Shown: piece after piece, positions 1-64,000 of the stretch
How the letters are laid out: each line of letters starts with the position of its first letter
How positions within the stretch are numbered: the first letter of the stretch is position 1
Assembly (NCBI GenBank): GCA_963830655.1
Contig: CAWHND010000011.1
Location: forward strand, 28,505 to 92,504
Direction of reading: 5' to 3'
DNA length: 64,000 nucleotides
Origin: an uncultured Actinomycetota bacterium
GTDB taxonomy: Bacteria; Actinomycetota; Actinomycetes; Actinomycetales; Microbacteriaceae
Translations under genes and position numbers: made by a program
Notes under the pieces: generated by a model
Seen by the model: the letters and a program-made list of their open reading frames with translations, nothing else
Databases searched by the model: none
Told to the model about the DNA's origin: nothing

Positions 1-408
1 CAGTACGGCTGGGACATCGAGAAGGGCGACGATCGCCGAAGATCTGGCGCGGCGGCTGCATCATCCGCGCCCGTTCCTCAACCGCATCACCGAGGCCTAC
101 GCCGACGACCCCGGACCTGCTCGTGCTGCGTCACCGCGCCGTACTTCGCCGAGGCGCTCGGCCGCGGCGCAGGAGGCCTGGCGCCGCGTCGTCGCCGACG
201 CCGCGCACGCCGGCATCCCGGCCCCGGCGTTCTCGTCGTCGCTGTCTACTACGACGGCCTGCGCGCCGACCGCCTGCCCGCCGCGCTCGTGCAGGGCCAG
301 CGCGACTTCTTCGGCGCGCACACCTACAAGCGCATCGACAAGGACGGCACCTTCCACACCCTGTGGTCGGGCGACCGCACCGAGATCGAGGCGGTCGACA
401 CGCACTGA
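1..408 (+). CDS. gnd: 6-phosphogluconate dehydrogenase, 3' part (frameshifted)
   Basis: Manual translation gives IWRGGCIIRA ... LVQGQRDFFGAHTYKRIDKDGTFHTLWSG; TGA at 406-408. Confidence 0.92.
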   Translation, partial: QYGWDIEKGDDRRRSGAAAASSAPVPQPHHRGLRRRPRTCSCCVTAPYFAEALGRGAGGLAPRRRRRRARRHPGPGVLVVAVYYDGLRADRLPAALVQGQRDFFGAHTYKRIDKDGTFHTLWSGDRTEIEAVDTH

Positions 409-418
409 TCCCATCCTT

Positions 419-493
419 CCGAAATTCAGGAATCCGCCGCCAGAATCTCCGACAGTCTCAGGAAGAGCCGGCGCGCGGATTCCTGAGTTACGG
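419..493. repeat. Intergenic imperfect inverted repeat (19-bp arms)
   Basis: ccgaaattcaggaatccgc (419-437) pairs with gcggattcctgagttacgg (475-493), 2 mismatches. Confidence 0.75.
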
Positions 494-528
494 TGAGGCT
501 TCCTGAATCGACAGAAGAGGATCCCCTG

Positions 529-890
529 GTGAGCACGCCGGATGAACCCGAGCTCGCCGGCTACCAGCCGGGCGACGGCACTCCCCTGCGCGGACGGCGG
601 ATGCGCCGCGCGGCGCAGGTCGTCGTCGTCCTGGGTGTCGCCGGTCTGGTGCTGCCGGGGTCTGGTGACCACGGTGGCCGTCGGCACGCGCACGGCCAAC
701 GCGCTCTGCGCCAACATGGTCACGTACTACGTCGGCGAGGGCACCTCATCGGTCGCGCGCTGGGAGTTCTTCGGCCCGGGCGTCATCGGCTGGGAGTGCT
801 ACTCCGGGGGCTTCGGCGGCGAGAAGCACGTGTCGCGTCACTCGGAATGATCCCGACCTATCGCGAGATCCACCCGGCCCGCGCGGCCTG
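529..890 (+). CDS. Small membrane/secreted hypothetical protein (frameshifted)
   Basis: VSTPDEPELAGYQPGDG...VVVVLGVAGLVLPG joins WEFFGPGVIGWECY in an adjacent frame; RBS-like aagga upstream. Confidence 0.6.
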
Positions 891-959
891 AACTACGAAA
901 CTCTGGCGGGCGCGCTCGATCGGATGGCCGCTGATGGCGACGCCATAGCCCGTGAACGG

Positions 960-1958
960 TCAGGCAGCGCCGTCGAACATCGAGGTCACGGAGCCGTCAT
1001 CGAAGACCTCGTGGATCGCTCGGGCGATCAGCGGGGCGATCGGCAGGACCGTCAGCCGCTCGAAGCGCTGTCGATCGGCGAGCGGAAGCGTGTCGGTGAC
1101 GATCGACCGAGTCGATGTCGGGGTTGGCCTGCAGGAGCTCGGCGCCGGGTCGGAGAACACCGCGTGGGTCGCCGCGACGATGACCCCGACGGCGCCGTTC
1201 GCCTTCAGTGCCGCGGCGCCCGCCGCGATGGTGCGGCCCGTGTCGATCAGGTCGTCGACCAGCAGGCAGACGCGGCCCGCGCACGTCGCCGACGATCTCG
1301 TGCACCGAGACCTGGTTCGGCACCCGCGGGTCGCGGCGCTTGTGGATGATGGCGAGCGGGGCGCCGAGCTTGTCGCTCCAGATGTCGGCGACGCGCACGC
1401 GGCCCATGTCGGGCGAGACCACGGTCAGGTGTCGAGGTGTCGACGGTGCGCTGGATGTGCTCGAGCAGCACCGGCATGGCGAAGAGGTGGTCGACGGGGC
1501 CGTCGAAGAAGCCCTGGATCTGCGCGGCGTGCAGGTCGACCGACATGATCCGGTCGGCGCCGGCAGCCTTGTACAGGTCGGCGACGAGCCGAGCCGAGAT
1601 CGGCTCGCGACCGCGGTTCTTCTTGTCCTGACGCCCGTAGGGGTAGAACGGGCGAGACGACGGTGATGCGCTTGGCGGAGGCGCGCTTGAGGGCGTCGAC
1701 CATGATCAGCTGCTCCATGAGCCACTGGTTGATCGGGGCGGTGTGCGACTGGATGACGAAGGCGTCGCAGCCGCGCACGCTCTCGTCGTAGCGGGCGTAG
1801 AGCTCGCCGTTGGCGAAGGTGCGCGCGTCGGTCGGCACGACCTCGGTGTCGAGTTCGGCGGCGATGCTCGCGGCCAGCTCGGGGTGGGCACGACCGCTGA
1901 CGATGACAAGACGCTTCTCGCCGGCGATCTTGATCTCGTGCGGGATGGTCTCGCTCAA
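960..1958 (-). CDS. prs: Ribose-phosphate pyrophosphokinase, copy 1 (frameshifted)
   Basis: [47 protein letters not shown]. Confidence 0.93.
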
Positions 1959-2985
1959 CTGTTCCCGCTCTCCGCTGCCGCCCGGGCAGCATCGGTGCCC
2001 GCCCGGTTGGCGGCCACCCAGCCTTCGATGTTGCGTTGCGGGGCCACGTTGAGGGCCAAGGAGCCCGGCGGCACATCCTTGCGCACCACTGTCCCCGCCG
2101 CCGTATAGGCTCCGTCGCCAATCCTAACGGGGGCCACGAAGACGTTGTGCGAGCCCGATGCGGACGTGCGATCCGACCACTGTCCTGTGCTTGTTCACCC
2201 CGTCGTAGTTGGCCGTGATGGTGCCGGCGCCGACGTTGGATCCGGTGCCGACGGTGGTGTCGCCGATGTAGGACAGGTGGGGCACCTTGGAGCCGTCGCC
2301 GATCGTGGAGTTCTTGGTCTCGACGAAGGTGCCGATCTTGCCGTCGGCTCCGAGGACGGTGCCGGGCCGGAGGTAGGCGAAGGGGCCGACGGATGCATCC
2401 GGCGCCGATGACGGCGAGGGTCGCATCCGTCCGCTTGACGATCGCGCGCTCACCGATCTCGCAGTCGACGAGGGTGGTGTCGGGTCCGATGACGGCGCCG
2501 GTCTCGACCTTCGTCGCCCCCTTGAGCTGGGTGCCGGGGAGGATCTCGACGTCGGGTGCGAGCGTGACGGTGAGGTCGATCCAGGTGGTCGCCGGATCGA
2601 GGATGCTCACCCCCGCGAGTTGCCAGCCGCGCACGATGAGCGCATTGAGGCGCCCGGCAGCGCTTGCGAGCTGCGCACGGTCGTTGATGCCTTCCACCAT
2701 CCAGGATTGGGCAGCCGGCACGGCGCTGACCGACGAGCCCGCGGCTCGAAGAGCGGCCACGATGTCCGTCAGATACTTCTCGCCCTGCGCGTTCTCGATG
2801 GACAGGGCTGCGAGCCTGTCGCGCAGACCGGCCACGCCGAGCGCGTAGACCCCGGCGTTCACCTCGGAGACGGCGAGCTCCTCGGCCGTGCCGTCGCCCT
2901 GCTCGACGATGCGGTCGATGCCGTTGTCGTCCCCGCGGATGATGCGCCCATAGCCGGTGGGATCCGCCAGCACCGTCGTCAGCAC
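1955..2985 (-). pseudogene. glmU: 5'-truncated glmU, copy 1
   Basis: Begins at [15 protein letters not shown] and lacks the N-terminal [11 protein letters not shown] region; retains hexapeptide domain ([19 protein letters not shown]). Confidence 0.85.
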
Positions 2986-3011
2986 CGCCCCGGCTCCATG
3001 ACGGCGCGGGT

Positions 3012-4004
3012 TCAGGCAGCGCCGTCGAACATCGAGGTCACGGAGCCGTCATCGAAGACCTCGTGGATCGCGCGGGCGATCAGCGGGGCGATCGGCAGCA
3101 CCGTCAGTCGCTCGAACTTCTGCGACTCGTTGAGGGGAAGCGTGTCGGTGACGATCACCGAGTCGATGTCGGGGTTTGCCAGCAGGGTCGACGCCGGGTC
3201 CGAGAACACCGCGTGAGTCGCTGCGACGATGACCCCGACGGCGCCGTTCGCCTTCAGCGCGGCAGCGCCCGCCGCGATCGTGCGCCCCGTGTCGATCAGG
3301 TCGTCGACCAGCAAGCAGACCCGTCCCCGCACATCGCCGACGATCTCATGCACCGAGACCTGATTCGGCACCCGCGGGTCGCGGCGCTTGTGGATGATGG
3401 CGAGCGGGACGCCGAGCTTGTCGCTCCAGATGTCGGCGACGCGCACGCGACCCATGTCGGGCGAGACCACGGTCAGGTTCGAGGTGTCGACGTGTTCTGG
3501 ATGTGCTCGAGCAGCACCGGCATGGCGAACAGGTGGTCGACCGGGCCGTCGAAGAAGCCCTGGATCTGCGCGGCGTGCAGGTCGACCGACATGATCCGGT
3601 TGGCGCCCGCAGCCTTGTAGAGGTCCGCAACCAGCCGAGCGGAGATCGGCTCACGCCCGCGGTTCTTCTTGTCCTGGCGACCATACGGGATAGAAGGGCG
3701 ACACGACGGTGATCCGCTTGGCCGAGGCTCGCTTGAGGGCGTCGACCATGATCAGCTGCTCCATGAGCCACTGGTTGATCGGGGCGGTGTGCGACTGGAT
3801 GACGAAGGCGTCGCACCCGCGCACGCTCTCGTCGTAGCGGGCGTACAGCTCACCGTTGGCGAAGGTGCGCGCGTCGGTCGGCACGACCTCGGTGTCGAGT
3901 TCGGCGGCGATGCTCGCGGCCAGCTCGGGGTGAGCACGACCGCTGACGATGACAAGACGCTTCTCGCCGGCGATCTTGATCTCGTGCGGGATGGTCTCGC
4001 TCAA
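3012..4004 (-). CDS. prs: Ribose-phosphate pyrophosphokinase, copy 2 (frameshifted)
   Basis: Same motifs as copy 1, including [12 protein letters not shown]. Confidence 0.93.
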
Positions 4005-5430
4005 CTGTTCCCGCTCTCCGCTGCCGCCCGGGCAGCATCGGTGCCCGCCCTGTTGGCGGCCACCCAGCCTTCGATGTTGCGTTGCGGGGCCACGTTGAGG
4101 GCCAAGGAGCCTGGCGGCACATCCTTGCGCACCACTGTCCCCGCCGCCGTATAAGCTCCGTCGCCAATCCTAACGGGGGCCACGAATACGTTGTGCGAGC
4201 CCGAGCGGACATGCGATCCGACCACTGTCCTGTGCTTGTTCACCCCGTCGTAGTTGGCCGTGATCGTGCCGGCGCCGACGTTGGATCCGGTGCCGACCGT
4301 GGTGTCTCCGATGTAGGACAGGTGGGGCACCTTGGAGCCGTCGCCGATCGTGGAGTTCTTGGTCTCGACGAAGGTGCCGATCTTGCCGTCGGCTCCGAGG
4401 ATGGTGCCGGGCCGGAGGTAGGCGAAGGGGCCGACGGATGCATCCGGGCCGATGACGGCAAGGGTCGCGTCCGTCCGCTTGACGATCGCGCGCTCACCGA
4501 TCTCGCAGTCGACGAGGGTGGTGTCGGGTCCGATGACGGCGCCGGTCTCGACCTTCGTCGCTCCCTTGAGCTGGGTGCCAGGGAGGATCTCGACGTCGGG
4601 TGCGAGCGTCACGGCGAGATCGATCCAGGTTGTCGCCGGATCGAGGATGCGTCACCCCCGCGAGCTGCCAGCCGCGCACGATGAGCGCGTTGAGGCGCCC
4701 GGCAGCCTCTGCGAGCTGCGAACGGTCGTTGATGCCTTCCACCAGCCACGGATCGGGCAGCCGGCACGGCGCTGACCGACGAGCCCGCGGCTCGAAGAGC
4801 GGCCACGATGTCCGTCAGGTACTTCTCGCCCTGCGCGTTGTCGATCGACAGGGCTGCGAGCCTGTCGCGCAGAGCGGCCACGCCGAACACGTAGATCCCG
4901 GCGTTGACTTCGGAGACGGCGAGCTCCTCGGCCGTGCCGTCCTTCTGCTCGACGATGCGGTCGATGCCGTCGTCGGCGCCGCGGATGATGCGGCCATAGC
5001 CGGTGGGATCCGCCGAGCGCCGTGGTCAGCAGCGTCGCGGCTCCCGCCGTGCGCGGTGCGCGTCGAGCAGAGCCGGAGGGTCGTCGACGTCGAGCAGCGG
5101 CACATCGCCGTTCAGTACCAGGACATCGCCGTCGAAATCAGCCGGGAGCGCGGCGAGAGCCACCTCGACAGCGCGGCCCGTGCCAGCGATATCGTCCTGA
5201 TCGACCACGACCGCTCCGGGAAGGCGCAGCGGCGACGGCGGCGGCCACGCAGATCGCGCTCGTGACGGACGACCGCGATCGCGTGGGCAGCGGCCAGTGT
5301 CGCGTGCGGTGGCGAGCACGTGGCCGACCATGGGGATGCCCGCGATGCGGTGCAGGACCTTGGGAGTCGCGGACTTCATCCGCGTGCCCTGGCCGGCGGC
5401 GAGGATGACGATGGCGAGGCGGGCTGTCAG
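4001..5430 (-). CDS. glmU: Bifunctional UDP-GlcNAc pyrophosphorylase / glucosamine-1-P acetyltransferase, full copy (frameshifted)
   Basis: [43 protein letters not shown]. Confidence 0.93.
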
Positions 5431-5480
5431 ACTCTCGGGTTCGCTGATCCTTCGTCCGGCCTGATGTCTCCGGACCTGAG

Positions 5481-5552
5481 CTCCGCCTCCAGGATTCGAA
5501 CCTAGACCTAACAGCTCCAAAGGCTGTCGTGCTGCCGTTACACCAAGGCGGA
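5481..5552 (-). tRNA. tRNA-Gln(TTG)
   Basis: Reverse complement TCCGCCTTGGTGTAACGGCAGCACGACAGCC-TTTGGA-GCTG...GGTTCGAATCC...AGGCGGAG; usual position upstream of glmU. Confidence 0.95.
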
Positions 5553-5832
5553 TCGATCGCTCCGCGCAGTGGCGGCCGAACCCGACAAGTCTGCCACCCG
5601 CGATCCACCTGCGTCGTCCGGGTCAGTCGGCGAGGCGGGCGTGACGTGGCTGGAGCGTCCACGGCGGGTCGATCAGCGGAGGAGGCGGGTCGGATCGCGG
5701 ATCGGCGGCGGAATCGGCCACCTCTGTGCGTGTGCGGGACCTCGAGTCCGCAGATCGGCACGCACGAGGTGCGGCTCGGCACGCGGCGCACCGATGACGA
5801 GCCGCGACGTGCGCGCGTCGTAGGGTCGAGGG

Positions 5833-6039
5833 GTGCCAGGCGAGTTCGGGATCTACTTCATGATCGTCGGCGTCATCGTGCTGGGTATCGGCAACGTGCT
5901 CTACCTCCGGGGCATGCGCCGCCAGAGGACACCGCTCGGCGACGAGCGCCCACCGGTCCACTACGTCCTGGCCGGTCTGGTGATCGGCGGCATCCTCCTT
6001 CTCGTCGGCTTCGTCGTCGCCAACAACGGCTCCGCCTGA
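5833..6039 (+). CDS. Small two-TM membrane protein
   Basis: 68-aa ORF with two hydrophobic stretches. Confidence 0.6.
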   Translation: MPGEFGIYFMIVGVIVLGIGNVLYLRGMRRQRTPLGDERPPVHYVLAGLVIGGILLLVGFVVANNGSA

Positions 6040-8238
6040 CGGGTGTCACCTCGCCTACTGCAGGCGTTGCCACGGTCCCGCACGCGCCGGCGGGCACCGC
6101 GGCAACGGCTATTCGGCGTCGCGCGCGTCGAGCTCGTCCTGGACGGAGTCGCCGGGCGGCGAGCGCGCGCGACATTCCCAGGAAGAGCACCAGGATCACG
6201 ACGAGCACGAACGTCGCATTGATGACCAGCGGCACATTGATCGCGATGGGACCGGCGTAGACGACCGTCGCATCGTCGAGCGACTCCGGCGCGACTACCG
6301 CCTCGGTCGCGAGCCGCTTGTCCTCGGCGGAGAGCACCCTCGGAGCAGCGAGTGCCCGCGGAGCTGGGTCACCCGACGTCGTTTTCGCGGTCTGATCCGA
6401 TCCCGCTGGCGAAAGAGGTGCCAGGCGATGCCGCGGCTGAGGTCGATGCAGAGGCGTCTCCAGCGAGCTCGACCTGAGTGGGGCTCGAAGTCGGCGATGA
6501 GGTCGGCGTCGAGACGCGAGCTCGAAGATGGCGGCTCCGACCGTCGGCGCCACCGGGACGCTGGGGGTAACCGGATCGGTCGGTGTCGGATACGACTCGG
6601 TGTCGGATCGAGTCGGTGTCGGATCAACCGGTGTCGGATCAACCGGTGTCGGATAGACCGGCGTCGGATCAACCGGCGTCGGATCAACCGGCGTCGGATC
6701 GACTGAGCCTGCGGACATGAACTGCACGGCGTACTTGTGGGTCTCGTTGTAGTCCGCGAACCGCCATCCACGCGCTGACCCTCGACGGCCTTCACGCACT
6801 CGATGTAGCGCGAGGACGATCTTGGAGTCGGCGGCGCCGTAGCCGTCGGCAACTGCCCGGATGCGCTCGAGCATCGCGTCGCGATCACTGGTTGCGAAGA
6901 TCCGGTCGAGGTCGGCGGAGGTCGACGCCCGCAGGATCAGCGCGGAGAACTTTCCGGCAGCAGTCTCGATGGGCTTCTGCCCGCGGCGGGCTGCGCTCTC
7001 GCCGGGTTGAGCCGACGCGGAGGGCTCGGAGGCATCAGCAGCACTCGCAGCCGCTCAGCGGCCGGCTCAGCAGCAGCCGGCTCAGCAGCAGCCGACTCAG
7101 CGGGCTTCGGATCGGCTCGGTGATACGCGCATCCAGCGCATGCCACTCGAGGCTCAGGTAGAGGCTCAGCACCGTGAGGTCCAGCGCCCTGAAGTCTTCC
7201 GATTCCTCCTTCGGGGTGTATCCGAGGTCATCGAACGCGGTGCGGCAGGCGCGAACGGCCCAGCTCGCGGCCGTGTAGACGGCCCCGTTCTGCGCCTGGT
7301 CGGACGCGACGATCTGCCCGTCCACGACGTAGCGTGCCACGATCTTGTCAGCGAGCTCAGCGCCCCTGTCCGCGTCGAGGCCGTTGACTCGGCGTTCGCT
7401 GTCGAGCTCGACGACGCAACGGTCGACGACCTGCTCTGCGTCTGCCGGCTGCTCGGATACCCCCGCCTGAATGGCCGCGAGGTCCGCGACGATGAGGCCT
7501 CGAGCCTCTGGAGACATGCCGAACAGTTCCCTGCGCACCTCGTCCGGCTGCGCGAAGGCGTACAGCACCTCGGAGGCGAACTGCTCCTGCAGCGCCCTCG
7601 GCCTTGAGCCTGTCATAGGCCTCGCGCTGCTCGGCCGAGAGCAGGCTGAGCGCCTTCTCGAGCCGCGCAGCACTCTCCGAAGCGCCAGGCCCCTGCTGGG
7701 CACGCAGCTCGTCGACGGACGCGGCGCGCTCCGCGATCTGCTCGGCGAGCAGCCGATCGCGAACCGTCTCATCGGCGAAGGTCACAGCGAAGACGAGGTC
7801 GTCCTCCGCTGCGGTCCGCTCGGCCTCATCGAAGCTCTGGATCTTCTCGGCCTGCGCGGGATCCAGCCATCCGTAGGCCTGCTTGAGCGCCTCCCCATAC
7901 TCGGCCTCGGTCAGTTGCGCTGACGGGTCGGCGGGCACGGGCGCGACGACGGGAGCGCCGCGTTCGGCGGCCTCGAGGTAGATGCGCCAGGACTCGGCCC
8001 GGTACTTCACCGCGGTGAGGTCGCCCGTGTAGCTGCTCGACGAGAGAGCTGAAGCAGCTCTCGGACTCCCATCCGACCTCCGCAGCGGATGCGGGGGCGA
8101 GCGGCGCGAAGGCGATGACGGCGCCGGCGAACAGCGAGACGGCCAGTGCGCCGGCGCCAGTCCTACTCGCGAAGGCGCTATGGGCCGGGGCGCCGTGGCG
8201 TGCGCTGCGGTGCCGAGCTGCGCCGGTTCGATCGGCAT
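6040..8238 (-). CDS. Large putative secreted/surface-anchored protein (frameshifted; ends approximate)
   Basis: Signal-peptide-like ALAVSLFAGAVIAFAPLAPASA, helical acidic core, (DPTPV)n linker, C-terminal TM followed by an Arg-rich tail, spread over several frames. Confidence 0.55.
6582..6702. repeat. 15-bp coding tandem repeat (DPTPV)
   Basis: ggtgtcggatcaacc / ggcgtcggatcaacc repeated about 7 times. Confidence 0.85.
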
Positions 8239-8476
8239 TGCCTGAGATCTTCCTGGAGCTCACTGCTGTCGTCTCCCCCGAGATGCGCTGTAGCTGTATC
8301 CCCCACTCGTCCGTGCCGAAGGGGACCTGGGTACAAGCGTGTCGGCAGAAGGGGGACTCCGCGTCCCCCACTGGGAGCGCCACGCCGACGGGTGCTACCA
8401 GAAACTGAGCACTTGGGGCGCTCAGGCCGGTGGAGCCCACCAGGGTGGACGACGCTCGCGCCGCGATAATGGGCCT

Positions 8477-8974
8477 ATGACGGACCGCGATGAAGTCGAT
8501 CGCATCGTCGCGTCGTGGCGCGAGGTGCGGCCCGACCTGGACTTCAGTCCCCTGATGATCCTGTCCCGCGTGAAGCGGCTCGCCCGCCACCTCGAACGGG
8601 CGCGCAAGGCGTCCTTCGCCACAGCCGGGCTGGAGTCGTGGGAGTTCGATGTGCTCTCCGCGCTGCGCCGGTCGGGCGATCCGTTCGAGCTCAGTCCCAC
8701 GAATCTCGTGCAGCAGACGCTCGTCAGCTCGGGCACGATGACGAACCGCATCGATCGGCTCGTTCACCGCGCTCTGGTCGAGCGACGCGGAGATCCGAAG
8801 GACGGACGCGGCGTTCTCGTGCACCTCTCCCCCGAGGGCCTCAGCCGCGTCGACTCGGCCATCGAGCACCTGCTCGTGGCGGAGACGGAACTGCTCGACG
8901 GGCTCGGGCAGGGCGACCAGGCACGGATGGCCAAGCTCCTGCGCAAGCTCAGCGGCGCCTTCGACGGAGGCTGA
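8477..8974 (+). CDS. MarR-family transcriptional regulator
   Basis: DEVDRIVASW...EFDVLSALRRSG...SGTMTNRIDRL...DGRGVLVHL. Confidence 0.9.
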   Translation: MTDRDEVDRIVASWREVRPDLDFSPLMILSRVKRLARHLERARKASFATAGLESWEFDVLSALRRSGDPFELSPTNLVQQTLVSSGTMTNRIDRLVHRALVERRGDPKDGRGVLVHLSPEGLSRVDSAIEHLLVAETELLDGLGQGDQARMAKLLRKLSGAFDGG

Positions 8975-9036
8975 GTCCGCACCTCCGGCCGCCGGGCGCG
9001 ATCCGCCGAGCCGAGAACGAGGGCGCGGTGTGGGCT

Positions 9037-10851
9037 TCAGTCCTCGAGGTCGGCCGTGAGCTCGAGCCAGCGGTCTTCGAGCGTCGACTCCCGCTGATCC
9101 AGTTCGGCCAGCGATGCCTGCATCGCACCGAGGCCGGCGAAGTCGGACTGGTCGTGCGTCGCGAAGCGATCGAGCATCCCCGCACGGTCGGAGCGGAGCT
9201 TGACGAGCTTGCGCTCGATGGAGCCGACCTCCTTCTCCGCGGCGCGCCGCTCGGCTCCGGTCTGGGTGGGCCTGTTGGACCGCGCGTGGCCCGGTTCTCC
9301 GACGCTCGGCCCGGATCCGGCGCCGTCCTGGGCTTTGCGGAGCTCCAGATACTGATCGACGCCGCGGGGCAGGTGCCGGAGCTGGCCGTCCATCACCGCG
9401 TACTGCTGATCGGTGACCCGCTCCATCAGATATCGATCGTGGGAGACCACCAGCAGGGTGCCGGGCCAGGTGTCGAGGAGATCCTCCATGGCCGCGAGCA
9501 TGTCGGTGTCGAGGTCGTTCGTGGGCTCGTCGAGGATCAGGACGTTGGGCTCCTCGAGCAGGATCAGCAGCAGCTGCAGTCGTCTGCGCTGTCCGCCCGA
9601 GAGATCCTTGATGGCCGTCGAGAGCTGCGCGGTGGTGAAGCCCAGCCGCTCGAGCAGCTGTCCGGGAGTCATCTGCACGGCGTTGGAACCCGAGCCGGTC
9701 GTGTATTCGGTGCGCAGTCGGCCGACCACCGTGCTGACCCGCTCGCCGGCCACGGCGTCGAGATCGTCGAGCTGCTGGGTGAGGGTGGCGATCCGCACCG
9801 TCGTGCCGCGCTTGACTCGGCCTGCGGTCGGCTGCAGGACTCCGGTGACCAGGCCGAGCAGAGTCGACTTGCCCACGCCGTTGGCGCCCAGGATCCCGGT
9901 CCGCTCGCCGGGAGCGATCCGCCATTCGATGTCGGTCAATGTGTTCTCGCCCGTGGGGCCGCCGTAGCTGAACGACGCGTTCTCGAGATCGACGACGTCC
10001 TTGCCGAGCCGCGCGGTGGCGAGCCGGGCGAGGCCGATCGGGTCTCGGACGGGCGGCTCGTTCTCGATCAGCTGAGTGGCCGCTTCGATCCGGAACTTGG
10101 GCTTCGCGGTGCGAGCCGGCGCGCCGCGCCGCAGCCACGCCAGCTCCTTCTTCATCAGGTTCTGCCGCTTCGACTCGCTCGCGGCGGCCATCCGATCGCG
10201 CTCGACGCGCTGGAGCACGTAGGCCGCGTAGCCGCCTTCGAATTCCTCGACCGTGCGGTCGTGCACCTCCCAGGTGTCGAGGCAGACCTCGTCGAGGAAC
10301 CAGCGATCGTGGGTCACGACGATGAACGCCCCGTTGCCCGGAGTCCAGCGGCGCTTCAGGTGGTCGGCGAGCCAGGCGACGCCTTCGACATCGAGGTGGT
10401 TGGTGGGCTCGTCGAGCATGAGGACGTCCCAGTCCCCCACGAGCAGCGCTGCGAGCGAGGCCCGACGTCGCTGACCGCCGCTGAGGGAGTCGAGCTCGGC
10501 GTTCCAGTCGAGGTCCGAGACGAGACCGGCGATGACGTCGCGGATCCGCCCGTCACCCGCCCATTCGTATTCGGGAGTGTCGCCGACGATGGCTTGGGCG
10601 AGGGTGCGGTGATCGCCGAAGTCGTCGCGCTGCGCGAGCACTCCGATGCTCACTCCGCTGCGCCGGGTGACCCGTCCGGAGTTCGGCTCGATGCTTCCGG
10701 CGAGCATGCCCATCAGCGAGGACTTGCCGTCGCCATTGCGGCCGACGATGCCGATCCGGTCCCCCTCGTCGATGCCGATGGTGATGTCTTCGAGGACGAT
10801 GCGGGTGGGGTACTCGAGCGTCAGGCGCTCGGCTCCCAGTAGGTGAGCCAC
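9037..10851 (-). CDS. ABC-F family ATP-binding protein (Uup-like)
   Basis: Two Walker A motifs (GRNGDGKS, GANGVGKS), LSGGQ twice, DEPTN twice, C-terminal coiled coil. Confidence 0.93.
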   Translation of the reverse strand: MAHLLGAERLTLEYPTRIVLEDITIGIDEGDRIGIVGRNGDGKSSLMGMLAGSIEPNSGRVTRRSGVSIGVLAQRDDFGDHRTLAQAIVGDTPEYEWAGDGRIRDVIAGLVSDLDWNAELDSLSGGQRRRASLAALLVGDWDVLMLDEPTNHLDVEGVAWLADHLKRRWTPGNGAFIVVTHDRWFLDEVCLDTWEVHDRTVEEFEGGYAAYVLQRVERDRMAAASESKRQNLMKKELAWLRRGAPARTAKPKFRIEAATQLIENEPPVRDPIGLARLATARLGKDVVDLENASFSYGGPTGENTLTDIEWRIAPGERTGILGANGVGKSTLLGLVTGVLQPTAGRVKRGTTVRIATLTQQLDDLDAVAGERVSTVVGRLRTEYTTGSGSNAVQMTPGQLLERLGFTTAQLSTAIKDLSGGQRRRLQLLLILLEEPNVLILDEPTNDLDTDMLAAMEDLLDTWPGTLLVVSHDRYLMERVTDQQYAVMDGQLRHLPRGVDQYLELRKAQDGAGSGPSVGEPGHARSNRPTQTGAERRAAEKEVGSIERKLVKLRSDRAGMLDRFATHDQSDFAGLGAMQASLAELDQRESTLEDRWLELTADLED

Positions 10852-11015
10852 CCCGAAACGCTACTGCCCGCAGATGGGCGCCCGGTCCGCGGCAGAGTCC
10901 AATGCAGACTCCAGGGAGGCGCGGGGGCCTCGGTTCGCGGACGTCGTGGAAGACTGTTCGCGCCGCATCGACGCAGGCAGTTTCCGCTCTGGGAGGGCAT
11001 CGCGTGGCAGGCAGC

Positions 11016-12125
11016 ATGGAAAACACGGGCACCGACTCCACTGGCACCGACTCCGCTGGCACCGACTCCGCTGGCACGATCCTCGTCACCGGCGGAGCGG
11101 GCTTCATCGGCCGGGCCATCGTCGACGAAGCGCTCCGGCTGGGCTGGTCGGTGCGCGTGCTCGACTCCCTGCGCCGGGACGTGCACGGCGATGAGCAGCC
11201 TCTCCCGGAGGGGGTGGAGCTCGTGCGCGGTGACGTCACATCGCTCGATGACGTCCGCGGTGCGCTGGTCGGTGTCAGTGTGGTCTGCCATCAGGCGGCC
11301 AAGGTGGGCCTCGGTGTGGACTTCTCCGATGCTCCCGATTACGTGGCGAGCAACGTGCTCGGCACCTCTGTCGTCCTCGCCGCCATGACGGAGCTGTCGG
11401 TTGCGCGGCTGGTGATGGCGTCGTCCATGGTCGTCTACGGCGAGGGCCGCTACCGGGGAGCCGGCGGCGCGATCCAGCCACCGCCCCGCCGGGTCGAAGA
11501 TCTCGAGGCTGGTGCCTTCGAGCCGGTCGATCCGGACACCGGACTGCCCCTCGAGCCACTGCTCGTGCACGAGGACGCAGACCTCGACCCGCGGAATGTC
11601 TACGCCGTCACCAAGCTCGCCCAGGAGAACCTGGCCTCCGCATGGACCATCGCGACCGGAGGATCGGCGGCGGCGCTGCGCTACCACAACGTCTACGGGC
11701 CGGGGATGCCGCAGAACACCCCGTACGCCGGGGTGGCCTCGCTCTTCCGCTCAGCGCTGGAGCGGGGCGAGGCGCCTCGGGTCTACGAGGACGGCGGACA
11801 GCGCCGCGATTTCGTGCATGTGCGAGATGTCGCCGGGGCCAACCTCGCCGCGATCGGCTGGACGACGGATCATCCGCGCAGCTTCCGTGCGTTCAACGTC
11901 GGCAGCGGCGTCGTGCACACTGTGGGGGACCTCGCCGATCGGCTGAGCCGCTACACCGGTGGCGCGGCTCCCGTGACGACCGGCCAGTACCGGCTCGGCG
12001 ACGTGCGGCACATCACCGCGTCCTCGGAGCGGATCCGTGCGGAGCTGGGCTGGCGCGCGTCCATCGACTTCGAGGACGGGATGCGCGAGTTCGCCACCGC
12101 TCCGCTGCGAGCAGCAGTGCGCTGA
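11016..12125 (+). CDS. NAD-dependent epimerase/dehydratase
   Basis: ILVTGGAGFIG, YAVTK, RYHNVYGP, QRRDFVHV. Confidence 0.92.
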   Translation: MENTGTDSTGTDSAGTDSAGTILVTGGAGFIGRAIVDEALRLGWSVRVLDSLRRDVHGDEQPLPEGVELVRGDVTSLDDVRGALVGVSVVCHQAAKVGLGVDFSDAPDYVASNVLGTSVVLAAMTELSVARLVMASSMVVYGEGRYRGAGGAIQPPPRRVEDLEAGAFEPVDPDTGLPLEPLLVHEDADLDPRNVYAVTKLAQENLASAWTIATGGSAAALRYHNVYGPGMPQNTPYAGVASLFRSALERGEAPRVYEDGGQRRDFVHVRDVAGANLAAIGWTTDHPRSFRAFNVGSGVVHTVGDLADRLSRYTGGAAPVTTGQYRLGDVRHITASSERIRAELGWRASIDFEDGMREFATAPLRAAVR

Positions 12126-12253
12126 GGGCGATCTCCGGTCTGATGGAATGCACTATTCGAACCGGATTGAATATCGAATACGAATGCGCCGTATCGCTCG
12201 TGAATAGGCGGCGTCGGATTCCTTCGGCGGTGGTATTGGCTTGGGGGGTGTGA

Positions 12254-12289
12254 GAAAGGGGACCCGCCTGGTGGCGGATCCCCTTTTTC
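12254..12289. terminator. Intrinsic, probably bidirectional, terminator
   Basis: gaaaggggacccgcc-tggt-ggcggatccccttttt between convergent genes. Confidence 0.75.
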
Positions 12290-12327
12290 GTTGATCCAGA
12301 CTTGGCTGGATCGCCAGCTGTCAGCGG

Positions 12328-13032
12328 TTAGCTGGCGGCCTTGGCGGTGATCTTCGCGATGCCGACCAGGAAGTCATCCGGGACGGCTCCGGGAGCACCG
12401 AAGGTGTCATTCAGCAGCGCAGCAGCGTCAGCCGAGACCAGCACGCGGGTGCCCTCGAGCACGGCGTTGCCATCAGCGTCGGTCGCCAGCGGCTTGAGGG
12501 TGGTTCCATCCAGGTTGAAGATGAAGATGTTCTTGCCCACCTCAGCACCATTGGCCGTGACCGTGCCGGTCAGACGCGAGGTCCCCGGGTCGATGACGAA
12601 GTCGCTCAGGCCCACGACGATCGAGCCGTCAGCGGTGGAGAGCGTGATGCCGGAGCCGGCGTGGTCGATCTCACCCTGGACATACGGGCGGTAGGACTCG
12701 CTCGGGTCGTAGTAGTCCACGTTTCCACCGGTGATCGGGAAGGACAGAACGCCACCCTCGAGAGTCGCGGTGCCGATCAGGCCCGGGGTCAGACCCAGAC
12801 CGGTGATCGCATCCAGGAAGCCCTGGTCCAGGGTGACCTGGGTGGAGACGCCATCAAGCGCCGGGATCGAGGCGACAGGAACCGGGTCGGCCTCAACGGA
12901 CGGAGCCGCAGAAGAAGAGGTACCAGCCGAGGAGCTCGTGTCAGTACCGGTGGACGTGGAGCAGGCAGCCAGACCGACCAGCATGACGCCAGCAGCGGCG
13001 ATACCAATCGTGCTCTTGTAGAACTTACGCAT
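12328..13032 (-). CDS. Uncharacterised lipoprotein
   Basis: MRKFYKS...VGLAAC lipobox, Ser/Thr linker, beta-rich mature domain. Confidence 0.85.
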   Translation of the reverse strand: MRKFYKSTIGIAAAGVMLVGLAACSTSTGTDTSSSAGTSSSAAPSVEADPVPVASIPALDGVSTQVTLDQGFLDAITGLGLTPGLIGTATLEGGVLSFPITGGNVDYYDPSESYRPYVQGEIDHAGSGITLSTADGSIVVGLSDFVIDPGTSRLTGTVTANGAEVGKNIFIFNLDGTTLKPLATDADGNAVLEGTRVLVSADAAALLNDTFGAPGAVPDDFLVGIAKITAKAAS

Positions 13033-13127
13033 TATCAATCCTTTGTTCACTGTGTGTGGTTTGTTCCGTGCGGGATATCTCATCCCCGACGGAACATTCC
13101 GTTCCGTTCCTTGCGGGACATGATGAA

Positions 13128-13153
13128 TTCGGCACCCCTCCGAAATGGGTTGG
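13128..13153 (-). promoter_or_regulatory. Candidate ECF (SigK-like) promoter
   Basis: Minus strand CCAACC-N15-CCGAA, close to the recalled SigK consensus CCATCC-N15-CCGAA. Confidence 0.45.
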
Positions 13154-13495
13154 GTACGTTCGAGAACTTCCCAGGGTGCTCCCAGAAAACCGACGTGGAC
13201 CTCAGATCCGGTCACCCCGTCGGCCCTGAACAATGACACCGATCCCGCGCACGGGGGCGCTGCGGCATGCCCCCATTACGAGATTTGACCCGAACTGGGG
13301 GCGCCTCTTCGCGCCCCCGTTGATTGCGTCCCTCACAAGAACTGAGGAACGCTCGTTCGAGCGAGCCGAAGGAGATCTCGAAATCTGCGCAGGGTTGCGG
13401 CTTTCAGGTCTCACCCAGGAACGGATCCGAATACAGATCTGCTGGCCTCGCGCGCGCGGCGCGCGTATCAAGAGGGGCGCCCAGGAGGGGGCACT

Positions 13496-14202
13496 ATGTT
13501 GAACTCGATGGAGACAGATCCGGGGGTGGACGTCGTTCTGCCGTGCCTCGACGAGGCCGGCGCTCTGCCGTGGGTCCTCGAGAGGATTCCCGCGGGCTAT
13601 CGCGCCATCGTCGTCGACAACGGTTCGACCGACGATTCCGTCGCGATCGCCCGCTCGTTCGGCGCTCTGGTCGTCGAGGAGCCCCGCAAGGGCTTCGGCT
13701 CGGCCGCTCATGCCGGGCTGCTCGCAGCGACGGCGCCGATCGTCGCATTCTGCGACGCGGACGCCTCGATGGACCCGCAGGAGCTCCCCCGAGTGGTGCG
13801 CCCAGTCCTCACTGGCCGCGTCGATCTGATGCTCGGTCGCCGGAAGGCGACGAGCAGCTCGGCCTGGCCGCTGCACGCTCGGATCGCCAACCTCGAGCTG
13901 GCTCGTCGCCTGCGTCGGCTCACCGGGATCGATGTGCACGACCTGGGTCCGATGCGCGCCGCCTCTCGAACCCGACTGCTCGGTCTCGACCTGCAGGACC
14001 GCCGCAGCGGCTACCCGCTGGAGATGTTCCTGCGGGCCTGGAGCGACGGCTGGAGGATCGAGGAGACGCCCATCGCCTACTCCCCCCGTGTCGGCCGATC
14101 CAAGGTGACCGGGACCGTCCGCGGCACCTATCACGCGGTCAAGACATGTCCGCTCTGCTCAGCTCCATCCGCGCGACCGTCTTGACGGAGACCACCTCAT
14201 GA
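13496..14202 (+). CDS. Glycosyltransferase family 2 (frameshift near 3' end)
   Basis: VVLPCLDEA, VVDNGSTD, FCDADAS, RVGRSKVTG. Confidence 0.9.
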
Positions 14203-14858
14203 CGGATCTCGTGGTCATCGCCAAGGCGTGCATCCCGGGGCGGGTCAAGACCCGGCTGGTGCCTCCCCTCAGTTTCAACAGGCCGCAGAACTGGCCGCGG
14301 CGAGCCTTGCTGACACCCTCACCGCCTTCAGGGGCTCGACGTCGAACGCCGCATCCTCTACTTCGACGGAACCGAGCAGGACGTCCCCGACGAGGCCGAC
14401 GGCTTCGAGGTGGTCCGTCAGGTGGGCGGGGGCCTCGACGCGCGACTCGGTCACATCTTCGACTACTGCCGCGACTCCCCCATGGTCATGGTCGGCATGG
14501 ACACCCCACAGGTGACGACGACCACCTGCAGCCCATGCTCCACGGATCTCGGGCCGGCGCACCGTTCGATGCGTGGTTCGGTCCCGCGCGAGACGGCGGG
14601 TTCTGGGCGCTCGGCATGGCCCAGCCGGATGGATCGCTCATCCGAGGCGTGCCCATGTCGCTGTCCGACACGGACGTCTGCAATACCGCCGGCTGATCTC
14701 GGCCGGTCTGCGTGTTCGACTGCTCGCACCGCTGATCGACGTGGACTATGCCAGCGATGCGATCGATGTTGCCGCAGCTCGCGCCTCGCACCCGGTTCGC
14801 CGCCCGGGTGGATCAGCTGATCAGCCGCGGGCTCGTCGCGGAGTCCGCCGCGAGCTGA
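14199..14858 (+). CDS. DUF2064 / TIGR04282-like transferase (frameshifted)
   Basis: VIAKACIPGRVKTRL, VGMDTPQ, FGPARDGGFWALG. Confidence 0.8.
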
Positions 14859-14886
14859 GACAGGTCCCTGCCGGCCGTCTCCGCGA

Positions 14887-15037
14887 GCTCGGCCGCCTCC
14901 CGTACCAGGCCTGGCCACCTATACGACTAGCTCGGCCACCCTTCCTACCGTCGGTCACCTTTGCCTCCGACTCGGCCACCCTTCCTACCGTCGGCCAGGT
15001 TTGACACCTGGCCCTCGGTAGGAGACGTGGCCGAGCA
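14887..15037. repeat. Solo copy of hairpin repeat family A
   Basis: About 20-bp subunits ctcggccaccctt repeated, closed by inverted gtggccgagca. Confidence 0.85.
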
Positions 15038-15086
15038 GGTACGGCGATCACGAGCACACGGCCAGCGCATCAGCTGGCGAGCGGGA

Positions 15087-15555
15087 TCAGACCGCTGCGC
15101 GCTCGATGGAGTCGTCCACCCGGGGCCGTCCACGTCGGATCAGCACTCCGCTGATGATCGCGGCGGGCACCAGCAGCACGCCCCACATCACCGCGAGCCG
15201 CAGCGCGTAGTCGCCGGTCAGGATCGTCGGATTGGCGGGGCCGCGCAGCTGTCCGGCGATCTCGGGCACCACCATCAGCGTGAGCACCGAGCCGATGACG
15301 ACGGCGATCTGGATCACGACGAGCACCGACCACGGCATCCGCCTGCCCGTGCGCTTCAGCAGCACGTTGGCGAACAGGACGATCGGCGACAGGATTCCGT
15401 CGTGCAGCACGATGGCGCCGAGCATCCAGAGGGCCAGCCCGAACAGCTGGTCGATCCGCTGCGTGGTGACCAGCTGGTACGCCCCTACGAGCATCAGCAG
15501 GATGCCGCCGGCGATGAGCACGCCGCGCGCGGCGACAGTGGATGAGCTGCTGCAT
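15087..15555 (-). CDS. Membrane protein coupled to the Mo-oxidoreductase (frameshifted)
   Basis: About 4 TM segments, IVLHDGILSP, ANPTIL..DY; start overlaps the upstream stop. Confidence 0.75.
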
Positions 15556-16791
15556 CAGATCACCTCCAGGGTGGCGAGCCACTTCGTCTGCAGCACGCCG
15601 GGACGGCCGGGAGCGATGATCCGCGCGGGATAGCCGTGCTCGAGATCGAGATCTTCGCCGTTGAGCTGCAGGGCGACGAGCGTGGTCGGATCCTGCACGA
15701 AGTTGGGGGCCATCGTCGTCTGACGGTACGCGCCCTTCTCCTCGAGGCTCTGGATCCGGACCGAGTTCGCGGCGGTGATGCCGACCGCTCCCATCAGCTC
15801 GCTGAGCCGCACGCCGCGCCACGATGCCATCTGGCTCCAGCCCTCGACGCAGGCGATGGGCAGGTCGACGTCGTACTGCTGCATGGCGGCGAGGTCGGCC
15901 CGGCTCACCGACGACCTCTGGTCGCCGTTGCGGACGGTCAGCGCCCAGTCCGGGTTCATGGCCGACTCGGTGACCTTCGCCTGCTTCGAGGTCCGGTTGA
16001 TGGGCACGCCCTGGGGGCCGGTGCCCTTCTCGCGCGGGCCGAAGGCGTTGCGTGGCGGCCAGCGGCTCGAATGTCTGGCCGACCGTCAGCACGACGGCCG
16101 CAGCGGAGGTGGCGCCGATCGCGCCGAGGAAACCGCGGCGGCTGACCTTCGTCGGGGCGCTGGGCGCGCCGTCGATGTAGGACATGACCCGGCCGGTGAT
16201 GCCCTGGAACGGAGTTGGTGCCGGCTCGGTCACCGGAAGCGACTCGTAGGCCTCGAGCTCGCCGTCGTCGCCATCCGCCGGCTTGCGCCAGTAGCGGCTG
16301 ATGACGGGCAGCTTGACCGCGATGTGGATGGCAAGTGACCCGATGATGACGAAGCTCAGGCCGTAGTGCACCTGCAGGAAGTAGAAGGGAGCGACCAGCG
16401 ATTGATAGGTGTTCAGCAGGCCGATGACGAGCTGCACGATCGAGGCACCGATGAAGATCGCGATCGAGCCGCGCTCGAGGATGGCCAGCTTGTCCTTGAT
16501 CGGCGGGTAGCCGAACAGGTTCGGATAGACCGTCCAGAGCTTGGCGAGGATCAGCGGGATGCTGACGATGCCCGTCGTGACGTGAACGCCCTGGTTGAGC
16601 TGATAGATCCAGTAGGGCTGGTTCGGGAAGAACATCCCGTCTTCGGGGTGCTGGATGAAGTGGCTGTAGAGGCCGGTCCCGAAGCAGAGCAGGAAGGCGA
16701 TGCCGAGCAGCCGGCCGACCACGACCGCCATCCGCGGCGTGCGGGAGGGCGATTCGAGGGCGACGCGCGCGTCATAGAGCAGTCGTCGCAT
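15555..16791 (-). CDS. Molybdopterin-dependent oxidoreductase (sulfite oxidase/MsrP-like) with N-terminal TM domain (frameshifted)
   Basis: LPIACVEGWS, HGYPARIIAPGRPGVLQTKWL; internal SRRGFL twin-arginine-like motif. Confidence 0.85.
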
Positions 16792-16868
16792 GGCTCATCT
16801 CACCACCCATGGGGCGAAATCGGCGCGGATTCGCGCGGCGGCGCGCGGGAAGGATGTTCGGAGCGCCC

Positions 16869-16895
16869 CCATCCGATCGGCGATGCCGCGCCGAA
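16869..16895 (+). promoter_or_regulatory. Candidate ECF (SigK-like) promoter
   Basis: CCATCC-N16-CCGAA about 50 bp upstream of the GT87 start. Confidence 0.45.
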
Positions 16896-16944
16896 CAGCC
16901 TGTGGACGGGCTCTCCGGGTCGAGGTCACGGAAAGGATGGGCAC

Positions 16945-18437
16945 GTGCGCATCGCTCTCACGGTCCTCTCTCTCGGGGCGCTCACCGTGCTCACGGCGAT
17001 CGGCGTGCTGTCCTTCGATTCGTTCGAGAAGGCTCCAGCCGGCGGCTTCTTCTACCGGTCCGACGGGCTGCCTCTGATGCTCTGTGCGGCGGGAGCCTGG
17101 GCGCTGTTCGCGGTCGCACTCGTCGGCCTCCGCCGCGTGCTCTGCACGGGCGGTGCCGTGGTTGGTGTTCGGAGGCGCGATCGCCATCGGATTGGCGGCG
17201 CTGGCCGGCCCGCCCAACACCAGCACCGACTCGGCGCGCTACGCGTGGGACGGCATCGTGCAGAAGGCAGGCGTCTCGCCCTATGAGTACATCCCCGCCG
17301 ACACCGCGCTCGAGGGCCTGAAACCCGACTGGCTGTTCCCTGCAGCGTCGACAGGCGCCGACGGCGGGCGGGAGTGCATCGGCGAGCGGATCGGCACCAT
17401 CGAGTCGGGTCCGAGCGATGGCAGCTCCGATGGTGGGGATGCCGCCGCTGCGGCGAACGGCGCCGACGATCCCGGCGATGTCCGGTGCACAGCGCTCAAT
17501 CGCCCGCTCGTGCCGACGATCTATCCGCCGCTGGCCGAACTGTACTTCCTCGCCGTGCGGCTGTTCGTGCCGTCGGAGGTCGGCTACATCGCCTTCCAGG
17601 TCGGCGGGCCTGCTGGTATCGCTCGGCATCACCGCCGTGCTGCTGCGTGTGCTCCGCCGCAGCGGACGGCCCCTCTGGTGGGCGGCTCTGTGGGCCTGGT
17701 GCCCGCTCGTCGCCTCGGAGGCGGTCACCAACTCCCACGTCGATGTGCTCGGCGCGGGTCTCGCGCTCGTCGCGACGGCGCTGGTGGCCAGCGGGCGACC
17801 GTGGCGGGGAGGCATCGCCCTCGGGCTCGCCATCGCGGCGAAGCTCATCCCCGTCATCGCCGCGCCTGCGCTGATCCGCCGCTCCCCGGCCAAGGTGATC
17901 GGTGCGGCGATCGCCACCTTCGCCCTCCTCTACGTGCCGTATGTGCTGACGACGGGGCTCAAGGTGATCGGCTACCTTCCCGGCTATCTCAGCGAGGAGG
18001 GCTACGAGAACGGCACCCGGTTCGTACTGATTCCCGGCTGGGTGCCGCCGATCCTCGCCGCCGCGATCATCGCCGCGGTCCTCGCGCTCACGGCCGCGAT
18101 AGTGCTGTGGAAGACGCCACCCACCGATCCATGGGTGGGGCAGCTCGTGATGATCGGCGTCACGCTGCTCGCAGTCAGTCCCCGCTACGCCTGGTACGCG
18201 CTGCTGCTCATCCCGTTCATCGCGATGTCGGGTCGCTGGGAATGGTTCGCCGTGGCGCTCGCGCTCACCTTCCGGCTGGTCACTCCCCCGAACGCCGCAT
18301 TCGCGACGGCCCTGATCCTCGCCGCGGTCGTCGTCGCCGTCGGAAGCTGGCTGCGTGCGACGCCGGAGCAGCGCGCCCGACTCCTCCGCCGCGGACCGGG
18401 CCGCCGACCCGGCCGCCGCGACCCCGCACGCCTCTAG
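16945..18437 (+). CDS. GT-C / GT87 (DUF2029-like) membrane glycosyltransferase (frameshifted)
   Basis: STDSARYAWDG, TIYPPLA, WAWCPL, NSHVD, KLIP, many TM segments. Confidence 0.8.
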
Positions 18438-18449
18438 CTGTCGCCAGCC

Positions 18450-18581
18450 TGCACCGATCCGGACAAATTGCACGGATCCGGAGAAATTGCACGGATCCGG
18501 ACCGGATCGCCGATTGCCCCGAATCAGCCGCATGAATCGGCCCACCGATCCGGATCCGCAACAATTCTCCGGATCCGTGCA
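18450..18581. repeat. Hairpin element built of 19-bp subunits
   Basis: tgcacggatccggagaaat three times, then inverted attctccggatccgtgca. Confidence 0.8.
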
Positions 18582-18601
18582 GACCGGTGAGCGGAGAGAA
18601 C

Positions 18602-19531
18602 TCAGTCGCTGAGCAGCCGAGCGCCGACGACCGGACCGGTGACCCGGATGACCTCGAGGCGCGACGCCGACAGGGCGATCTGCAGCGAGATGGCGCTGTC
18701 GAGATCGGAGACGAGGAAGGCGATGGTCGGACCGGAGCCCGAGATGATGCCGGCGAGAGCGCCGTTGCGCTCGCCGATCTCGAGGATCCCGGAAAGCCCC
18801 GGCGCGATGTGCAGCGCCGGCGCCTGGAGGTCGTTGTGCAGGCTCTCGGCGAGCATCTGCGCATCGCCCGCGCGCAGCGCCTGGAGCACGGCCGCGTCGA
18901 CGGTCGGCTTCGTGGTGGCCGGCGCGATGTCGAGGGCATGGCGTTCGCGGTGGCGGTCGAGCTCCTGATACACCCGGGGCGTGCTCATGCCGTACTCGGC
19001 GATGACGAGCACCCAGTGGAACTGGCCCTTCGCCAGCGCGGGACTCAGCTGGTCGCCGCGGCCCGTGCCGATCGCGGTGCCGCCCATCAGCGCGAACGGC
19101 ACATCGGCGCCGAGCTTGGCCGCGAGGGCATGCAGCTCATCCCGGCCGAGATCCGTGCCCCACAGGGCGTCGCAGGCGACGAGCGTGGCGGCCGCGTCGG
19201 CCGATCCCCCGCCCATGCCGCCGGCGATCGGCACGCGCTTGGTGATCTCGAGGTGCACTCCGCCGCGGTATCCGGCCTTGCGGGCGAGCAGCCGCGCCGC
19301 CTTGATGGCGATGTTCGAGCCGTCGGTCTCGAGCGCGGAGGTGTCGATCGGACCGTCGAAGCTCACCGAGAAGTCGGGAGCACTGAACGCGTGCACCTCT
19401 TCGCAGAGCGAGACCGCCTGATAGGCCGTCGCGACGTCGTGGTAGCCGTCGTCGAGGAGGCTGCCGACGCGCATGAACACGTTGACCTTGCCCGGCGCTT
19501 TCGCGTGCACCGGCGATCCCGGGGTGCCCAT
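18602..19531 (-). CDS. ispE: 4-diphosphocytidyl-2C-methyl-D-erythritol kinase
   Basis: [34 protein letters not shown]. Confidence 0.95.
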
Positions 19532-19616
19532 GGGTCCAACCTAGACGACCCGGATGACCTCTCGATGACACCTCCACGGCGGCCCGGCTTCGGCGACAGC
19601 AGCCGGCCCGCTCGGG

Positions 19617-20506
19617 TCAGACGGTCGGCAGCTCCTGCACGGCGCGAGCGATGGCAACGAACTCGTCGAGCGTGAGCTCTTCCCCGCGCCGTGTCTCGGC
19701 GACACCTGCCCTGGTGAGGGCGGCAATTGCCCGGTCGCTGCCGCCGAGCGCCTGGCCGAGGGCCCCGCGCAGCATCTTGCGGCGCTGCTGGAAGGCGGCG
19801 TCGATCAGCCCGAAGGTCGCGCGACGCAGCGCCTCGTCGCCCGGCTGCCTGTCGGCCAGCTCGAAGCCGACGAGCACCGAGTCGACATTCGGCACCGGCC
19901 AGAACACCTGCCTGCTCACCGTTCCTGCGATCCGGAAGGCGCCGTACCAGGCGGCCTTGATGCTCGGCGACCCGTAGATCTTCGATCCGGGGCCCGCGGC
20001 GATGCGCTGGCCGACCTCGGCCTGCACCATCACGACTCCCGATCGGATGGACGGGAAGTGCTCGAGGAAGTGCAGCAGCACGGGCACCGAGACGTTGTAC
20101 GGCAGGTTGGCGACGAGTCGCACCGGCGCGCCAGGCAGCTCGCGCACCTCGAGGGCGTCCGCCTGCATCACGGTGAGCCCGCCGACCCGGTCGCCGGCGA
20201 TCGATCTCCACGGTGCGCGGCAGCTGCGCGGCGAGGCGATCGTCGATCTCGACGGCGACGACATCTGCGCCCGCCTCGAGCAGGCCGAGGGTCAGGGAGC
20301 CGAGGCCCGGGCCGATCTCGACGACCTGCTCGCGCGCCTGCACGCCCGCGATCCGCACGATCCGGCGGACCGTGTTGGCGTCGATGACGAAGTTCTGGCC
20401 GAGCTTCTTCGTCGGCTGGACGCCGAGCAGCTCGGCGAGATCGCGGATCTCGGCGGGTCCGAGCAGACCGGACGGCGGGATGCTCGCCGTCGGCTGAGGC
20501 GTTCAC
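19617..20506 (-). CDS. rsmA: 16S rRNA dimethyladenosine transferase (frameshifted)
   Basis: [37 protein letters not shown]. Confidence 0.93.
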
Positions 20507-20530
20507 GCGAGGCTCGGTGGATGGCGCACG

Positions 20531-21497
20531 TCAGGCCAGCCTGGGCGCATCGCCCGAGTCGGGCCGAGACGGATCGTTCGGCACGGGCGGATCGTCGTCC
20601 CAGGCGCCGTAGACCAGCTCGGTGTTCGACGAGATCTGCGCGGCGAGGATCGACGGATCGCTGCCGAGGTAGCCGGCCATCGCGCGCAGGGTGTGCGGGA
20701 TCAGGTAGGGCGCGTTCGGCCGTCCGCGGAGCGGCTCGGGCGTGAGGAACGGCGCATCGGTCTCGACCAGGATCTGCGATCGGGGCATGACCTCGAGCGC
20801 CTCGCGCAGGTTCTGCGCGTTCTTGAACGTGACGGTGCCGGCGAAGGAGAGGTACCAGCCGTTCTCCGCGAGCGTCGCGCGCCAGTCCGGCGTCGCCGGA
20901 GAAGCAGTGGAACACGGTGCGCTCGGGCGCGCCGACGCGCTTGAGCGTCTCGAGCACCGCGTCGTGGGCGTCGCGGTCGTGGATCTGCATCGCGATCCCG
21001 TGCTTCTTCGCGATGCGCGATGTGCGCCTCGAAGCTCGCGAACTGGGCGGCGCGGCCGCCTCGGCTCGGTGCGGAAGAAGTCGAGCCCGGTCTCGCCGAC
21101 CGCGCGCACGCGCGGCTCGGCGGCGAGCTCGTCGATCACGGCGAGCGCGTCGTCGAGCTCGCCCGGCTGCCGCGTAGCGCGGCGCCTCGTTGGGGTGGAT
21201 GGCGACCGCGGCGAGCATCCGCGGCTCGGATGGCCGCGGTCTCGGCCGACCAGCGGCTGGTCTCGAGGTCGCCGCCGACCTGCACGACGCCGCGCGACGC
21301 CGACGCTCGACGCGCGGTCGAGCTGCTCCGGTCAGTCGAGCGTCGGGGTGCCGCGATCGCCGTCGGCGACTCGAGGTGGGTGTGGTTGTCGTAGACCGGC
21401 GACGGTGAGCGGCCTCGGGCAGCGGCGGGTACTGAGCCGTCGGCTTCTGCGGTCGCGCTTCGGGTCGACTGCTCGGCATGCGCTGCGGGCTGGACAT
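20531..21497 (-). CDS. tatD: TatD-family hydrolase (frameshifted)
   Basis: DNHTHL, AIHPNEA, VGETGLD, IHDRDAH, LVETDAPF. Confidence 0.9.
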
Positions 21498-21499
21498 GC

Positions 21500-23122
21500 T
21501 CAGGCCGCGGCGCCGCCGCCGACCTCCTGCTCGATGCGCGGGAACAGCGGCTCGAGCGGCGGTGACCTGACGTGCCGACGCGGCAGCACGCTCCAGCCGC
21601 CCGCCTCGCGGATCGGCTGGTCGGCGAGCGCACCGAGCGCCTGCCTCGGCGCCGAGCGCGGTCCACAGCTTCGCGGTCGCGGTCGGCATCACCGGCGAGA
21701 GCAGCACCGCGAGGGCGCGCAGTCCCTCGGCCGCCGTGTAGAGCACGGTGCCGAGGCGCTCGCGCTGGCGCGTCGTCCTTGGCCAGCGCCCACGGCTCGT
21801 GCTCGGTGATGTAGCCGTTCAGCTCGTCGACGATCGTCCAGATCGCGGCGATCGCCTCGTCGATGCGCGAAGCGCTCGATCGCGGCGTCGGCGTCGCGGC
21901 CGCCGCTCGGCGACGGTCTGCTGGATCGCGAGATCCGCCTCGGTGTACTCCGCCGGCTGCGGGCACGACGCCGTCGAAGTAGCGGCTCGATCATCGCGAT
22001 CGATGCGCGAGGCGAGGTTGCCGAAGCCGTTGGCGAGCTCGGCCTGGTAGCGGGCGGAGAGGTCCTCCCAGCGAGAACGAGCCGTCCTGGCCGAAGGCGA
22101 TCGCCGACAGGAAGTAGTAGCGGAACGCGTCGGATCCGAAGACGTCGGTGATCTCGGTCGGCGCGATGCCGGTCAGCTTCGACTTCGACATCTTCTCGCC
22201 GCCGACGAGCAGCCAGCCGTGCGCGAAGACGCTGCTTGCGGCACCTCGACGCCCGGCGGCCATCAGCATCGCCGGCCAGATGACGGCGTGGAAGCGGAGG
22301 ATGTCCTTGCCGACGACGTGGTACGCCGGCCAGCGGCGGGCGAACTCCTCCTCGTCGCGGCCGTAGCCGACGGCGGTGGCGTAGTTCAGCAGCGCGTCGA
22401 CCCAGACGTAGATGACGTGCGACTCGTCCCACGGGCACCTGGATGCCCCAGTCGAAGGTCGAGCGCGAGATCGAGAGGTCCTTCGAGGCCGCTGCTTGAC
22501 GAACGAGACGACCTCGTTGCGGGCCGACTCTCGGGCTGGACGAAGTCGGGGCGCTCCTCGTAGAGCGCGAGCAGGCGGTCCTGGAACTCGCTCAGCTTGA
22601 AGAAGTAGTTCTTCTCCTGCAGCAGCTCGAGCGGCTTGCGAGTGGATCGCGCAGACCTTCAGGCCCTCGAACGGACCGGTGCCGTCGACGATCTCGGACT
22701 CGGCTGCTTGAACTCCTCGCAGCCGACGCAGTAGAGCGCCTCGTACTCGCCCGCGTAGATGTAGCCGCGTGTCGTAGCAGCGTCTGCACGAACGTCTGCA
22801 CGCGCTCCTCGTGGCGCTCCTGCGTCGTGCGGATGAAGTCGTCGTTGGCGACGTCGAGCGTCTCGAGCAGCGGGAACCACGACCTCGCTGACGAGCCGGT
22901 CGACCCACTCCTGCGGGGTCATCGCCGTTCGCGGCCGCGGCGCGCAGCATCTTCTGGCCGTGCTCGTCGGTGCCGGTCAGCATCCAGGTGTCGTCGCCCG
23001 CCTGGCGGTGCCAGCGCGCCAGCGCGTCGACGGCCACCTCGGTGTAGCCGTGCCCGATGTGCGGCACGTCGCTCGGGTAGTAGATCGGCGTCGTGATGTA
23101 GAAGGAGCGCGCCGGAAACCAT
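21500..23122 (-). CDS. metG: Methionyl-tRNA synthetase (heavily frameshifted)
   Basis: FYITTPIYY, HIGH, GTDEHG, GKDILRFH, KMSKS. Confidence 0.95.
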
Positions 23123-23198
23123 GCCGACCATCCTAATTCCGCCGGAGCACCCGGGAATCCCGCATTACCCCGGCCGCCCGGCACACACGGCCGACCGG

Positions 23199-23303
23199 CT
23201 CGGCCACCTTTCCGCCGGCTCGGCCACCCTTTGCTCCCGACGGCCACCTTTCGGGACGTTCGGCCACCTTTCGAAGGGTGGCCGAACGTCCCGAAAGGTG
23301 GCC
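23199..23303. repeat. Left hairpin, repeat family A
   Basis: 20-bp periodic ggccaccttt subunits; near-perfect palindrome at 23242-23303. Confidence 0.9.
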
Positions 23304-23419
23304 AAGCGATTTTCTGGATCGCAACGCCAGCATGCGTCCACAGGTCCAGGTCCGAACCAACTCTGCACAGATCGCTCGGGAAGCCGTTCTCCCCGCGAGC
23401 CATTCGCGACGATCTCCCG

Positions 23420-24370
23420 ATGGATATCGCGCTCGACCGATTGCTCGAAGCCAACAGCGGCCTCCTGCTGTCGAAGGACCTCATGGCCATGGGAGCTCCC
23501 AAAGCCCTCATCGCCGATCTCGTTCGATCTGGAGCACTCGTCCGGGTGAGACGAGGCGCGTTTGCTTCTGGAGCGGCATGGACGGCAGCGACTCCCGAAG
23601 CAAGGCATCGGATGCTTGTCCGAGCCACTGACTGTCTTCATCCCTCTGACCTGGTCTTCTCCCACTTCGCAGCAGCCGCAGTGCATCGACTGCCGCTTAT
23701 CGGACCGTGGCCGTCGCGCGTACATGTTCTCGACTCGACGGCCAGAGGCGGGAGCTCCATGCCCTCGCTCTTCGTACATCGAACGACCGAGAGTCGCGAG
23801 AACGTCCTCGTCGATGGATTGAGGGTCACCAGCCTTGCTCGCACGCTTGTCGACATCGGCTGCGCGGCGCCGTTCCTTCAGGCTGTCGCCATGATCGATG
23901 TGGCCATGAGACGAGGCGTCACGGCGGAGTCGCTGCTCGAGGAACTGGCCTATGTCCAGCCAGGCCGTGGAGGCAGACGAGCGGCACGTGCGATCAGCTT
24001 CGGCGACGGCCGCAGCGAGAGCGTAGGCGAATCGTTGAGCCGGGTGCGGATGTGGGAGTTGGGCTTCGTGGTGCCGGAGCTGCAGGTGGAGTTCACCGCT
24101 GTCCACGGCCCCCGCTCTTTCGTCGACTTCTTCTGGCCGCGAGGTCGGATCGTCGGCGAGTTCGACGGACGCGACAAGTACCGCAATCCGCTGATCACCG
24201 ACGGACGATCGACGGGAGACATCGTCCTCGCCGAGAAGGATCGAGAGGATCGCATCCGGCCACAGGTGCAGAGATTCATCCGTTGGGGTTGGAACGCCGC
24301 GTGGGATGGCCCTCGCTTCGGGAACTACCTTCGGTCGCACTCCGTGCCCATGCGCTCGGCCACCTTTTAG
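23420..24370 (+). CDS. AbiEi-like N-terminal domain plus PD-(D/E)XK / DUF559-like nuclease domain protein
   Basis: LVRVRRGAF, FSHFAAAAVH, VTSLARTLVD, SESVGESLSR, VDFFW, GEFDG. Confidence 0.8.
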   Translation: MDIALDRLLEANSGLLLSKDLMAMGAPKALIADLVRSGALVRVRRGAFASGAAWTAATPEARHRMLVRATDCLHPSDLVFSHFAAAAVHRLPLIGPWPSRVHVLDSTARGGSSMPSLFVHRTTESRENVLVDGLRVTSLARTLVDIGCAAPFLQAVAMIDVAMRRGVTAESLLEELAYVQPGRGGRRAARAISFGDGRSESVGESLSRVRMWELGFVVPELQVEFTAVHGPRSFVDFFWPRGRIVGEFDGRDKYRNPLITDGRSTGDIVLAEKDREDRIRPQVQRFIRWGWNAAWDGPRFGNYLRSHSVPMRSATF

Positions 24371-24444
24371 GACGTTTGGCAACCCTTCGAAAGGTGGCCA
24401 AACGTCCCTAAAGGTGGCCAAACGTCCCTAAAGGTGGCCGAGCA
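24355..24444. repeat. Right hairpin, repeat family A (contains the gene's TAG)
   Basis: ctcggccaccttttaggacgtttggc ... aaggtggcc three times at 20-bp period. Confidence 0.9.
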
Positions 24445-24463
24445 GGGCCGAGCAGGGCGCGGG

Positions 24464-25279
24464 TCAGCGGGCGCGGAGGGCGGCTTCGTAGAGGTCGCGG
24501 CGGGAGAGGCCGGTCGATGCGGCGACCTCGGTCGCGGCGTCCTTCACCCGGGCACCTGCCGACATGAGGGCGAGCACCTGGGCGATCCCGTCGTCCAGCG
24601 AGACGACCACCGGGGCAGCGCCCTCGACGACGACGCAGATCTCGCCGCGCGCGCCATCGGCGAAGCGCTCGGCGAGCTCTGCCGCAGTGCCCCGGACGAC
24701 CTCCTCGTAGAGCTTGGTGAGCTCCCGGCAGACGACCACCCGCCGGGTCGCGCCGAAGGTCGCCGCCAGATCCGCGAGGAAGTCGCCGATCCGCTGCGGC
24801 GACTCGAAGAACACCAGCGTGCGCGGCTCGGCGGCCAGCCCGCCGAGGAAGGAGCGACGCTCCCCCGGCTTGCGGGGCGGGAAGCCCTCGAAGGCGAAGC
24901 GGTCCGTCGGGAGCCCGGATACGGCGAGCGCCATCAGCACGGCGGATGGGCCGGGCAGCGCGCTGACCCGCACGCCAGCCTCGACGCATGCAGCGACCAG
25001 GCGATAGCCCGGATCGGACACGGTCGGCATCCCGGCATCGCTGACGACCAGCACGTCGGAAGCGGCCGCGAGCGGCACGAGCTCCGCTATCCGATCCCGC
25101 TCGTTGTGGTCGTTGAGCGAGATCATCCGGGGGCGGTTCTCGACGGCGAGGCCCTGCAGCAGACGATGCACCACTCGGGTGTCCTCCGCCGCGACTACCG
25201 TCGCGGACGACAGCGCTTCGACGAGCCTCCGGGTCGCGTCGCCGAGATTGCCGATGGGCGTTGCGGCGAGCACGAGCAT
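24464..25279 (-). CDS. rsmI: 16S rRNA C1402 2'-O-methyltransferase
   Basis: ATPIGNLGD, AEDTR, SDAGMPTVSDPG, RELTKLYEE. Confidence 0.95.
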   Translation of the reverse strand: MLVLAATPIGNLGDATRRLVEALSSATVVAAEDTRVVHRLLQGLAVENRPRMISLNDHNERDRIAELVPLAAASDVLVVSDAGMPTVSDPGYRLVAACVEAGVRVSALPGPSAVLMALAVSGLPTDRFAFEGFPPRKPGERRSFLGGLAAEPRTLVFFESPQRIGDFLADLAATFGATRRVVVCRELTKLYEEVVRGTAAELAERFADGARGEICVVVEGAAPVVVSLDDGIAQVLALMSAGARVKDAATEVAASTGLSRRDLYEAALRAR

Positions 25280-25369
25280 GCGGTCATCCTCCCATCCGTC
25301 GGCGGCAGCTCTCGATCGAGCATCGGACCGCCGCGGCCACACCATCCATAGCGCAGCTGTGCGGCCCCG

Positions 25370-27086
25370 TTGATCGAGGAGCCCGTCGAGGCGCGGCCGA
25401 TGCGCGAGGACCGCGACCTATCATGGGGCGGTGCCGAGCCTGTCCGCGACCGCCCGGCTGCGGCTGTGGCGGTGGGGCGCCCCGATCGGCGTGACTCTGC
25501 TCGCCCTGATCCTCCGCCTGCAGAATCTCGGCACCCCGTCGAGCTTGATGTTCGACGAGACCTACTACGTCAAGGACGCCTGGACGCTGGCCAACCTCGG
25601 CTACGAGGGCAGCTGGCCGAAGGACCCCGACCCCAACATCGCCTTCAACGCGGGCGACCCATGGGGTTATACGACGGCCCCCCAGTACATCGCCCATCCA
25701 CCGCTCGGGAAGTGGCTCATCGCTGCTCGGCATGGCGCTGTTCGGCCCGTCGAGCACCTTCGGCTGGCGATTCTCGGTTGCGATCGCCGGCACGATCGCG
25801 GTGCTGCTGCTCTTCTTCATCGCCAAGCGCCTGTTCCGCAGCCCGCTGCTCGCGACCATCGCCGCCGGCTTCCTCGCCATCGACGGACTCGCGATCGTGC
25901 TGTCCCGGCTGTCCCTGCTCGACAACTTCGTCATGCTCTTCGGCCTGCTGGGATTCGGCGCCATCCTGCTTGACCGCAGCTGGCTCGAAGACCGGCTGAA
26001 GGTCTGGACAGCGGAGCGACGCCCAGCGCACGCCCGTCGGACATACAGCTACGCGTCCAGTGGGGCGGAGCCGCATCCCGCGGCCGCTGCCGCTCTCGCA
26101 GACCGAGATCCAGACGACGACGCCGACCAGGTCCCCGCCCCACCTCCACTCGGCTGGGGACCCCTGTTGCTCTGGCGCCCATGGCTGATCGCCGCGGGTC
26201 TCTGCTTCGGCCTGATGTCCGGCGTGAAGTGGTCGGGCATCTACTTCCTCGTCGGGTTCGTCGCCTACTCGATCGTCGTCGACATCCTCGCCCGGCGACG
26301 GGCGGGCATCCGGTTCTTCTCAGCGGCGGGGATCCTCCGCACAGCGCCGATCGCGGTGCTCTCCACTGTGCCGATCGCGCTGGCCGCCTATCTGGCCACG
26401 TTCACCGGCTGGTTCCTCAGCACCAACGGATACGACCGCAACTGGATAGCCACGGGCGGAAAGCGCTGGACCGGCCTCACGGCCTGGGTGCCCGATGCGA
26501 TCCAGAACCTCTGGCATTGGCATGCCGACATCTACGCCTTCCACACGGGGCTGAGCGTCACCCACCCCTACGCCACGCCAGCGATCCTCTGGCCGCTGCT
26601 CGCCCGCCCCACCCAGATCTACTACCGGGGAAGCGCGGCGGGCGAGAACGGATGCCAGTTCAACTACTGCGCCGAGATCGTCTGGTCCGTCGCGAACCCG
26701 ATCCTCTGGTGGGCGTCGGTCGCGTGTGCGCTGTTCCTGGTCTACCTGCTGTTCCGACGTCGGGACTGGCGGATCGGCCTCATCCTCGCGGGGATCGGCG
26801 CCGGCTACCTGCCCTGGCTCGCCTACCCGACGCGCACGATGTTCCAGTTCTACGCGATCGCCTTCGAGCCCTATCTGTTCCTCGCTGCCGTCTACGTGAT
26901 CGGCATGCTGCTCGGTCTCGTCGGGCCGCAGCCGCCGCCGGAGCGCGCCCCGATCTACCGACGGATCGTCATCCTCTTCGTGATCCTGGTCATCGCGGTC
27001 AGCGCATTCTTCTACCCGATGTGGACCGGCATGCAGGTGCCGTTCCGGTTCTGGCGACTCCACATCTGGGTCTTCAGTTGGGGTAG
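25370..27086 (+). CDS. pmt: Protein O-mannosyltransferase (GT39; frameshifted, start approximate)
   Basis: FDETYYVKDA, HPPLGKWLI, GWRF, VKWSG, HPY. Confidence 0.9.
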
Positions 27087-27099
27087 GTCGGCCAGAGAC

Positions 27100-27917
27100 G
27101 GATCCGAGAGGCCGACTCGCGCTAGCGTTCGGGCGTGGACATCGTCGAGCGACTGCGTGCCGCCGGCTGCGTCTTCGCCGAGGACGAGGCCGCGCTGCTC
27201 ACCGAAGCCGCCATCGGATCCAGCTGACCTCGAACGGATGATCCTCCGCCGGGTGGCGGGCATCCCCCTCGAGCAGATCGTCGGATGGGCGGAGTTCGGC
27301 GGGCTGCGGATCCTGGTCGACCCCGGCGTCTTCGTGCCGCGGCGCAGGACGGAGATCCTCGCGCAACGAGGCGCTGCGCGCTGGACTCGCTCCGGCTCGG
27401 TCGTGCTCGACCTCTGCTGCGGCACGGGCGCGGTCGGCGCACTGCTGGTCGCATCGCGTGCCAGGGATCGAGCTGTATGCGGCGGAGCTCGATCCCCTCG
27501 CAGTGGATAATGCGCGCCGCAATCTCGAGCCGATCGGCGGCTCGGTCTTCGCCGGCGACCTCTTCGAGGCTGCTCCCCGAATCACTGCGCGGTCGGATCG
27601 ACGTGCTCGTCGTCAACGCCCCGTACGTTCCGACCGCGGCAATCGCCCTGATGCCCTCCGAAGCGCGCGACTGGGAGCCGAGTGTGGCCCTCGACGGAGG
27701 AGCGGACGGCCTCGATCTTCATCGCCGCCTGGCGGCCGAGGTGGCCGGGTGGCTGGCCCGCAGGGGCATCCTGCTCATCGAGACGAGTCGGCTCCAAGCT
27801 GCTACGACCGCCCGGATATTCCTCGATCAGGGATTCGAGACCCGTGTCGTGCGTGATGACGACATCGACGGCACGGCCGTTCTGGTCACACGTCGACGAG
27901 CAGCCGACGAGGAATGA
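27100..27917 (+). CDS. PrmC-like protein N5-glutamine methyltransferase (frameshifted, start approximate)
   Basis: VFVPRRRTE, LDLCCGTGA, NAPYVPT, ALDGGADG. Confidence 0.85.
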
Positions 27918-27920
27918 TGC

Positions 27921-28310
27921 TCAGTGTCCGCCGGTGTGCGCCGCGTCGAGGGAGCGACTGAGTCGCCGGTCCATGGCGGTCACGTTCTGGTTGGCGGAGC
28001 ATCCGAGCCAGGTGACGAAGACGCGGGAGCTGCGCTCGACGTCGTCGGGCATCCACTCGGCCATCCATGCGGCGCATGCACTGACCACGGTGTCTCCGAC
28101 GAGGCCGAAAGGATCGTGCGGGAGCCGGACGACATGCACGCGACGTGGCGCGTCGAGCGCACCGTCCCACTCATCCTCGCTCGCCTCGATCATGACCTGG
28201 CCATAGGCGTTCGCAGGAAGCCCGCTGAGCAGCAGCGCGATGGCATCGAGATCGGACGCGTCACCGGCGATGAAGACGTGCAGCGCGGGATCGGGAATGG
28301 AGCGGGTCAC
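27921..28310 (-). CDS. Stand-alone siderophore-interacting protein (SIP) domain
   Basis: FIAGDASDLDAI...GQVMIE; IdeR-type box upstream. Confidence 0.7.
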   Translation of the reverse strand: MTRSIPDPALHVFIAGDASDLDAIALLLSGLPANAYGQVMIEASEDEWDGALDAPRRVHVVRLPHDPFGLVGDTVVSACAAWMAEWMPDDVERSSRVFVTWLGCSANQNVTAMDRRLSRSLDAAHTGGH

Positions 28311-28319
28311 CTCAGTAGT

Positions 28320-28338
28320 TTAGGTGCGCCTTACCTAA
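28320..28338. promoter_or_regulatory. DtxR/IdeR iron box
   Basis: TTAGGTGCGCCTTACCTAA versus consensus TTAGGTTAGGCTAACCTAA, 10 bp from the SIP start. Confidence 0.85.
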
Positions 28339-28383
28339 TATGCGAGGTCTGATGCTGTCAGTTCGCCCTGATCCACGAGAGGG

Positions 28384-29196
28384 CTAGTCGACGGGCTGCC
28401 GCTTCGCCTCGCGTTGCAGGCGGACGGCTCGGAATGCGAGCTGACTCGCGCTGATGAGCAGCAGGATGCCGAAGAGGACAGCGGACAGGCGTGCGGGCAT
28501 GGCGAGGGCGGCGAGCACACCGACATAGGAGATCGCGGTCGCCGCGACGCCGACCACGAGCGCGGACCGGATATCCACCAGCCCCGCTCGAGCGTTGGAC
28601 ACCGTGCCGACCGTGCTGGACGCGATCATCGCGACGAGAGAGGTCCCCTTGGCGACCAGGTCGCCCACCCCGAACCCCACCACGAGGACCGGCACCATGA
28701 TGACTCCGCCGCCGACCCCGAACAGGCCTGAACAGATCCCGGTGACGATTCCCACGAGGATCAGCACCACGAAGGTGAGCAGGTTCTGCTCGACCTCTCC
28801 CCCGCGGTCCGTGCCGCCGAAGATCAATCGGAGGGCGATGACCACGAGCAGCAGCACGAAGCCCCACCGCAGCACGGAAAGCGGCAGCCTGCGGAGCAGA
28901 CGTGTCCCGATGAGTGCACCGGGGACCGTGCCGATGGCGAGCGCGAGCGCGGCGAGCAGGTCGACCTCGCCGTGGATGAGGTATCCGATCGAGCCGACGA
29001 CGACCGACGGCACGATGGCGGCGAGCGAGGTGGCCGACGCGCGGCGCTGATCCATCCCGGTGAGCCAGATGAGCAACGGGATCATGACGATCCCGCCGCC
29101 CACACCGAACGAGCCGGACAGGAATCCGCCGATCAGTCCGACGACGACGAGCGCGATCCATTCCCGCCGGGTCCGGACGGGCGGGGGTGTGGTCAC
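28384..29196 (-). CDS. TauE/SafE (TSUP) family transporter
   Basis: Duplicated SG.FGVGGG motif, about 8 TM segments. Confidence 0.9.
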   Translation of the reverse strand: MTTPPPVRTRREWIALVVVGLIGGFLSGSFGVGGGIVMIPLLIWLTGMDQRRASATSLAAIVPSVVVGSIGYLIHGEVDLLAALALAIGTVPGALIGTRLLRRLPLSVLRWGFVLLLVVIALRLIFGGTDRGGEVEQNLLTFVVLILVGIVTGICSGLFGVGGGVIMVPVLVVGFGVGDLVAKGTSLVAMIASSTVGTVSNARAGLVDIRSALVVGVAATAISYVGVLAALAMPARLSAVLFGILLLISASQLAFRAVRLQREAKRQPVD

Positions 29197-29208
29197 GCAC
29201 CCACGCTA

Positions 29209-30210
<1,002 letters not shown>

Positions 30211-30257
30211 CTACCGGGCGGCTTTGATACCGTCGCGCCGAAGAGAGAAGGCACACG

Positions 30258-30810
30258 ATGACCCTGAACATCGGCAATCGCCCCCCGAGTTTCAGTCTCC
30301 CCGCCGCCGGCGGTGGGCACGCGCTCTTCGAACCCGGTGACGGGATCACCCTGGTGGTTTTCACCTGCAACCACTGCCCGTACGCTCGCGCCTGGCACGA
30401 GCGGATCCAGAAGGTCGCCCAGGACTACACGGGCCGAGTGACCGTGCTCCAGATCAATTCCAACGATGCGAGCCGTCAGCCGCTCGACTCGTTCGAATCG
30501 ATGGAAGCGCGAGAGGCGGGCGGCGACTTCTCCTCCCCCTACCTGCACGACGAGGACCAGTCGGTGGCCAAGGCATGGGACGCGATGGTCACCCCTGACG
30601 TCTTCATCATCGACGCCGAGGGCGAGCTGGCATATCACGGCGCCCCCGATGGCTCGCTACGACGACGACTCTGCCAACGCGGAATGGATCAGGGCCGCAC
30701 TCGACGACCTGATCGCCGGTCGCCGGGTGTCGGAGCCGGTCACGAGCCCCAAAGGCTGCGGCATCAAATGGAAGCAGGCGAGCGGCCTCACCATCGGAAG
30801 CCGCCCGTAG
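30258..30810 (+). CDS. Thioredoxin-fold AhpC/TSA family protein (frameshifted)
   Basis: FTCNHCPY, INSND, TPDVF, GCGIKW. Confidence 0.88.
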
Positions 30811-30815
30811 AACGG

Positions 30816-31300
30816 CGAGGGCCTCGATAGACCGCCACCTCGCTGGTCGAGCAGGTGCGCGAGGGCCTCGATACGCGCCGTAAACGGCGCTACTCGACCA
30901 ACGAAAGACCGCCACCCCGCAGGTCGAGAAGGCGCACGAGGGCCTCGATACGCGCCGTAAACGGCGCTACTCGACCAACGAAAGACCGCCGACCCGCTGG
31001 TCGGGAAGGCGCACGAGGGCCTCGATACGCGCCGCAGACGGCGCTACTCGACCAACGAAAGACCGCCACCCCGCAGGTCGAGAAGGCGCACGAGGGCCTC
31101 GATACGCGCCGCAGACGGCGCTACTCGACCAACGAAAGACCGCCACCCCGCAGGTCGAGAAGGCGCAGCGAGGGCCTCGATACGCGCCGCAGACGGCGCT
31201 ACTCGACCAACGAAAGACCGCCACCCCGCTGGTCGAGTAGGTCGCGCAGCGACCGTATCGAGGCCCTCGACCACAAGCGCCTCGATACGCGCCGCAGGAC
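30816..31300. repeat. 77-bp tandem array of REP-like hairpin units (5 full units plus partials)
   Basis: Unit starts cgagggcctcgatacgcgccg at 30860, 30937, 31014, 31091, 31169. Confidence 0.92.
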
Positions 31301-31323
31301 GGCTCGGTAGAATCGGGGTTCCC

Positions 31324-34300
31324 ATGTCGACCGACGAGCTGCAGATCAGCTATCCGCCAGATCTGCCGGTCAGTCAGGTCCGCGGCGAGATCGCCGAGCA
31401 GATCCGCGACCACCAGGTCGTCATCGTCGCCGGCGAGACCGGGTCGGGCAAGACCACGCAGCTGCCCAAGATCGCCCTGGAGCTCGGCCGCACCAGCATC
31501 GCCCACACCCAGCCGCGCAGGATCGCCGCCCGCACCATCGCCGAGCGGATCGCCGATGAGCTGGACGTCGAGCTCGGCACCCTCGTCGGCTACCAGGTCC
31601 GGTTCACCGACAAGGCCGGCGAGTCCACCCGGATCAAGCTGATGACGGACGGGATCCTGCTCAACGAGCTCACCCGCGACCCGCTGCTGCGTCGCTACGA
31701 CACGATCATCATCGACGAGGCGCACGAGCGCAGCCTCACCATCGACTTCCTGATCGGCTACCTCCGCCAGCTGCTGCCGAAGCGCCCGGATCTGAAGGTG
31801 ATCATCACCTCGGCGACGATCGACCCGGGCAGCTTCGCAGCGCACTTCGCCGCATCCGACGGCACGCCGGCGCCCATCGTCGAGGTATCCGGACGCACCT
31901 TCCCGGTCGAGATCCGCTACCGCCCGCTGGCGCCCGACAAGGATCCGGACAGCGACGCGCCGTCGCGCCGGAGCCACGACGACCTGCTCGAGGCGATCGG
32001 CGCCGCTCTCGACGAGCTGGCCGGGCAGGCGCCCGGCGACGTCCTCGTCTTCCTGTCCGGCGAGAACGAGATCCGCGATGCGCAGGACGCGCTCAGCGGC
32101 CGGAGCGGCACCGAGATCGTGCCGCTGTACGGCAGGCTCTCCGCCGCCGACCAGCATCGGGTGTTCGAGACGAAGCGGACGCCGGGAGTCCGCCGTCGGG
32201 TGGTGCTCGCCACCAACGTCGCCGAGACGAGCCTCACGGTCCCCGGCATCAAGTACGTGATCGATGCGGGCACCGCACGGATCTCACGCTACGGCGTACG
32301 GTCCAAGGTGCAGCGCCTGCCGATCGAGCCGATCTCGCAGGCCTCCGCCAACCAGCGAGCGGGCCGCGCAGGTCGCACCAGCGACGGCATCGCCATCCGC
32401 CTCTACAGCGAGGACGATTACAGCAGGCGGCCCGCGTTCACCGATCCCGAGATCCTGCGCACCGGCCTCGCCGCGGTCATCCTGCAGATGCTCACCCTGG
32501 GGCTCGGCGATATGGCGGACTTCCCGTTCCTCCAGCCGCCCGACGCTCGCGGCATCAAGGACGGCTTCGAGCTGCTCCGCGAGATCGGCGCCGTCACGGC
32601 TGCCGGCTCCGTCACCAAGACAGGACGGGACCTGTCACGCCTGCCGCTCGATCCGCGCTTCGGCCGGATGGTCGTCGAATCAAAGAAGCACGGCGTCTCA
32701 CGCGAGGTGCTGGCGATCGTCTCGGGCCTCAGCATCCAGGACCCGCGGGAGCGCCCGCTCGAGCGCCGAGCCCAGGCGGACGAGAAGCACGCCAGGTTCG
32801 CCGACCCGACGAGCGACTTCCTCTCCATACTCAACCTCTGGAATCACCTCGAGGAGAAGCAGAAGGAGCTGTCCTCGAGCGCATTCCGCCGGCTCTGCAA
32901 GGCCGAGTACCTCAACTACCTGCGGGTGCGCGAGTGGGCGGATGTCTACAGCCAGCTGCGCAGGACTGCGAAGCCGCTCGGCCTCACGATCGGCGAGCCG
33001 AAGGCCGACCCCGACGGCGTTCATCGCTCGGTCTTGGCAGGTCTGCTGTCCCAGCTCGGCGTGCTCGACGAGCGCACCGCTCCCCCGCGAGGAGCGAGCG
33101 CGCGCACGCCCGGCGGCAAGCCGCCGCCCGGGCGTCGGCCCAGCGCCGAGTACATCGGCGCGCGTCAGGTGAAGTTCGCGGTGTTCCCCGGATCCGCGCT
33201 CGCCAAGAAGGCTCCGACCGCGGTCATGGCCGCCGAGCTGGTCGAGACCTCGCGGCTCTTCGCTCGCACGGTCGCGGCGATCGATCCGGCCTGGGCCGAA
33301 CAGCTGGCCGGCGATCTGGTGAAGCGATCGACCAGCGAGCCGCACTGGGAGGCCAAGCAGGGAGCGGCCGTCGGCTGGGAGCGGGTGACCTTGTATGGAG
33401 TCCCGCTCGTCGCCCGCCGCCGCATCCAGTGGACGAGGATCGACCGCGGCTTCTCGCGCGAGCTGTTCATCCGGCACGCGCTCGTCGACGGCGAATGGCC
33501 GCCGCATCTCGACCGCAGCCGCGACCGCGCCTTCGACTTCGAACGCGCCAACCTGCGGCTTCGACGCGAGCTGGAAGCGCTCGAGGAGCGATCCCGTCGG
33601 CGAGACATCCTCGCCGACGACGAGGCGCTCGTCGACTTCTTCGACGAACGGATCCCGGATAGCGTCGCCACCGTCCGCGAGTTCGAGACCTGGTGGGCGC
33701 ACGCGCGCACGCGCACCCCGAATCTGCTCACCCTGCGCTCTGCCGACCTGCTCGACGAACCCGCGCAGCAGGACACGACCGCGTATCCCGCGGAATGGCG
33801 GCAGCAGGACCAGACGCTCAAGCTGCGCTATCGCTTCGAACCGGGCAGTGACGATGACGGCGTGACCATCCAGGTCCCCCTCGCGGTCCTCCCCCAGCTC
33901 GAGCCGACCGGCTTCGACTGGCAGGTCACGGGATTCCGGGCAGAACTCGTCACAGCGCTGATCCGGACCCTGCCCAAGGCCATCCGTCGCACGGTGGTTC
34001 CCGCCGCCGACTGGGCCGAGCGGCTGCTCGCCGAGCTGCCGACCGAACCGGATGGGGAGCTTCTCGTCGACCGCCTGGCCGCCGCGATCCGACGCAGCAC
34101 GGGCGCGGTGGTCTCCGGCAGCGACTTCGAGCTGGAGCGTGTGCCCCCGCATCTGCGGCCGACGTTCGCGGTGATCGATGACAACGGCCGCCGGGTAGGG
34201 GGCGGCAAGGAACTGACCAGCCTGAAGCTGCAGTTCGCCGAAGCCGCTCGAGACAGCGTCGCCCGAGTGTTCCGCAGCACGTCAACGCCGACCACGAGGG

Positions 34301-35241
34301 CGGCCGCAGGCGGCTCAGTGCCCTCCGCCCCCACCGCACCGGGTGCCGCTGCTCCGGGCAGCGCCTCGGCGCTCGAGCGAGATGGGTTAGCCGCCTGGGA
34401 CTTCGAGAGCCTCCCCCAAAGCGTCGACGTAGAACGGAGGGGCGGTCGGATCCGCGCATATCCCGCGCTCGTGGATACCGGCGCGTCGGTGGCCATCCGG
34501 CTGGAGAGCTCCCCCGAGTCTCAAGCGGCTGCGCATCGAGTCGGCATCCGGCGGCTGCTCGGTCTCGCCGTCCCATCCCCCGTCTCGTATCTGCAGGAGC
34601 ACCTGACCTCAGCCGAGAAGCTCACCCTCGCCGCGAGCCCCTACCGGAGCGCACGCGAGCTCATCGATGACGCATTCGCTGCCGTGCTCGACGATCGGAT
34701 CAGACGCCATTCGGCAGACGGCCTGGTGTGGACCCGGGCCGACTTCGAGACGGTCCGCGACGATGTCTCCGCGCACGTGGTGGATGACCTCTTCGCCGCT
34801 GTCGCCCTCGTGGCGACGATCCTCACCGCCGCGCGCGGCGTGGAGAGCGCGATCCGCGGAGCCACCACCCTGGCGCTGATCGGACCGCTCGGAGACGTGC
34901 GCGAGCAGCTCGGCGGCCTGGTCTTCCCGGGATTCATCAGCACCGTCGGCCTCAATCGCCTGCCGCGGCTTCCCGTGTATCTGACCGGGATGACACACCG
35001 CGTGCAGAAGCTGCTGGAGAACCCCGGTCGCGACCGGGTCTGGCAGAACGAGGTGCGCACCGCGCAGGATCGCTACCTCGCCGCGGGCGGCACGATCCCG
35101 CTGACGCAGGACGCGGATCGCCGACTGATCGAACCCCGGTGGATGCTCGAGGAGCTGCGGCTCAGCCTCTTCGCCCAGCAGCTTCGCACGACGGGCCCCG
35201 TCTCGCTGCAGCGGATCCTCAAGGCCCTTCCGCCGGTCTGA
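31324..35241 (+). CDS. hrpA: ATP-dependent RNA helicase HrpA
   Basis: GETGSGKTTQ, DEAH, SAT, QRAGRAGR, WMLEELRLSLFAQ. Confidence 0.96.
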   Translation: MSTDELQISYPPDLPVSQVRGEIAEQIRDHQVVIVAGETGSGKTTQLPKIALELGRTSIAHTQPRRIAARTIAERIADELDVELGTLVGYQVRFTDKAGESTRIKLMTDGILLNELTRDPLLRRYDTIIIDEAHERSLTIDFLIGYLRQLLPKRPDLKVIITSATIDPGSFAAHFAASDGTPAPIVEVSGRTFPVEIRYRPLAPDKDPDSDAPSRRSHDDLLEAIGAALDELAGQAPGDVLVFLSGENEIRDAQDALSGRSGTEIVPLYGRLSAADQHRVFETKRTPGVRRRVVLATNVAETSLTVPGIKYVIDAGTARISRYGVRSKVQRLPIEPISQASANQRAGRAGRTSDGIAIRLYSEDDYSRRPAFTDPEILRTGLAAVILQMLTLGLGDMADFPFLQPPDARGIKDGFELLREIGAVTAAGSVTKTGRDLSRLPLDPRFGRMVVESKKHGVSREVLAIVSGLSIQDPRERPLERRAQADEKHARFADPTSDFLSILNLWNHLEEKQKELSSSAFRRLCKAEYLNYLRVREWADVYSQLRRTAKPLGLTIGEPKADPDGVHRSVLAGLLSQLGVLDERTAPPRGASARTPGGKPPPGRRPSAEYIGARQVKFAVFPGSALAKKAPTAVMAAELVETSRLFARTVAAIDPAWAEQLAGDLVKRSTSEPHWEAKQGAAVGWERVTLYGVPLVARRRIQWTRIDRGFSRELFIRHALVDGEWPPHLDRSRDRAFDFERANLRLRRELEALEERSRRRDILADDEALVDFFDERIPDSVATVREFETWWAHARTRTPNLLTLRSADLLDEPAQQDTTAYPAEWRQQDQTLKLRYRFEPGSDDDGVTIQVPLAVLPQLEPTGFDWQVTGFRAELVTALIRTLPKAIRRTVVPAADWAERLLAELPTEPDGELLVDRLAAAIRRSTGAVVSGSDFELERVPPHLRPTFAVIDDNGRRVGGGKELTSLKLQFAEAARDSVARVFRSTSTPTTRAAAGGSVPSAPTAPGAAAPGSASALERDGLAAWDFESLPQSVDVERRGGRIRAYPALVDTGASVAIRLESSPESQAAAHRVGIRRLLGLAVPSPVSYLQEHLTSAEKLTLAASPYRSARELIDDAFAAVLDDRIRRHSADGLVWTRADFETVRDDVSAHVVDDLFAAVALVATILTAARGVESAIRGATTLALIGPLGDVREQLGGLVFPGFISTVGLNRLPRLPVYLTGMTHRVQKLLENPGRDRVWQNEVRTAQDRYLAAGGTIPLTQDADRRLIEPRWMLEELRLSLFAQQLRTTGPVSLQRILKALPPV

Positions 35242-35255
35242 CCCATCAGCCGCGG

Positions 35256-35405
35256 CAGGGCTTCGACACGCGCCTCCGGCGCGGCTCAGCCACCGAAAAA
35301 GTCGATACCCACACCGATGGCTGAGCCGGGCGCCCCGCGCCCGCGTCGAAGCCCACCCACACCAACAGGGCTTCGACACGCGCCTCCGGCGCGGCTCAGC
35401 CACCG
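35256..35405. repeat. Alternating REP-like triplet (BIME-like)
   Basis: Identical 40-bp copies at 35256-35295 and 35366-35405, inverted variant at 35315-35354. Confidence 0.88.
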
Positions 35406-35414
35406 GACGGAGAA

Positions 35415-35936
35415 CTATGCCGCGGCGAGGATCTTGCGCAGGGTTCGCAGATTGCGGGTCGTGACCACGTCGGTCTTCTGCCGCTTCGCGAGCAGCTTGC
35501 CGAACGGCGAGTCGAGGGTGTGTCCCTTCGCCACCGACCAGAAGAGCACCTCACCCACGCGCTCGAGCCGATCCGCCTCGTCGGATGGGGCCGCTTCGGC
35601 GAGGTCGTCGAGCACCCGGGGCGTCGAGCCGAACACGACGTACGGCTGCTGATCGTCGGACTCCTCGAACGGAAACGCGTCGACAGCGGCTTGGATCACA
35701 TCGATCGGGACCACGATGACGCGCGCCGAGTAGCCGAAGCGCTCCGACAGGAGCTGCTCGAGCGCGGTCGTCACGTCGGTCGACGAGCCGGGGCTGTCGA
35801 AGACGGCATTGCCGGAGGCGAGGACTGTGCGCACGTCCCCGTGACCGGCCGATTCGAGGGCGCTGCGCAGATCGGCCATGGCGATCCGGTTTCCGGAGCC
35901 CACGTTGATCCCTCGGAGAAGCGCTGCGTATCGCAC
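35415..35936 (-). CDS. DUF1697 family protein
   Basis: YAALLRGINVG, SGNAVF, TTRNLRT. Confidence 0.9.
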   Translation of the reverse strand: MRYAALLRGINVGSGNRIAMADLRSALESAGHGDVRTVLASGNAVFDSPGSSTDVTTALEQLLSERFGYSARVIVVPIDVIQAAVDAFPFEESDDQQPYVVFGSTPRVLDDLAEAAPSDEADRLERVGEVLFWSVAKGHTLDSPFGKLLAKRQKTDVVTTRNLRTLRKILAAA

Positions 35937-36002
35937 TGCCCCACGATGGCACGATGCCCGCCGCCGGACCAGCGACGGGCATCGAGCATGATGAGACGAC
36001 GT

Positions 36003-37510
36003 CTAGTGGCTCATCGCCATGTCGGGAGCGTTCACGGGACGCTTCACGAACATTCCGGTGACGATCGCAACCATCGAGATGCAGGCGCCGACGATGAATG
36101 CGTAGTGCGTGCCCGCCGCGGCCTGCGCCGCCGCGTCACCGCCATCGAGCCTGACACCAGAGCCGGCGATCGACAGGACAGTGACGAACAGCGCTGCACC
36201 GGCCGCGCCCGCCACCTGCTGGACCGTGCCGATGATGGCGCTTCCGTGGGAGTACAGGTGCGGCTCGACGGATCCGAGCCCTGAGGTGAAGAGGGGCGTG
36301 AACGTGAATGCGAGTCCCGCGCTGAGGAGCAGGTAGACCGCACCGATGTACAGCGGGGACGCCGCGTCGCCGGCGAAGGCCAGCAGCCAGAGGGATCCGC
36401 TGACTGCGATAGTGCCGGGCAGCAGCAGGGGCTTGGGGCCGAAGCGGTCGAACAGCCGCCCGACGATGGGTCCGAGCACTCCCATCAGCAGCGCCGCCCG
36501 GCAGCACCAGCAGACCGGTGACGAGCGGCTCGAGGCCGAGGGCGCTCTGCAGGTAGATGGGCAGCAGGATGATGGTGCCGAAGAGCGCGCTCATGCTGAT
36601 GGCCATCGTGATGACGGTGGCGGTGAAGGTGCGTGAGCGGAACGTGCGCAGATCGAGCAGAGCGCGGTCGCGCCGTTCGAGGCGCTTCTGCCGAAGCACG
36701 AATCCAGCGAGTGCGAGCGCTCCGACGACGGCGGGCACCCAGGCCGGAAGGGCTGCCTCGTCAGCCGATCCGCCCAGCGACGACAGCCCGTAGACCAGGC
36801 CGCCGAAGCCGAGAATGGCGAGCGGGATAGACACGATGTCGATCGGGGCGGCCGTGCGGTCGCCGATGCTGACGACCAGGATCAGTCCGAGGATGAGAGT
36901 CGCCACCGCGATGGGCAGCACGATCCAGAAGATGAAGCGCCAGCTCAGCGAATTGAGGATGAGCCCGGAGATCGTCGGGCCGACGGCCGGCGCGACGGAG
37001 ATCACGATGGAGATGTTGCCCATCATCCGGCCGCGGCTGGACGGCGGAACCAGCGTCATCACCGTGGTCATGAGCAGCGGCAGCATGATGGCCGTTCCGC
37101 TGGCCTGCACCACCCGGGCGAGCAGGAGCACGGGGAACCCCGGCGCGAGTGCCGCGATGAGCGTTCCTGCGCTGAACAGCGACATGGCGACCCCGAAGAG
37201 GACCCGAGTCGGGAAACCTCTGGATGAGGTATCCGCTGATCGGGATGACCACGGCCATCGTGAGCAGGAACGCCGTCGTCAGCCACTGGCCGACGCTGGC
37301 TTCGATGCCGAGGTCCTGCATGACGCGAGGAAGGGCGACGCCCATGATCGTCTCGTTGAGGATGACCACGAAGGTCGCGACAAGCAGCAGGCTGATGAGT
37401 GTGCGCGACCGCGCGCTGAGGCGGCCGTCAGACGCGCCCAGATCCGCGTCGTTCGCCGCACTCTGGGCGGCCGCGGCGCCGGTCCGGGTCTCGGGGATGG
37501 TTTCGGTCAT
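36003..37510 (-). CDS. DHA2 (LmrB-like) MFS efflux transporter (frameshifted)
   Basis: FVVILNETIM, QWLTTAFLL, APAVGPTISG. Confidence 0.9.
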
Positions 37511-37714
37511 GCAGGGCATCCGATCGTTTCGAGAAGGAACGCGAAATGAACGCCGGAACTTCATCGACCGACTCGTCAAGCGTATGGCTGGCCACCGACA
37601 TCCGTCAGGGCGTTGTCGGCTCACCGCACAGTGAGCCCTTCAAGTCGGCAACAGCGAGAAGGGGCGCCGCATTCCCGGAATCCGGATCTTCAGCGCCCCT
37701 CATCTCCAGTCGAG

Positions 37715-38706
37715 CTACGCGCGGGCGGTGGCCTGCGCGTTGACCTCGTACGAGGTGTTGGTCGACTCGAAGAAGTTGACCAGCTGGAGCGTGTCGTTGG
37801 CGGTCGCCATCCACTTCGCCGGGTTCGAGACGTTGTACTCGGGGTCGAAGCCGAGCTCCTCGAGGCGACGATCGGCCAGGTACTTCACGTACTGGTTGAT
37901 GTAGTTCGCGTTGAGGCCGAGGATGCCCCCGGGCAGCAGGTCGTGGTTGTACTGCTCCTCCATGGCGACGGCGTCGGTGATCATCTTCTTGATCTCCGCG
38001 GCGAACTCCTCGGTCTGCAGATCCTCGTTCTCTTCGAGCACGGTGAGGATGAGGTTGATCCCGAACTTGAGGTGCAGGCTCTCGTCGCGCACGATCCAGT
38101 CGACGAGCGAGCCGAAGTTGCGCAGCAGGTTCCGCTGGCGGAACGACAGCGCCACCATGAAGCCCGAGTAGAACCAGATGCCCTCGAGGATGATGTTGTA
38201 GGCGACGAGGTTGCGGACGAAGTCCTTCTTGCCCGCGGTCGTCGAGATGTCGAGCTGCTGCTCGGTCATGCGGCGGATGAAGCCGACCTCGAACTCCTCC
38301 TTCGCCGCGCATCGACGGCACGTCGACGTGGGAGGTGTAGGCCTCTTCGCGGTCGATCGGGAAGGTCTCGAGGACGTACTCGAAGGACATGCAGTGGTTG
38401 GCCTCCTCCCACATCTGCTTCGCGAGGTAGAGGTGCGCCTCGGGAGCGTTGATGTAGGGGTAGACGCCGAACGCGAGCGCCTTGTTCACGAGCAGCTCGC
38501 TCGGGTTGAAGTAGCTCATCAGGAACGTGATCGCGTGACGCTCCTCATCGGTCATCCGCTTGAAGTCGGCGATGTCCTCGCCGAGCTGGATCTCGTTCGG
38601 GAACCAGGTGTTCGGCCACTGCCTGCTCGTAGAGGTCCATCGCCCACTTGTAGCGGACGGGCTTGAGGAGGAGTCCTTCTTGAATGCCTGTGCCGAGGAT
38701 GCCCAT
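37715..38706 (-). CDS. nrdB: Ribonucleotide reductase small subunit with class Ic signature (frameshifted)
   Basis: FNPSELLV, EEANHCMSF, LEGIWFYSGF, DESLH, NFFE. Confidence 0.92.
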
Positions 38707-38861
38707 GATGTCTGCTCGTTTCTGGTCTGGGGTGGTCCGCGCCGCTCGATCAGCCGCGCTCCGGGTCGTTCCGGGTGAAGTCTGTGCCCCGTCTTCTGGA
38801 CTACTCCCCCTACCTGGTTCAACGCCCAGGGAGGCGGGATAGTTCCGGTCTACGGGGTCGA

Positions 38862-38899
38862 GGAACGCCCCGCGCGAAGACACTCGCGCGGGGCGTTCC
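38862..38899. terminator. Strong hairpin between nrdA and nrdB
   Basis: ggaacgccccgcgcga-agacac-tcgcgcggggcgttcc. Confidence 0.7.
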
Positions 38900-38905
38900 G
38901 GTTGC

Positions 38906-41398
38906 TACGGCGTTCTCCTTGCTGACGCCGCCGAAGCCGAAGCCGCGACGGGCGGGAGCGGTCGCGACCGGGGCGGGCGCCGCCGAGGACGACGTGTTCC
39001 CGGTGGGAGCCGCCGAGCCGAAGCCGCGCTTCTGGCCGTCGCCGATTCCCTCGGACTTGTTCACCTTGACCGTGGACTGCTCGGCCGTGTGACGCGGCTT
39101 CATGTGCAGGTAGTAGGTCGTCTTCACGCCGCGCTCCCACGCCGCGAAGTAGATGTCCATCATGTCGCCGAGGTCACGCGTCTCGAGGTACATGTTGCGG
39201 CTGATCGCCTGGTCGATCCACTTCTGCGCGCGGGCAGCGACCTCGAGGAACGCGTACGGCGAGAGCTGGAAGCTCGTCTTGTAGACGGCCTTGACCCGGT
39301 CGGGGATCGCGTCGATGCTCTGGATGTCTCCCTGGCTGCGCAGGATGGGCTCCCGCACGCGCTCCCAGAGCCCGAGGCCTCTGGAGATCGCTGACCAGGT
39401 TGCGGTTGACCTCGAGGAACTTGCCCGACGAGGTCGAGCGGCTGAAGATCTGCGAGAACTGCGGGTCGAGGCCGGGCGTGGTGCCGGCGACGAGACCGAT
39501 GGACGCCGTCGGCGCGATCGCCATCAGGGTGGCGTTGCGCATGCCGCCCTTGACCTTCTCGCGCAGCGCGTCCCAGTCGAGGCGCGTGGTGCGGTTCACC
39601 TTGATGGGAGTTCCGCGGTCGGCCTCGGTGAGCGCGATCGAGTCGAGCGGGACCATGCCCTGCGACCAGCGCGAGCCCGGGAAGTTGGCGTAGGCGCCGC
39701 GGCTCTGCGCGAGGTCGGCCGACTCGTCGATCGCCGCGTAGGAGACGTGCTCCATGATCTCGTCGATCAGGTCGTAGGCCGCCTCGCTCTCGTAGGAGAT
39801 GCCGAGCTTCTCCACGACGTCGGTGAAGCCCATGACGCCGAGGCCGATCGCGCGGTTCTGCTGGTTGGAGAAGTCCGCCTCGTTCACGCTCGAGAGCGTG
39901 ATGTCGATGAGGTTGTCCAGCTGGCGGACGGCCAGTCGGGCGCTGCGGTCGACCTGCGCCCAGTCGAATCCGAGCGTGCCGTCTTCGGCCTCGATGAGGT
40001 GGCGGGACAGGTTGATCGAGGCCAGGTTGCAGACCGAGACGTTGTCGCGGTCCTGCGGGAGGCAGATCTCGGTGCAGAGGTTGGAGAGGTGGATCGTGCC
40101 CGTGTTGTTGTTGAGCGCGCGGTTGTTGATCGTGTCCTTCCAGGTCAGCCACGGGTGGCTGGTGGTCTGCAGGGCGACGAGGATCGACTTGAACTGCTCG
40201 CGGGCCTTGATCCGCTTGAACATGTGCATCTCGCCGGCCTCGGCCTTGGCGACGTACTCCTCGTAGCGGGCGCTGAACGCCTTGCCGTAGAGCTCGCCGA
40301 GGTCCTGGACCTCGAGCGGGTCGAAGAGGAACCAGTCGTCGTCGTTCTGGACGCGCTTCATGAACTCGTCCGAGATCCAGACGGCCGTGTTGGCGGTGCG
40401 GGTGCGGCGGTACGGGTCGCCGGAGTTGGCCCGAAGGTCGAGGAACTCGGGGAAGTCGAGGTGCCAGTTCTCCATGTAGAAGCAGAGGGCGCCGAACTTC
40501 TTGCCGCCGCGGCTGACGGCCCGGAGGATCGAGTCGATCGTGTGCATGAACGGGATCGGGCCCGTCGAGGTGGTGTTGTTCGAGCGGATGGGCGAGCCCT
40601 GCGCACGCAGCTTGCTGACTGACAGGCCGATGCCGCCGGTGCCCTTGGTGAGCCACATGACATCGCGGGTGGTCTTCGCGATGTGCTCGATGTCGTCCTG
40701 CATCTCCATGACGAAGCAGTTGGACAGCTGCGGGAACTTGGTGCCCGCGTTGACGAGGGTGCTGCCGGCGGCCAGGTAGTCGAGGCGGCTCATGCTCTCG
40801 TAGAACTCGATGGCCGCCGAGGTGGCGTCGGCCTCGTTGAGCGAGAGGCCCATGGCGATGCGCATCCAGAAGTACTGGGGCACCTCGAGCGGGTCGTTGT
40901 TGCGGGCCTTGATGCCGTAGCGGTTGTTGAGCGTGACGACGCCGATGTACTTGAGCAGCTCGTCGTGGGCCGGGATCGAGGGCGGCGCGCAGCGCGGTCG
41001 AGGTCGAACAGGTCGGTGAGGCGCGGGTCGAGGAGGTCCTCGGCGACGCCGCGCTCGACGTATCCGCGGAACTTCTCCGCGTGCAGCGCCTTCAGCTCTT
41101 CGGCGGTCTCGTAGTCGCCGAGCACGCGCTTGTAGATGGTCTTCAGCAGCAGACGGGCGGCGACGGTGTCGAAGGCCGGGTCGTCCTTGACGTTCTGCAG
41201 TGCGACCTGGATGACGGCCTCGTCGAGCTGCTGGGTGGTGATGCCGTCGAAGAGCGTGAGCTCGAGCTCTGAGGCGATCTGGGTGACCCAGGTGATGTTC
41301 TCGTCGAGCCCGGCGCTCGCACGCTCGATCGCGAGGTTGATCTTGTTGGCGTCATAGGGCTCGCGGCCCCCGTTGCGCTTCACGACGGTTATTGCCAT
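38906..41398 (-). CDS. nrdA: Ribonucleotide reductase large subunit with ATP cone (frameshifted; 3' end approximate)
   Basis: VVKRNG ATP cone, SNCF, SNLCTEI, VCNLAS, APTASI, KTTYYL. Confidence 0.95.
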
Positions 41399-41710
41399 GG
41401 TGCCTCCAAAAGACGGGTCGACGGAACGACCTCGGACGGCTCCCCCACGAAGCCGTTGCGATGCTGACGGTGATGCTGACGGTGCTGCTGAAGATGTAGC
41501 TGACGGCGATGCGCCCGCACTCGATTCACGAGTGCGAATCCTCCACGATGCTGCTCAGCCGGTTTTCCATCCGGCTGCCTGTTCAAGACTCGTCTCCGGA
41601 TGCCGGGCCACCCGAAGGCCGGCACCCGGAAGACGATTCCGATCGATCGAACACCTGGGCATTCCGAGCCACCCGAAGACCGGAAGACCGTGCGGTGGTT
41701 CGACCAGGAA

Positions 41711-41758
41711 TCACTATATATGGGGTCTGATCCATTTCCATCCCCCTAGGTGTAGTGG
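41711..41758. promoter_or_regulatory. Tandem NrdR boxes
   Basis: tcactatatatggggt (41711-41726) and cccctaggtgtagtgg (41743-41758), 32-bp spacing, upstream of nrdA. Confidence 0.8.
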
Positions 41759-41774
41759 CGTGTCGTGCACATCG

Positions 41775-41802
41775 TGTGCATAACCAGCCGGATTTATCCA
41801 CA
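41775..41802. promoter_or_regulatory. Two oppositely oriented DnaA boxes
   Basis: TGTGCATAA (41775-41783) and perfect TTATCCACA (41794-41802). Confidence 0.7.
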
Positions 41803-41863
41803 CGTTAGGCCACACCCCAGACACTTGCTGGCCCCTAGACTTCAGAGGCTGTGAGTAGGTCCT

Positions 41864-43073
41864 GTGAGTAGCTACGGAGAACTCCTCCGCACCCCCGGCG
41901 TGTCGCGGATCATGGCCGCGCAGCTCACGGCGCGGCTGCCCAGCGGCATGCTCTCGCTGGGCCTGCTGCTGCATATCGAGCGCACCACGGGGTCCTATGG
42001 GGCCGCCGGACTGGTGCTCGCCGCCCTGAGCGTCGGACAGGCCATCTCGGGTCCCGCGACCAGCCGGCTGATGGTCGAGCTGGGCCTTCGGCGAGTCCTG
42101 CTGACCACGCACCATCCTCTGCAGCATCTTCGTGACCACGATCGTGCTGGCCGAGCTGCCGGTCGTCGGCTACATGGCGGTGGCGTTCCTCTCGGGCCTC
42201 ACCTTCCCGCCGGTCTCATCCGCCGTGCGGACGATCTACCCGAAGATGGTCAACTCGCGTCAGCTCACCCCGCTGTTCTCCCTCGATGCCGCCCTGCAGG
42301 AGCTGATCTGGATCGGCGGACCGGTCCTGGTCACCTTCATCTCCACGCAGATCAGCACCGTGCTCGGCATCCTGGTGTCGGTTGCGCTGCTGATCGGCGG
42401 CGGCCTCTGGTTCATCTCGTCGCCCGAGGTCGGACGGGTGCGCATCCCGCGCAGCAAGCGCCGCTTCGGCGTGGTGCTGACCAGACCCACTGTGCTGCTC
42501 GCGACCGTCATCGGCTTCCTGCTGATCGGATCGTGCGCGGCCATCGAGACCTCGGTGGTCGCGACGTTCGGAGACGGCGACGCGTCGGCCGGCGTCGTGC
42601 TGGCCATCTGGTCGATCGGCTCGCTGGCGGGCGGACTGCTCTTCGGACACGTCCCGATCGGGCCGTGGGCGCTGTTCCGCCGACTGCTGATCGTCACGAT
42701 CGGGCTGGGCGCCGCGGCGTTCGCCTTCGGCTTCTGGTGGATCGCCCTCACCCTGGTGGTCTCAGGGCTCGGCCTGGCCCCCGCGCTGGCGGTGCTGTCG
42801 ACGATCACTTCGGCGACAGTGAAGTTCAGCGACACCGCCGAGGCCTACGGCTGGGTGAACACCGGTCAACTGATCGGCGCGGCCCTGGGCTCGGCACTCG
42901 CCGGCGTGATCATCGATCGGAATGGCTCCCAGGGCGGCTTCGTGGTGGCCGTCGCGCTCGCGGCCGTATGCCTCGGCGTCGCCGCGATCGGGTCGCGGTG
43001 GTCTCCCGATCTGCGCAACCGCGACGCGGGACCGATCCCCGACACCGCGCCAGTCCCCGTGCAGCCCAGCTGA
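41864..43073 (+). CDS. MFS transporter (frameshifted)
   Basis: ARLPSGM...TGSYGAAG, QELIWIGGP, EAYGW; many TM segments. Confidence 0.88.
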
Positions 43074-43109
43074 CCCAGCGCGCGCCGACCGCACTCGACC
43101 GCTTGGACC

Positions 43110-43200
43110 TGCTCGGCCACCTTTCGAACCCGCTCGGCCACCTTTCCTACCGTGGGCCAGGTTTACAACCCGTGCCGTCGCTAGGAAAGGTGGCCGAGCA
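43110..43200. repeat. Solo copy of hairpin repeat family A
   Basis: gctcggccacctttc twice, closed by ggaaaggtggccgagca. Confidence 0.88.
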
Positions 43201-43220
43201 TCCCCCGGGGACTGGGAACC

Positions 43221-43784
43221 TCAGCCGCGGAGCGGCCTGAGCGCCTCGGACAAGGCGATCGCCTCGGCGACCGCGACGTCGAGCCGGGTGCGGTGGGTGT
43301 CGGTGGGCTCGAAGACGCCCTCGTCGTTGATGTGGTTCGTCGGAAAGTTGATCTCCGGGTTGGCGACAGTCGGAACCAGCCCGACTCCGACCAGCGCCGG
43401 CTGGAGCAGCACGACGCCGCGGGTGCCGGCGGAGACACCGCCATAGCTCACCGTCACGACAGCCTTGCGCTTCCACTCGTGGTGGAGGAAGTCGAGCGCA
43501 TTCTTGACCACGGGCGAGAAGCTGTGGTTGTACTCGGGCACCACGATCACGAAGGCATCCGCCGCGGCCACGCGCTCGCTCCACGCGATGGTGTGAGGCT
43601 TGGTGTAGCTGCGCAGGATGGGGTGGTTGGGCTCGTCCATGAAGGGCAGGGCCACCTCGGCCAGATCGGCGAGGTCGACCTCCACCCCCGCGGTCGCTTC
43701 CAGCTCGCTCACTACCCAGGCGCCGATCGGCAGACCGACCCGGCCCGGTCGAACGCTCCCGATGATGACCATGATGCGCGTCAT
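43221..43784 (-). CDS. NADPH-dependent FMN reductase
   Basis: GSVRPGRVG, PEYNHS, KNALD, SYGG. Confidence 0.92.
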   Translation of the reverse strand: MTRIMVIIGSVRPGRVGLPIGAWVVSELEATAGVEVDLADLAEVALPFMDEPNHPILRSYTKPHTIAWSERVAAADAFVIVVPEYNHSFSPVVKNALDFLHHEWKRKAVVTVSYGGVSAGTRGVVLLQPALVGVGLVPTVANPEINFPTNHINDEGVFEPTDTHRTRLDVAVAEAIALSEALRPLRG

Positions 43785-43957
43785 ATGCCGCGGATTCCCT
43801 TCGTCGCGGCCTGACAGCCGACGGAATGCTGCGGCGACACGAACAACGACGCAGACGGGGCGAGATGCCCTGTGACGGCAACCGTCACCCGATCGGCCGT
43901 ATTCCGGCGATCAGGTCGGCTCAGGTCGGCTCAGCTCGGCTCGGCGATAATCGGACG

Positions 43958-44806
43958 ATGGCCGATCCCATCCTCTCCCCCATCCTCCCCATGCTCGACG
44001 GCGACACGATCCCGCAGGTCGGGTCTCGGGGTCTACAAGGTGTCGGACGCCGACGCGGCGACAGCCATCGGGCACGCGATTGAAGGTCGGCTATCGGCAC
44101 ATCGACACAGCATCGCTGTATGAGAACGAGGCAGCTGTCGGCGCAGCGATCCATGCATCCGACGTGCCTCGGAGCGAGCTGTTCGTGACCACCAAGGTCG
44201 GCAAGGCGGATCACGGCTACGACCCGACGCTGCGCGCGTTCGACGTGAGCATGCGGCAAGCTGGGTCTCGACTACGTGGATCTGTACCTCATCCACTGGC
44301 CCGTGCCGAGCCAGGATCTCTACGTCGAGACCTGGCGTGCCCTGCAGGCCATCAAGGCATCCGGCCGCGCGCGCTCGATCGGCGTCTCGAACTTCGCGAC
44401 CCATCACATCGACCGGCTGATCGCGGACGGAGGAGAGCTCCCCGTGCTCAACCAGGTCGAGCTCCACCCATGGCTGCCTCAGGCCGAGCTGCGGGCGTAC
44501 GACGCGGAGCACGGCATCCTCACCGAGGCGTGGTCACCGCTCGCCCGTGGCCGGATCCTGGGCGATGGATCCGCGACGACGACCGTCCTCGACGACCTCG
44601 CCGCGAAGCACGGTCGATCCCCCGCTCAGATCGTGATCCGCTGGCACGTCCAGCTCGGCAGCGTCGTCATCCCCAAGTCGGTGACCCCCTCGAGGATCGA
44701 GGAGAACTTCGCCGTATTCGACTTCGAGCTGGATGCCGACGACCTGGCCGCGATCGCGACCCTCGAGACAGGCGTGCGCACCGGACGCGACCCCGACGAC
44801 GACTGA
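43958..44806 (+). CDS. Aldo/keto reductase (frameshifted)
   Basis: [26 protein letters not shown]. Confidence 0.92.
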
Positions 44807-44873
44807 GACTGAGCGCGAATCACCCGGTTCTGCCACCTGGCGTGCTGCGCAGGCGGCAGAACGGGCAGCTCAG

Positions 44874-45857
44874 CTACCAGCGCGGGTGGACGCTCTCGCG
44901 GAAGTATTCGTCATAGATGCGCGTCACGCCCGAGCGGAATTCGTCGCCCAGATCCGCGAGCTGGCCGGCGACCGCATTCGACTGCGCCTGACCCACGCTG
45001 CGCGCCCCCGGGATGACCGAGCTGACGCCATCGAGCTGCGCGATCCAGGCGAGGGCCGCCTGCGCGGGAGTGGCGCCTTCGGGAACGAGATCCGCGAAGG
45101 CATGGGCCGCCTCCACGCCTTTCTCGAACGGCACTCCGGAGAACGTCTCGCCGACGTCGAATGCCTCGCCCGAGCGGTTGTAGGTGCGGTGGTCATCCGC
45201 CGCGAAGGTGGTCTCGCGGGTGTACTTCCCGCTGAGCAGTCCGGATGCGAGCGGCACGCGGGCGATGATGCCGACGCCTGCCGCCTGAGCCGCCGGCAGC
45301 ACCTCGTCGAGGGGCTTGAGTCGGAAGGCGTTGAGGATGATCTGGACCGACGCTGTGCCCGGTCGCGCGATTGCGGACAGCGCCTGGCTCGTCTCCTCGA
45401 CGCTCACCCCGTAGGCGGCGATCGCGCCGTCAGCGACGAGGGCGTCGAGAGCGTCGTAGACGGCATCCGACTCGATGACTTCGGTGGGAGGGCAGTGCAG
45501 CTGGACGAGGTCGAGGGTGTCCACCTTCAGATTGGCGCGTGAACGGTCGGTCCATTGCCGGAAGTTGGCGAGCGTGTAGTTCTCCGCGAGCTGCGGCAGC
45601 CGCCGCCCCATCTTGGTCGCAACCGTGATGCTGTGGCCGGGGTTGGCGGCGAGATACTCGCCGATGAAGCTCTCGCTCCGTCCGTCGCCGTAGACGTCGG
45701 CAGTATCGAAGAACGTGACCCCTGCCTCCACGGCTGCATCGAGCACGGCGTTCGCCTCTGCGGCATCGACATCGCCCCAGTCGGCGCCGAGCTGCCAGGT
45801 GCCGAGTCCGATCACGGAGACGGACCGGCCAGTGCGGCCGAGAGTGCGGTGATCCAT
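44874..45857 (-). CDS. Aldo/keto reductase (IolS-like)
   Basis: GLGTWQLG, DTADVYG, DLVQLH, PLASGLLSGK. Confidence 0.93.
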   Translation of the reverse strand: MDHRTLGRTGRSVSVIGLGTWQLGADWGDVDAAEANAVLDAAVEAGVTFFDTADVYGDGRSESFIGEYLAANPGHSITVATKMGRRLPQLAENYTLANFRQWTDRSRANLKVDTLDLVQLHCPPTEVIESDAVYDALDALVADGAIAAYGVSVEETSQALSAIARPGTASVQIILNAFRLKPLDEVLPAAQAAGVGIIARVPLASGLLSGKYTRETTFAADDHRTYNRSGEAFDVGETFSGVPFEKGVEAAHAFADLVPEGATPAQAALAWIAQLDGVSSVIPGARSVGQAQSNAVAGQLADLGDEFRSGVTRIYDEYFRESVHPRW

Positions 45858-46195
45858 GAAGACTCCTTAGTTCTGCGCCGCCGGTGAGTCGGCGGCGATC
45901 CGGACAGAGAAAAGCCGCCCGACGACTCCATTGTCCCGCGTACCCGAATACGCATCGGACAAGAGTCGAGCCGGGCGGCCCGCCGAAGCTGCAGGCCTCA
46001 GCTCGAAGTATGGATTGGCTGTCATCCACCCCCAAACGGGGGCTACGTTTCCACCGTACGCCCGGACGTCTCAGCCCATCCTTCTCTCCCAGGATTCTCG
46101 CGGATAACACGGACGAAACACCCGATCTGGCCACGGAACGGTAACGATCACGGGCGATCCGAGCGGCCAGCGACAGTCGGATCTACCGTCATGCC

Positions 46196-47177
46196 ATGCG
46201 CGATCGTCGAGGTTCCGCAACACGCGGACTCATTGCCCTTTCCCTCTCCGCCATGCTGCTCAGCGGCTGCTCGATGAATCAGAGCGGCGCGAGCGATACG
46301 AGTTCCGAGTCTGGAGGCGGAAGCGCACCAGGCGTGATCGATCCCGGCGGTCCCGATGCCCGCCGTGGGCGACGCGGCGGGTGCGTCCGACTCCGCGGTG
46401 CGAGACGTCGTCACCACCGGGTCGCTGCAGCTGGTCGTCGACGATCCGATCCGGTCCGCGGACGAGGTGAGCGCGCTCGTCCTGGCAGCGGGCGGGCGCC
46501 TCGACTCGATCTCGCAGTATCCGAAGAGCGACTACCAGCCGGCGAGTGCGACCCTGCTCGCCCGGATCCCCGAGGACAGGCTGGATCAGGCACTGCTCGA
46601 CCTCAAGGGGCTCGGGACCGTCCAGTCCCTGTCCACCGATTCGACCGACGTCACCCAGCAGACCACGGACTACGAGGTGCGGATCGCCACCCTGCAGGCC
46701 GCGGTCGATCGTCTGCGGGCTCTGCTCTCCACCGCGACCGATACGTCGGATCTCATCGAGATCGAGACCGCGTTGACCAGTCGCGAGGGCGACCTCGAGA
46801 GCCTCAAGGCGCAGCGGGATTCGCTTGCCGAGCAGGTGGCCTTCGCCACCATCTCGATCTCGCTGTCGACTCCGGCCGAGGCGGGCGCCGCGGCGCCGGG
46901 GACGTTCTTCGACGGTCTGCTCGCCGGCTTCAACTCGCTCATGCTCACGCTCGCGGGACTGCTGATCGCGTTCGGCGCGGTCCTGCCCTGGCTGATCTTC
47001 CTGGCCCTGGTCGCCGCGATCGTGCTGCTGATCATCCGGTTCAGCCGGCGCCGGCGCCAGGCACGGCGGGCGGCGGCGCGCGCATCAGCTGACGCTCTGG
47101 GCGCACGACGGGATCCGGTTGCCGCGAACGCGGACGGCGGGACGGAAGCGAAAGCACCCGGCGGACCGTCGACCTAG
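46196..47177 (+). CDS. DUF4349-like lipoprotein (frameshifted)
   Basis: LLSGC lipobox, DVT..., coiled coil, C-terminal TM with LPWL. Confidence 0.8.
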
Positions 47178-47194
47178 CTCCGAGGGCGCCGACC

Positions 47195-48025
47195 TCAGAT
47201 GGAGTGGCGGGAGCCGACCCTGCGGCGGCGCAGGACCACCGAGAACGCTGCGCAGGCGATGCTGATGGCCGACATGCCCACGACGATCGCGAGCATTCCC
47301 GTGTCGTTCGGCGAGACGATCGGCGATCCGGTCGCGGACGCCTGATCCGAAAGCAGCACCGGACTCGGGTCGATCGTGACCGGAAGCTGCGAGCGGGTCT
47401 CCTTGATGGCATCCGACGCCGCCTCGGTCTGCACTTCGGTGAGCGCCGGAGGTGTCGCGACGGCGGCAGCGATGGAAACAGGTGCCGTCGTGATCGCACC
47501 GCTCGCGGATGTCGTCGTGGTGCGCGATGTCGGCGCGCTGCTGCCGGTCGAGGTCGAACCACCGGAGGTCGATCCGCCGCTGGTGGAGCCGCTGCTCGTG
47601 GAGCCGCTGCTGGTACTGCCACCCGAGGTCGCAGGAGGGGACGCCTGTGGCTGGGACGGAGATGCGACCGGGGTCGGAGTGGTCGTCTCGGATGGAACCG
47701 GCGTGGGAGTCTCCGTGGGAGCCGTCGACGGTTCGGTGCCCGGCGTCGAATCGACGGGCGGAGTGCTCAGCTGGGGGTCGGTGGTGCTGACGAGCCCCCC
47801 TGAGGACTCGTCGCAGTCCGCGGTGCCTCCACCCGCAGTCCATTCGTCCACGGTCACGACGCCATCGCCGGACGTGTCGAGGCTGGCGTAGTCGCCCGAA
47901 GAGGCCGCGGGGATGACGGTGGTCGAGTCACACGTCACAGCGATCGCGGGTGCGGAGACGGCAAGCGCCATCCCACTTCCCACCAGGACCGCGAACGTCA
48001 GTCCCCCGACTGTTCTCCCCCGCAT
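47195..48025 (-). CDS. Ser/Thr/Pro-rich surface protein with an EF-hand-like loop
   Basis: Signal peptide, DTSGDGVVTVDE, low-complexity stalk, PNDTG + TM + RRRR. Confidence 0.7.
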   Translation of the reverse strand: MRGRTVGGLTFAVLVGSGMALAVSAPAIAVTCDSTTVIPAASSGDYASLDTSGDGVVTVDEWTAGGGTADCDESSGGLVSTTDPQLSTPPVDSTPGTEPSTAPTETPTPVPSETTTPTPVASPSQPQASPPATSGGSTSSGSTSSGSTSGGSTSGGSTSTGSSAPTSRTTTTSASGAITTAPVSIAAAVATPPALTEVQTEAASDAIKETRSQLPVTIDPSPVLLSDQASATGSPIVSPNDTGMLAIVVGMSAISIACAAFSVVLRRRRVGSRHSI

Positions 48026-48210
48026 GCGTGATCGCCTCTCTCAGAGCCCCCTGGCGAGCCGACCGTGCTGAGCAGTCGGATCCGCCATCCTCCCTCCATG
48101 ATCCCCCGTTCGGGGGTGAACCCGCCAGTGCGAACCGCGGTCGATTTCCGACGGGGGCGCGAGAAGGCCGATTCGGGGTCAGGAGAGTTATGGCAGCGGG
48201 ATCCGCGACG

Positions 48211-48624
48211 TCAGCTCGAGCTGGCCGACACCAGCTGCAGCAGAGCTCGCCCATACGCGTCGTCCGCAGACGAGGCCGTGAATTGCAGCTCGGCCCCCTG
48301 GAACAGGATCGAGACCGTGTACTCGGCGTCGATCCCGTCGCCGATCCGAAGACTGCGGAACGTGCCGCGGAGCATCGCCCGCAGCTGGTCCTCACGAGGC
48401 AGCCAGAGCGCGTCGTCCACGCCCACCGAGTCGAGTGCCCATTCGGTCGTGCCGTTGAAGCCGAGCACCGTTCCCGACGGGAAGGTGTGCGCTTCGACCG
48501 TCATCTCGCTGACGGTGTAGACGTCGAGCATCTCGGCCTGGTCGACGAGGAATCGGTCCCCCGACTCGGGTGTCCAGCGCAACCCGGAGGCCCGCAGCTC
48601 TCGGGCGAGCGGCACGGAGATCAT
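48211..48624 (-). CDS. Conserved actinobacterial hypothetical protein
   Basis: MISVPLARELRASGLRWTP...GFNGTTEWALDS...WLPREDQLR. Confidence 0.75.
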   Translation of the reverse strand: MISVPLARELRASGLRWTPESGDRFLVDQAEMLDVYTVSEMTVEAHTFPSGTVLGFNGTTEWALDSVGVDDALWLPREDQLRAMLRGTFRSLRIGDGIDAEYTVSILFQGAELQFTASSADDAYGRALLQLVSASSS

Positions 48625-48726
48625 CCGCTCATTATGCGTCGCGTCGCCTGGATCAGGAGATCGCCCCCAGGAATCACCTCCCGACGGACTCCACGATTTG
48701 GACCCGGCCATGCCAGTGCCTACAGC

Positions 48727-48946
48727 CTGAAATGGCACCGCCCTAGAGGGCGATGCCATTTCACTCGGTGGACCTAAGGGGATTCGATCCCAACCGCTCC
48801 CCCAGACGCCGCTGCGCGTCGCCCGGGGCCCCTCGCGGTCGGGGCCCACCCTGCGTCGGGCTTCTCCTCCCGATAGGTCCGCCAACTGAAATGGCACCGC
48901 CCTAGAGGGCGATGCCATTTCACTCGGTGGACCTAAGGGGATTCGA
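48727..48946. repeat. 61-bp direct repeat (tRNA-Ala 3' end plus terminator hairpin)
   Basis: 48727-48787 identical to 48886-48946. Confidence 0.9.
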
Positions 48947-49000
48947 ACCCCTGACCTCCTCGATGCGAACGAGGCGCGCTACCAACTGCGCCATAGGCCC
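48928..49000 (-). tRNA. tRNA-Ala(CGC)
   Basis: Reverse complement GGGCCTATGGCGCAGTTGGTAGCGCG-CCTCG TT CGC AT CGAGG-...GGTTCGAATCCCCTTAGGTCCA. Confidence 0.95.
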
Positions 49001-49067
49001 AAGTGCCCGTCAACGATATCAGGAAGCGGAGGCGCCGCCCGCCCGTCGGGCCGGTGTCGCTCGCGGC

Positions 49068-49133
49068 CGAACACTGTCGTGCGGACAGAACACTGCCGCC
49101 TACGGACGTGTTCTGTCCGCAGGAGAGTGTTCG
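49068..49133. repeat. Long imperfect inverted repeat
   Basis: cgaacactgtcgtgcggacagaacac / gtgttctgtccgcaggagagtgttcg. Confidence 0.75.
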
Positions 49134-49175
49134 CAGGATGCAGTGTCCGCTACGACAGTGCCTGCTGCGGATCGC

Positions 49176-50141
49176 TCAGACGGCGCGACGGCGGCGCAGG
49201 ACGTCGTTGAGGTCGGTGATGCCCGGCGAGGTCTCGCCGATGTGGCCCATCGCGGCGTAACCCGAGCCCCCGGAGGAGTCGGCCGCCGACGGTGCCGCGG
49301 CCTTCTGCTCGCGTTTCGTGGAGAGCTGGGTGACCTCGGGTTCGGCGAGTGCGGCCCGGAGGAGCTCATCCGCCTCGGCGGCCGCAGCCGCCTCTGCATG
49401 CACCCGCGAGAAGTCGATGCCGGGGGCGAACTCGCGGTGGGACAGGTAGAGCGGCTGGGGAAGCGGAACAGGGGTCCACGTCGGACGCTCCGGATCGCTG
49501 CGCTGCCAGTCGTTGAAGCTCTGCACGGGCGGCGCGACGATGATCGTGCGGTCGACCTCCTGGGTCGCGCGGCGGGCTGCGGCCACGGTCGCGATCCGCT
49601 GGAGCATGCCCAGCGCGCCGAACCCTACGACGACGGACGCGACGAGAGCGATCCAGGAACCGCTCGCCAGCACCTCGGTCACTCCGAACACCGCGCCGAC
49701 GATGGCGCCGACGAGGACGACGGTCGACATCAGTCGGGTGCGGCGCAGTCGTGAAGCCGCGATCGCGGAGACGGCGGCGGCCTTCTTGATGGGCGCGCGC
49801 AGGTCCGCGTCCTTGACTGTGGTGTGGTTCGACTGGCGCTTGCGCGACAGCTCGCGGGAGGCCGCCGCATCGTTGGATCGGGAGACGGATTCGGCCTTCC
49901 GCGCGGCGTGCCGGAGCGCTCGATGCTGCTCGGCGACGCTCTTGGCGGTGGCCTCGGCGCGGACCTCATCCGGGATCTCGGCCGTCTCGGCGAGGATCCG
50001 CAGGGTCTGCTGCAGGCGGACCGCGTTGCGCTCGGTGGCCATGTACTGCCGGCGGCGGAACCAGGTCGGCATGAGGTAGACGAGCCAGAGCAGGGCGGCG
50101 ATCGCGATGATCACACCCCCGCCGACACCCTCAACTCCCAT
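49176..50141 (-). CDS. GlpR/SepX-like membrane protein
   Basis: N-terminal TM LWLVYLMP, WTPVPLPQPLY, C-terminal RRRAV; position downstream of rimJ-galU. Confidence 0.7.
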   Translation of the reverse strand: MGVEGVGGGVIIAIAALLWLVYLMPTWFRRRQYMATERNAVRLQQTLRILAETAEIPDEVRAEATAKSVAEQHRALRHAARKAESVSRSNDAAASRELSRKRQSNHTTVKDADLRAPIKKAAAVSAIAASRLRRTRLMSTVVLVGAIVGAVFGVTEVLASGSWIALVASVVVGFGALGMLQRIATVAAARRATQEVDRTIIVAPPVQSFNDWQRSDPERPTWTPVPLPQPLYLSHREFAPGIDFSRVHAEAAAAAEADELLRAALAEPEVTQLSTKREQKAAAPSAADSSGGSGYAAMGHIGETSPGITDLNDVLRRRRAV

Positions 50142-50261
50142 GTCCCCAAAGGTAGGGGCGGGCGAACGGCCGACCCGGGAAGCGCCGGGCGTGTCCGCCA
50201 CAAGCTCCCTCGGACTTTGAGGTAATGACCGAGCCGTGTGGGAGAACCCGTGAGGCGCGCG

Positions 50262-50913
50262 TCAGCGCGGTGGGAACTGCGTTCGGGCCGCCTCGCGGTC
50301 GCTCTCGGAAATCTGCGCGTTTTCGGCGGGCACCCGTCCCGCCTGCCCAGCGCTCGAGCACGCCCTCGTCCAGCTCCTCCGCCACCAGGGCGAAGCAGAA
50401 GTGGTCGCGCCAGTCGCCGTTGATGTGGATGAAGCGACGCCGCAATCCCTCGTATCGGAAGCCGAGCTTCTCGACCACCCGCAGCGACTTGGCGTTCTCG
50501 GGCCGGATGCAGATCTCCATCCGATGCAGTCCGAGCTGCTGGAAGCAGTAGTCCGTCGCCAGGGCCACCGAGGTGGGCGTCGCGCCGGACCCGGCGAATC
50601 GCTCAGCGATCCAGTAGCCGATCGACGCGGACGAGGTCGAGCCGTAGGCGATCCCCGAGACGTTGAGCTGACCGGCGAACTGGTCGTCCACCTCGATCGC
50701 GAACGGGAGGCCCTGGCCGGTGCGCGCATTGCCCTGGAGCGCCCGGATCGACGCCCGGGTGTCGAAGCTGATCGGACCGCGCGGGTTCGTGGCCTCCCAC
50801 TCCCGCAGCCAGCCGCGGTTCTCGATCAGCTCGCGCTCCAGCGGCCGCGCGTCGCGCAGTCGGATGGGTCGGATCGTCGTCCGCCCCGAGCGAAGGGTGG
50901 GAATGATCGCCAC
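50262..50913 (-). CDS. RimJ/RimL-family GNAT acetyltransferase (3' frameshift)
   Basis: IGYWI, GLHRMEICIRPEN, FIHINGDWRDH. Confidence 0.9.
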
Positions 50914-50971
50914 GTGCGGACGGTCCTCTTCTACTGGGAGTTCTGCGTGACCGGCCTGAGCGGAACGCGCG

Positions 50972-51877
50972 CTACTCGACGGGCGCGGAAAGCGTCGCCA
51001 CGAACTGCGTCAGCCACGGGCGCAGCTCAGGGCCGAGGTCGTCGCGATCTGAGGCCAGCTGAATGATCGCCTTGATGTAGTCGATCTTGTCGCCGGTGTC
51101 GTAGCGCCGGCCACTGAAGACGACACCGTAGACGCCGCCGGTCCAGTCCGGGGCCACGGCGAGCCGCTGCAGTGCGTCGGTCAGCTGGATCTCGCCGCCC
51201 TTGCCGGGGGCGGTGGTCTCGAGCACGTCGAAGACCTCGGGCCGCAGGACGTAGCGACCGATGATGGCGTAGTTGGACGGCGCGGTCTCGGCGGACGGCT
51301 TCTCGACGAGGCCGGTGATCCGCACGACGTCCTCCTCGTCGGTGAGCTCGACCGCGGCCGCGCCGTAGAGGTGGATCTGCGAGGGTTCGACCTCCATCAG
51401 CGCGACGACAGAGGTGCGACGGGCCTGCTGGACCTCGATCATCCGCGACAGCAGCGGGTCGCGGGCGTCGATCAGGTCGTCGCCGAGGAGCACCGCGAAC
51501 GGCTCCCGTCCGACGTGCATCTTGGCCTGGAGCACCGCGTGGCCGAGGCCCTTGGGGTCGCCCTGACGGGTGTAGTGAAGGTCGGCGAGGCCGGTCGACT
51601 CCTGCACTCGCTGCAGCTTGGCCAGGTCGCCCTTCGCCTCGAGGGTGGCCTCGAGCTCGGCGACGCGGTCGAAGTGGTTCTCGAGGGCGTACTTGTTGCG
51701 GCCGGTCACCATGAGCACGTCGTTCAGGCCGGCGGCGACCGCCTCCTCGACCACGTACTGGATGGCGGGCTTGTCGACGACGGGCAGCATCTCCTTGGGC
51801 ATCGCTTTGGTTGCCGGAAGGAATCGGGTGCCGAGACCGGCAGCCGGGATGACCGCTTTGGTGATGTGGTAAGCCAT
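50972..51877 (-). CDS. galU: UTP-glucose-1-phosphate uridylyltransferase
   Basis: KAVIPAAGLGTRFLPATKAMPKEMLP, GEIQLTDA. Confidence 0.96.
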   Translation of the reverse strand: MAYHITKAVIPAAGLGTRFLPATKAMPKEMLPVVDKPAIQYVVEEAVAAGLNDVLMVTGRNKYALENHFDRVAELEATLEAKGDLAKLQRVQESTGLADLHYTRQGDPKGLGHAVLQAKMHVGREPFAVLLGDDLIDARDPLLSRMIEVQQARRTSVVALMEVEPSQIHLYGAAAVELTDEEDVVRITGLVEKPSAETAPSNYAIIGRYVLRPEVFDVLETTAPGKGGEIQLTDALQRLAVAPDWTGGVYGVVFSGRRYDTGDKIDYIKAIIQLASDRDDLGPELRPWLTQFVATLSAPVE

Positions 51878-51917
51878 GGTGGCAAGGTTACCGGCCGGGG
51901 AAGCCTAAAATCGTGCC

Positions 51918-52517
51918 ATGCCGACCGATCCGACCCACCAAAAGAGGGCACTTCGGGCCGAATTGCGCGAGCGGCGGCGCAATCTGACGAGCACGGAGCG
52001 GGCTGCCGCCAGCGAGGGATTCACGGAGCAGCTGATCGAGCTGGTGGACAGCTTGGGAGCCACCTCGGTCTCGGCGTACCTGTCGTCGAGCGACGAGCCC
52101 GACACCCGACCATTCCTGCACTGGGCGCTCGCGCACGACATGCGCACCCTGCTCCCCATCTCCCGAGTAGACGGGCTGCTCGACTGGACTCTCGCCGACG
52201 AGGAGACAGAGGAAGAGGTCGACGCGTTCGGGATGCCGTCGCTCGTCGGCGAGGTGCTCAGTCCGATGGCGATCAACGACGTCGACCTGATCCTCGTGCC
52301 TGCCGCCGCGGTCGATGGGCGCGGAATCCGGATGGGCTGGGGCCGTGGCTACTTCGACAAGACACTGGGGTCGATGGAGAAGTGCCCGCCCGTCTACGCG
52401 GTAGTCTTCGACAGCGAGTTGCTCGCTGACGTTCCCCGTGAGCGCCACGACCAGCCGGTGGACGGCGCCGTCACTCCGACGCGGATCGTCCGATTCGCAC
52501 CGGTGCGTCGCGGCTGA
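51918..52517 (+). CDS. 5-formyltetrahydrofolate cyclo-ligase
   Basis: KRALR, EPDT, RMGWGRGYFDK, HDQPVD. Confidence 0.92.
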   Translation: MPTDPTHQKRALRAELRERRRNLTSTERAAASEGFTEQLIELVDSLGATSVSAYLSSSDEPDTRPFLHWALAHDMRTLLPISRVDGLLDWTLADEETEEEVDAFGMPSLVGEVLSPMAINDVDLILVPAAAVDGRGIRMGWGRGYFDKTLGSMEKCPPVYAVVFDSELLADVPRERHDQPVDGAVTPTRIVRFAPVRRG

Positions 52518-52550
52518 ATCCCGCTCGCTCCCCTTCTCGAGAGACGTCTC

Positions 52551-52928
52551 ATGCCGACCTACTCCTACAAGTGTCCGACGTGCGGAAACGCCTTCGACAT
52601 CGTCCAGTCCTTCTCGGATGACGCCCTGACCGTCTGCGACGTCTGCGGCGGCTCCCTCCGCAAGGTCTTCTCGCCCATCGGCGTCTCCTTCAACGGCTCG
52701 GGCTTCTACCGGACCGACTCTCGGGCCGCTCCCAAGTCCGAGGCGTCGTCCTCCTCCGGATCCGGCGATTCGGGATCGGGGTCGAGCTCGGACTCGGGCT
52801 CCAGCTCGGGCTCCGGCTCCGGCTCGAAGTCGTCCGAATCCGGCGGCTCCGGATCTTCCGGCGCCAGCACCACATCCACGTCCACTCCGGCGGCCAAGCC
52901 CGCATCGACCTCGGGAGCATCATCATGA
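52551..52928 (+). CDS. FmdB-family zinc-ribbon protein
   Basis: [12 protein letters not shown]...CDVCGG...[10 protein letters not shown]. Confidence 0.92.
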
Positions 52929-53426
52929 GCGACCAGAAGGGCGGGATCCTGCGCGGCTTCCGCGAGTTCATCCTGCGCGGCAACGTCATCGATCTGGCCG
53001 TCGCCGTGGTCATCGGCACGGCCTTCACCGCCATCGTCACGGCCATCGTCAGCTCCATCATCAATCCGCTGATCGGGGCGCTCTTCAACGCGGAGAGCCT
53101 CAGCACGCGCGCTCATCGTCAGCATCCCGACCACGAGTGGCGGCACCGCCAAGATCATGTTCGGCGCCGCGCTCGCAGCGGTGCTCAACTTCGTGATCGT
53201 CGCGGCGGTCGTCTACTTCGCGATCGTGCTGCCCGTCAACCACTTCGCGAAGCTGGCGTTCGCCAAGCAGAAGGCCGTTCCCGAGGCCACGCCCGAGCAC
53301 CTGCCGCCGACCTCGGAGGAGCTGCTCACCGAGATCCGCGACCTGCTCGCCGCGCAGGCGGACTCGAACCTCCGCTCGACCGCCGGCAAGCACGGCACCG
53401 GCGCGATCACCCTTCCCAAGGCCTGA
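52925..53426 (+). CDS. mscL: Large-conductance mechanosensitive channel (frameshifted)
   Basis: [29 protein letters not shown]. Confidence 0.94.
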
Positions 53427-53442
53427 TCCCGGATGTAGTGAT

Positions 53443-53499
53443 CGAGAAGCCGAAAACTGCGGGTATCGCCGACTGATTCCCGCACTTTTCGGCTTTTCG
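53443..53499. repeat. Inverted repeat between convergent genes
   Basis: cgagaagccgaaaactgcggg / cccgcacttttcggcttttcg. Confidence 0.7.
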
Positions 53500-53511
53500 C
53501 CGAGGCCTGAA

Positions 53512-53733
53512 TCAGTAGTGCGGCGGCTTGTCCGCCTTGAGGCGGTCGTCGTTCGGACCGGTCGCATCGCCCCAGCGCCGCTCGTCGTCCTCGGACGAGA
53601 GCACTGGGCGGGCCGCCTGCGGCGTCGGGTCGGATCCGGGCGCCGGCGGGGTGGTCACCCGGCGCGGAACCGGGGGCGGCGCTGCTGTTCGCTCATGACC
53701 TGACGACCCTACCGGCGCAGTCCGCTCGGACAC
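53512..53733 (-). CDS. Small conserved hypothetical protein
   Basis: C-terminal WGD...NDDRLKADKPPHY. Confidence 0.65.
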   Translation of the reverse strand: MSERTAPVGSSGHERTAAPPPVPRRVTTPPAPGSDPTPQAARPVLSSEDDERRWGDATGPNDDRLKADKPPHY

Positions 53734-53821
53734 GGACGAGGAACAGCTGGAACCGCCCGGTTCCGCCGCCGGGAACTCGAGGCAGGCGGCCGCACCGGAC
53801 AGTTCGACGGGGCGAACGCGC

Positions 53822-56800
53822 TCAGTCGCCGTCGATCACGGGAATCGCCTGCGTGTGCGGCTCCAGGTGCTCGAGCTCCCAGCGCGACGGCGATCTTCAG
53901 CGCGACGGATTCGGGGTCGGCGAACAGCTCGAAGCTGTGCACGCGCAGGTAGTGCCAGCCGAGGCGCTTGAGCATCTCGGGACGCAGCCGCAGCGATTCG
54001 CGCAGGCTCGAGCTCTGCGACCGTCGCGTCGGTCTCGATCGCGACGCACGGCCCTCGTAGGACGCGACGAGCCCGAGCGTCCCGCGGTAGTCGAGCGCCG
54101 TCGTGAGGCCGCGGGCGTCGAGCCGGCGGGACAGGTCGACGAGCATCGCATCGGCGTGCTCGACGTCGGAGGGATGCTCGGCGATCCGCTCTTCCGCGTC
54201 CTCCAGCAGCTCCGCCCGAGGGCGAGGACGCCGTGACGACATCCGGTCGGCCGTCGATGTCCTCGGGCCGGAAGCAGGAGAGCGATGACGAGGGAGCGGC
54301 GGGCGCGGGTCACGGCGGACGCGAGCAGACGCTCGCCGCCCGGCTTGCCGAGCGCGCCGAAGTTGGAGAGCATCCGGCCGTGCGGGGTGCGTCCGTAGCC
54401 GATGGAGAAGATGACCCGGTCGCGGCTCTGCGCCACCGCCTGCTCGAGCGTGGTCGACGAGGAACGGCTCCGCCTGCTCGCGCAGGAAGAAGTCGGTGAC
54501 CTCCATGCGCTTCGCGAACGGCGCGAGCACGGCCGGCCTGCACGCGGACGGCGTGCTTCTGGGCTGCGGTGACGACCATCAGCGACTCGCGCGGGCCGGG
54601 TGAGCGCGTGCTCGATGACGAGCTCGACGACCCGGGCGACCTCGGCATCGACGCTCTCGACGGCGCCGGTCTCGGGATCGGGCATGCCGTGGCCGTCCTC
54701 GACGAAGTCGAGCGACGAGGCTGCCGCGACCGAGGAACGTGCCCGCCCAGGGCGTGGACGACGATCTTGCCGCCGTAGAAGCGACGGTTGACCAGCTCGG
54801 CGAGGTCCTCGCCGCCGGCGCGGTAGCTGCGGGTGAGGGTCGAGCGTCGGCAGCAGCTCGCCGAGGCGGGCGAGCGCCGAGTCGGCGTGCCGCGCGTCGA
54901 GCTCGACGCTGTCGACGTGGCTCGTCGACGTGCCGGCGCGGTGAGGTCCTCGACGGCGATGCTGAAGTCGTCCGGCGTCTCGGCGACCGGGTCGCCGAAC
55001 GCCACGATCTGCCTTGCGCGGCGGATGCCGCCGAGGCTCTCGGCCACGCTGACGGCTCCGGCATCGACCAGGAAGACCGCGTCGAACGGGATCTCGTCGG
55101 AGATGCGCGTGCACCTCGTAGGGCGAGGCCAGCCAGACCGGGGCGACGAGCGCGACAGGTGCGGCGCCGACGCGTAGAGCGATCCGGCATCGGCGTCGCT
55201 CGCTGCGCAGCAGGTTCTTGAGCGCGGTGGCCTCGTCGGGCCAGTCGACGAGGCCGATCTTCCAGGTCTCGGCGAGCGCCCAGGCCAGAGCGGCGGGCGG
55301 CGCCGGCGGCGTGGGCCTCGTCGACGAGCCGGAAGTCGGCCTCGAGCCGATCGAGCACGCGGGTGTTGGCGCCGAGCAGCGCGCGGTCCTCGGCGAGCAT
55401 CCGCTCGAGCACCGAGCTGCCACCAGGCGAGCTCGAGCTCGACGCCCACCCGATCCTCGGGGACGTGGCGGCGCGAGAGGTCGTCGAGCAGCGGATCGAG
55501 GTCGAGGTTGCGCAGATTGCCCAGGAGCGCGGTGCGCTCCTGCAGGTTCGTGAGCACCTCGGAGTCGGCGGCGAGCGCCGTGAGCTTGGCGACCAGCTGC
55601 CGATCGGGACGGTCAGCAGCGACTGCCGCCGTGGCCGTCCGGCCGAGCGGCGCGTCGAGCGACGCGAGGTCCTCGGCCACCCGCTGGTAGGCGACCTGGA
55701 CGTCGGCGATGCCGACCGGCACCTCGGGCGGTGACACCCGCGGCGACGAAGCGCTGCCAGAGCATGCGCTGCTGCTGGATGCGCACGAGCGACTCGTGCA
55801 GGTCGGCGACGTGCACGCCGGGACGCACGTACTCGCGGGCGAGCTTCTTGCAGCCGGCGGCGGTTGCCGCCGGACATCCTCGGCGATCGCGGCGCGATGC
55901 CGGTGGCCGCGATGAGCTCGCTGAGCGAGCGGTCGAAGACGGCGGGCTGGAAGCGGTCGAGCGTCTCGCGGATGTCGAGCAGCAGCCGCAGGTAGATGCC
56001 GAGCTCGGCGATGCGTCTCGAACGGCCGCATGCGGGTCGTGCCGACGAGCTCGCTCGGCGCGCTCGAGCAGGCGCGGCAGCTCGGTGTCGTTGAGGCGCT
56101 TCGCGAGTCTGGTGCGCGTTCTGCGCGGCGGCCGAGGTGGGGAAGTCGGCGCCGTACCAGGGCGAGTCGCCGGGGCCGTAGCGGAACTCGCCGAGGCTGG
56201 CCGCGCTTGATCAGGGTCTCTGCGGCGGCATCGCGATCGCGGGCGAGAGCGCTCGATGGCGCGGCGGCGTCGAGCCGCGAGGTGGTCGTGCGGAGGGTTG
56301 GGCAGCAGCGACAGGCGGGCGAGCTCGGCCAGCGCATCGAGCGCACCGAGACGCCGAGCACGGGGTCGCGGCCGAGCGAGCGCCGCGCGGTAGTCGAGCA
56401 GCACGCTGCGCAGGCGCACGAGGGCGTCGTCGACCTCGGCGACGTTGGGCTGGCTGGCCTTCTCGTTGCGGCTGATCGCCTGGATGACGTCGCGGCGCAC
56501 CGTGCGCGGCGAGACGGCGATGCCCTGCAGCCCGATGTCGGCCGAGGCGCGTGCTGACTGCGCGCAGGCTCGCGCGGCGCGGGCTGACGACGAGCACGCG
56601 CTTGTGCTGCGCGACGAGGCGCCGAGCGCGTTCACGATGGTCTGCGTGCCGCCCGTGCCCGGCAGCGTCTTGACGACGAGGGAGTTGCCGGCGGCGATCT
56701 GGGCGACCACGTTCTCCTGCTCGGAGTCGGCGTCGAGCAGCAGGGTGTCGGTGGCGGGAGGACGCTGATCCTGGTGGACGGGGTCGGCGGCCACGTAGGC

Positions 56801-57620
56801 CTCGCCGATCGACCAGCGCGCGGTCGGGTTGCCGGCGAGCGCGTCGAGCACCGGGTGCTCGAGCTTCGTCGGCGTCGCGCCAGCATCTTGGCGCGAGACC
56901 TCGGCGAACGAGGAGACGACCAGCCGCGGCTGCACGTTGAACCAGGCGAGCTGACTGGTGAGGGCGCGCAGCCGGTCGATGACCGGCTGCGGCTTGAACG
57001 AGCCGCCGCGAGGTGGCGAGCGCGACGAACGCGTCGGCGTCGAGGGTCACGCCGAACTGCTCGCGGAGCGCGCGGGCGAGTGCGGGGTTGAGGTACGGAG
57101 CGCCCTTCAGGCGCAGCTCGAAGTCCCGGCCGTACCGGCGCAGCGCGATCGGGCGCAGCAGGATCGGCGCGCGATACTCCTTCTTCGTCGTGCTCCACTC
57201 GGCGATGCCGATGCCGAGCTGGATCGAGTCGATGCCGCGAGTGGCGCTGAGTTCGACGCCCTTGGCGGTGATGTTCGAGGCGGCGACGGACGCGCTGCGG
57301 AAGGCGAGGTCGTCGCGGATCAGGCTGGAGAGCAGGGTCGTCTTGCCGGTGATGAACTGGGCGAGGCCGCCGGGGTGGGTCGTGCTCAGCTCGATGCGCA
57401 CGCGCGGGGAGTCGTCGAAGTGCAGCAGCGGCGACGGCCCGCCGAGTGCGGCGATCTGCTCGCGCCAGGTCTCCCAGACGGGCTCGGCGACGTTGACCGA
57501 CGGGACGCGTCCATCCCCTGTGCTCACCGAGACGGGAGAGGTCGAATTGCTCAGCGGGTGCACGGGAACGGTGTCCGCGAGGTTCACCTCGTCACCCATT
57601 CGTCGATCTGCACGCCACAC
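53822..57620 (-). CDS. Large DUF4011/SF1-helicase-like protein with C-terminal REase-like domain (heavily frameshifted)
   Basis: SPLLHF, DADSEQ, LPGTGGTQT, LTRSYR, TRARRS, LGWHYLRV. Confidence 0.75.
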
Positions 57621-57717
57621 AGTGCAAGAGTATGAGGAGGCGAACGGGAACGCCGGGAGGCAGGCGCGAGTTTCGCGATGTCGAAGGAACGCTCGGCCCG
57701 AACAGCCGGAACGCCTC

Positions 57718-57779
57718 CGCGAGTTGACATTTGTGGTGGGTGCAGCGGCCCTAGAACCCACCACTACTGCCAACTCACG
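57718..57779. repeat. Hairpin of repeat family B (contains the gene's TAG)
   Basis: cgcgagttgacatttgtggtgggt ... acccaccactactgccaactcacg. Confidence 0.9.
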
Positions 57780-58660
57780 TCGCCCAGGGCCTCCCTGACG
57801 CGTGCGATCAGCTTCCCTGAACGCGCCAGCAGGTGCTTGTCGACGCGGATGACGCGCCAGCCCTCCGCCATGATGGCATCCAGTCTGTCGACGTCGATGG
57901 CGAACTGTCGGTCATCGGTGCGGTGCTGCTCCCCGTCGTACTCGACGACCACGCGGGCAGCCCGGTACACGAGGTCGCCGTGGAAGACCCCCGTCCGAGT
58001 CTGAATGACCCCATTCACCTCAGGCTCGGCAAGACCCGCACGCACCAGGAGCAGACGAAGGACCGTTTCCTGGGCGGAATCGGTATCTGGACGAAGCTCG
58101 GATAGGGCGCTTCGAAGGCGAGATGCGCCGCGTTGACCCGCCACCCCGTCGACCGCCCGGGTGAGCCGATTCAGAGTCGCTCGCGGCGACTTGCGGGAAA
58201 GCAGACCGTCGCCCATCACGATGAGGTCTGTGATGGACAGCGTGGCACCGAGAGCGATCCACGTGTCGGTGGGTGCACTCACCCGCATCGATCCGCTGGT
58301 CACGACTGTCGGCACGGTGTCGACGCGATGCCCAACGATCCCCTCAGCACGAGGCGCTCGGCGTGGCTTCACCGACGTGACATGCAGAACGTCTTCCCGG
58401 AACCCTCGCGGCAGGCGCATCCGGAAGAGGGCTGCGGCCGTCGTGTGGCTGAAGAACTGATCCCCGCGCAACAGGGGCAGATACGCGCGAGCTCGCTCCA
58501 GCGTGGACTTCGGCTCAGCCGTGACTCGGACACCTCGATGAGGTGCCGCCAGATCTTTAGCGCGCAGACGGGACCGCGATGCTCCCAGTTCCGCTGCCGC
58601 ACCCACCGAGAATGCTGGACCCATGCCCTCGGGAAGATCGGATTTCTGCGACACGCGCAC
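57764..58660 (-). CDS. AbiEi-like plus DUF559 (Vsr-like) nuclease domain protein
   Basis: FSHTTAAAL, DSAQETVLR, GDLVY, VVEYDGEQH, GWRVIRV. Confidence 0.85.
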   Translation of the reverse strand: MRVSQKSDLPEGMGPAFSVGAAAELGASRSRLRAKDLAAPHRGVRVTAEPKSTLERARAYLPLLRGDQFFSHTTAAALFRMRLPRGFREDVLHVTSVKPRRAPRAEGIVGHRVDTVPTVVTSGSMRVSAPTDTWIALGATLSITDLIVMGDGLLSRKSPRATLNRLTRAVDGVAGQRGASRLRSALSELRPDTDSAQETVLRLLLVRAGLAEPEVNGVIQTRTGVFHGDLVYRAARVVVEYDGEQHRTDDRQFAIDVDRLDAIMAEGWRVIRVDKHLLARSGKLIARVREALGDVSWQ

Positions 58661-58730
58661 ATCGTGGGCGAGCCGACCATCTCGTGCGGGTTACCCACAG
58701 CCCATGTGACTTACTCACAAGCTCGGCGTT

Positions 58731-58791
58731 CGTGAGTTGACAGTTGTGGTGGGTGTGGACGTTCGCACACCCACCACGACTGTCAACTCAC
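58731..58791. repeat. Hairpin of repeat family B
   Basis: gtgagttgacagttgtggtgggtgtg ... cacacccaccacgactgtcaactcac. Confidence 0.9.
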
Positions 58792-59177
58792 TGGCGGAGG
58801 GAACGGAGGACCGCTACGGCGTCCTCGGCCCTCAGCTCGGGGACCAGGATGTGGTCGTGGAAGTGGCCGGCAAGGACATTGCAGCTGATGCCTGCTTCGG
58901 TGAGCACGCGGGAGAAGGCTGCCGTGAGGCCTACGCCCTCCAGCGCCGTGTGCACGTCGAGGGTGATCCAGGACAGGGTGAGCTCATATGCGAGGCCGTG
59001 GTCGTCGGCGTCCTGGCGGCGCAGGATGACGGTCGTTCCCTCCGCCTCGTGGATGGTCGCGAGCGCGGGAAGCTCACGCGCCGCGCGGGCATCAACGGTG
59101 ACGTAGACAACGGATTCCGGTCGCAGCTCCACCTCGAGCGAGGCGAGGATGGCGTCGAGATCGGTGAGTCCGCTCAT
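58788..59177 (-). CDS. ACT-domain protein (DUF2241-like)
   Basis: EAEGTT, ITLDVHTALEGVGLTA, ISCNVLAGHFHDH. Confidence 0.88.
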   Translation of the reverse strand: MSGLTDLDAILASLEVELRPESVVYVTVDARAARELPALATIHEAEGTTVILRRQDADDHGLAYELTLSWITLDVHTALEGVGLTAAFSRVLTEAGISCNVLAGHFHDHILVPELRAEDAVAVLRSLRQ

Positions 59178-59262
59178 CCGCGCAGTCTGTCACGGGTCTC
59201 AGGCAAGGAGCCGTTCATGGCGATGGGATGGGCGATGGGATGGGGCGCGCTTCAGGCTGGCC

Positions 59263-60402
59263 TCATGACCTGTTGGCGTCGCGCTGTGGAAGCCAGACGC
59301 CCATAGTGACCGGCTGCAGGGTCGCGTCGACGGCGGCGCCCAGCTCGGCGGCGGCGGTGTGCGGATCCGCGTCGTTGCGCAGGCGTTCACCGAAGGCGTC
59401 GACCACTTTCTGAGCGCTGTATCGAGCACGGTCGAAACGGCGATCGACCAGCCTCTGGACCCTCCGGAGGACGGGGAGGAAGAGCGCGGCGGCAGCGAGG
59501 GTCGCCAGCGCTACAGAGACTGACGGCAGTTTCGGCAGGATCGCGGAGATCGCCACGACGACGAGTGCATACGCGCCGATCACCAGTGCGGTCACGACTG
59601 CGTACGAGAGGCCGCGAGAGATGATCCGGTCGATGTCGTACAGCCGGAATCGAAGCACTGCGATGGTGATGGCGATGGGGAGGAAGGCTACGGCTACGGC
59701 AATGCCGATCTGAACCACGGGGCTCGCGTAGTACGCGGCAACGGCGAATGGAGTGACGATCACGAAGAGTGCCGTGGCGAACGCGACCCACTTCAGCTGC
59801 TGCCGCTCGGTCTGACCTCCCACACGATACCGAGAGGCGAGCGCTGCCACCGCAGAGATGAAGCTCACGACGATGAGCAGCTGGGTGCCGGCGGTGATCA
59901 CGTCCGCGACGGGGCCATCCACAGCGATCGGGTTGGGCCCATCGCTGCCTGGTCGCCGCACGGAGTGGCTGAACGCCGATGCGACTGGACTCAGCAGCAC
60001 ATCCGCCGCAGCGAGCCAGAAGGGGAAGCGCCAGCGCCGAGAGGGGATCACGCCCGTCGGGAAGATCATCAGCAGAACCGGCAACATCCCGATCATTGCA
60101 AAGGGCAGGGACGTCGCCGACCAGCCCGCGACGTCCGATGCCGGAAGCTCGGGTCGCTGCCCCCATCCCTCCAACACGTTGATGAGGCTGCACATCAACG
60201 CGATCACGATCATGATCCAGCCGATGGGATTTCGTTTCACCTTCACCGCCACAAGCGTTCCCGTCACAGCGAATGCGGCCGCGACCAGCGTGTACGTGAC
60301 GGTGTTGTAGATCGGCTCCTCCCCGAGCGACAGCGGCACCGACGCTATTGTTGCGGCCAGCGCCGTCGCGCCGAGCACTACCGCCAACAGTTGGGGCTTC
60401 AT
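59263..60402 (-). CDS. Multi-TM sensor-like membrane protein, paralog 1
   Basis: RNPIGW, FPTG..PSRRWR, RQQLKW, RLYDIDRII, VDRRFDRARY; no kinase domain. Confidence 0.8.
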   Translation of the reverse strand: MKPQLLAVVLGATALAATIASVPLSLGEEPIYNTVTYTLVAAAFAVTGTLVAVKVKRNPIGWIMIVIALMCSLINVLEGWGQRPELPASDVAGWSATSLPFAMIGMLPVLLMIFPTGVIPSRRWRFPFWLAAADVLLSPVASAFSHSVRRPGSDGPNPIAVDGPVADVITAGTQLLIVVSFISAVAALASRYRVGGQTERQQLKWVAFATALFVIVTPFAVAAYYASPVVQIGIAVAVAFLPIAITIAVLRFRLYDIDRIISRGLSYAVVTALVIGAYALVVVAISAILPKLPSVSVALATLAAAALFLPVLRRVQRLVDRRFDRARYSAQKVVDAFGERLRNDADPHTAAAELGAAVDATLQPVTMGVWLPQRDANRS

Positions 60403-60457
60403 GACGCGATCGGGCCCACGAACGGCCGATCCGTCGCTCCAGGAGCAGCGGTGCACG

Positions 60458-61735
60458 TCATGCCCTTCTCACGTCCAACGATTCGCCGCTATCGGCAATC
60501 CACAGCCCCAACGCTGTCGGCTGGAGGGTGGCCTCGACGGCGGCGCCGAGGTCCGCCGCCGCGGTGTGGGGATCTGCGCCGTTGCGCAGCCGCTCGCCGA
60601 ACGCGTCGACGACCTTCGCCTGGTCGTACCGGGCGCGGTCGAAGCGCCGATCGACGATGCGCTGCACGCCACGGAGGACAGGAAGGAACAGTGCCGCCGC
60701 CGCCAACGTCGCAAGCGCCACCGCGACAGAAGGCAGGCTGGGCAGGACCGCGGTGATCCCGACCACGACGAGCGCGTAGGTGCCGACCACGACGAGCGTC
60801 ACGATTGCATACGACGCGGTGCGCGAGATGATCCGGTCGATGTCATACAGGCGGTAGCGAAGAACGGCTACCACGACGGCGACGGGGATGAGTGCATAAC
60901 CCAGCAGGATCCAGCTCTGGACTGCCTCCCAGCCGGGCACCCAGGAGAGGATCAGCACTCCGACTGCGAAGGCCACGGCGAAGAAGACCCATCGAAGCTG
61001 CGCGGCCTTGACGGCATCCGCACGCCGATATCGGACGAAGAGTGAGAGTGCGGAGCCCCCGAAGGACGCCAGCATCGTCGCGAAGCAGGCGAATGTGAGC
61101 AGCTGCCCGACATCGGAATCCCCGACGTGAATCGGGTTGGCGACGCCGGGAAAGACCTCGACACTCACGGTCGCGAAGACGCAGGTGGTCAGCACGAGCG
61201 TCAATACGGTGAATCGTGAGAACCACCGCCAGCGCCTGGAAGGAAGGCGTCCATCGGGAAAGCGCAGCGGGATCTGACTGAGCAGCAGCCAGACCGGCGG
61301 GATCCAGGCCCATGTGTCCTCGCGATCGTGGCCGTACCACAGCAGCCAGGCCGCCGCATCGGGCGCTGTCGCCAGCACCGCCTGTCCCACCAGGTCGACA
61401 GGCGGTCCAGAGCAGAAGAACCCCGGAACGGCGAGGAGCAGCCAGCCGAGCGGGTGGCCCGGCCGCTTCCAGGCGAGAAGCCACCCGACGACGATCAAGA
61501 TGGCGAGCAGGAGAAGGTAGGGCACCGCACTGAAACCGAACCCCGTGGCCTGGATTCCGACGATCGCAGTGACGACGAAGGCAGCGAGGATGAGCACGGT
61601 GAGCGCGTGCGCGAGCCACTGCGGACCGACCGAGTCATCCCGCATGGCCTCCCGCCCATGGCGCGACTCGCCGTCGAGGTTCATGAGCCCACGACCTGAG
61701 CCGGCGTCGGCCCTGGCTTCGACCTCTGCGGTCAT
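60458..61735 (-). CDS. Multi-TM sensor-like membrane protein, paralog 2
   Basis: HPLGW, FPDGRLPSRRWR, QLRW, RLYDIDRII, VDRRFDRARY. Confidence 0.8.
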   Translation of the reverse strand: MTAEVEARADAGSGRGLMNLDGESRHGREAMRDDSVGPQWLAHALTVLILAAFVVTAIVGIQATGFGFSAVPYLLLLAILIVVGWLLAWKRPGHPLGWLLLAVPGFFCSGPPVDLVGQAVLATAPDAAAWLLWYGHDREDTWAWIPPVWLLLSQIPLRFPDGRLPSRRWRWFSRFTVLTLVLTTCVFATVSVEVFPGVANPIHVGDSDVGQLLTFACFATMLASFGGSALSLFVRYRRADAVKAAQLRWVFFAVAFAVGVLILSWVPGWEAVQSWILLGYALIPVAVVVAVLRYRLYDIDRIISRTASYAIVTLVVVGTYALVVVGITAVLPSLPSVAVALATLAAAALFLPVLRGVQRIVDRRFDRARYDQAKVVDAFGERLRNGADPHTAAADLGAAVEATLQPTALGLWIADSGESLDVRRA

Positions 61736-62486
61736 CGTCGGCCCTCTCCCCCGCGATGCTCCGCGGTGATGGCCCCTGCGGGAGAGCGGCGCGAGCGCAC
61801 AGGGGCGGTGACCGTGTGCCAGGCCGTCCGCATGGCGCTGTTGTTGCGCACATTGCGCCAGTTCTTCCAGATGCGGCCGCGGTCGATGCAGTCGGTCGCC
61901 GACGAGATGACCGCGTCGTGCACCCCATGCGCAGCGGCCAGATTCTTCAGCGTGCCCGGCCAGAACACGTCCTCCGCCCGCTTCGCGACGGGCCACATCA
62001 TCTCGAACAGCGGATCCGACGTGCGCAGCAGCATCCGTATGGATGCCAGCGTCCCGCCGGTCTCGAGCGTCTCGCCCGCGAAGGTGATCATCGCCGCGAA
62101 CATGTGACCCTCTGGTGTGAGGAAGGAGAAGGAGGTGTCGTCCGCGTAGAGCACCATGATCCCGGTCGTCACCCCGCCAGCCGTCAAGGGCGCGACGTCG
62201 CCTGGCTGAATGGAGGTCACAGACCCGTGGAAACGCCCGCTCCTCGGCCAGAAGTCCCCGAATCGCGCGCGCCAGTCTGCAACGAGGGCCTCGGGCGTGA
62301 CAGCCGTGCCGAGGTCGGCCGTGTATGTGCGCTGCCAGAGCCGACCGAAGCCCTGCTGAGGGCCTGCGATCCGCTTGCCCTCGATGTTGTAGCCGTGCTT
62401 CTGCTGGGCTTCGGCCACGGTGAGCCGGTCGACTTTCGCGGCCCAGAATGCGGCGTCGCGGGGTGTCTGCCACTCTGTTCGGTCAT
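61732..62486 (-). CDS. Hypothetical protein (possibly SRPBCC/DUF1990-like; start uncertain)
   Basis: GFGRLWQRTY, FLTPEGHMFA; stop overlaps the downstream start. Confidence 0.65.
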
Positions 62487-62521
62487 CGTCCGCTTCCTCT
62501 GGCTGATGCTGCGTGGTCTGC

Positions 62522-62872
62522 TCAGCGCGCTGCGAGCGCGGCTTCGGCGGTGTCGTGCAGGCTGATCGCCTCGTCGAGACGGGTCAGCTCGAAGATCTGC
62601 CGGTAGTGATCCGTGAGACCGATCGCGGCTAGGCGCTGGTGGCGGCGCTGACAGCGCACGAGCAGGGTGACGAGCATGCCGATGCCGCCACTGTTCATGT
62701 AGTCCATGCCGGCGAAGTCGAGCACGATGAACTTCGCCCCGGTGTCCGTCGCCTCTTCATGCGCGGTCATCAGCGCCTGCTCGCAGGCGGCGGTCACGTC
62801 TCCGCTGATCGCGATGACTGCTGCGCCGGGTTTCAAGGTTGCGACCTTCATGGTCGCGGCGGTGGTCGCCAT
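62522..62872 (-). CDS. STAS anti-sigma-factor antagonist
   Basis: LDFAGMDYMNSGGIG, IFELTRL. Confidence 0.9.
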   Translation of the reverse strand: MATTAATMKVATLKPGAAVIAISGDVTAACEQALMTAHEEATDTGAKFIVLDFAGMDYMNSGGIGMLVTLLVRCQRRHQRLAAIGLTDHYRQIFELTRLDEAISLHDTAEAALAAR

Positions 62873-62905
62873 GGTTCCTTGCTCCTTGCTGCCGGCAGGC
62901 CGGCT

Positions 62906-63244
62906 CTAGCGGACGGATGGATCGAGTTCGAGGGGCTCGACGATCTCGATGAAGTCGCTCAGCCGGGTGATCTCGAAGATGTGCCGGTAGTGATCGGTGA
63001 GACCCGCCGCGCGAAGGGCACGCTTGTTCGCTCGCGCTTTGGCGAGGAGGCCGACGATGAGAGCGATGCCGGTCGAGTTGATGTACTCCACGTCGATGAA
63101 GTCGAGTTCGATGGTGCCCGTGCCGCTGGTGGCGGCCGCGGCATATGCCTGATCGAGCATGCTCCCGGCCTCGCGGTCGATGCGGCCGCTCAGCTGGACG
63201 ACGATGACCTCATCCCGGGCGCCGAGCTGGAACTGCAGGCTCAT
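62906..63244 (-). CDS. STAS anti-sigma-factor antagonist
   Basis: LDFIDVEYINSTGIA, IFEITRL. Confidence 0.9.
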   Translation of the reverse strand: MSLQFQLGARDEVIVVQLSGRIDREAGSMLDQAYAAAATSGTGTIELDFIDVEYINSTGIALIVGLLAKARANKRALRAAGLTDHYRHIFEITRLSDFIEIVEPLELDPSVR

Positions 63245-64000
63245 GGTTGCTGTCCTTCCGTAATGGATGCCGTGCCAGTGACCGCGCTTGCGTGCGAGTC
63301 CTCGATGCGCATGGTGAGCCGCACGATGTGGCGCTCGCCCTCGGTGAACTCCTCGGCGCGGTCCGTGAGGTGCTCGACGAGGAACAGCCCCCATCCGCGC
63401 GCTGTCTGCAGTCCGGCGAGTTTCAGATCGAGATCCGGGATGTCGGCGTCGCGCTGCATGCCGCGGCCGAAGTCGCCGATCTCGACCGACACGCCTTCGG
63501 CAGTGCGCCTGACGGTGACGGATACGTCGAGACTCGCGTCGCCCCTGTTGCCGTGCTCGATCGCGTTCATCGCGGTCTCGCTCACCGCAGTCTTGAGGGC
63601 GTCGAGGCGGAGCTTGGGCAGCTGATCGCCGACGATGGCGGCCACGCGATCCATGACGTCGCGCTCGTTGCCGACTTCACTCGGCACGCTGAAGGACTGG
63701 GTGTCGTGGCCTCCCGCGCTTCTGCCGCGATGCAGGGTGACGAGCGTGATGTCGTCCTCCTGCTCGACGCCGGCCGAGAACGAGCCGAGGGCGAGCACGC
63801 TGCGGTCGACCAGGTCGTCGCCCGAGGTCGCCTCGCCGACCAGGTCGGCGGTGCGGCCGAAGCCGAACATCTCGCCTTTCGCACTGTGCTGCTCGGTGAT
63901 CCCGTCGCTGTAGAGGAGGACGATGTCGCCGGCTTCGATCACCGTCTCATGCTCGTCGTAGACACTGCCCGGCATCAGGCCGAGCGGCATGCCTCGGGCG
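63241..64000 (-). CDS. SpoIIE/PP2C phosphatase fused to an RsbW-type HATPase (partial)
   Basis: LYSDGITE, DDITLV, then SETAMNAIEHG, DFGRG, RGWGLFL. Confidence 0.9.
   Translation of the reverse strand, partial: ARGMPLGLMPGSVYDEHETVIEAGDIVLLYSDGITEQHSAKGEMFGFGRTADLVGEATSGDDLVDRSVLALGSFSAGVEQEDDITLVTLHRGRSAGGHDTQSFSVPSEVGNERDVMDRVAAIVGDQLPKLRLDALKTAVSETAMNAIEHGNRGDASLDVSVTVRRTAEGVSVEIGDFGRGMQRDADIPDLDLKLAGLQTARGWGLFLVEHLTDRAEEFTEGERHIVRLTMRIEDSHASAVTGTASITEGQQP

What the first reader, a model, noticed from the sequence alone, without database searches (positions are those of the whole stretch)
23199..24444. Candidate undescribed system: hairpin-bracketed AbiEi/DUF559-like nuclease cassette whose hairpins also occur gene-less elsewhere (REP/RAYT-like logic)
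Seen: a 316-aa gene sits on the opposite strand between rsmI and metG. It is bracketed on both sides by long palindromes built from a 20-bp subunit (ggccacctt...aaggtggcc). Its TAG (24368-24370) lies inside the right hairpin. The same subunit forms solo hairpins at 14887-15037 and 43110-43200. Established: rsmI-metG-tatD-rsmA is normally a contiguous actinobacterial block, and RAYT transposases are flanked by their cognate REPs, which spread as non-autonomous REPINs. Inference: this protein (HTH-like N-terminus plus SES..E / D / E.DG nuclease motifs), usually labelled a toxin-antitoxin or hypothetical protein, may recognise and mobilise or maintain its own hairpin family. No AbiEii toxin partner, transposase or integrase is adjacent.
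Basis: partly seen in the sequence, partly recalled or inferred. Interest (0 to 1): 0.88.

Follow-up and report, generated by a model that had tools for sequence, protein, structure and literature searches.

The report
Nuclease gene framed by its palindromes
A gene for a DNA-binding nuclease lies between two copies of a hairpin-forming repeat that is also scattered through the genome, and the same layout recurs across its gene family, which suggests an undescribed actinobacterial counterpart of the REP/RAYT repeat-plus-enzyme partnership built on an unrelated enzyme.

Summary
A 316-aa gene (23420-24370, +) lies between metG and rsmI. It is framed by two hairpin arrays built from a 20-nt subunit (core GGCCACCYTT), and its TAG lies in the right array. 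About 23 such arrays occur in this 2.4-Mb assembly.

The protein is a complete AbiEi-like module (Z 12.1) fused to a Vsr/DUF559-like nuclease domain (Z 9.2). It is neither a RAYT nor part of an AbiE toxin-antitoxin pair.

The framing is a family trait. Left and right flanks match in 5 of 7 paralogues here, against 12 of 1573 other genes, and at least five of those 12 are DUF559 relatives. In a second sample the figures were 15 of 32 homologues against 0 of 213 controls. Each protein lineage has its own palindrome family. The geometry is fixed: the left repeat ends about 111 nt before the start codon and the right repeat begins at the stop codon.

Five palindrome families tested across 11 genus genomes were clearly present only where the cognate gene lineage was (one gave 1-3 weak matches elsewhere). 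Between sister species the cassette is swapped as a block (dS 1.6 against 0.22 in rsmI), with the breaks at the palindromes.

Binding, cutting and mobilisation are untested. One scattered palindrome family has no detectable cognate gene. This scan has reported the same module on more than 100 other genomes, and I found no paper describing it.

The parts
23196..23308 (.). Left hairpin array. Four forward and two reverse 20-nt subunits (core GGCCACCYTT). The inner part, 23242-23303, is a near-perfect palindrome.
   Evidence: DNA fold -45.5 kcal/mol, z -7.9
23336..23343 (+). GTCCACAG motif 84 nt upstream of the start codon. It resembles a DnaA box and may be a promoter or regulatory element.
   Evidence: [TG]TCCACA is found on the sense strand at -57/-58 or -84/-86 in 17 of 51 family loci, against about 1 expected from my own base-composition estimate
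23420..24370 (+). Gene for a 316-aa protein. Residues 1-196 are AbiEi-like (winged helix plus the AbiEi C-domain). Residues 199-310 form a Vsr/DUF559-like PD-(D/E)XK nuclease domain.
   Evidence: dN/dS about 0.2
24353..24446 (.). Right hairpin array. One forward and three reverse subunits. The stop codon at 24368-24370 lies inside the first subunit.
   Evidence: fold -33.9 kcal/mol, z -6.7. The same junction is seen in three related genomes or contigs
14905..15040 (.). Solo copy of the same repeat family, with partly degenerate subunits. It sits at the orthologous site in the sister genome.
   Evidence: (L114)
43108..43202 (.). Solo copy of the same repeat family: two forward subunits plus a hairpin.
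21991..23122 (-). metG, the left border of the slot. This assembly has one extra base at 23106 that shifts the reading frame.
   Evidence: a soil contig lacks that base
24464..25345 (-). rsmI, the right border of the slot. It converges on the nuclease gene.
   Evidence: 98.5% aa identity to the sister genome

Best explanation
This is one copy of a widespread actinobacterial module. The module is a single gene for an AbiEi-type DNA-binding protein fused to a Vsr-like nuclease, framed by two copies of a palindrome that is specific to that protein lineage.

Shown:
- The framing is specific to the gene superfamily.
- Its geometry is fixed.
- Palindrome type tracks protein lineage.
- Scattered solo copies of five tested families were clearly present only in genomes with the cognate gene lineage.
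- The whole block between the palindromes is exchanged horizontally at fixed chromosomal slots.

Inferred:
- The protein recognises its framing palindromes. The upstream one probably acts as an operator, as AbiEi does at its own promoter.
- The nuclease domain nicks or cuts the extruded hairpin.
- The repair that follows keeps the left and right copies alike, occasionally seeds or deletes solo copies in other intergenic sites, and promotes replacement of the cassette.

This is REP/RAYT-like logic carried out by an unrelated enzyme.
For: Framing:
- Flanks match in 10 of 17 homologue loci.
- In this genome, 5 of 7 paralogues score at least 40 bits against 12 of 1573 other genes. Four of the 12 hit Pfam DUF559 and a fifth is a sub-threshold DUF559 relative.
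- In an independent sample, 15 of 32 homologues match against 0 of 213 controls.

Geometry: the left repeat ends a median 111 nt before the start codon and the right repeat begins a median 0 nt from the stop codon, across 33 loci with unrelated repeat sequences.

Specificity: repeat families are shared by 3 of 3 pairs at 65% protein identity or more, 2 of 13 at 50-65%, 1 of 76 at 40-50% and 0 of 233 below 40%.

Distribution:
- GGCCACC arrays are found only in G000 and its sister G001 among 401 family genomes and 11 genus genomes.
- Three of four further families are confined to genomes with the cognate gene lineage; the G009 family also gives 1-3 weak matches (81-84%) in G005 and G007.

Prediction: a third hairpin family in the window, known only from solo copies, frames a DUF559 gene in the sister genome.

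Block exchange:
- dS is 1.61 for the gene against 0.22 for rsmI.
- Identity falls from 90-96% to 45-75% exactly between the palindromes at 3 of 5 syntenic pairs, and rises to 98-100% at one.
- The inner hairpin type is the same on the left and right within each genome but differs between genomes.

Protein:
- The AF2 model has pLDDT 92.6.
- AbiEi 6y8q scores Z 12.1 over residues 1-196. Vsr 1cw0 and I-Bth0305I 3r3p score Z 9.2, and 3hrl Z 8.9, over residues 199-310.
- D236, E247, D249 and K253 are invariant.
- dN/dS is 0.2.
Against: - No binding or cleavage data exist.
- Solo copies are mostly static: 5 of 6 compared are at orthologous sites in the sister species.
- Co-occurrence is confounded by shared ancestry. 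G000 and G001 are sisters, so the GGCCACC case counts as one event.
- The winged-helix part is the most diverged region (33-53% identity) among four alleles that all keep the same subunit. This argues against a simple winged-helix-to-subunit code.
- One scattered palindrome family has no detectable cognate gene in G000 or in the 98%-complete G001.
- Three paralogues have only their two framing copies and no solo copies.
- G005 and G006 carry gene homologues but no matching hairpins.
- An earlier scan note (e1-2329229) reports a pre-set co-occurrence test on other DNA that failed.
Confidence: 0.45

Rival explanations
1. Regulatory frame only. The upstream palindrome is the autoregulatory operator of an AbiEi-type repressor and the downstream one is a terminator or insulator. 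The nuclease acts on something else, such as foreign DNA or repair substrates. Solo copies are ordinary REP-like terminators that share sequence with the frame through gene conversion.
For: AbiEi is a DNA-binding negative autoregulator in the type IV AbiE systems (PMC3985639, abstract seen). The spacing of the left repeat before the start codon is fixed and there is a conserved TCCACAG motif. The right repeat sits exactly at the stop codon, and here it lies between convergent genes. Seven of 8 solo copies examined lie behind at least one gene's 3' end. Solo copies are mostly static.
Against: This does not explain why the operator and the terminator are the same sequence, why each lineage has a private family, or why scattered copies were clearly present only in genomes with the cognate gene. 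The left repeat here lies in a divergent promoter region, not at a 3' end.
Confidence: 0.25
2. Homing or site-specific cassette. The gene is a selfish element that targets palindromes already present, by cutting them and being copied in or by Campbell-type recombination. The solo copies would then be its targets or excision scars, not its products.
For: The nuclease domain matches a homing endonuclease catalytic domain (3r3p, Z 9.2; PMC3239194). Cassettes are replaced at fixed slots with breaks at the palindromes. The layout left ++++-- / right +--- would collapse to a solo ++++--- by recombination between the inner copies. Intergenic slots hold either a solo palindrome or a cassette.
Against: Empty sites carry unrelated palindromes rather than one copy of the cassette's own repeat. 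This holds for the rsmI-metG slot in five genus genomes and for G000 C9:53976-54060 opposite the G001 cassette. Cassette-free genomes lack clear copies of the supposed target family. There is one gene copy per palindrome family.
Confidence: 0.2
3. Coincidence at an insertion hotspot. A horizontally acquired gene landed in a variable slot and unrelated REP-like repeats then settled on both sides.
For: The rsmI-metG slot is variable in the genus. It is empty in 5 genomes and holds other genes in 4. GC content of the gene is lower than that of the flanks.
Against: Matching flanks occur in about half of the family against under 1% of other genes, and the other genes found in the same slot have no hairpins. 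The same junction between gene end and repeat occurs in four genomes or contigs.
Confidence: 0.03

Closest known systems
REP/REPIN-RAYT systems ('REPtrons') of Proteobacteria (PMC3116915, PMC3337134)
   Same: A single-copy gene is framed by palindromic repeats. The same repeats are scattered in intergenic DNA. Each gene lineage has its own repeat class.
   Different: The enzyme here is an AbiEi module plus a PD-(D/E)XK Vsr-like nuclease, not an HUH/Y1 transposase. Copy numbers are low, from 0 to about 43 per genome. The repeat in this case is an array of 20-nt subunits. The cassette is exchanged horizontally at fixed slots, whereas REPIN-RAYT systems are described as mostly vertically inherited (bioRxiv 10.1101/2022.05.22.493013, abstract).
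AbiEi antitoxin / Rv2827c (type IV AbiE toxin-antitoxin; PDB 6y8q, 1zel; PMC3985639)
   Same: Residues 1-196 have the whole AbiEi fold (Z 12.1 and 9.3), and the N-terminus hits Pfam AbiEi_4.
   Different: There is no AbiEii toxin gene; the neighbours are metG and rsmI. A nuclease domain is fused at the C-terminus.
Vsr endonuclease, DUF559 proteins and the I-Bth0305I homing endonuclease family (PDB 1cw0, 3hrl, 3r3p; PMC3239194)
   Same: Residues 199-310 have the same nuclease fold (Z 8.9-9.2, rmsd 2.6-2.9 A). Acidic residues and a lysine are invariant where the catalytic motif would lie.
   Different: Pfam DUF559 is not hit in P0001 or in 34 relatives. The gene is not inside an intron or intein. 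The motif reads E-x-D-G-x-x-K, not EDxHD.

Membership tests
RAYT (REP-associated tyrosine transposase) | HUH/Y1 transposase domain (Pfam Y1_Tnp) | tested here: not met
   The Pfam scan finds only AbiEi_4. The fold is AbiEi plus Vsr-like.
REP/REPIN-like repeat family | Short palindromic repeats in intergenic DNA, present in many copies, that also frame one cognate gene | tested here: met
   There are about 23 arrays in 2.4 Mb. All 8 solo copies examined in the sister genome are intergenic. The family frames the gene on both sides. Copy number is far below the hundreds typical of REPINs.
AbiE type IV toxin-antitoxin system | Two-gene operon of abiEi with an abiEii nucleotidyltransferase toxin | tested here: not met
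   The neighbours are metG and rsmI, both on the opposite strand. No second gene lies between the palindromes.
AbiEi fold | N-terminal winged helix plus the AbiEi C-terminal domain | tested here: met
   Pfam AbiEi_4 scores E 2.7e-7 at residues 5-49. 6y8q_A scores Z 12.1 over residues 1-196 and 1zel_B scores Z 9.3. Foldseek gives E 6.9e-7.
DUF559 (PF04480) | Match to the Pfam model above its cut-off | tested here: not met
   There is no hit at E up to 0.1 in P0001 or in 34 relatives. A distant paralogue (C7:142003) and other palindrome-framed genes of this genome do hit PF04480, so the families are related.
Vsr-like PD-(D/E)XK nuclease fold | Structural match of a whole domain to Vsr or DUF559 structures, with conserved acidic and basic residues | tested here: met
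   1cw0_A scores Z 9.2 (105 residues aligned, rmsd 2.9), 3r3p_B Z 9.2 and 3hrl_A Z 8.9, all over residues 199-310. D236, E247, D249 and K253 are invariant in 35 sequences. Catalysis itself was not tested.
Homing endonuclease (EDxHD / I-Bth0305I family) | Cuts the gene-less allele at its own insertion site | not testable with these tools
   There is fold similarity only. Empty alleles carry unrelated palindromes.

The most novel reading that the evidence does not exclude
The AbiEi-Vsr nuclease drives a new class of hairpin-directed mobile DNA that uses no transposase or integrase. It cuts extruded palindromes of its own type. Recombinational repair then copies palindromes into new intergenic sites and swaps whole cassettes between genomes. 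On this reading, much of the species-specific intergenic palindrome content of Actinobacteria is the product of these genes.
Probability: 0.3. Interest if true: 0.9.

Novelty: new variant of a known kind. Interest (0 to 1): 0.78.

Why it matters
These proteins are annotated by the thousand as 'AbiEi antitoxin domain-containing' or hypothetical proteins (one search lists 2644 relatives among the 8000 candidates scored). No AbiEii toxin partner is adjacent at the loci examined here, and no function is known. Intergenic palindromes of high-GC Gram-positive bacteria have no known origin. A specific gene-repeat partnership would explain both. It would add a second, mechanistically unrelated example of the REP/RAYT principle. 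It would also give a testable handle, since Naasia lichenicola YIM 131853 is a named strain with a deposited genome, on how palindromes arise, stay alike and shape terminators and recombination breakpoints.

Tried and rejected
- Pfam and NCBIfam gave no DUF559 or any other C-terminal family for P0001.
- Sequence search of the PDB gave only weak AbiEi hits at the N-terminus.
- Sequencing runs: no RNA holder is listed. Three soil metagenome runs from one study hold only short contig pieces of the stretch, and no joint spans the cassette, so nothing can be said about excision or expression.
- Literature searches for AbiEi with DUF559, AbiEi/Vsr/palindrome, REPIN/RAYT with Actinobacteria, and REP with Microbacteriaceae found no description of this module.
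- My GC3-based gene caller covers only about 75% of G000, because the assembly carries frameshifts. Gene context of solo copies was therefore taken from the sister genome. The control counts in G000 rest on these imperfect gene calls.
- The genome-contig scan with the two-subunit pattern also hit unrelated genomes, including Prevotella and Acidobacteriota. I treated these as other repeat families or chance and did not follow them.
- The idea that the cassette is inserted into a solo copy of its own repeat was not supported at either empty site examined.
- The idea that new solo copies carry the inner hairpin type of the current cassette could not be decided. Both types occur in both genomes.
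- The metG dN/dS figure is unusable because of the G000 frameshifts.
- Complex prediction was not used, because it cannot take DNA as the partner.

Full report
**The observation.** The window carries a 316-aa open reading frame at 23420-24370 on the + strand. It lies between metG (21991-23122) and rsmI (24464-25345), both on the - strand. The neighbours were identified by Pfam in the related contig L140.

The gene is framed by two repeat arrays, at 23196-23308 and 24353-24446. Both are built from a 20-nt subunit whose core is GGCCACCYTT. The left array reads ++++-- and the right +---. The two share 87% identity over 68 nt as direct copies and 82% over 94 nt as inverted arms. Both fold into long hairpins as single strands (-45.5 and -33.9 kcal/mol, z -7.9 and -6.7).

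The TAG stop lies in the first subunit of the right array, so the last residues are encoded by the repeat. The core 10-mer occurs 11 times in the window against 0.04 expected. The solo copies at about 14905-15040 and 43108-43202 are real hairpins.

In the whole assembly (G000: 2.42 Mb, 15 contigs, 55% 'complete') there are about 23 multi-subunit arrays. The subunit consensus is CGnTCGGCCACCYTTCG and the period is 19-21 nt. The assembly carries frameshifts. One example is an extra base at 23106 in metG, which a soil contig lacks.

**The protein.** Pfam finds only AbiEi_4 at residues 5-49. An AlphaFold model built on a 35-sequence alignment has a mean pLDDT of 92.6.
- Residues 1-196 match the complete AbiEi antitoxin (6y8q, Z 12.1) and Rv2827c (1zel, Z 9.3).
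- Residues 199-310 match Vsr (1cw0, Z 9.2), the catalytic domain of the homing endonuclease I-Bth0305I (3r3p, Z 9.2) and the DUF559 structure 3hrl (Z 8.9).
- D236, E247, D249 and K253 are invariant in the alignment.
- Pfam DUF559 is not hit in any of the 35 members. A distant paralogue and other genes of this genome do hit it.
- No AbiEii toxin, transposase or integrase is adjacent.

The family is very large in Microbacteriaceae and beyond. Its members are annotated as AbiEi-domain or hypothetical proteins.

**Framing is a property of the gene family.** G000 has about seven paralogues at 30-40% identity. I compared the 400 nt to the left and right of each gene.
- Among 17 homologue loci from the genus and family, 10 have 40-67 nt matches at 89% identity or more. 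Each match is a different palindrome.
- In G000, 5 of 7 paralogues score at least 40 bits (6 of 7 at least 37), against 12 of 1573 other genes.
- Of the eight strongest 'controls', four hit Pfam DUF559 and a fifth is a sub-threshold DUF559 relative. In this genome, matching flanks are therefore almost diagnostic of the AbiEi/Vsr/DUF559 superfamily.
- In an independent sample of 32 homologue loci, about 15 kb each, taken from 22 genomes of several families in the order, 15 score at least 40 bits. The figures for comparison are 0 of 213 control genes and 1 of 46 direct neighbours.

The geometry is constant although the repeat sequences are unrelated. The left repeat ends a median 111 nt before the start codon and the right repeat begins a median 0 nt from the stop codon (33 loci). 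A motif [TG]TCCACA(G), resembling a DnaA box, lies on the sense strand at -57/-58 or -84/-86 in 17 of 51 loci. I estimate about one such hit by chance from base composition.

**Repeat type follows protein lineage.** Left repeats match in 3 of 3 pairs with at least 65% protein identity, in 2 of 13 pairs at 50-65%, in 1 of 76 at 40-50% and in 0 of 233 below 40%.

Within G000, three paralogues have families with solo copies:
- the GGCCACC family, with 11 loci by BLAST and about 23 arrays by motif;
- the C13 paralogue's family, with 14 loci;
- the C7 paralogue's family, with 5 loci.

Three other paralogues have only their two framing copies. No family frames a second gene.

**Distribution across genomes.** The two-subunit pattern is found in only 2 of 401 Microbacteriaceae genomes: G000 (37 hits) and G001 (45 hits). 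Reversed controls gave none. G001 is Naasia lichenicola YIM 131853 and is the sister species of G000, at 87-94% nt identity against 72-80% for the rest of the genus.

G001 carries the orthologue in the same slot with the same framing. So do two environmental contigs, L140 and L142.

| Palindrome family (source) | Genomes with copies | Genomes with a gene homologue but no hairpin |
|---|---|---|
| GGCCACC (G000 window cassette) | G000 about 23 arrays, G001 45 pattern hits | none |
| G000 C13 cassette | G000 14 loci, G001 about 6, G007 about 15, G008 3, G004 2; all carry a gene homologue | G005, G006 |
| G007 cassette | G007 about 30 loci, G004 3 | G005, G006 |
| G009 cassette | G009 about 22 loci; 1-3 weak matches (81-84%) in G005 and G007 | G002, G003 and G010 have only 64-66% nt similarity to the gene |
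| G003 cassette | G003 about 43 loci, G002 about 13 | G010 |

For the C13 family, G002, G003 and G010 have neither gene nor hairpin. Because relatives share both traits by descent, these are few independent events.

**Two predictive tests.**
In G000 its five loci lie next to no superfamily gene. In G001, two copies frame a DUF559 gene at C4:324420-324698. The prediction is met.
- A solo palindrome at G000 C9:53976-54060 belongs to a family with 9 loci in G000 and about 19 in G001. None lies next to any of the 16 superfamily genes I could detect in G001. The prediction is not met, so this is an orphan family or has an undetected partner.

**Natural history of the slot and of the cassette.**
- In the genus, the rsmI-metG spacer is 64-145 bp in five genomes, and at least three of these (G004, G005, G007) hold an unrelated species-specific palindrome. 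In G007 that palindrome belongs to the family that frames another paralogue in the same genome.
- The spacer holds an oxidoreductase-like gene in three genomes and a methyltransferase-like gene in one. These genes have no flanking hairpins.
- Between the sister species, rsmI is 98.5% identical with dS 0.22. The nuclease gene is 60% identical, with dS 1.61 and dN/dS 0.22.
- The four known alleles of this clade are all about 60-65% identical to each other. The winged-helix part is the most diverged, at 33-53%. All four end in SATF, which is encoded by the repeat.
- Identity profiles fall from 90-96% to 45-75% exactly between the palindromes at three of five syntenic pairs. At the guaB-guaB3 slot the cassette is 98-100% identical (dS 0.03) within flanks of 90-95%.
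- The inner hairpin differs between genomes. It has a subunit palindrome in G000, a longer stem in G001 and a third centre in L140. In each genome it is the same on the left and on the right.
- One DUF559 cassette present in G001 is absent from G000, where an unrelated 64-nt palindrome fills the space between the same two convergent stop codons.
- Of six GGCCACC solo copies compared, five are at orthologous sites in both species and one is present or absent.
- All eight solo copies examined in G001 are intergenic: four between convergent genes, three between tandem genes and one between divergent genes.

**Interpretation.** The association between gene and framing palindromes is far beyond chance and is general. 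Four observations support reading the solo copies as derivatives or co-travellers of the cassette's own palindromes: private repeat families, left/right homogeneity, the absence of clear copies from cassette-free genomes, and one fulfilled prediction. This is REP/RAYT-like logic with an unrelated enzyme.

The block exchange shows that the cassette, together with its inner palindromes, moves horizontally into fixed slots.

What is not shown is any binding, cutting or mobilisation. The static solo copies, the orphan family, and the divergent winged helix on a constant subunit all limit confidence in the mechanism. Two narrower readings remain open: the palindromes may be only an operator plus a terminator, or the cassette may home into existing palindromes. 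Plain coincidence is excluded by the controls.

**Prior notes and literature.** This scan has reported the same module on other DNA: 109 findings in at least 104 genomes. It has also noted the second cassette and the third repeat family in this window. In this genus the test mostly passed, but one orphan family was found. I found no paper that describes the module. The nearest in print are REPIN/RAYT (PMC3116915, PMC3337134), AbiE (PMC3985639) and I-Bth0305I (PMC3239194).

Noticed in passing
window 57713-58791: A second cassette in the same window. A DUF559 gene (ORF 57764-58660, - strand, Pfam PF04480) is framed by private palindromes at 57713-57779 and 58726-58791 that are unrelated to GGCCACC. 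Its stop codon again lies inside the hairpin.
   Followed up: partly
window 18450-18581; L184 (G001:C4:323300-325200): A third repeat family with the same grammar (19-nt subunits GGATCCGGA...TTGCAC plus an inverted arm). It has 5 loci in G000, none next to a nuclease gene. In the sister genome two copies frame a DUF559 gene.
   Followed up: yes
G000 C9:53976-54060 (L196): A 64-nt near-perfect palindrome fills the site where the sister genome carries a DUF559 cassette. Its family has 9 loci in G000 and about 19 in G001, and I found no cognate framed gene. It is an orphan palindrome family.
   Followed up: partly
window 23106: There is one extra base near codon 6 of metG compared with G001 and a soil contig. 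Many ORFs in G000 look frameshifted, which probably explains the 55% completeness figure for a 15-contig assembly.
   Followed up: partly
L020-L023 (rsmI-metG slot in G002, G003, G010, G009): The same slot holds an unrelated gene in four genus genomes. Three carry a quinone-oxidoreductase-like gene and one a methyltransferase-like gene. None has flanking hairpins, so the slot is a hotspot for single-gene insertions.
   Followed up: partly
family loci, about -58 and -85 nt from the start codons (window 23336-23343): A conserved sense-strand motif [TG]TCCACA(G), resembling a DnaA box, lies at two fixed distances upstream of family genes (17 of 51 loci).
   Followed up: partly
G000 C15:70596-71234 (L175): A fragment of an FAD-linked oxidase C-terminal domain lies between 312-nt inverted repeats that are 99.7% identical. 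It is unrelated to the nuclease family.
   Followed up: no
L033, L044, L056, L105 and others: Tandem GGCCACCYTT units also recur in several Prevotella, Acidobacteriota and Verrucomicrobiae assemblies. These may be other repeat families.
   Followed up: no
G001 C3:583685-584590 and C4:91220-92125: Two contigs of the N. lichenicola assembly give matches with identical scores for a paralogue and for nearby repeats. This suggests a duplicated or doubly assembled region.
   Followed up: no

Follow-up and report, generated by a model that had tools for sequence, protein, structure and literature searches.

We found that a nuclease-like gene (gene B) in the window, which is the whole 64-kb stretch of DNA analyzed here, lies between two copies of its own inverted repeat and behind a promoter box that also precedes DNA-uptake genes. 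This stretch comes from a 2.42-Mb genome that is 55% complete and whose organism is closely related to Naasia lichenicola, a species used here for comparison. Our preferred reading, to which we give about an even chance (0.5), is that the locus encodes a competence-induced, repeat-specific nuclease; it draws on the fold of the protein, the geometry of the repeats, the active site and the promoter motif.

Gene B, its product and the flanking elements

The features of the locus are listed in Table 1. In its longer reading, the open reading frame of gene B (57764-58660, reverse strand) encodes 298 aa from GTG 58660 and contains all the motifs that an earlier annotation, made from the DNA letters and here called the sequence-only reading, had quoted for it: FSHTTAAAL (70), DSAQETVLR (194), GDLVY (228), EYDGEQH (240) and GWRVIRV (267). 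The true start is likely the second GTG, which follows the -10-like hexamer. The gene is free-standing and intergenic, with the ACT-domain gene and a helicase gene as neighbors, and homologous loci have unrelated neighbors. The ACT-domain gene probably stands outside the nuclease-element system.

Table 1. Positions of the features at locus B in the window
Feature	Position	Strand	Remarks
Gene B, predicted AbiEi-fold plus Vsr/EDxHD (DUF559) nuclease	57764..58654	-	296 aa from likely leaderless GTG
Neighboring ACT-domain gene	58788..59177	-	Pfam ACT_3/ACT_7; upstream neighbor in 3/3 orthologous loci
Proximal DnaA-box-like box TGTGGGTAA	58691..58699	-	1 mismatch to TGTGGATAA; 24 nt upstream of -10 hexamer
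Distal box TGTGAGTAA	58711..58719	-	Same direction, 20 bp upstream of proximal box; two-box layout in both orthologues
-10-like hexamer CACGAT	58661..58666	-	6 nt before GTG 58654; presumed leaderless start
Downstream family-B element	57721..57776	.	56 bp; two inverted 21-bp arms and 14-bp free spacer; holds gene B stop
Upstream family-B element	58734..58789	.	Geometry as downstream element; terminal TGA is ACT gene stop

Pfam gave a DUF559 match in residues 219-278 of protein B, and the structure model had a pLDDT of 95.7. Residues 5-190 of the model matched AbiEi (6y8q; Z 11.6, rmsd 5.9, 173 aligned; Foldseek E 5e-4) and also Rv2827c (1zel), while residues 196-296 matched I-Bth0305I (3r3p; Z 11.9, rmsd 2.6, 93 aligned), and the C-terminal residues (about 193-296) also matched Vsr (1cw0, Z 10.1) and 3hrl. 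According to the model, protein B joins a predicted DNA-binding domain of AbiEi fold to a nuclease of the Vsr/EDxHD type. By sequence, protein B had no AbiEi profile match and nothing above the cut-off in PADLOC or NCBIfam, and a search of solved structures returned only 3hrl and PvuRts1I, both weakly. The N-terminal domain is basic (31 K/R vs 17 D/E). S195, E198, D229, E240, H246, D256 and R259 were invariant in 114 homologues, and the putative nuclease active site appears intact. Judged by spacing only, D229, H246 and D256 (17 and 10 residues apart) would be equivalent to D196, H213 and D222 of I-Bth0305I (17 and 9 apart). The dN/dS of gene B was 0.074/0.41, with a dS that resembles that of neighboring genes, and by this measure the protein is under purifying selection.

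The sequence-only reading had described two hairpins around gene B, and two inverted repeats of 56 bp each are indeed present. Both begin with GAG and end with CTC; their arms are identical at 39 of 42 positions and their spacers at 4 of 14. The family-B elements fold strongly (z-scores of -3.1 to -8.8), and none of 200 shuffled sequences folded as well. Stop codons had also been placed within the repeats, which is the case at this locus: the TAG of gene B (57764-66) lies within the downstream element, and the TGA of the ACT gene (58788-90) overlaps the outer end of the upstream element. The arrangement is not obligatory, since among 38 scored homologous loci the stop lies inside the element in 17 and just before it in 21. 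We regard the overlap as a by-product because two TGA triplets occur in the arm, the orthologue in N. lichenicola ends at another stop (a TGA whose position reads TGG in gene B) and the scored loci divide 17 to 21. The internal stop flagged in this orthologue is only two codons from the end, and its interpretation as a pseudogene was rejected.

Family B had been set apart from the repeats of another cassette (family A), and the two showed no significant likeness, with a local score of 10 and a misfit of the A arms to the profile of the B-clade arms. Proteins A and B are related, as claimed, but only distantly (26% over 220 aa, E 5e-5). The view that family B is private to its cassette has to be softened. 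Although the family is distinct from family A, the source genome has a gene-less family-B copy at C12:266782 and a B-like one at C9:144390. The family-B arms are related to the arms of the next-closest protein clade, and the family grades into the element families of 55-60% identical relatives. Family B is, on these alignments, distinct rather than unrelated.

The genome search that had been suggested for the family-B consensus returned the two flanking copies and one or two solo (gene-less) copies in the source genome; N. lichenicola has two and three, respectively, with one solo site common to both. N. lichenicola was the only species with the motif in the genome collection, and among 11 genus genomes family B was found only in two, both with the orthologue. 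The orthologue is 87% identical and lies at the same ACT-gene site between the same elements, and a 69% identical metagenomic homologue repeats the order of ACT gene, nuclease and helicase with family-B elements. The closest homologues therefore carry the same repeat at the same locus, whereas the sequence-only reading had named a lack of the hairpin in them as evidence against its proposal. The comparison of the interval between the ACT and helicase genes in relatives was less fruitful. Among the other genus genomes, no clean empty or single-repeat site was found; the region upstream of the helicase gene differs in every one of them, with the ACT gene elsewhere or not found, so that the interval is variable and offers no scar. 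Rfam gave only chance microRNA hairpin matches at locus B.

The helicase gene downstream (window 53000-57600) is frameshifted in the assembly, as are the C14 and C12 paralogues. Since the helicase gene and the C12 orthologue are open reading frames in N. lichenicola, many of these frame breaks are probably sequencing errors. After the ACT gene, the window has an accessory stretch with two tandem paralogous membrane-protein genes (59277-60783; 73% over 300 nt). The repeat scan of the window also returned other repeat families or arrays at 6599-6718, 18450-18581, 30748-31242 and 49068-49133.

Paralogues, repeat families and element geometry

The source genome has six close paralogues (B, C2, C3, C9, C12 and C14) in addition to several A-type genes. 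All six are flanked by their own element pair, and the six families are different. An independent scan found 14 solo copies for C12, 11 for C2, 6 for C9, 4 for C3, 2 for C14 and 1-2 for B; element copy numbers ranged from 1 to 35. Strong inverted repeats were present on both sides in 40 of 74 homologous loci and on one side in 20, and hold-out loci from other families had a repeat common to both flanks in 27 of 31 cases. The downstream repeat best matched its own upstream repeat in 24 of 27 loci, the three misses being close relatives.

Upstream and downstream copies within one cassette had an arm identity of 0.85. Between loci, arm identity was 0.32 at 30-40% protein identity, 0.50 at 55-60% and 0.88 above 80% (Mantel rho 0.17, p 0.0005, with related loci not independent). 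The arms of all families have a common scaffold, GA-n-n-T-G-n-C...G, and drift gradually with the protein. The scaffold positions are G1, A2, G6, C8 and G16; of these, 1, 2 and 6 served as anchors, unlike 8 and 16. A single arm is not a palindrome. As far as sequence comparison can tell, the pattern shows co-descent with continuing homogenization, among related loci that are not independent. The genomic tests agree with the protein-repeat specificity pairs proposed in the sequence-only reading, as each paralogue has its own family and downstream repeats mostly match their own partners best. Co-descent of a linked cassette explains part of this pairing. Nevertheless, a partnership between protein and element is very probable from these comparisons.

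Some repeat families persist where no cognate gene was found. The C9 site of N. lichenicola is occupied by other genes and one C9-family element, and this species keeps about 10 C9 solos without a C9 gene. N. lichenicola yielded no elements of the C14 family, and two repeat families persist in it with no cognate gene found. An orphan family of 55 bp (arm GAATTGCCAC..TGGCTC) has about 16 copies in the source genome, for example at C1:221024 and C9:122490, and occurs also in N. lichenicola; no cognate gene was found in either genome.

We then considered the geometry of the elements. When elements were picked by arm sequence alone and the span was left free from 40 to 75 bp, 67 of 71 elements in the source genome were 55-56 bp long. 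The spacer is free in sequence, but its length varies by no more than 1 bp even between families with proteins less than 50% identical, which argues for two protein copies on duplex half-sites. Arm pairing was 0.885 inside an element and 0.871 for random arms of the same family (inner positions, 0.41 vs 0.44), the variable position 12 of family B paired at chance level, and there was no bias toward G:T over A:C mismatches (41 vs 56, p 0.15). A hairpin under selection for pairing was rejected, since neither covariation nor a wobble bias was seen. The term hairpin is probably the wrong physical picture of the elements, given their fixed span and lack of covariation. The elements are probably two sequence-defined half-sites at a fixed span of 55-56 bp, like AbiEi-type operators. 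For the AbiEi-family protein Rv2827c, the binding site consists of 23-bp inverted repeats separated by 13 bp (PMC7319586), and this 23 + 13 + 23 bp operator plan has the spacing of the 13-14 bp spacer found here. I-Bth0305I is a dimer that covers about 60 bp (PMC3239194), compared with the 55-56 bp of the elements; it draws its specificity from the central 14 bp, while in the present elements the center is free and the outer arms are conserved. A SsnA-like reading of the folded-stem sequence would be compatible with missing covariation, although a loop of constant length would then be unnecessary. The spacers of orthologous elements were 0.81 identical and the arms 0.89. Repeated cutting with error-prone repair at the element center was rejected, as the spacers are not hypervariable.

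The cassettes are resident and seldom jump. Eight of the eight cassettes checked were syntenic between the source genome and N. lichenicola, and the locus B cassette was at the same site in three genomes. The family is rare on mobile DNA, with one phage record and, among plasmids, three records of 0.75-1.35 Mb. The site upstream of flbD is occupied by a different cassette in each of the two species (loci L056 and L016); these cassettes are 70% identical inside and 89-92% identical in the flanks and belong to different element families. Both cassette types recur at that site in metagenome contigs (L097 and L099), and the source genome retains solos of the element family whose flbD-site gene it no longer has. 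Whole cassettes have been swapped as alleles at this site.

Scorable solo sites were mostly common to both species, and several sites flagged as empty by the script were diverged copies on inspection. Four solo sites differ by 57-63 bp between the species, and these differences could be deletions. There was no consistent target-site duplication at filled and empty sites. At one orthologous intergenic site, N. lichenicola has a C2-family element (L150:801) and the source genome has an orphan-family element (C9:122490). Neither a transposase nor multiple recent copies were found, and an insertion sequence was rejected because the copies are single and syntenic, with no consistent target duplication and no recent multi-copy cassette.

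The promoter box and the DNA-uptake genes

Two DnaA-box-like 9-mers lie between the upstream element and the start of gene B, and the -10-like hexamer reads CACAAT and CACACT in the two orthologues. The box motif was found before 32 of 74 homologues, compared with 0.5% in shuffled sequences. At 49 of 72 loci, the box was 24-27 nt (forward) or 38-39 nt (reverse) from the -10, where 0.43 loci were expected. The same fixed distances were found at 21 of 31 hold-out loci (0.15 expected). The reverse spacing of 38 nt had been set beforehand and was then tested here. The copy at locus B has weaker promoter boxes and belongs to a family with 1-3 solos per genome.

A strict scan of the source genome returned nine forward-box promoters, five of which precede nuclease genes; the others precede tadA, flp, tadV and the cpaB/cpaE operon, in which the box lies before the first gene. 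The flp gene, which has no Pfam match, was assigned by its position before tadE and by sequence. The forward-box set of N. lichenicola was the same with one lipoprotein-like gene added. Among 24 matches inspected in other genus genomes, 15 preceded tadA, flp or a cpaB-operon gene (BLAST), two preceded tadE- or cpaB-like genes and seven had no assignment. In addition, comEA has a reverse box, TTATCCACG, at 38 nt from its -10. The yraN-dprA region of the source genome, whose assembly is error-prone, showed no box, and generic sigma-70 and terminator scans gave nothing at locus B.

The box sites of the tad, flp and cpaB-cpaE genes, the lipoprotein-like gene and comEA in the source genome are C1:126368, C1:122460, C4:6370, C2:332025, C1:169481 and the C3:84950 region. 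The C3 paralogue (C3:79440-80345) lies about 5 kb upstream of comEA-comEC. A-type (AbiEi_4) genes have reverse half-boxes, TCCACAG or TGCACAG, before their starts (window 23231-24370, C6:130121, C9:17185, C2:354613, C1:96519 and C13:33194). The promoter signal probably spans both the close-paralogue and the A-type subfamilies.

Transformation of M. luteus requires its tad clusters (PMC4322843), and its cpaB/cpaE operon has a link to the expression of com genes (PMC8467076). The actinobacterial competence regulator was unknown as of 2026 (PMC12849477). From the motif and its spacing, the nuclease genes are likely to be co-regulated with the DNA-uptake genes. The box matches a DnaA box, and the regulon could be linked to replication instead of competence proper. 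In the literature, with subscription journals mostly outside reach, we found no paper on the gene-repeat association or the promoter box, and none joining the cassette design with a competence-type box.

Proposed mechanism and comparison with known systems

In the preferred reading, locus B would be one member of a family of resident one-gene cassettes in the Micrococcales. The AbiEi-fold domain, judging from its fold, would read the approximately 21-bp arm of its own repeat, and two copies of the protein would occupy the inverted arms on duplex DNA, a geometry that would fix the 55-56 bp span. The Vsr/EDxHD domain, whose active site is apparently intact, would nick or cut in or beside the element. 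The promoter box shared with the Tad/Flp DNA-uptake genes would switch the nuclease gene on together with them, and a role during natural transformation is most likely because of this presumed co-expression. The nuclease would then act on element-bearing DNA and alter how frequently that DNA undergoes recombination. As by-products, gene-less elements would slowly spread and turn over, and whole cassettes would be exchanged as alleles. Transforming DNA enters the cell single-stranded. The fixed span and the competence link thus do not fit one simple substrate, since a single stem would form on the incoming strand and the length of its loop would be immaterial.

We consider it unlikely, though worth weighing, that protein B is a caretaker of the RAYT kind with no special role in transformation, which recognizes its repeat and from time to time duplicates or relocates gene-less elements while the box ties its expression to DnaA and replication. 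The box does match the DnaA consensus, and the indels of 57-63 bp at four sites and the one site with a different family would fit such movement. However, an HUH transposase rejoins DNA, which a Vsr-type hydrolase cannot do. The other promoters with the same layout are almost all those of Tad/Flp genes or comEA, and the solo sites that could be scored are mostly common to both species, although the population pattern as a whole (single resident genes, several families, a change of class at orthologous sites and repeats that outlive the gene) is that of RAYT/REP (PMC3686654). A somewhat more doubtful alternative is a single-strand cutter like Ssn, which would read the folded stem on incoming single-stranded DNA, cut beside it and so limit integration, with the fixed length left over from copying. 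In Neisseria, an SsnA gene has its own repeats on both sides and reduces transformation with DNA that carries them, and since both sequence and structure matter in SsnA, missing covariation permits a stem (PMC11893778). The strong folding of the elements and the competence-type promoter also suit this alternative. Against it, the spacer is fixed in length within 1 bp across families while free in sequence, whereas the Ssn loop is dispensable, and the elements have nothing like the tail that orients NTS on one side. Known AbiEi-fold and Vsr-fold proteins, moreover, act on duplex DNA.

That the cassette is a selfish, homing-like element seems improbable. Such a cassette would use transformation to spread or to avoid curing, its cuts making the locus recombinogenic or destroying incoming cassette-free alleles. 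The nuclease fold is that of the EDxHD homing endonuclease I-Bth0305I, many different chromosomal sites are occupied, the cassette upstream of flbD was replaced as a whole, and a single C9-family element was left where N. lichenicola lacks the C9 gene. A homing enzyme, however, cuts the allele that lacks the gene and leaves its own untouched, whereas here two intact sites are present on the gene-bearing allele and the genome tolerates dozens of solos; nor was a recent multi-copy cassette seen, and the dS is like that of neighboring genes. It is very improbable that the repeats are only autoregulatory operators or transcription terminators whose association with the gene is incidental. The upstream element lies 40-150 bp from the start, as AbiEi operators do, and many solos follow stop codons, but the downstream copy, the family-specific solos far from the cognate gene and the invariant nuclease site would all be left unexplained, and there is neither a terminator-like T-run nor selection for pairing.

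By analogy, the system would work like Ssn/SRM and RAYT/REP yet belong to neither, as the enzyme folds that define them were not found. With Ssn/SRM of Neisseria (SsnA, PMC11893778), it has in common a nuclease gene flanked by its own inverted repeat, repeats dispersed over the genome, homologue-specific repeat variants and a link to natural transformation, which here is the promoter link. Ssn is a single-domain GIY-YIG protein of about 100 aa that cuts single-stranded DNA at a hairpin of about 28 nt with an orienting tail (PMC11893778). In contrast, protein B is a 296-aa fusion of predicted AbiEi and Vsr domains, its element is symmetric with a fixed span, and the gene has a competence-type promoter of its own. 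Neither Pfam nor the structure model gave a small GIY-YIG nuclease. With RAYT/REP (REPtrons), REPINs and TIRtrons (PMC2817692, PMC3116915, PMC3686654 and PMC3733652), it has in common a resident single-copy enzyme gene under purifying selection between cognate dispersed repeats, several pairs per genome, a repeat class that can change at one locus and repeats that outlast the gene. A RAYT is an HUH/Y1 transposase, and a REP is a short hairpin with a GTAG-type foot in hundreds of copies. Here the enzyme is a predicted Vsr-type hydrolase, its confident model showing folds other than HUH/Y1, and the elements, in 1-35 copies, have non-palindromic arms and are not short self-palindromic REPs with a GTAG/CGTC foot.

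Type IV antitoxins such as AbiEi and Rv2827c resemble protein B in the fold of residues 5-190 and in their paired inverted half-sites of about 21-23 bp (PMC7319586 and PMC3985639). Unlike in AbiE toxin-antitoxin systems, no adjacent DUF1814 nucleotidyltransferase toxin gene was found at locus B or homologous loci, a nuclease domain is fused, and the sites lie on both sides of the gene and genome-wide. The C-terminal domain is Vsr-like, with the D/H/D residues, and shares its fold with I-Bth0305I and Vsr; unlike the gene of I-Bth0305I, gene B is not inside an intron or intein, and unlike Vsr, protein B has no methyltransferase partner.

More tentatively, at somewhat less than even odds, these genes may make up a large actinobacterial nuclease family in which each member has its own 55-bp target of two half-sites, belongs to the competence regulon and gates transformation by locus or lineage. 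If so, RAYT/REP and Ssn/SRM would be joined by a third system of repeat and enzyme that arose independently, and the family would provide a natural collection of long-site cutters that differ in specificity; the many half-sites of about 21 bp read on one scaffold could serve genome engineering if the family cuts. DUF559/AbiEi fusion genes, which abound in actinobacterial genomes under annotations no more specific than hypothetical or "very-short-patch", would each gain a predicted target in the flanking element, along with predictions of the geometry of binding and of when the gene is expressed. The system bears on two questions, the upkeep of dispersed palindromes in actinobacteria and the control of DNA uptake in the phylum. 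What this locus adds is a within-genome set of six pairs, a geometry test, an allele swap and a promoter link. The source genome also has other classes of inverted repeats with fixed spans, 11 at 51 bp and 5 at 46 bp, which may belong to other nuclease subfamilies.
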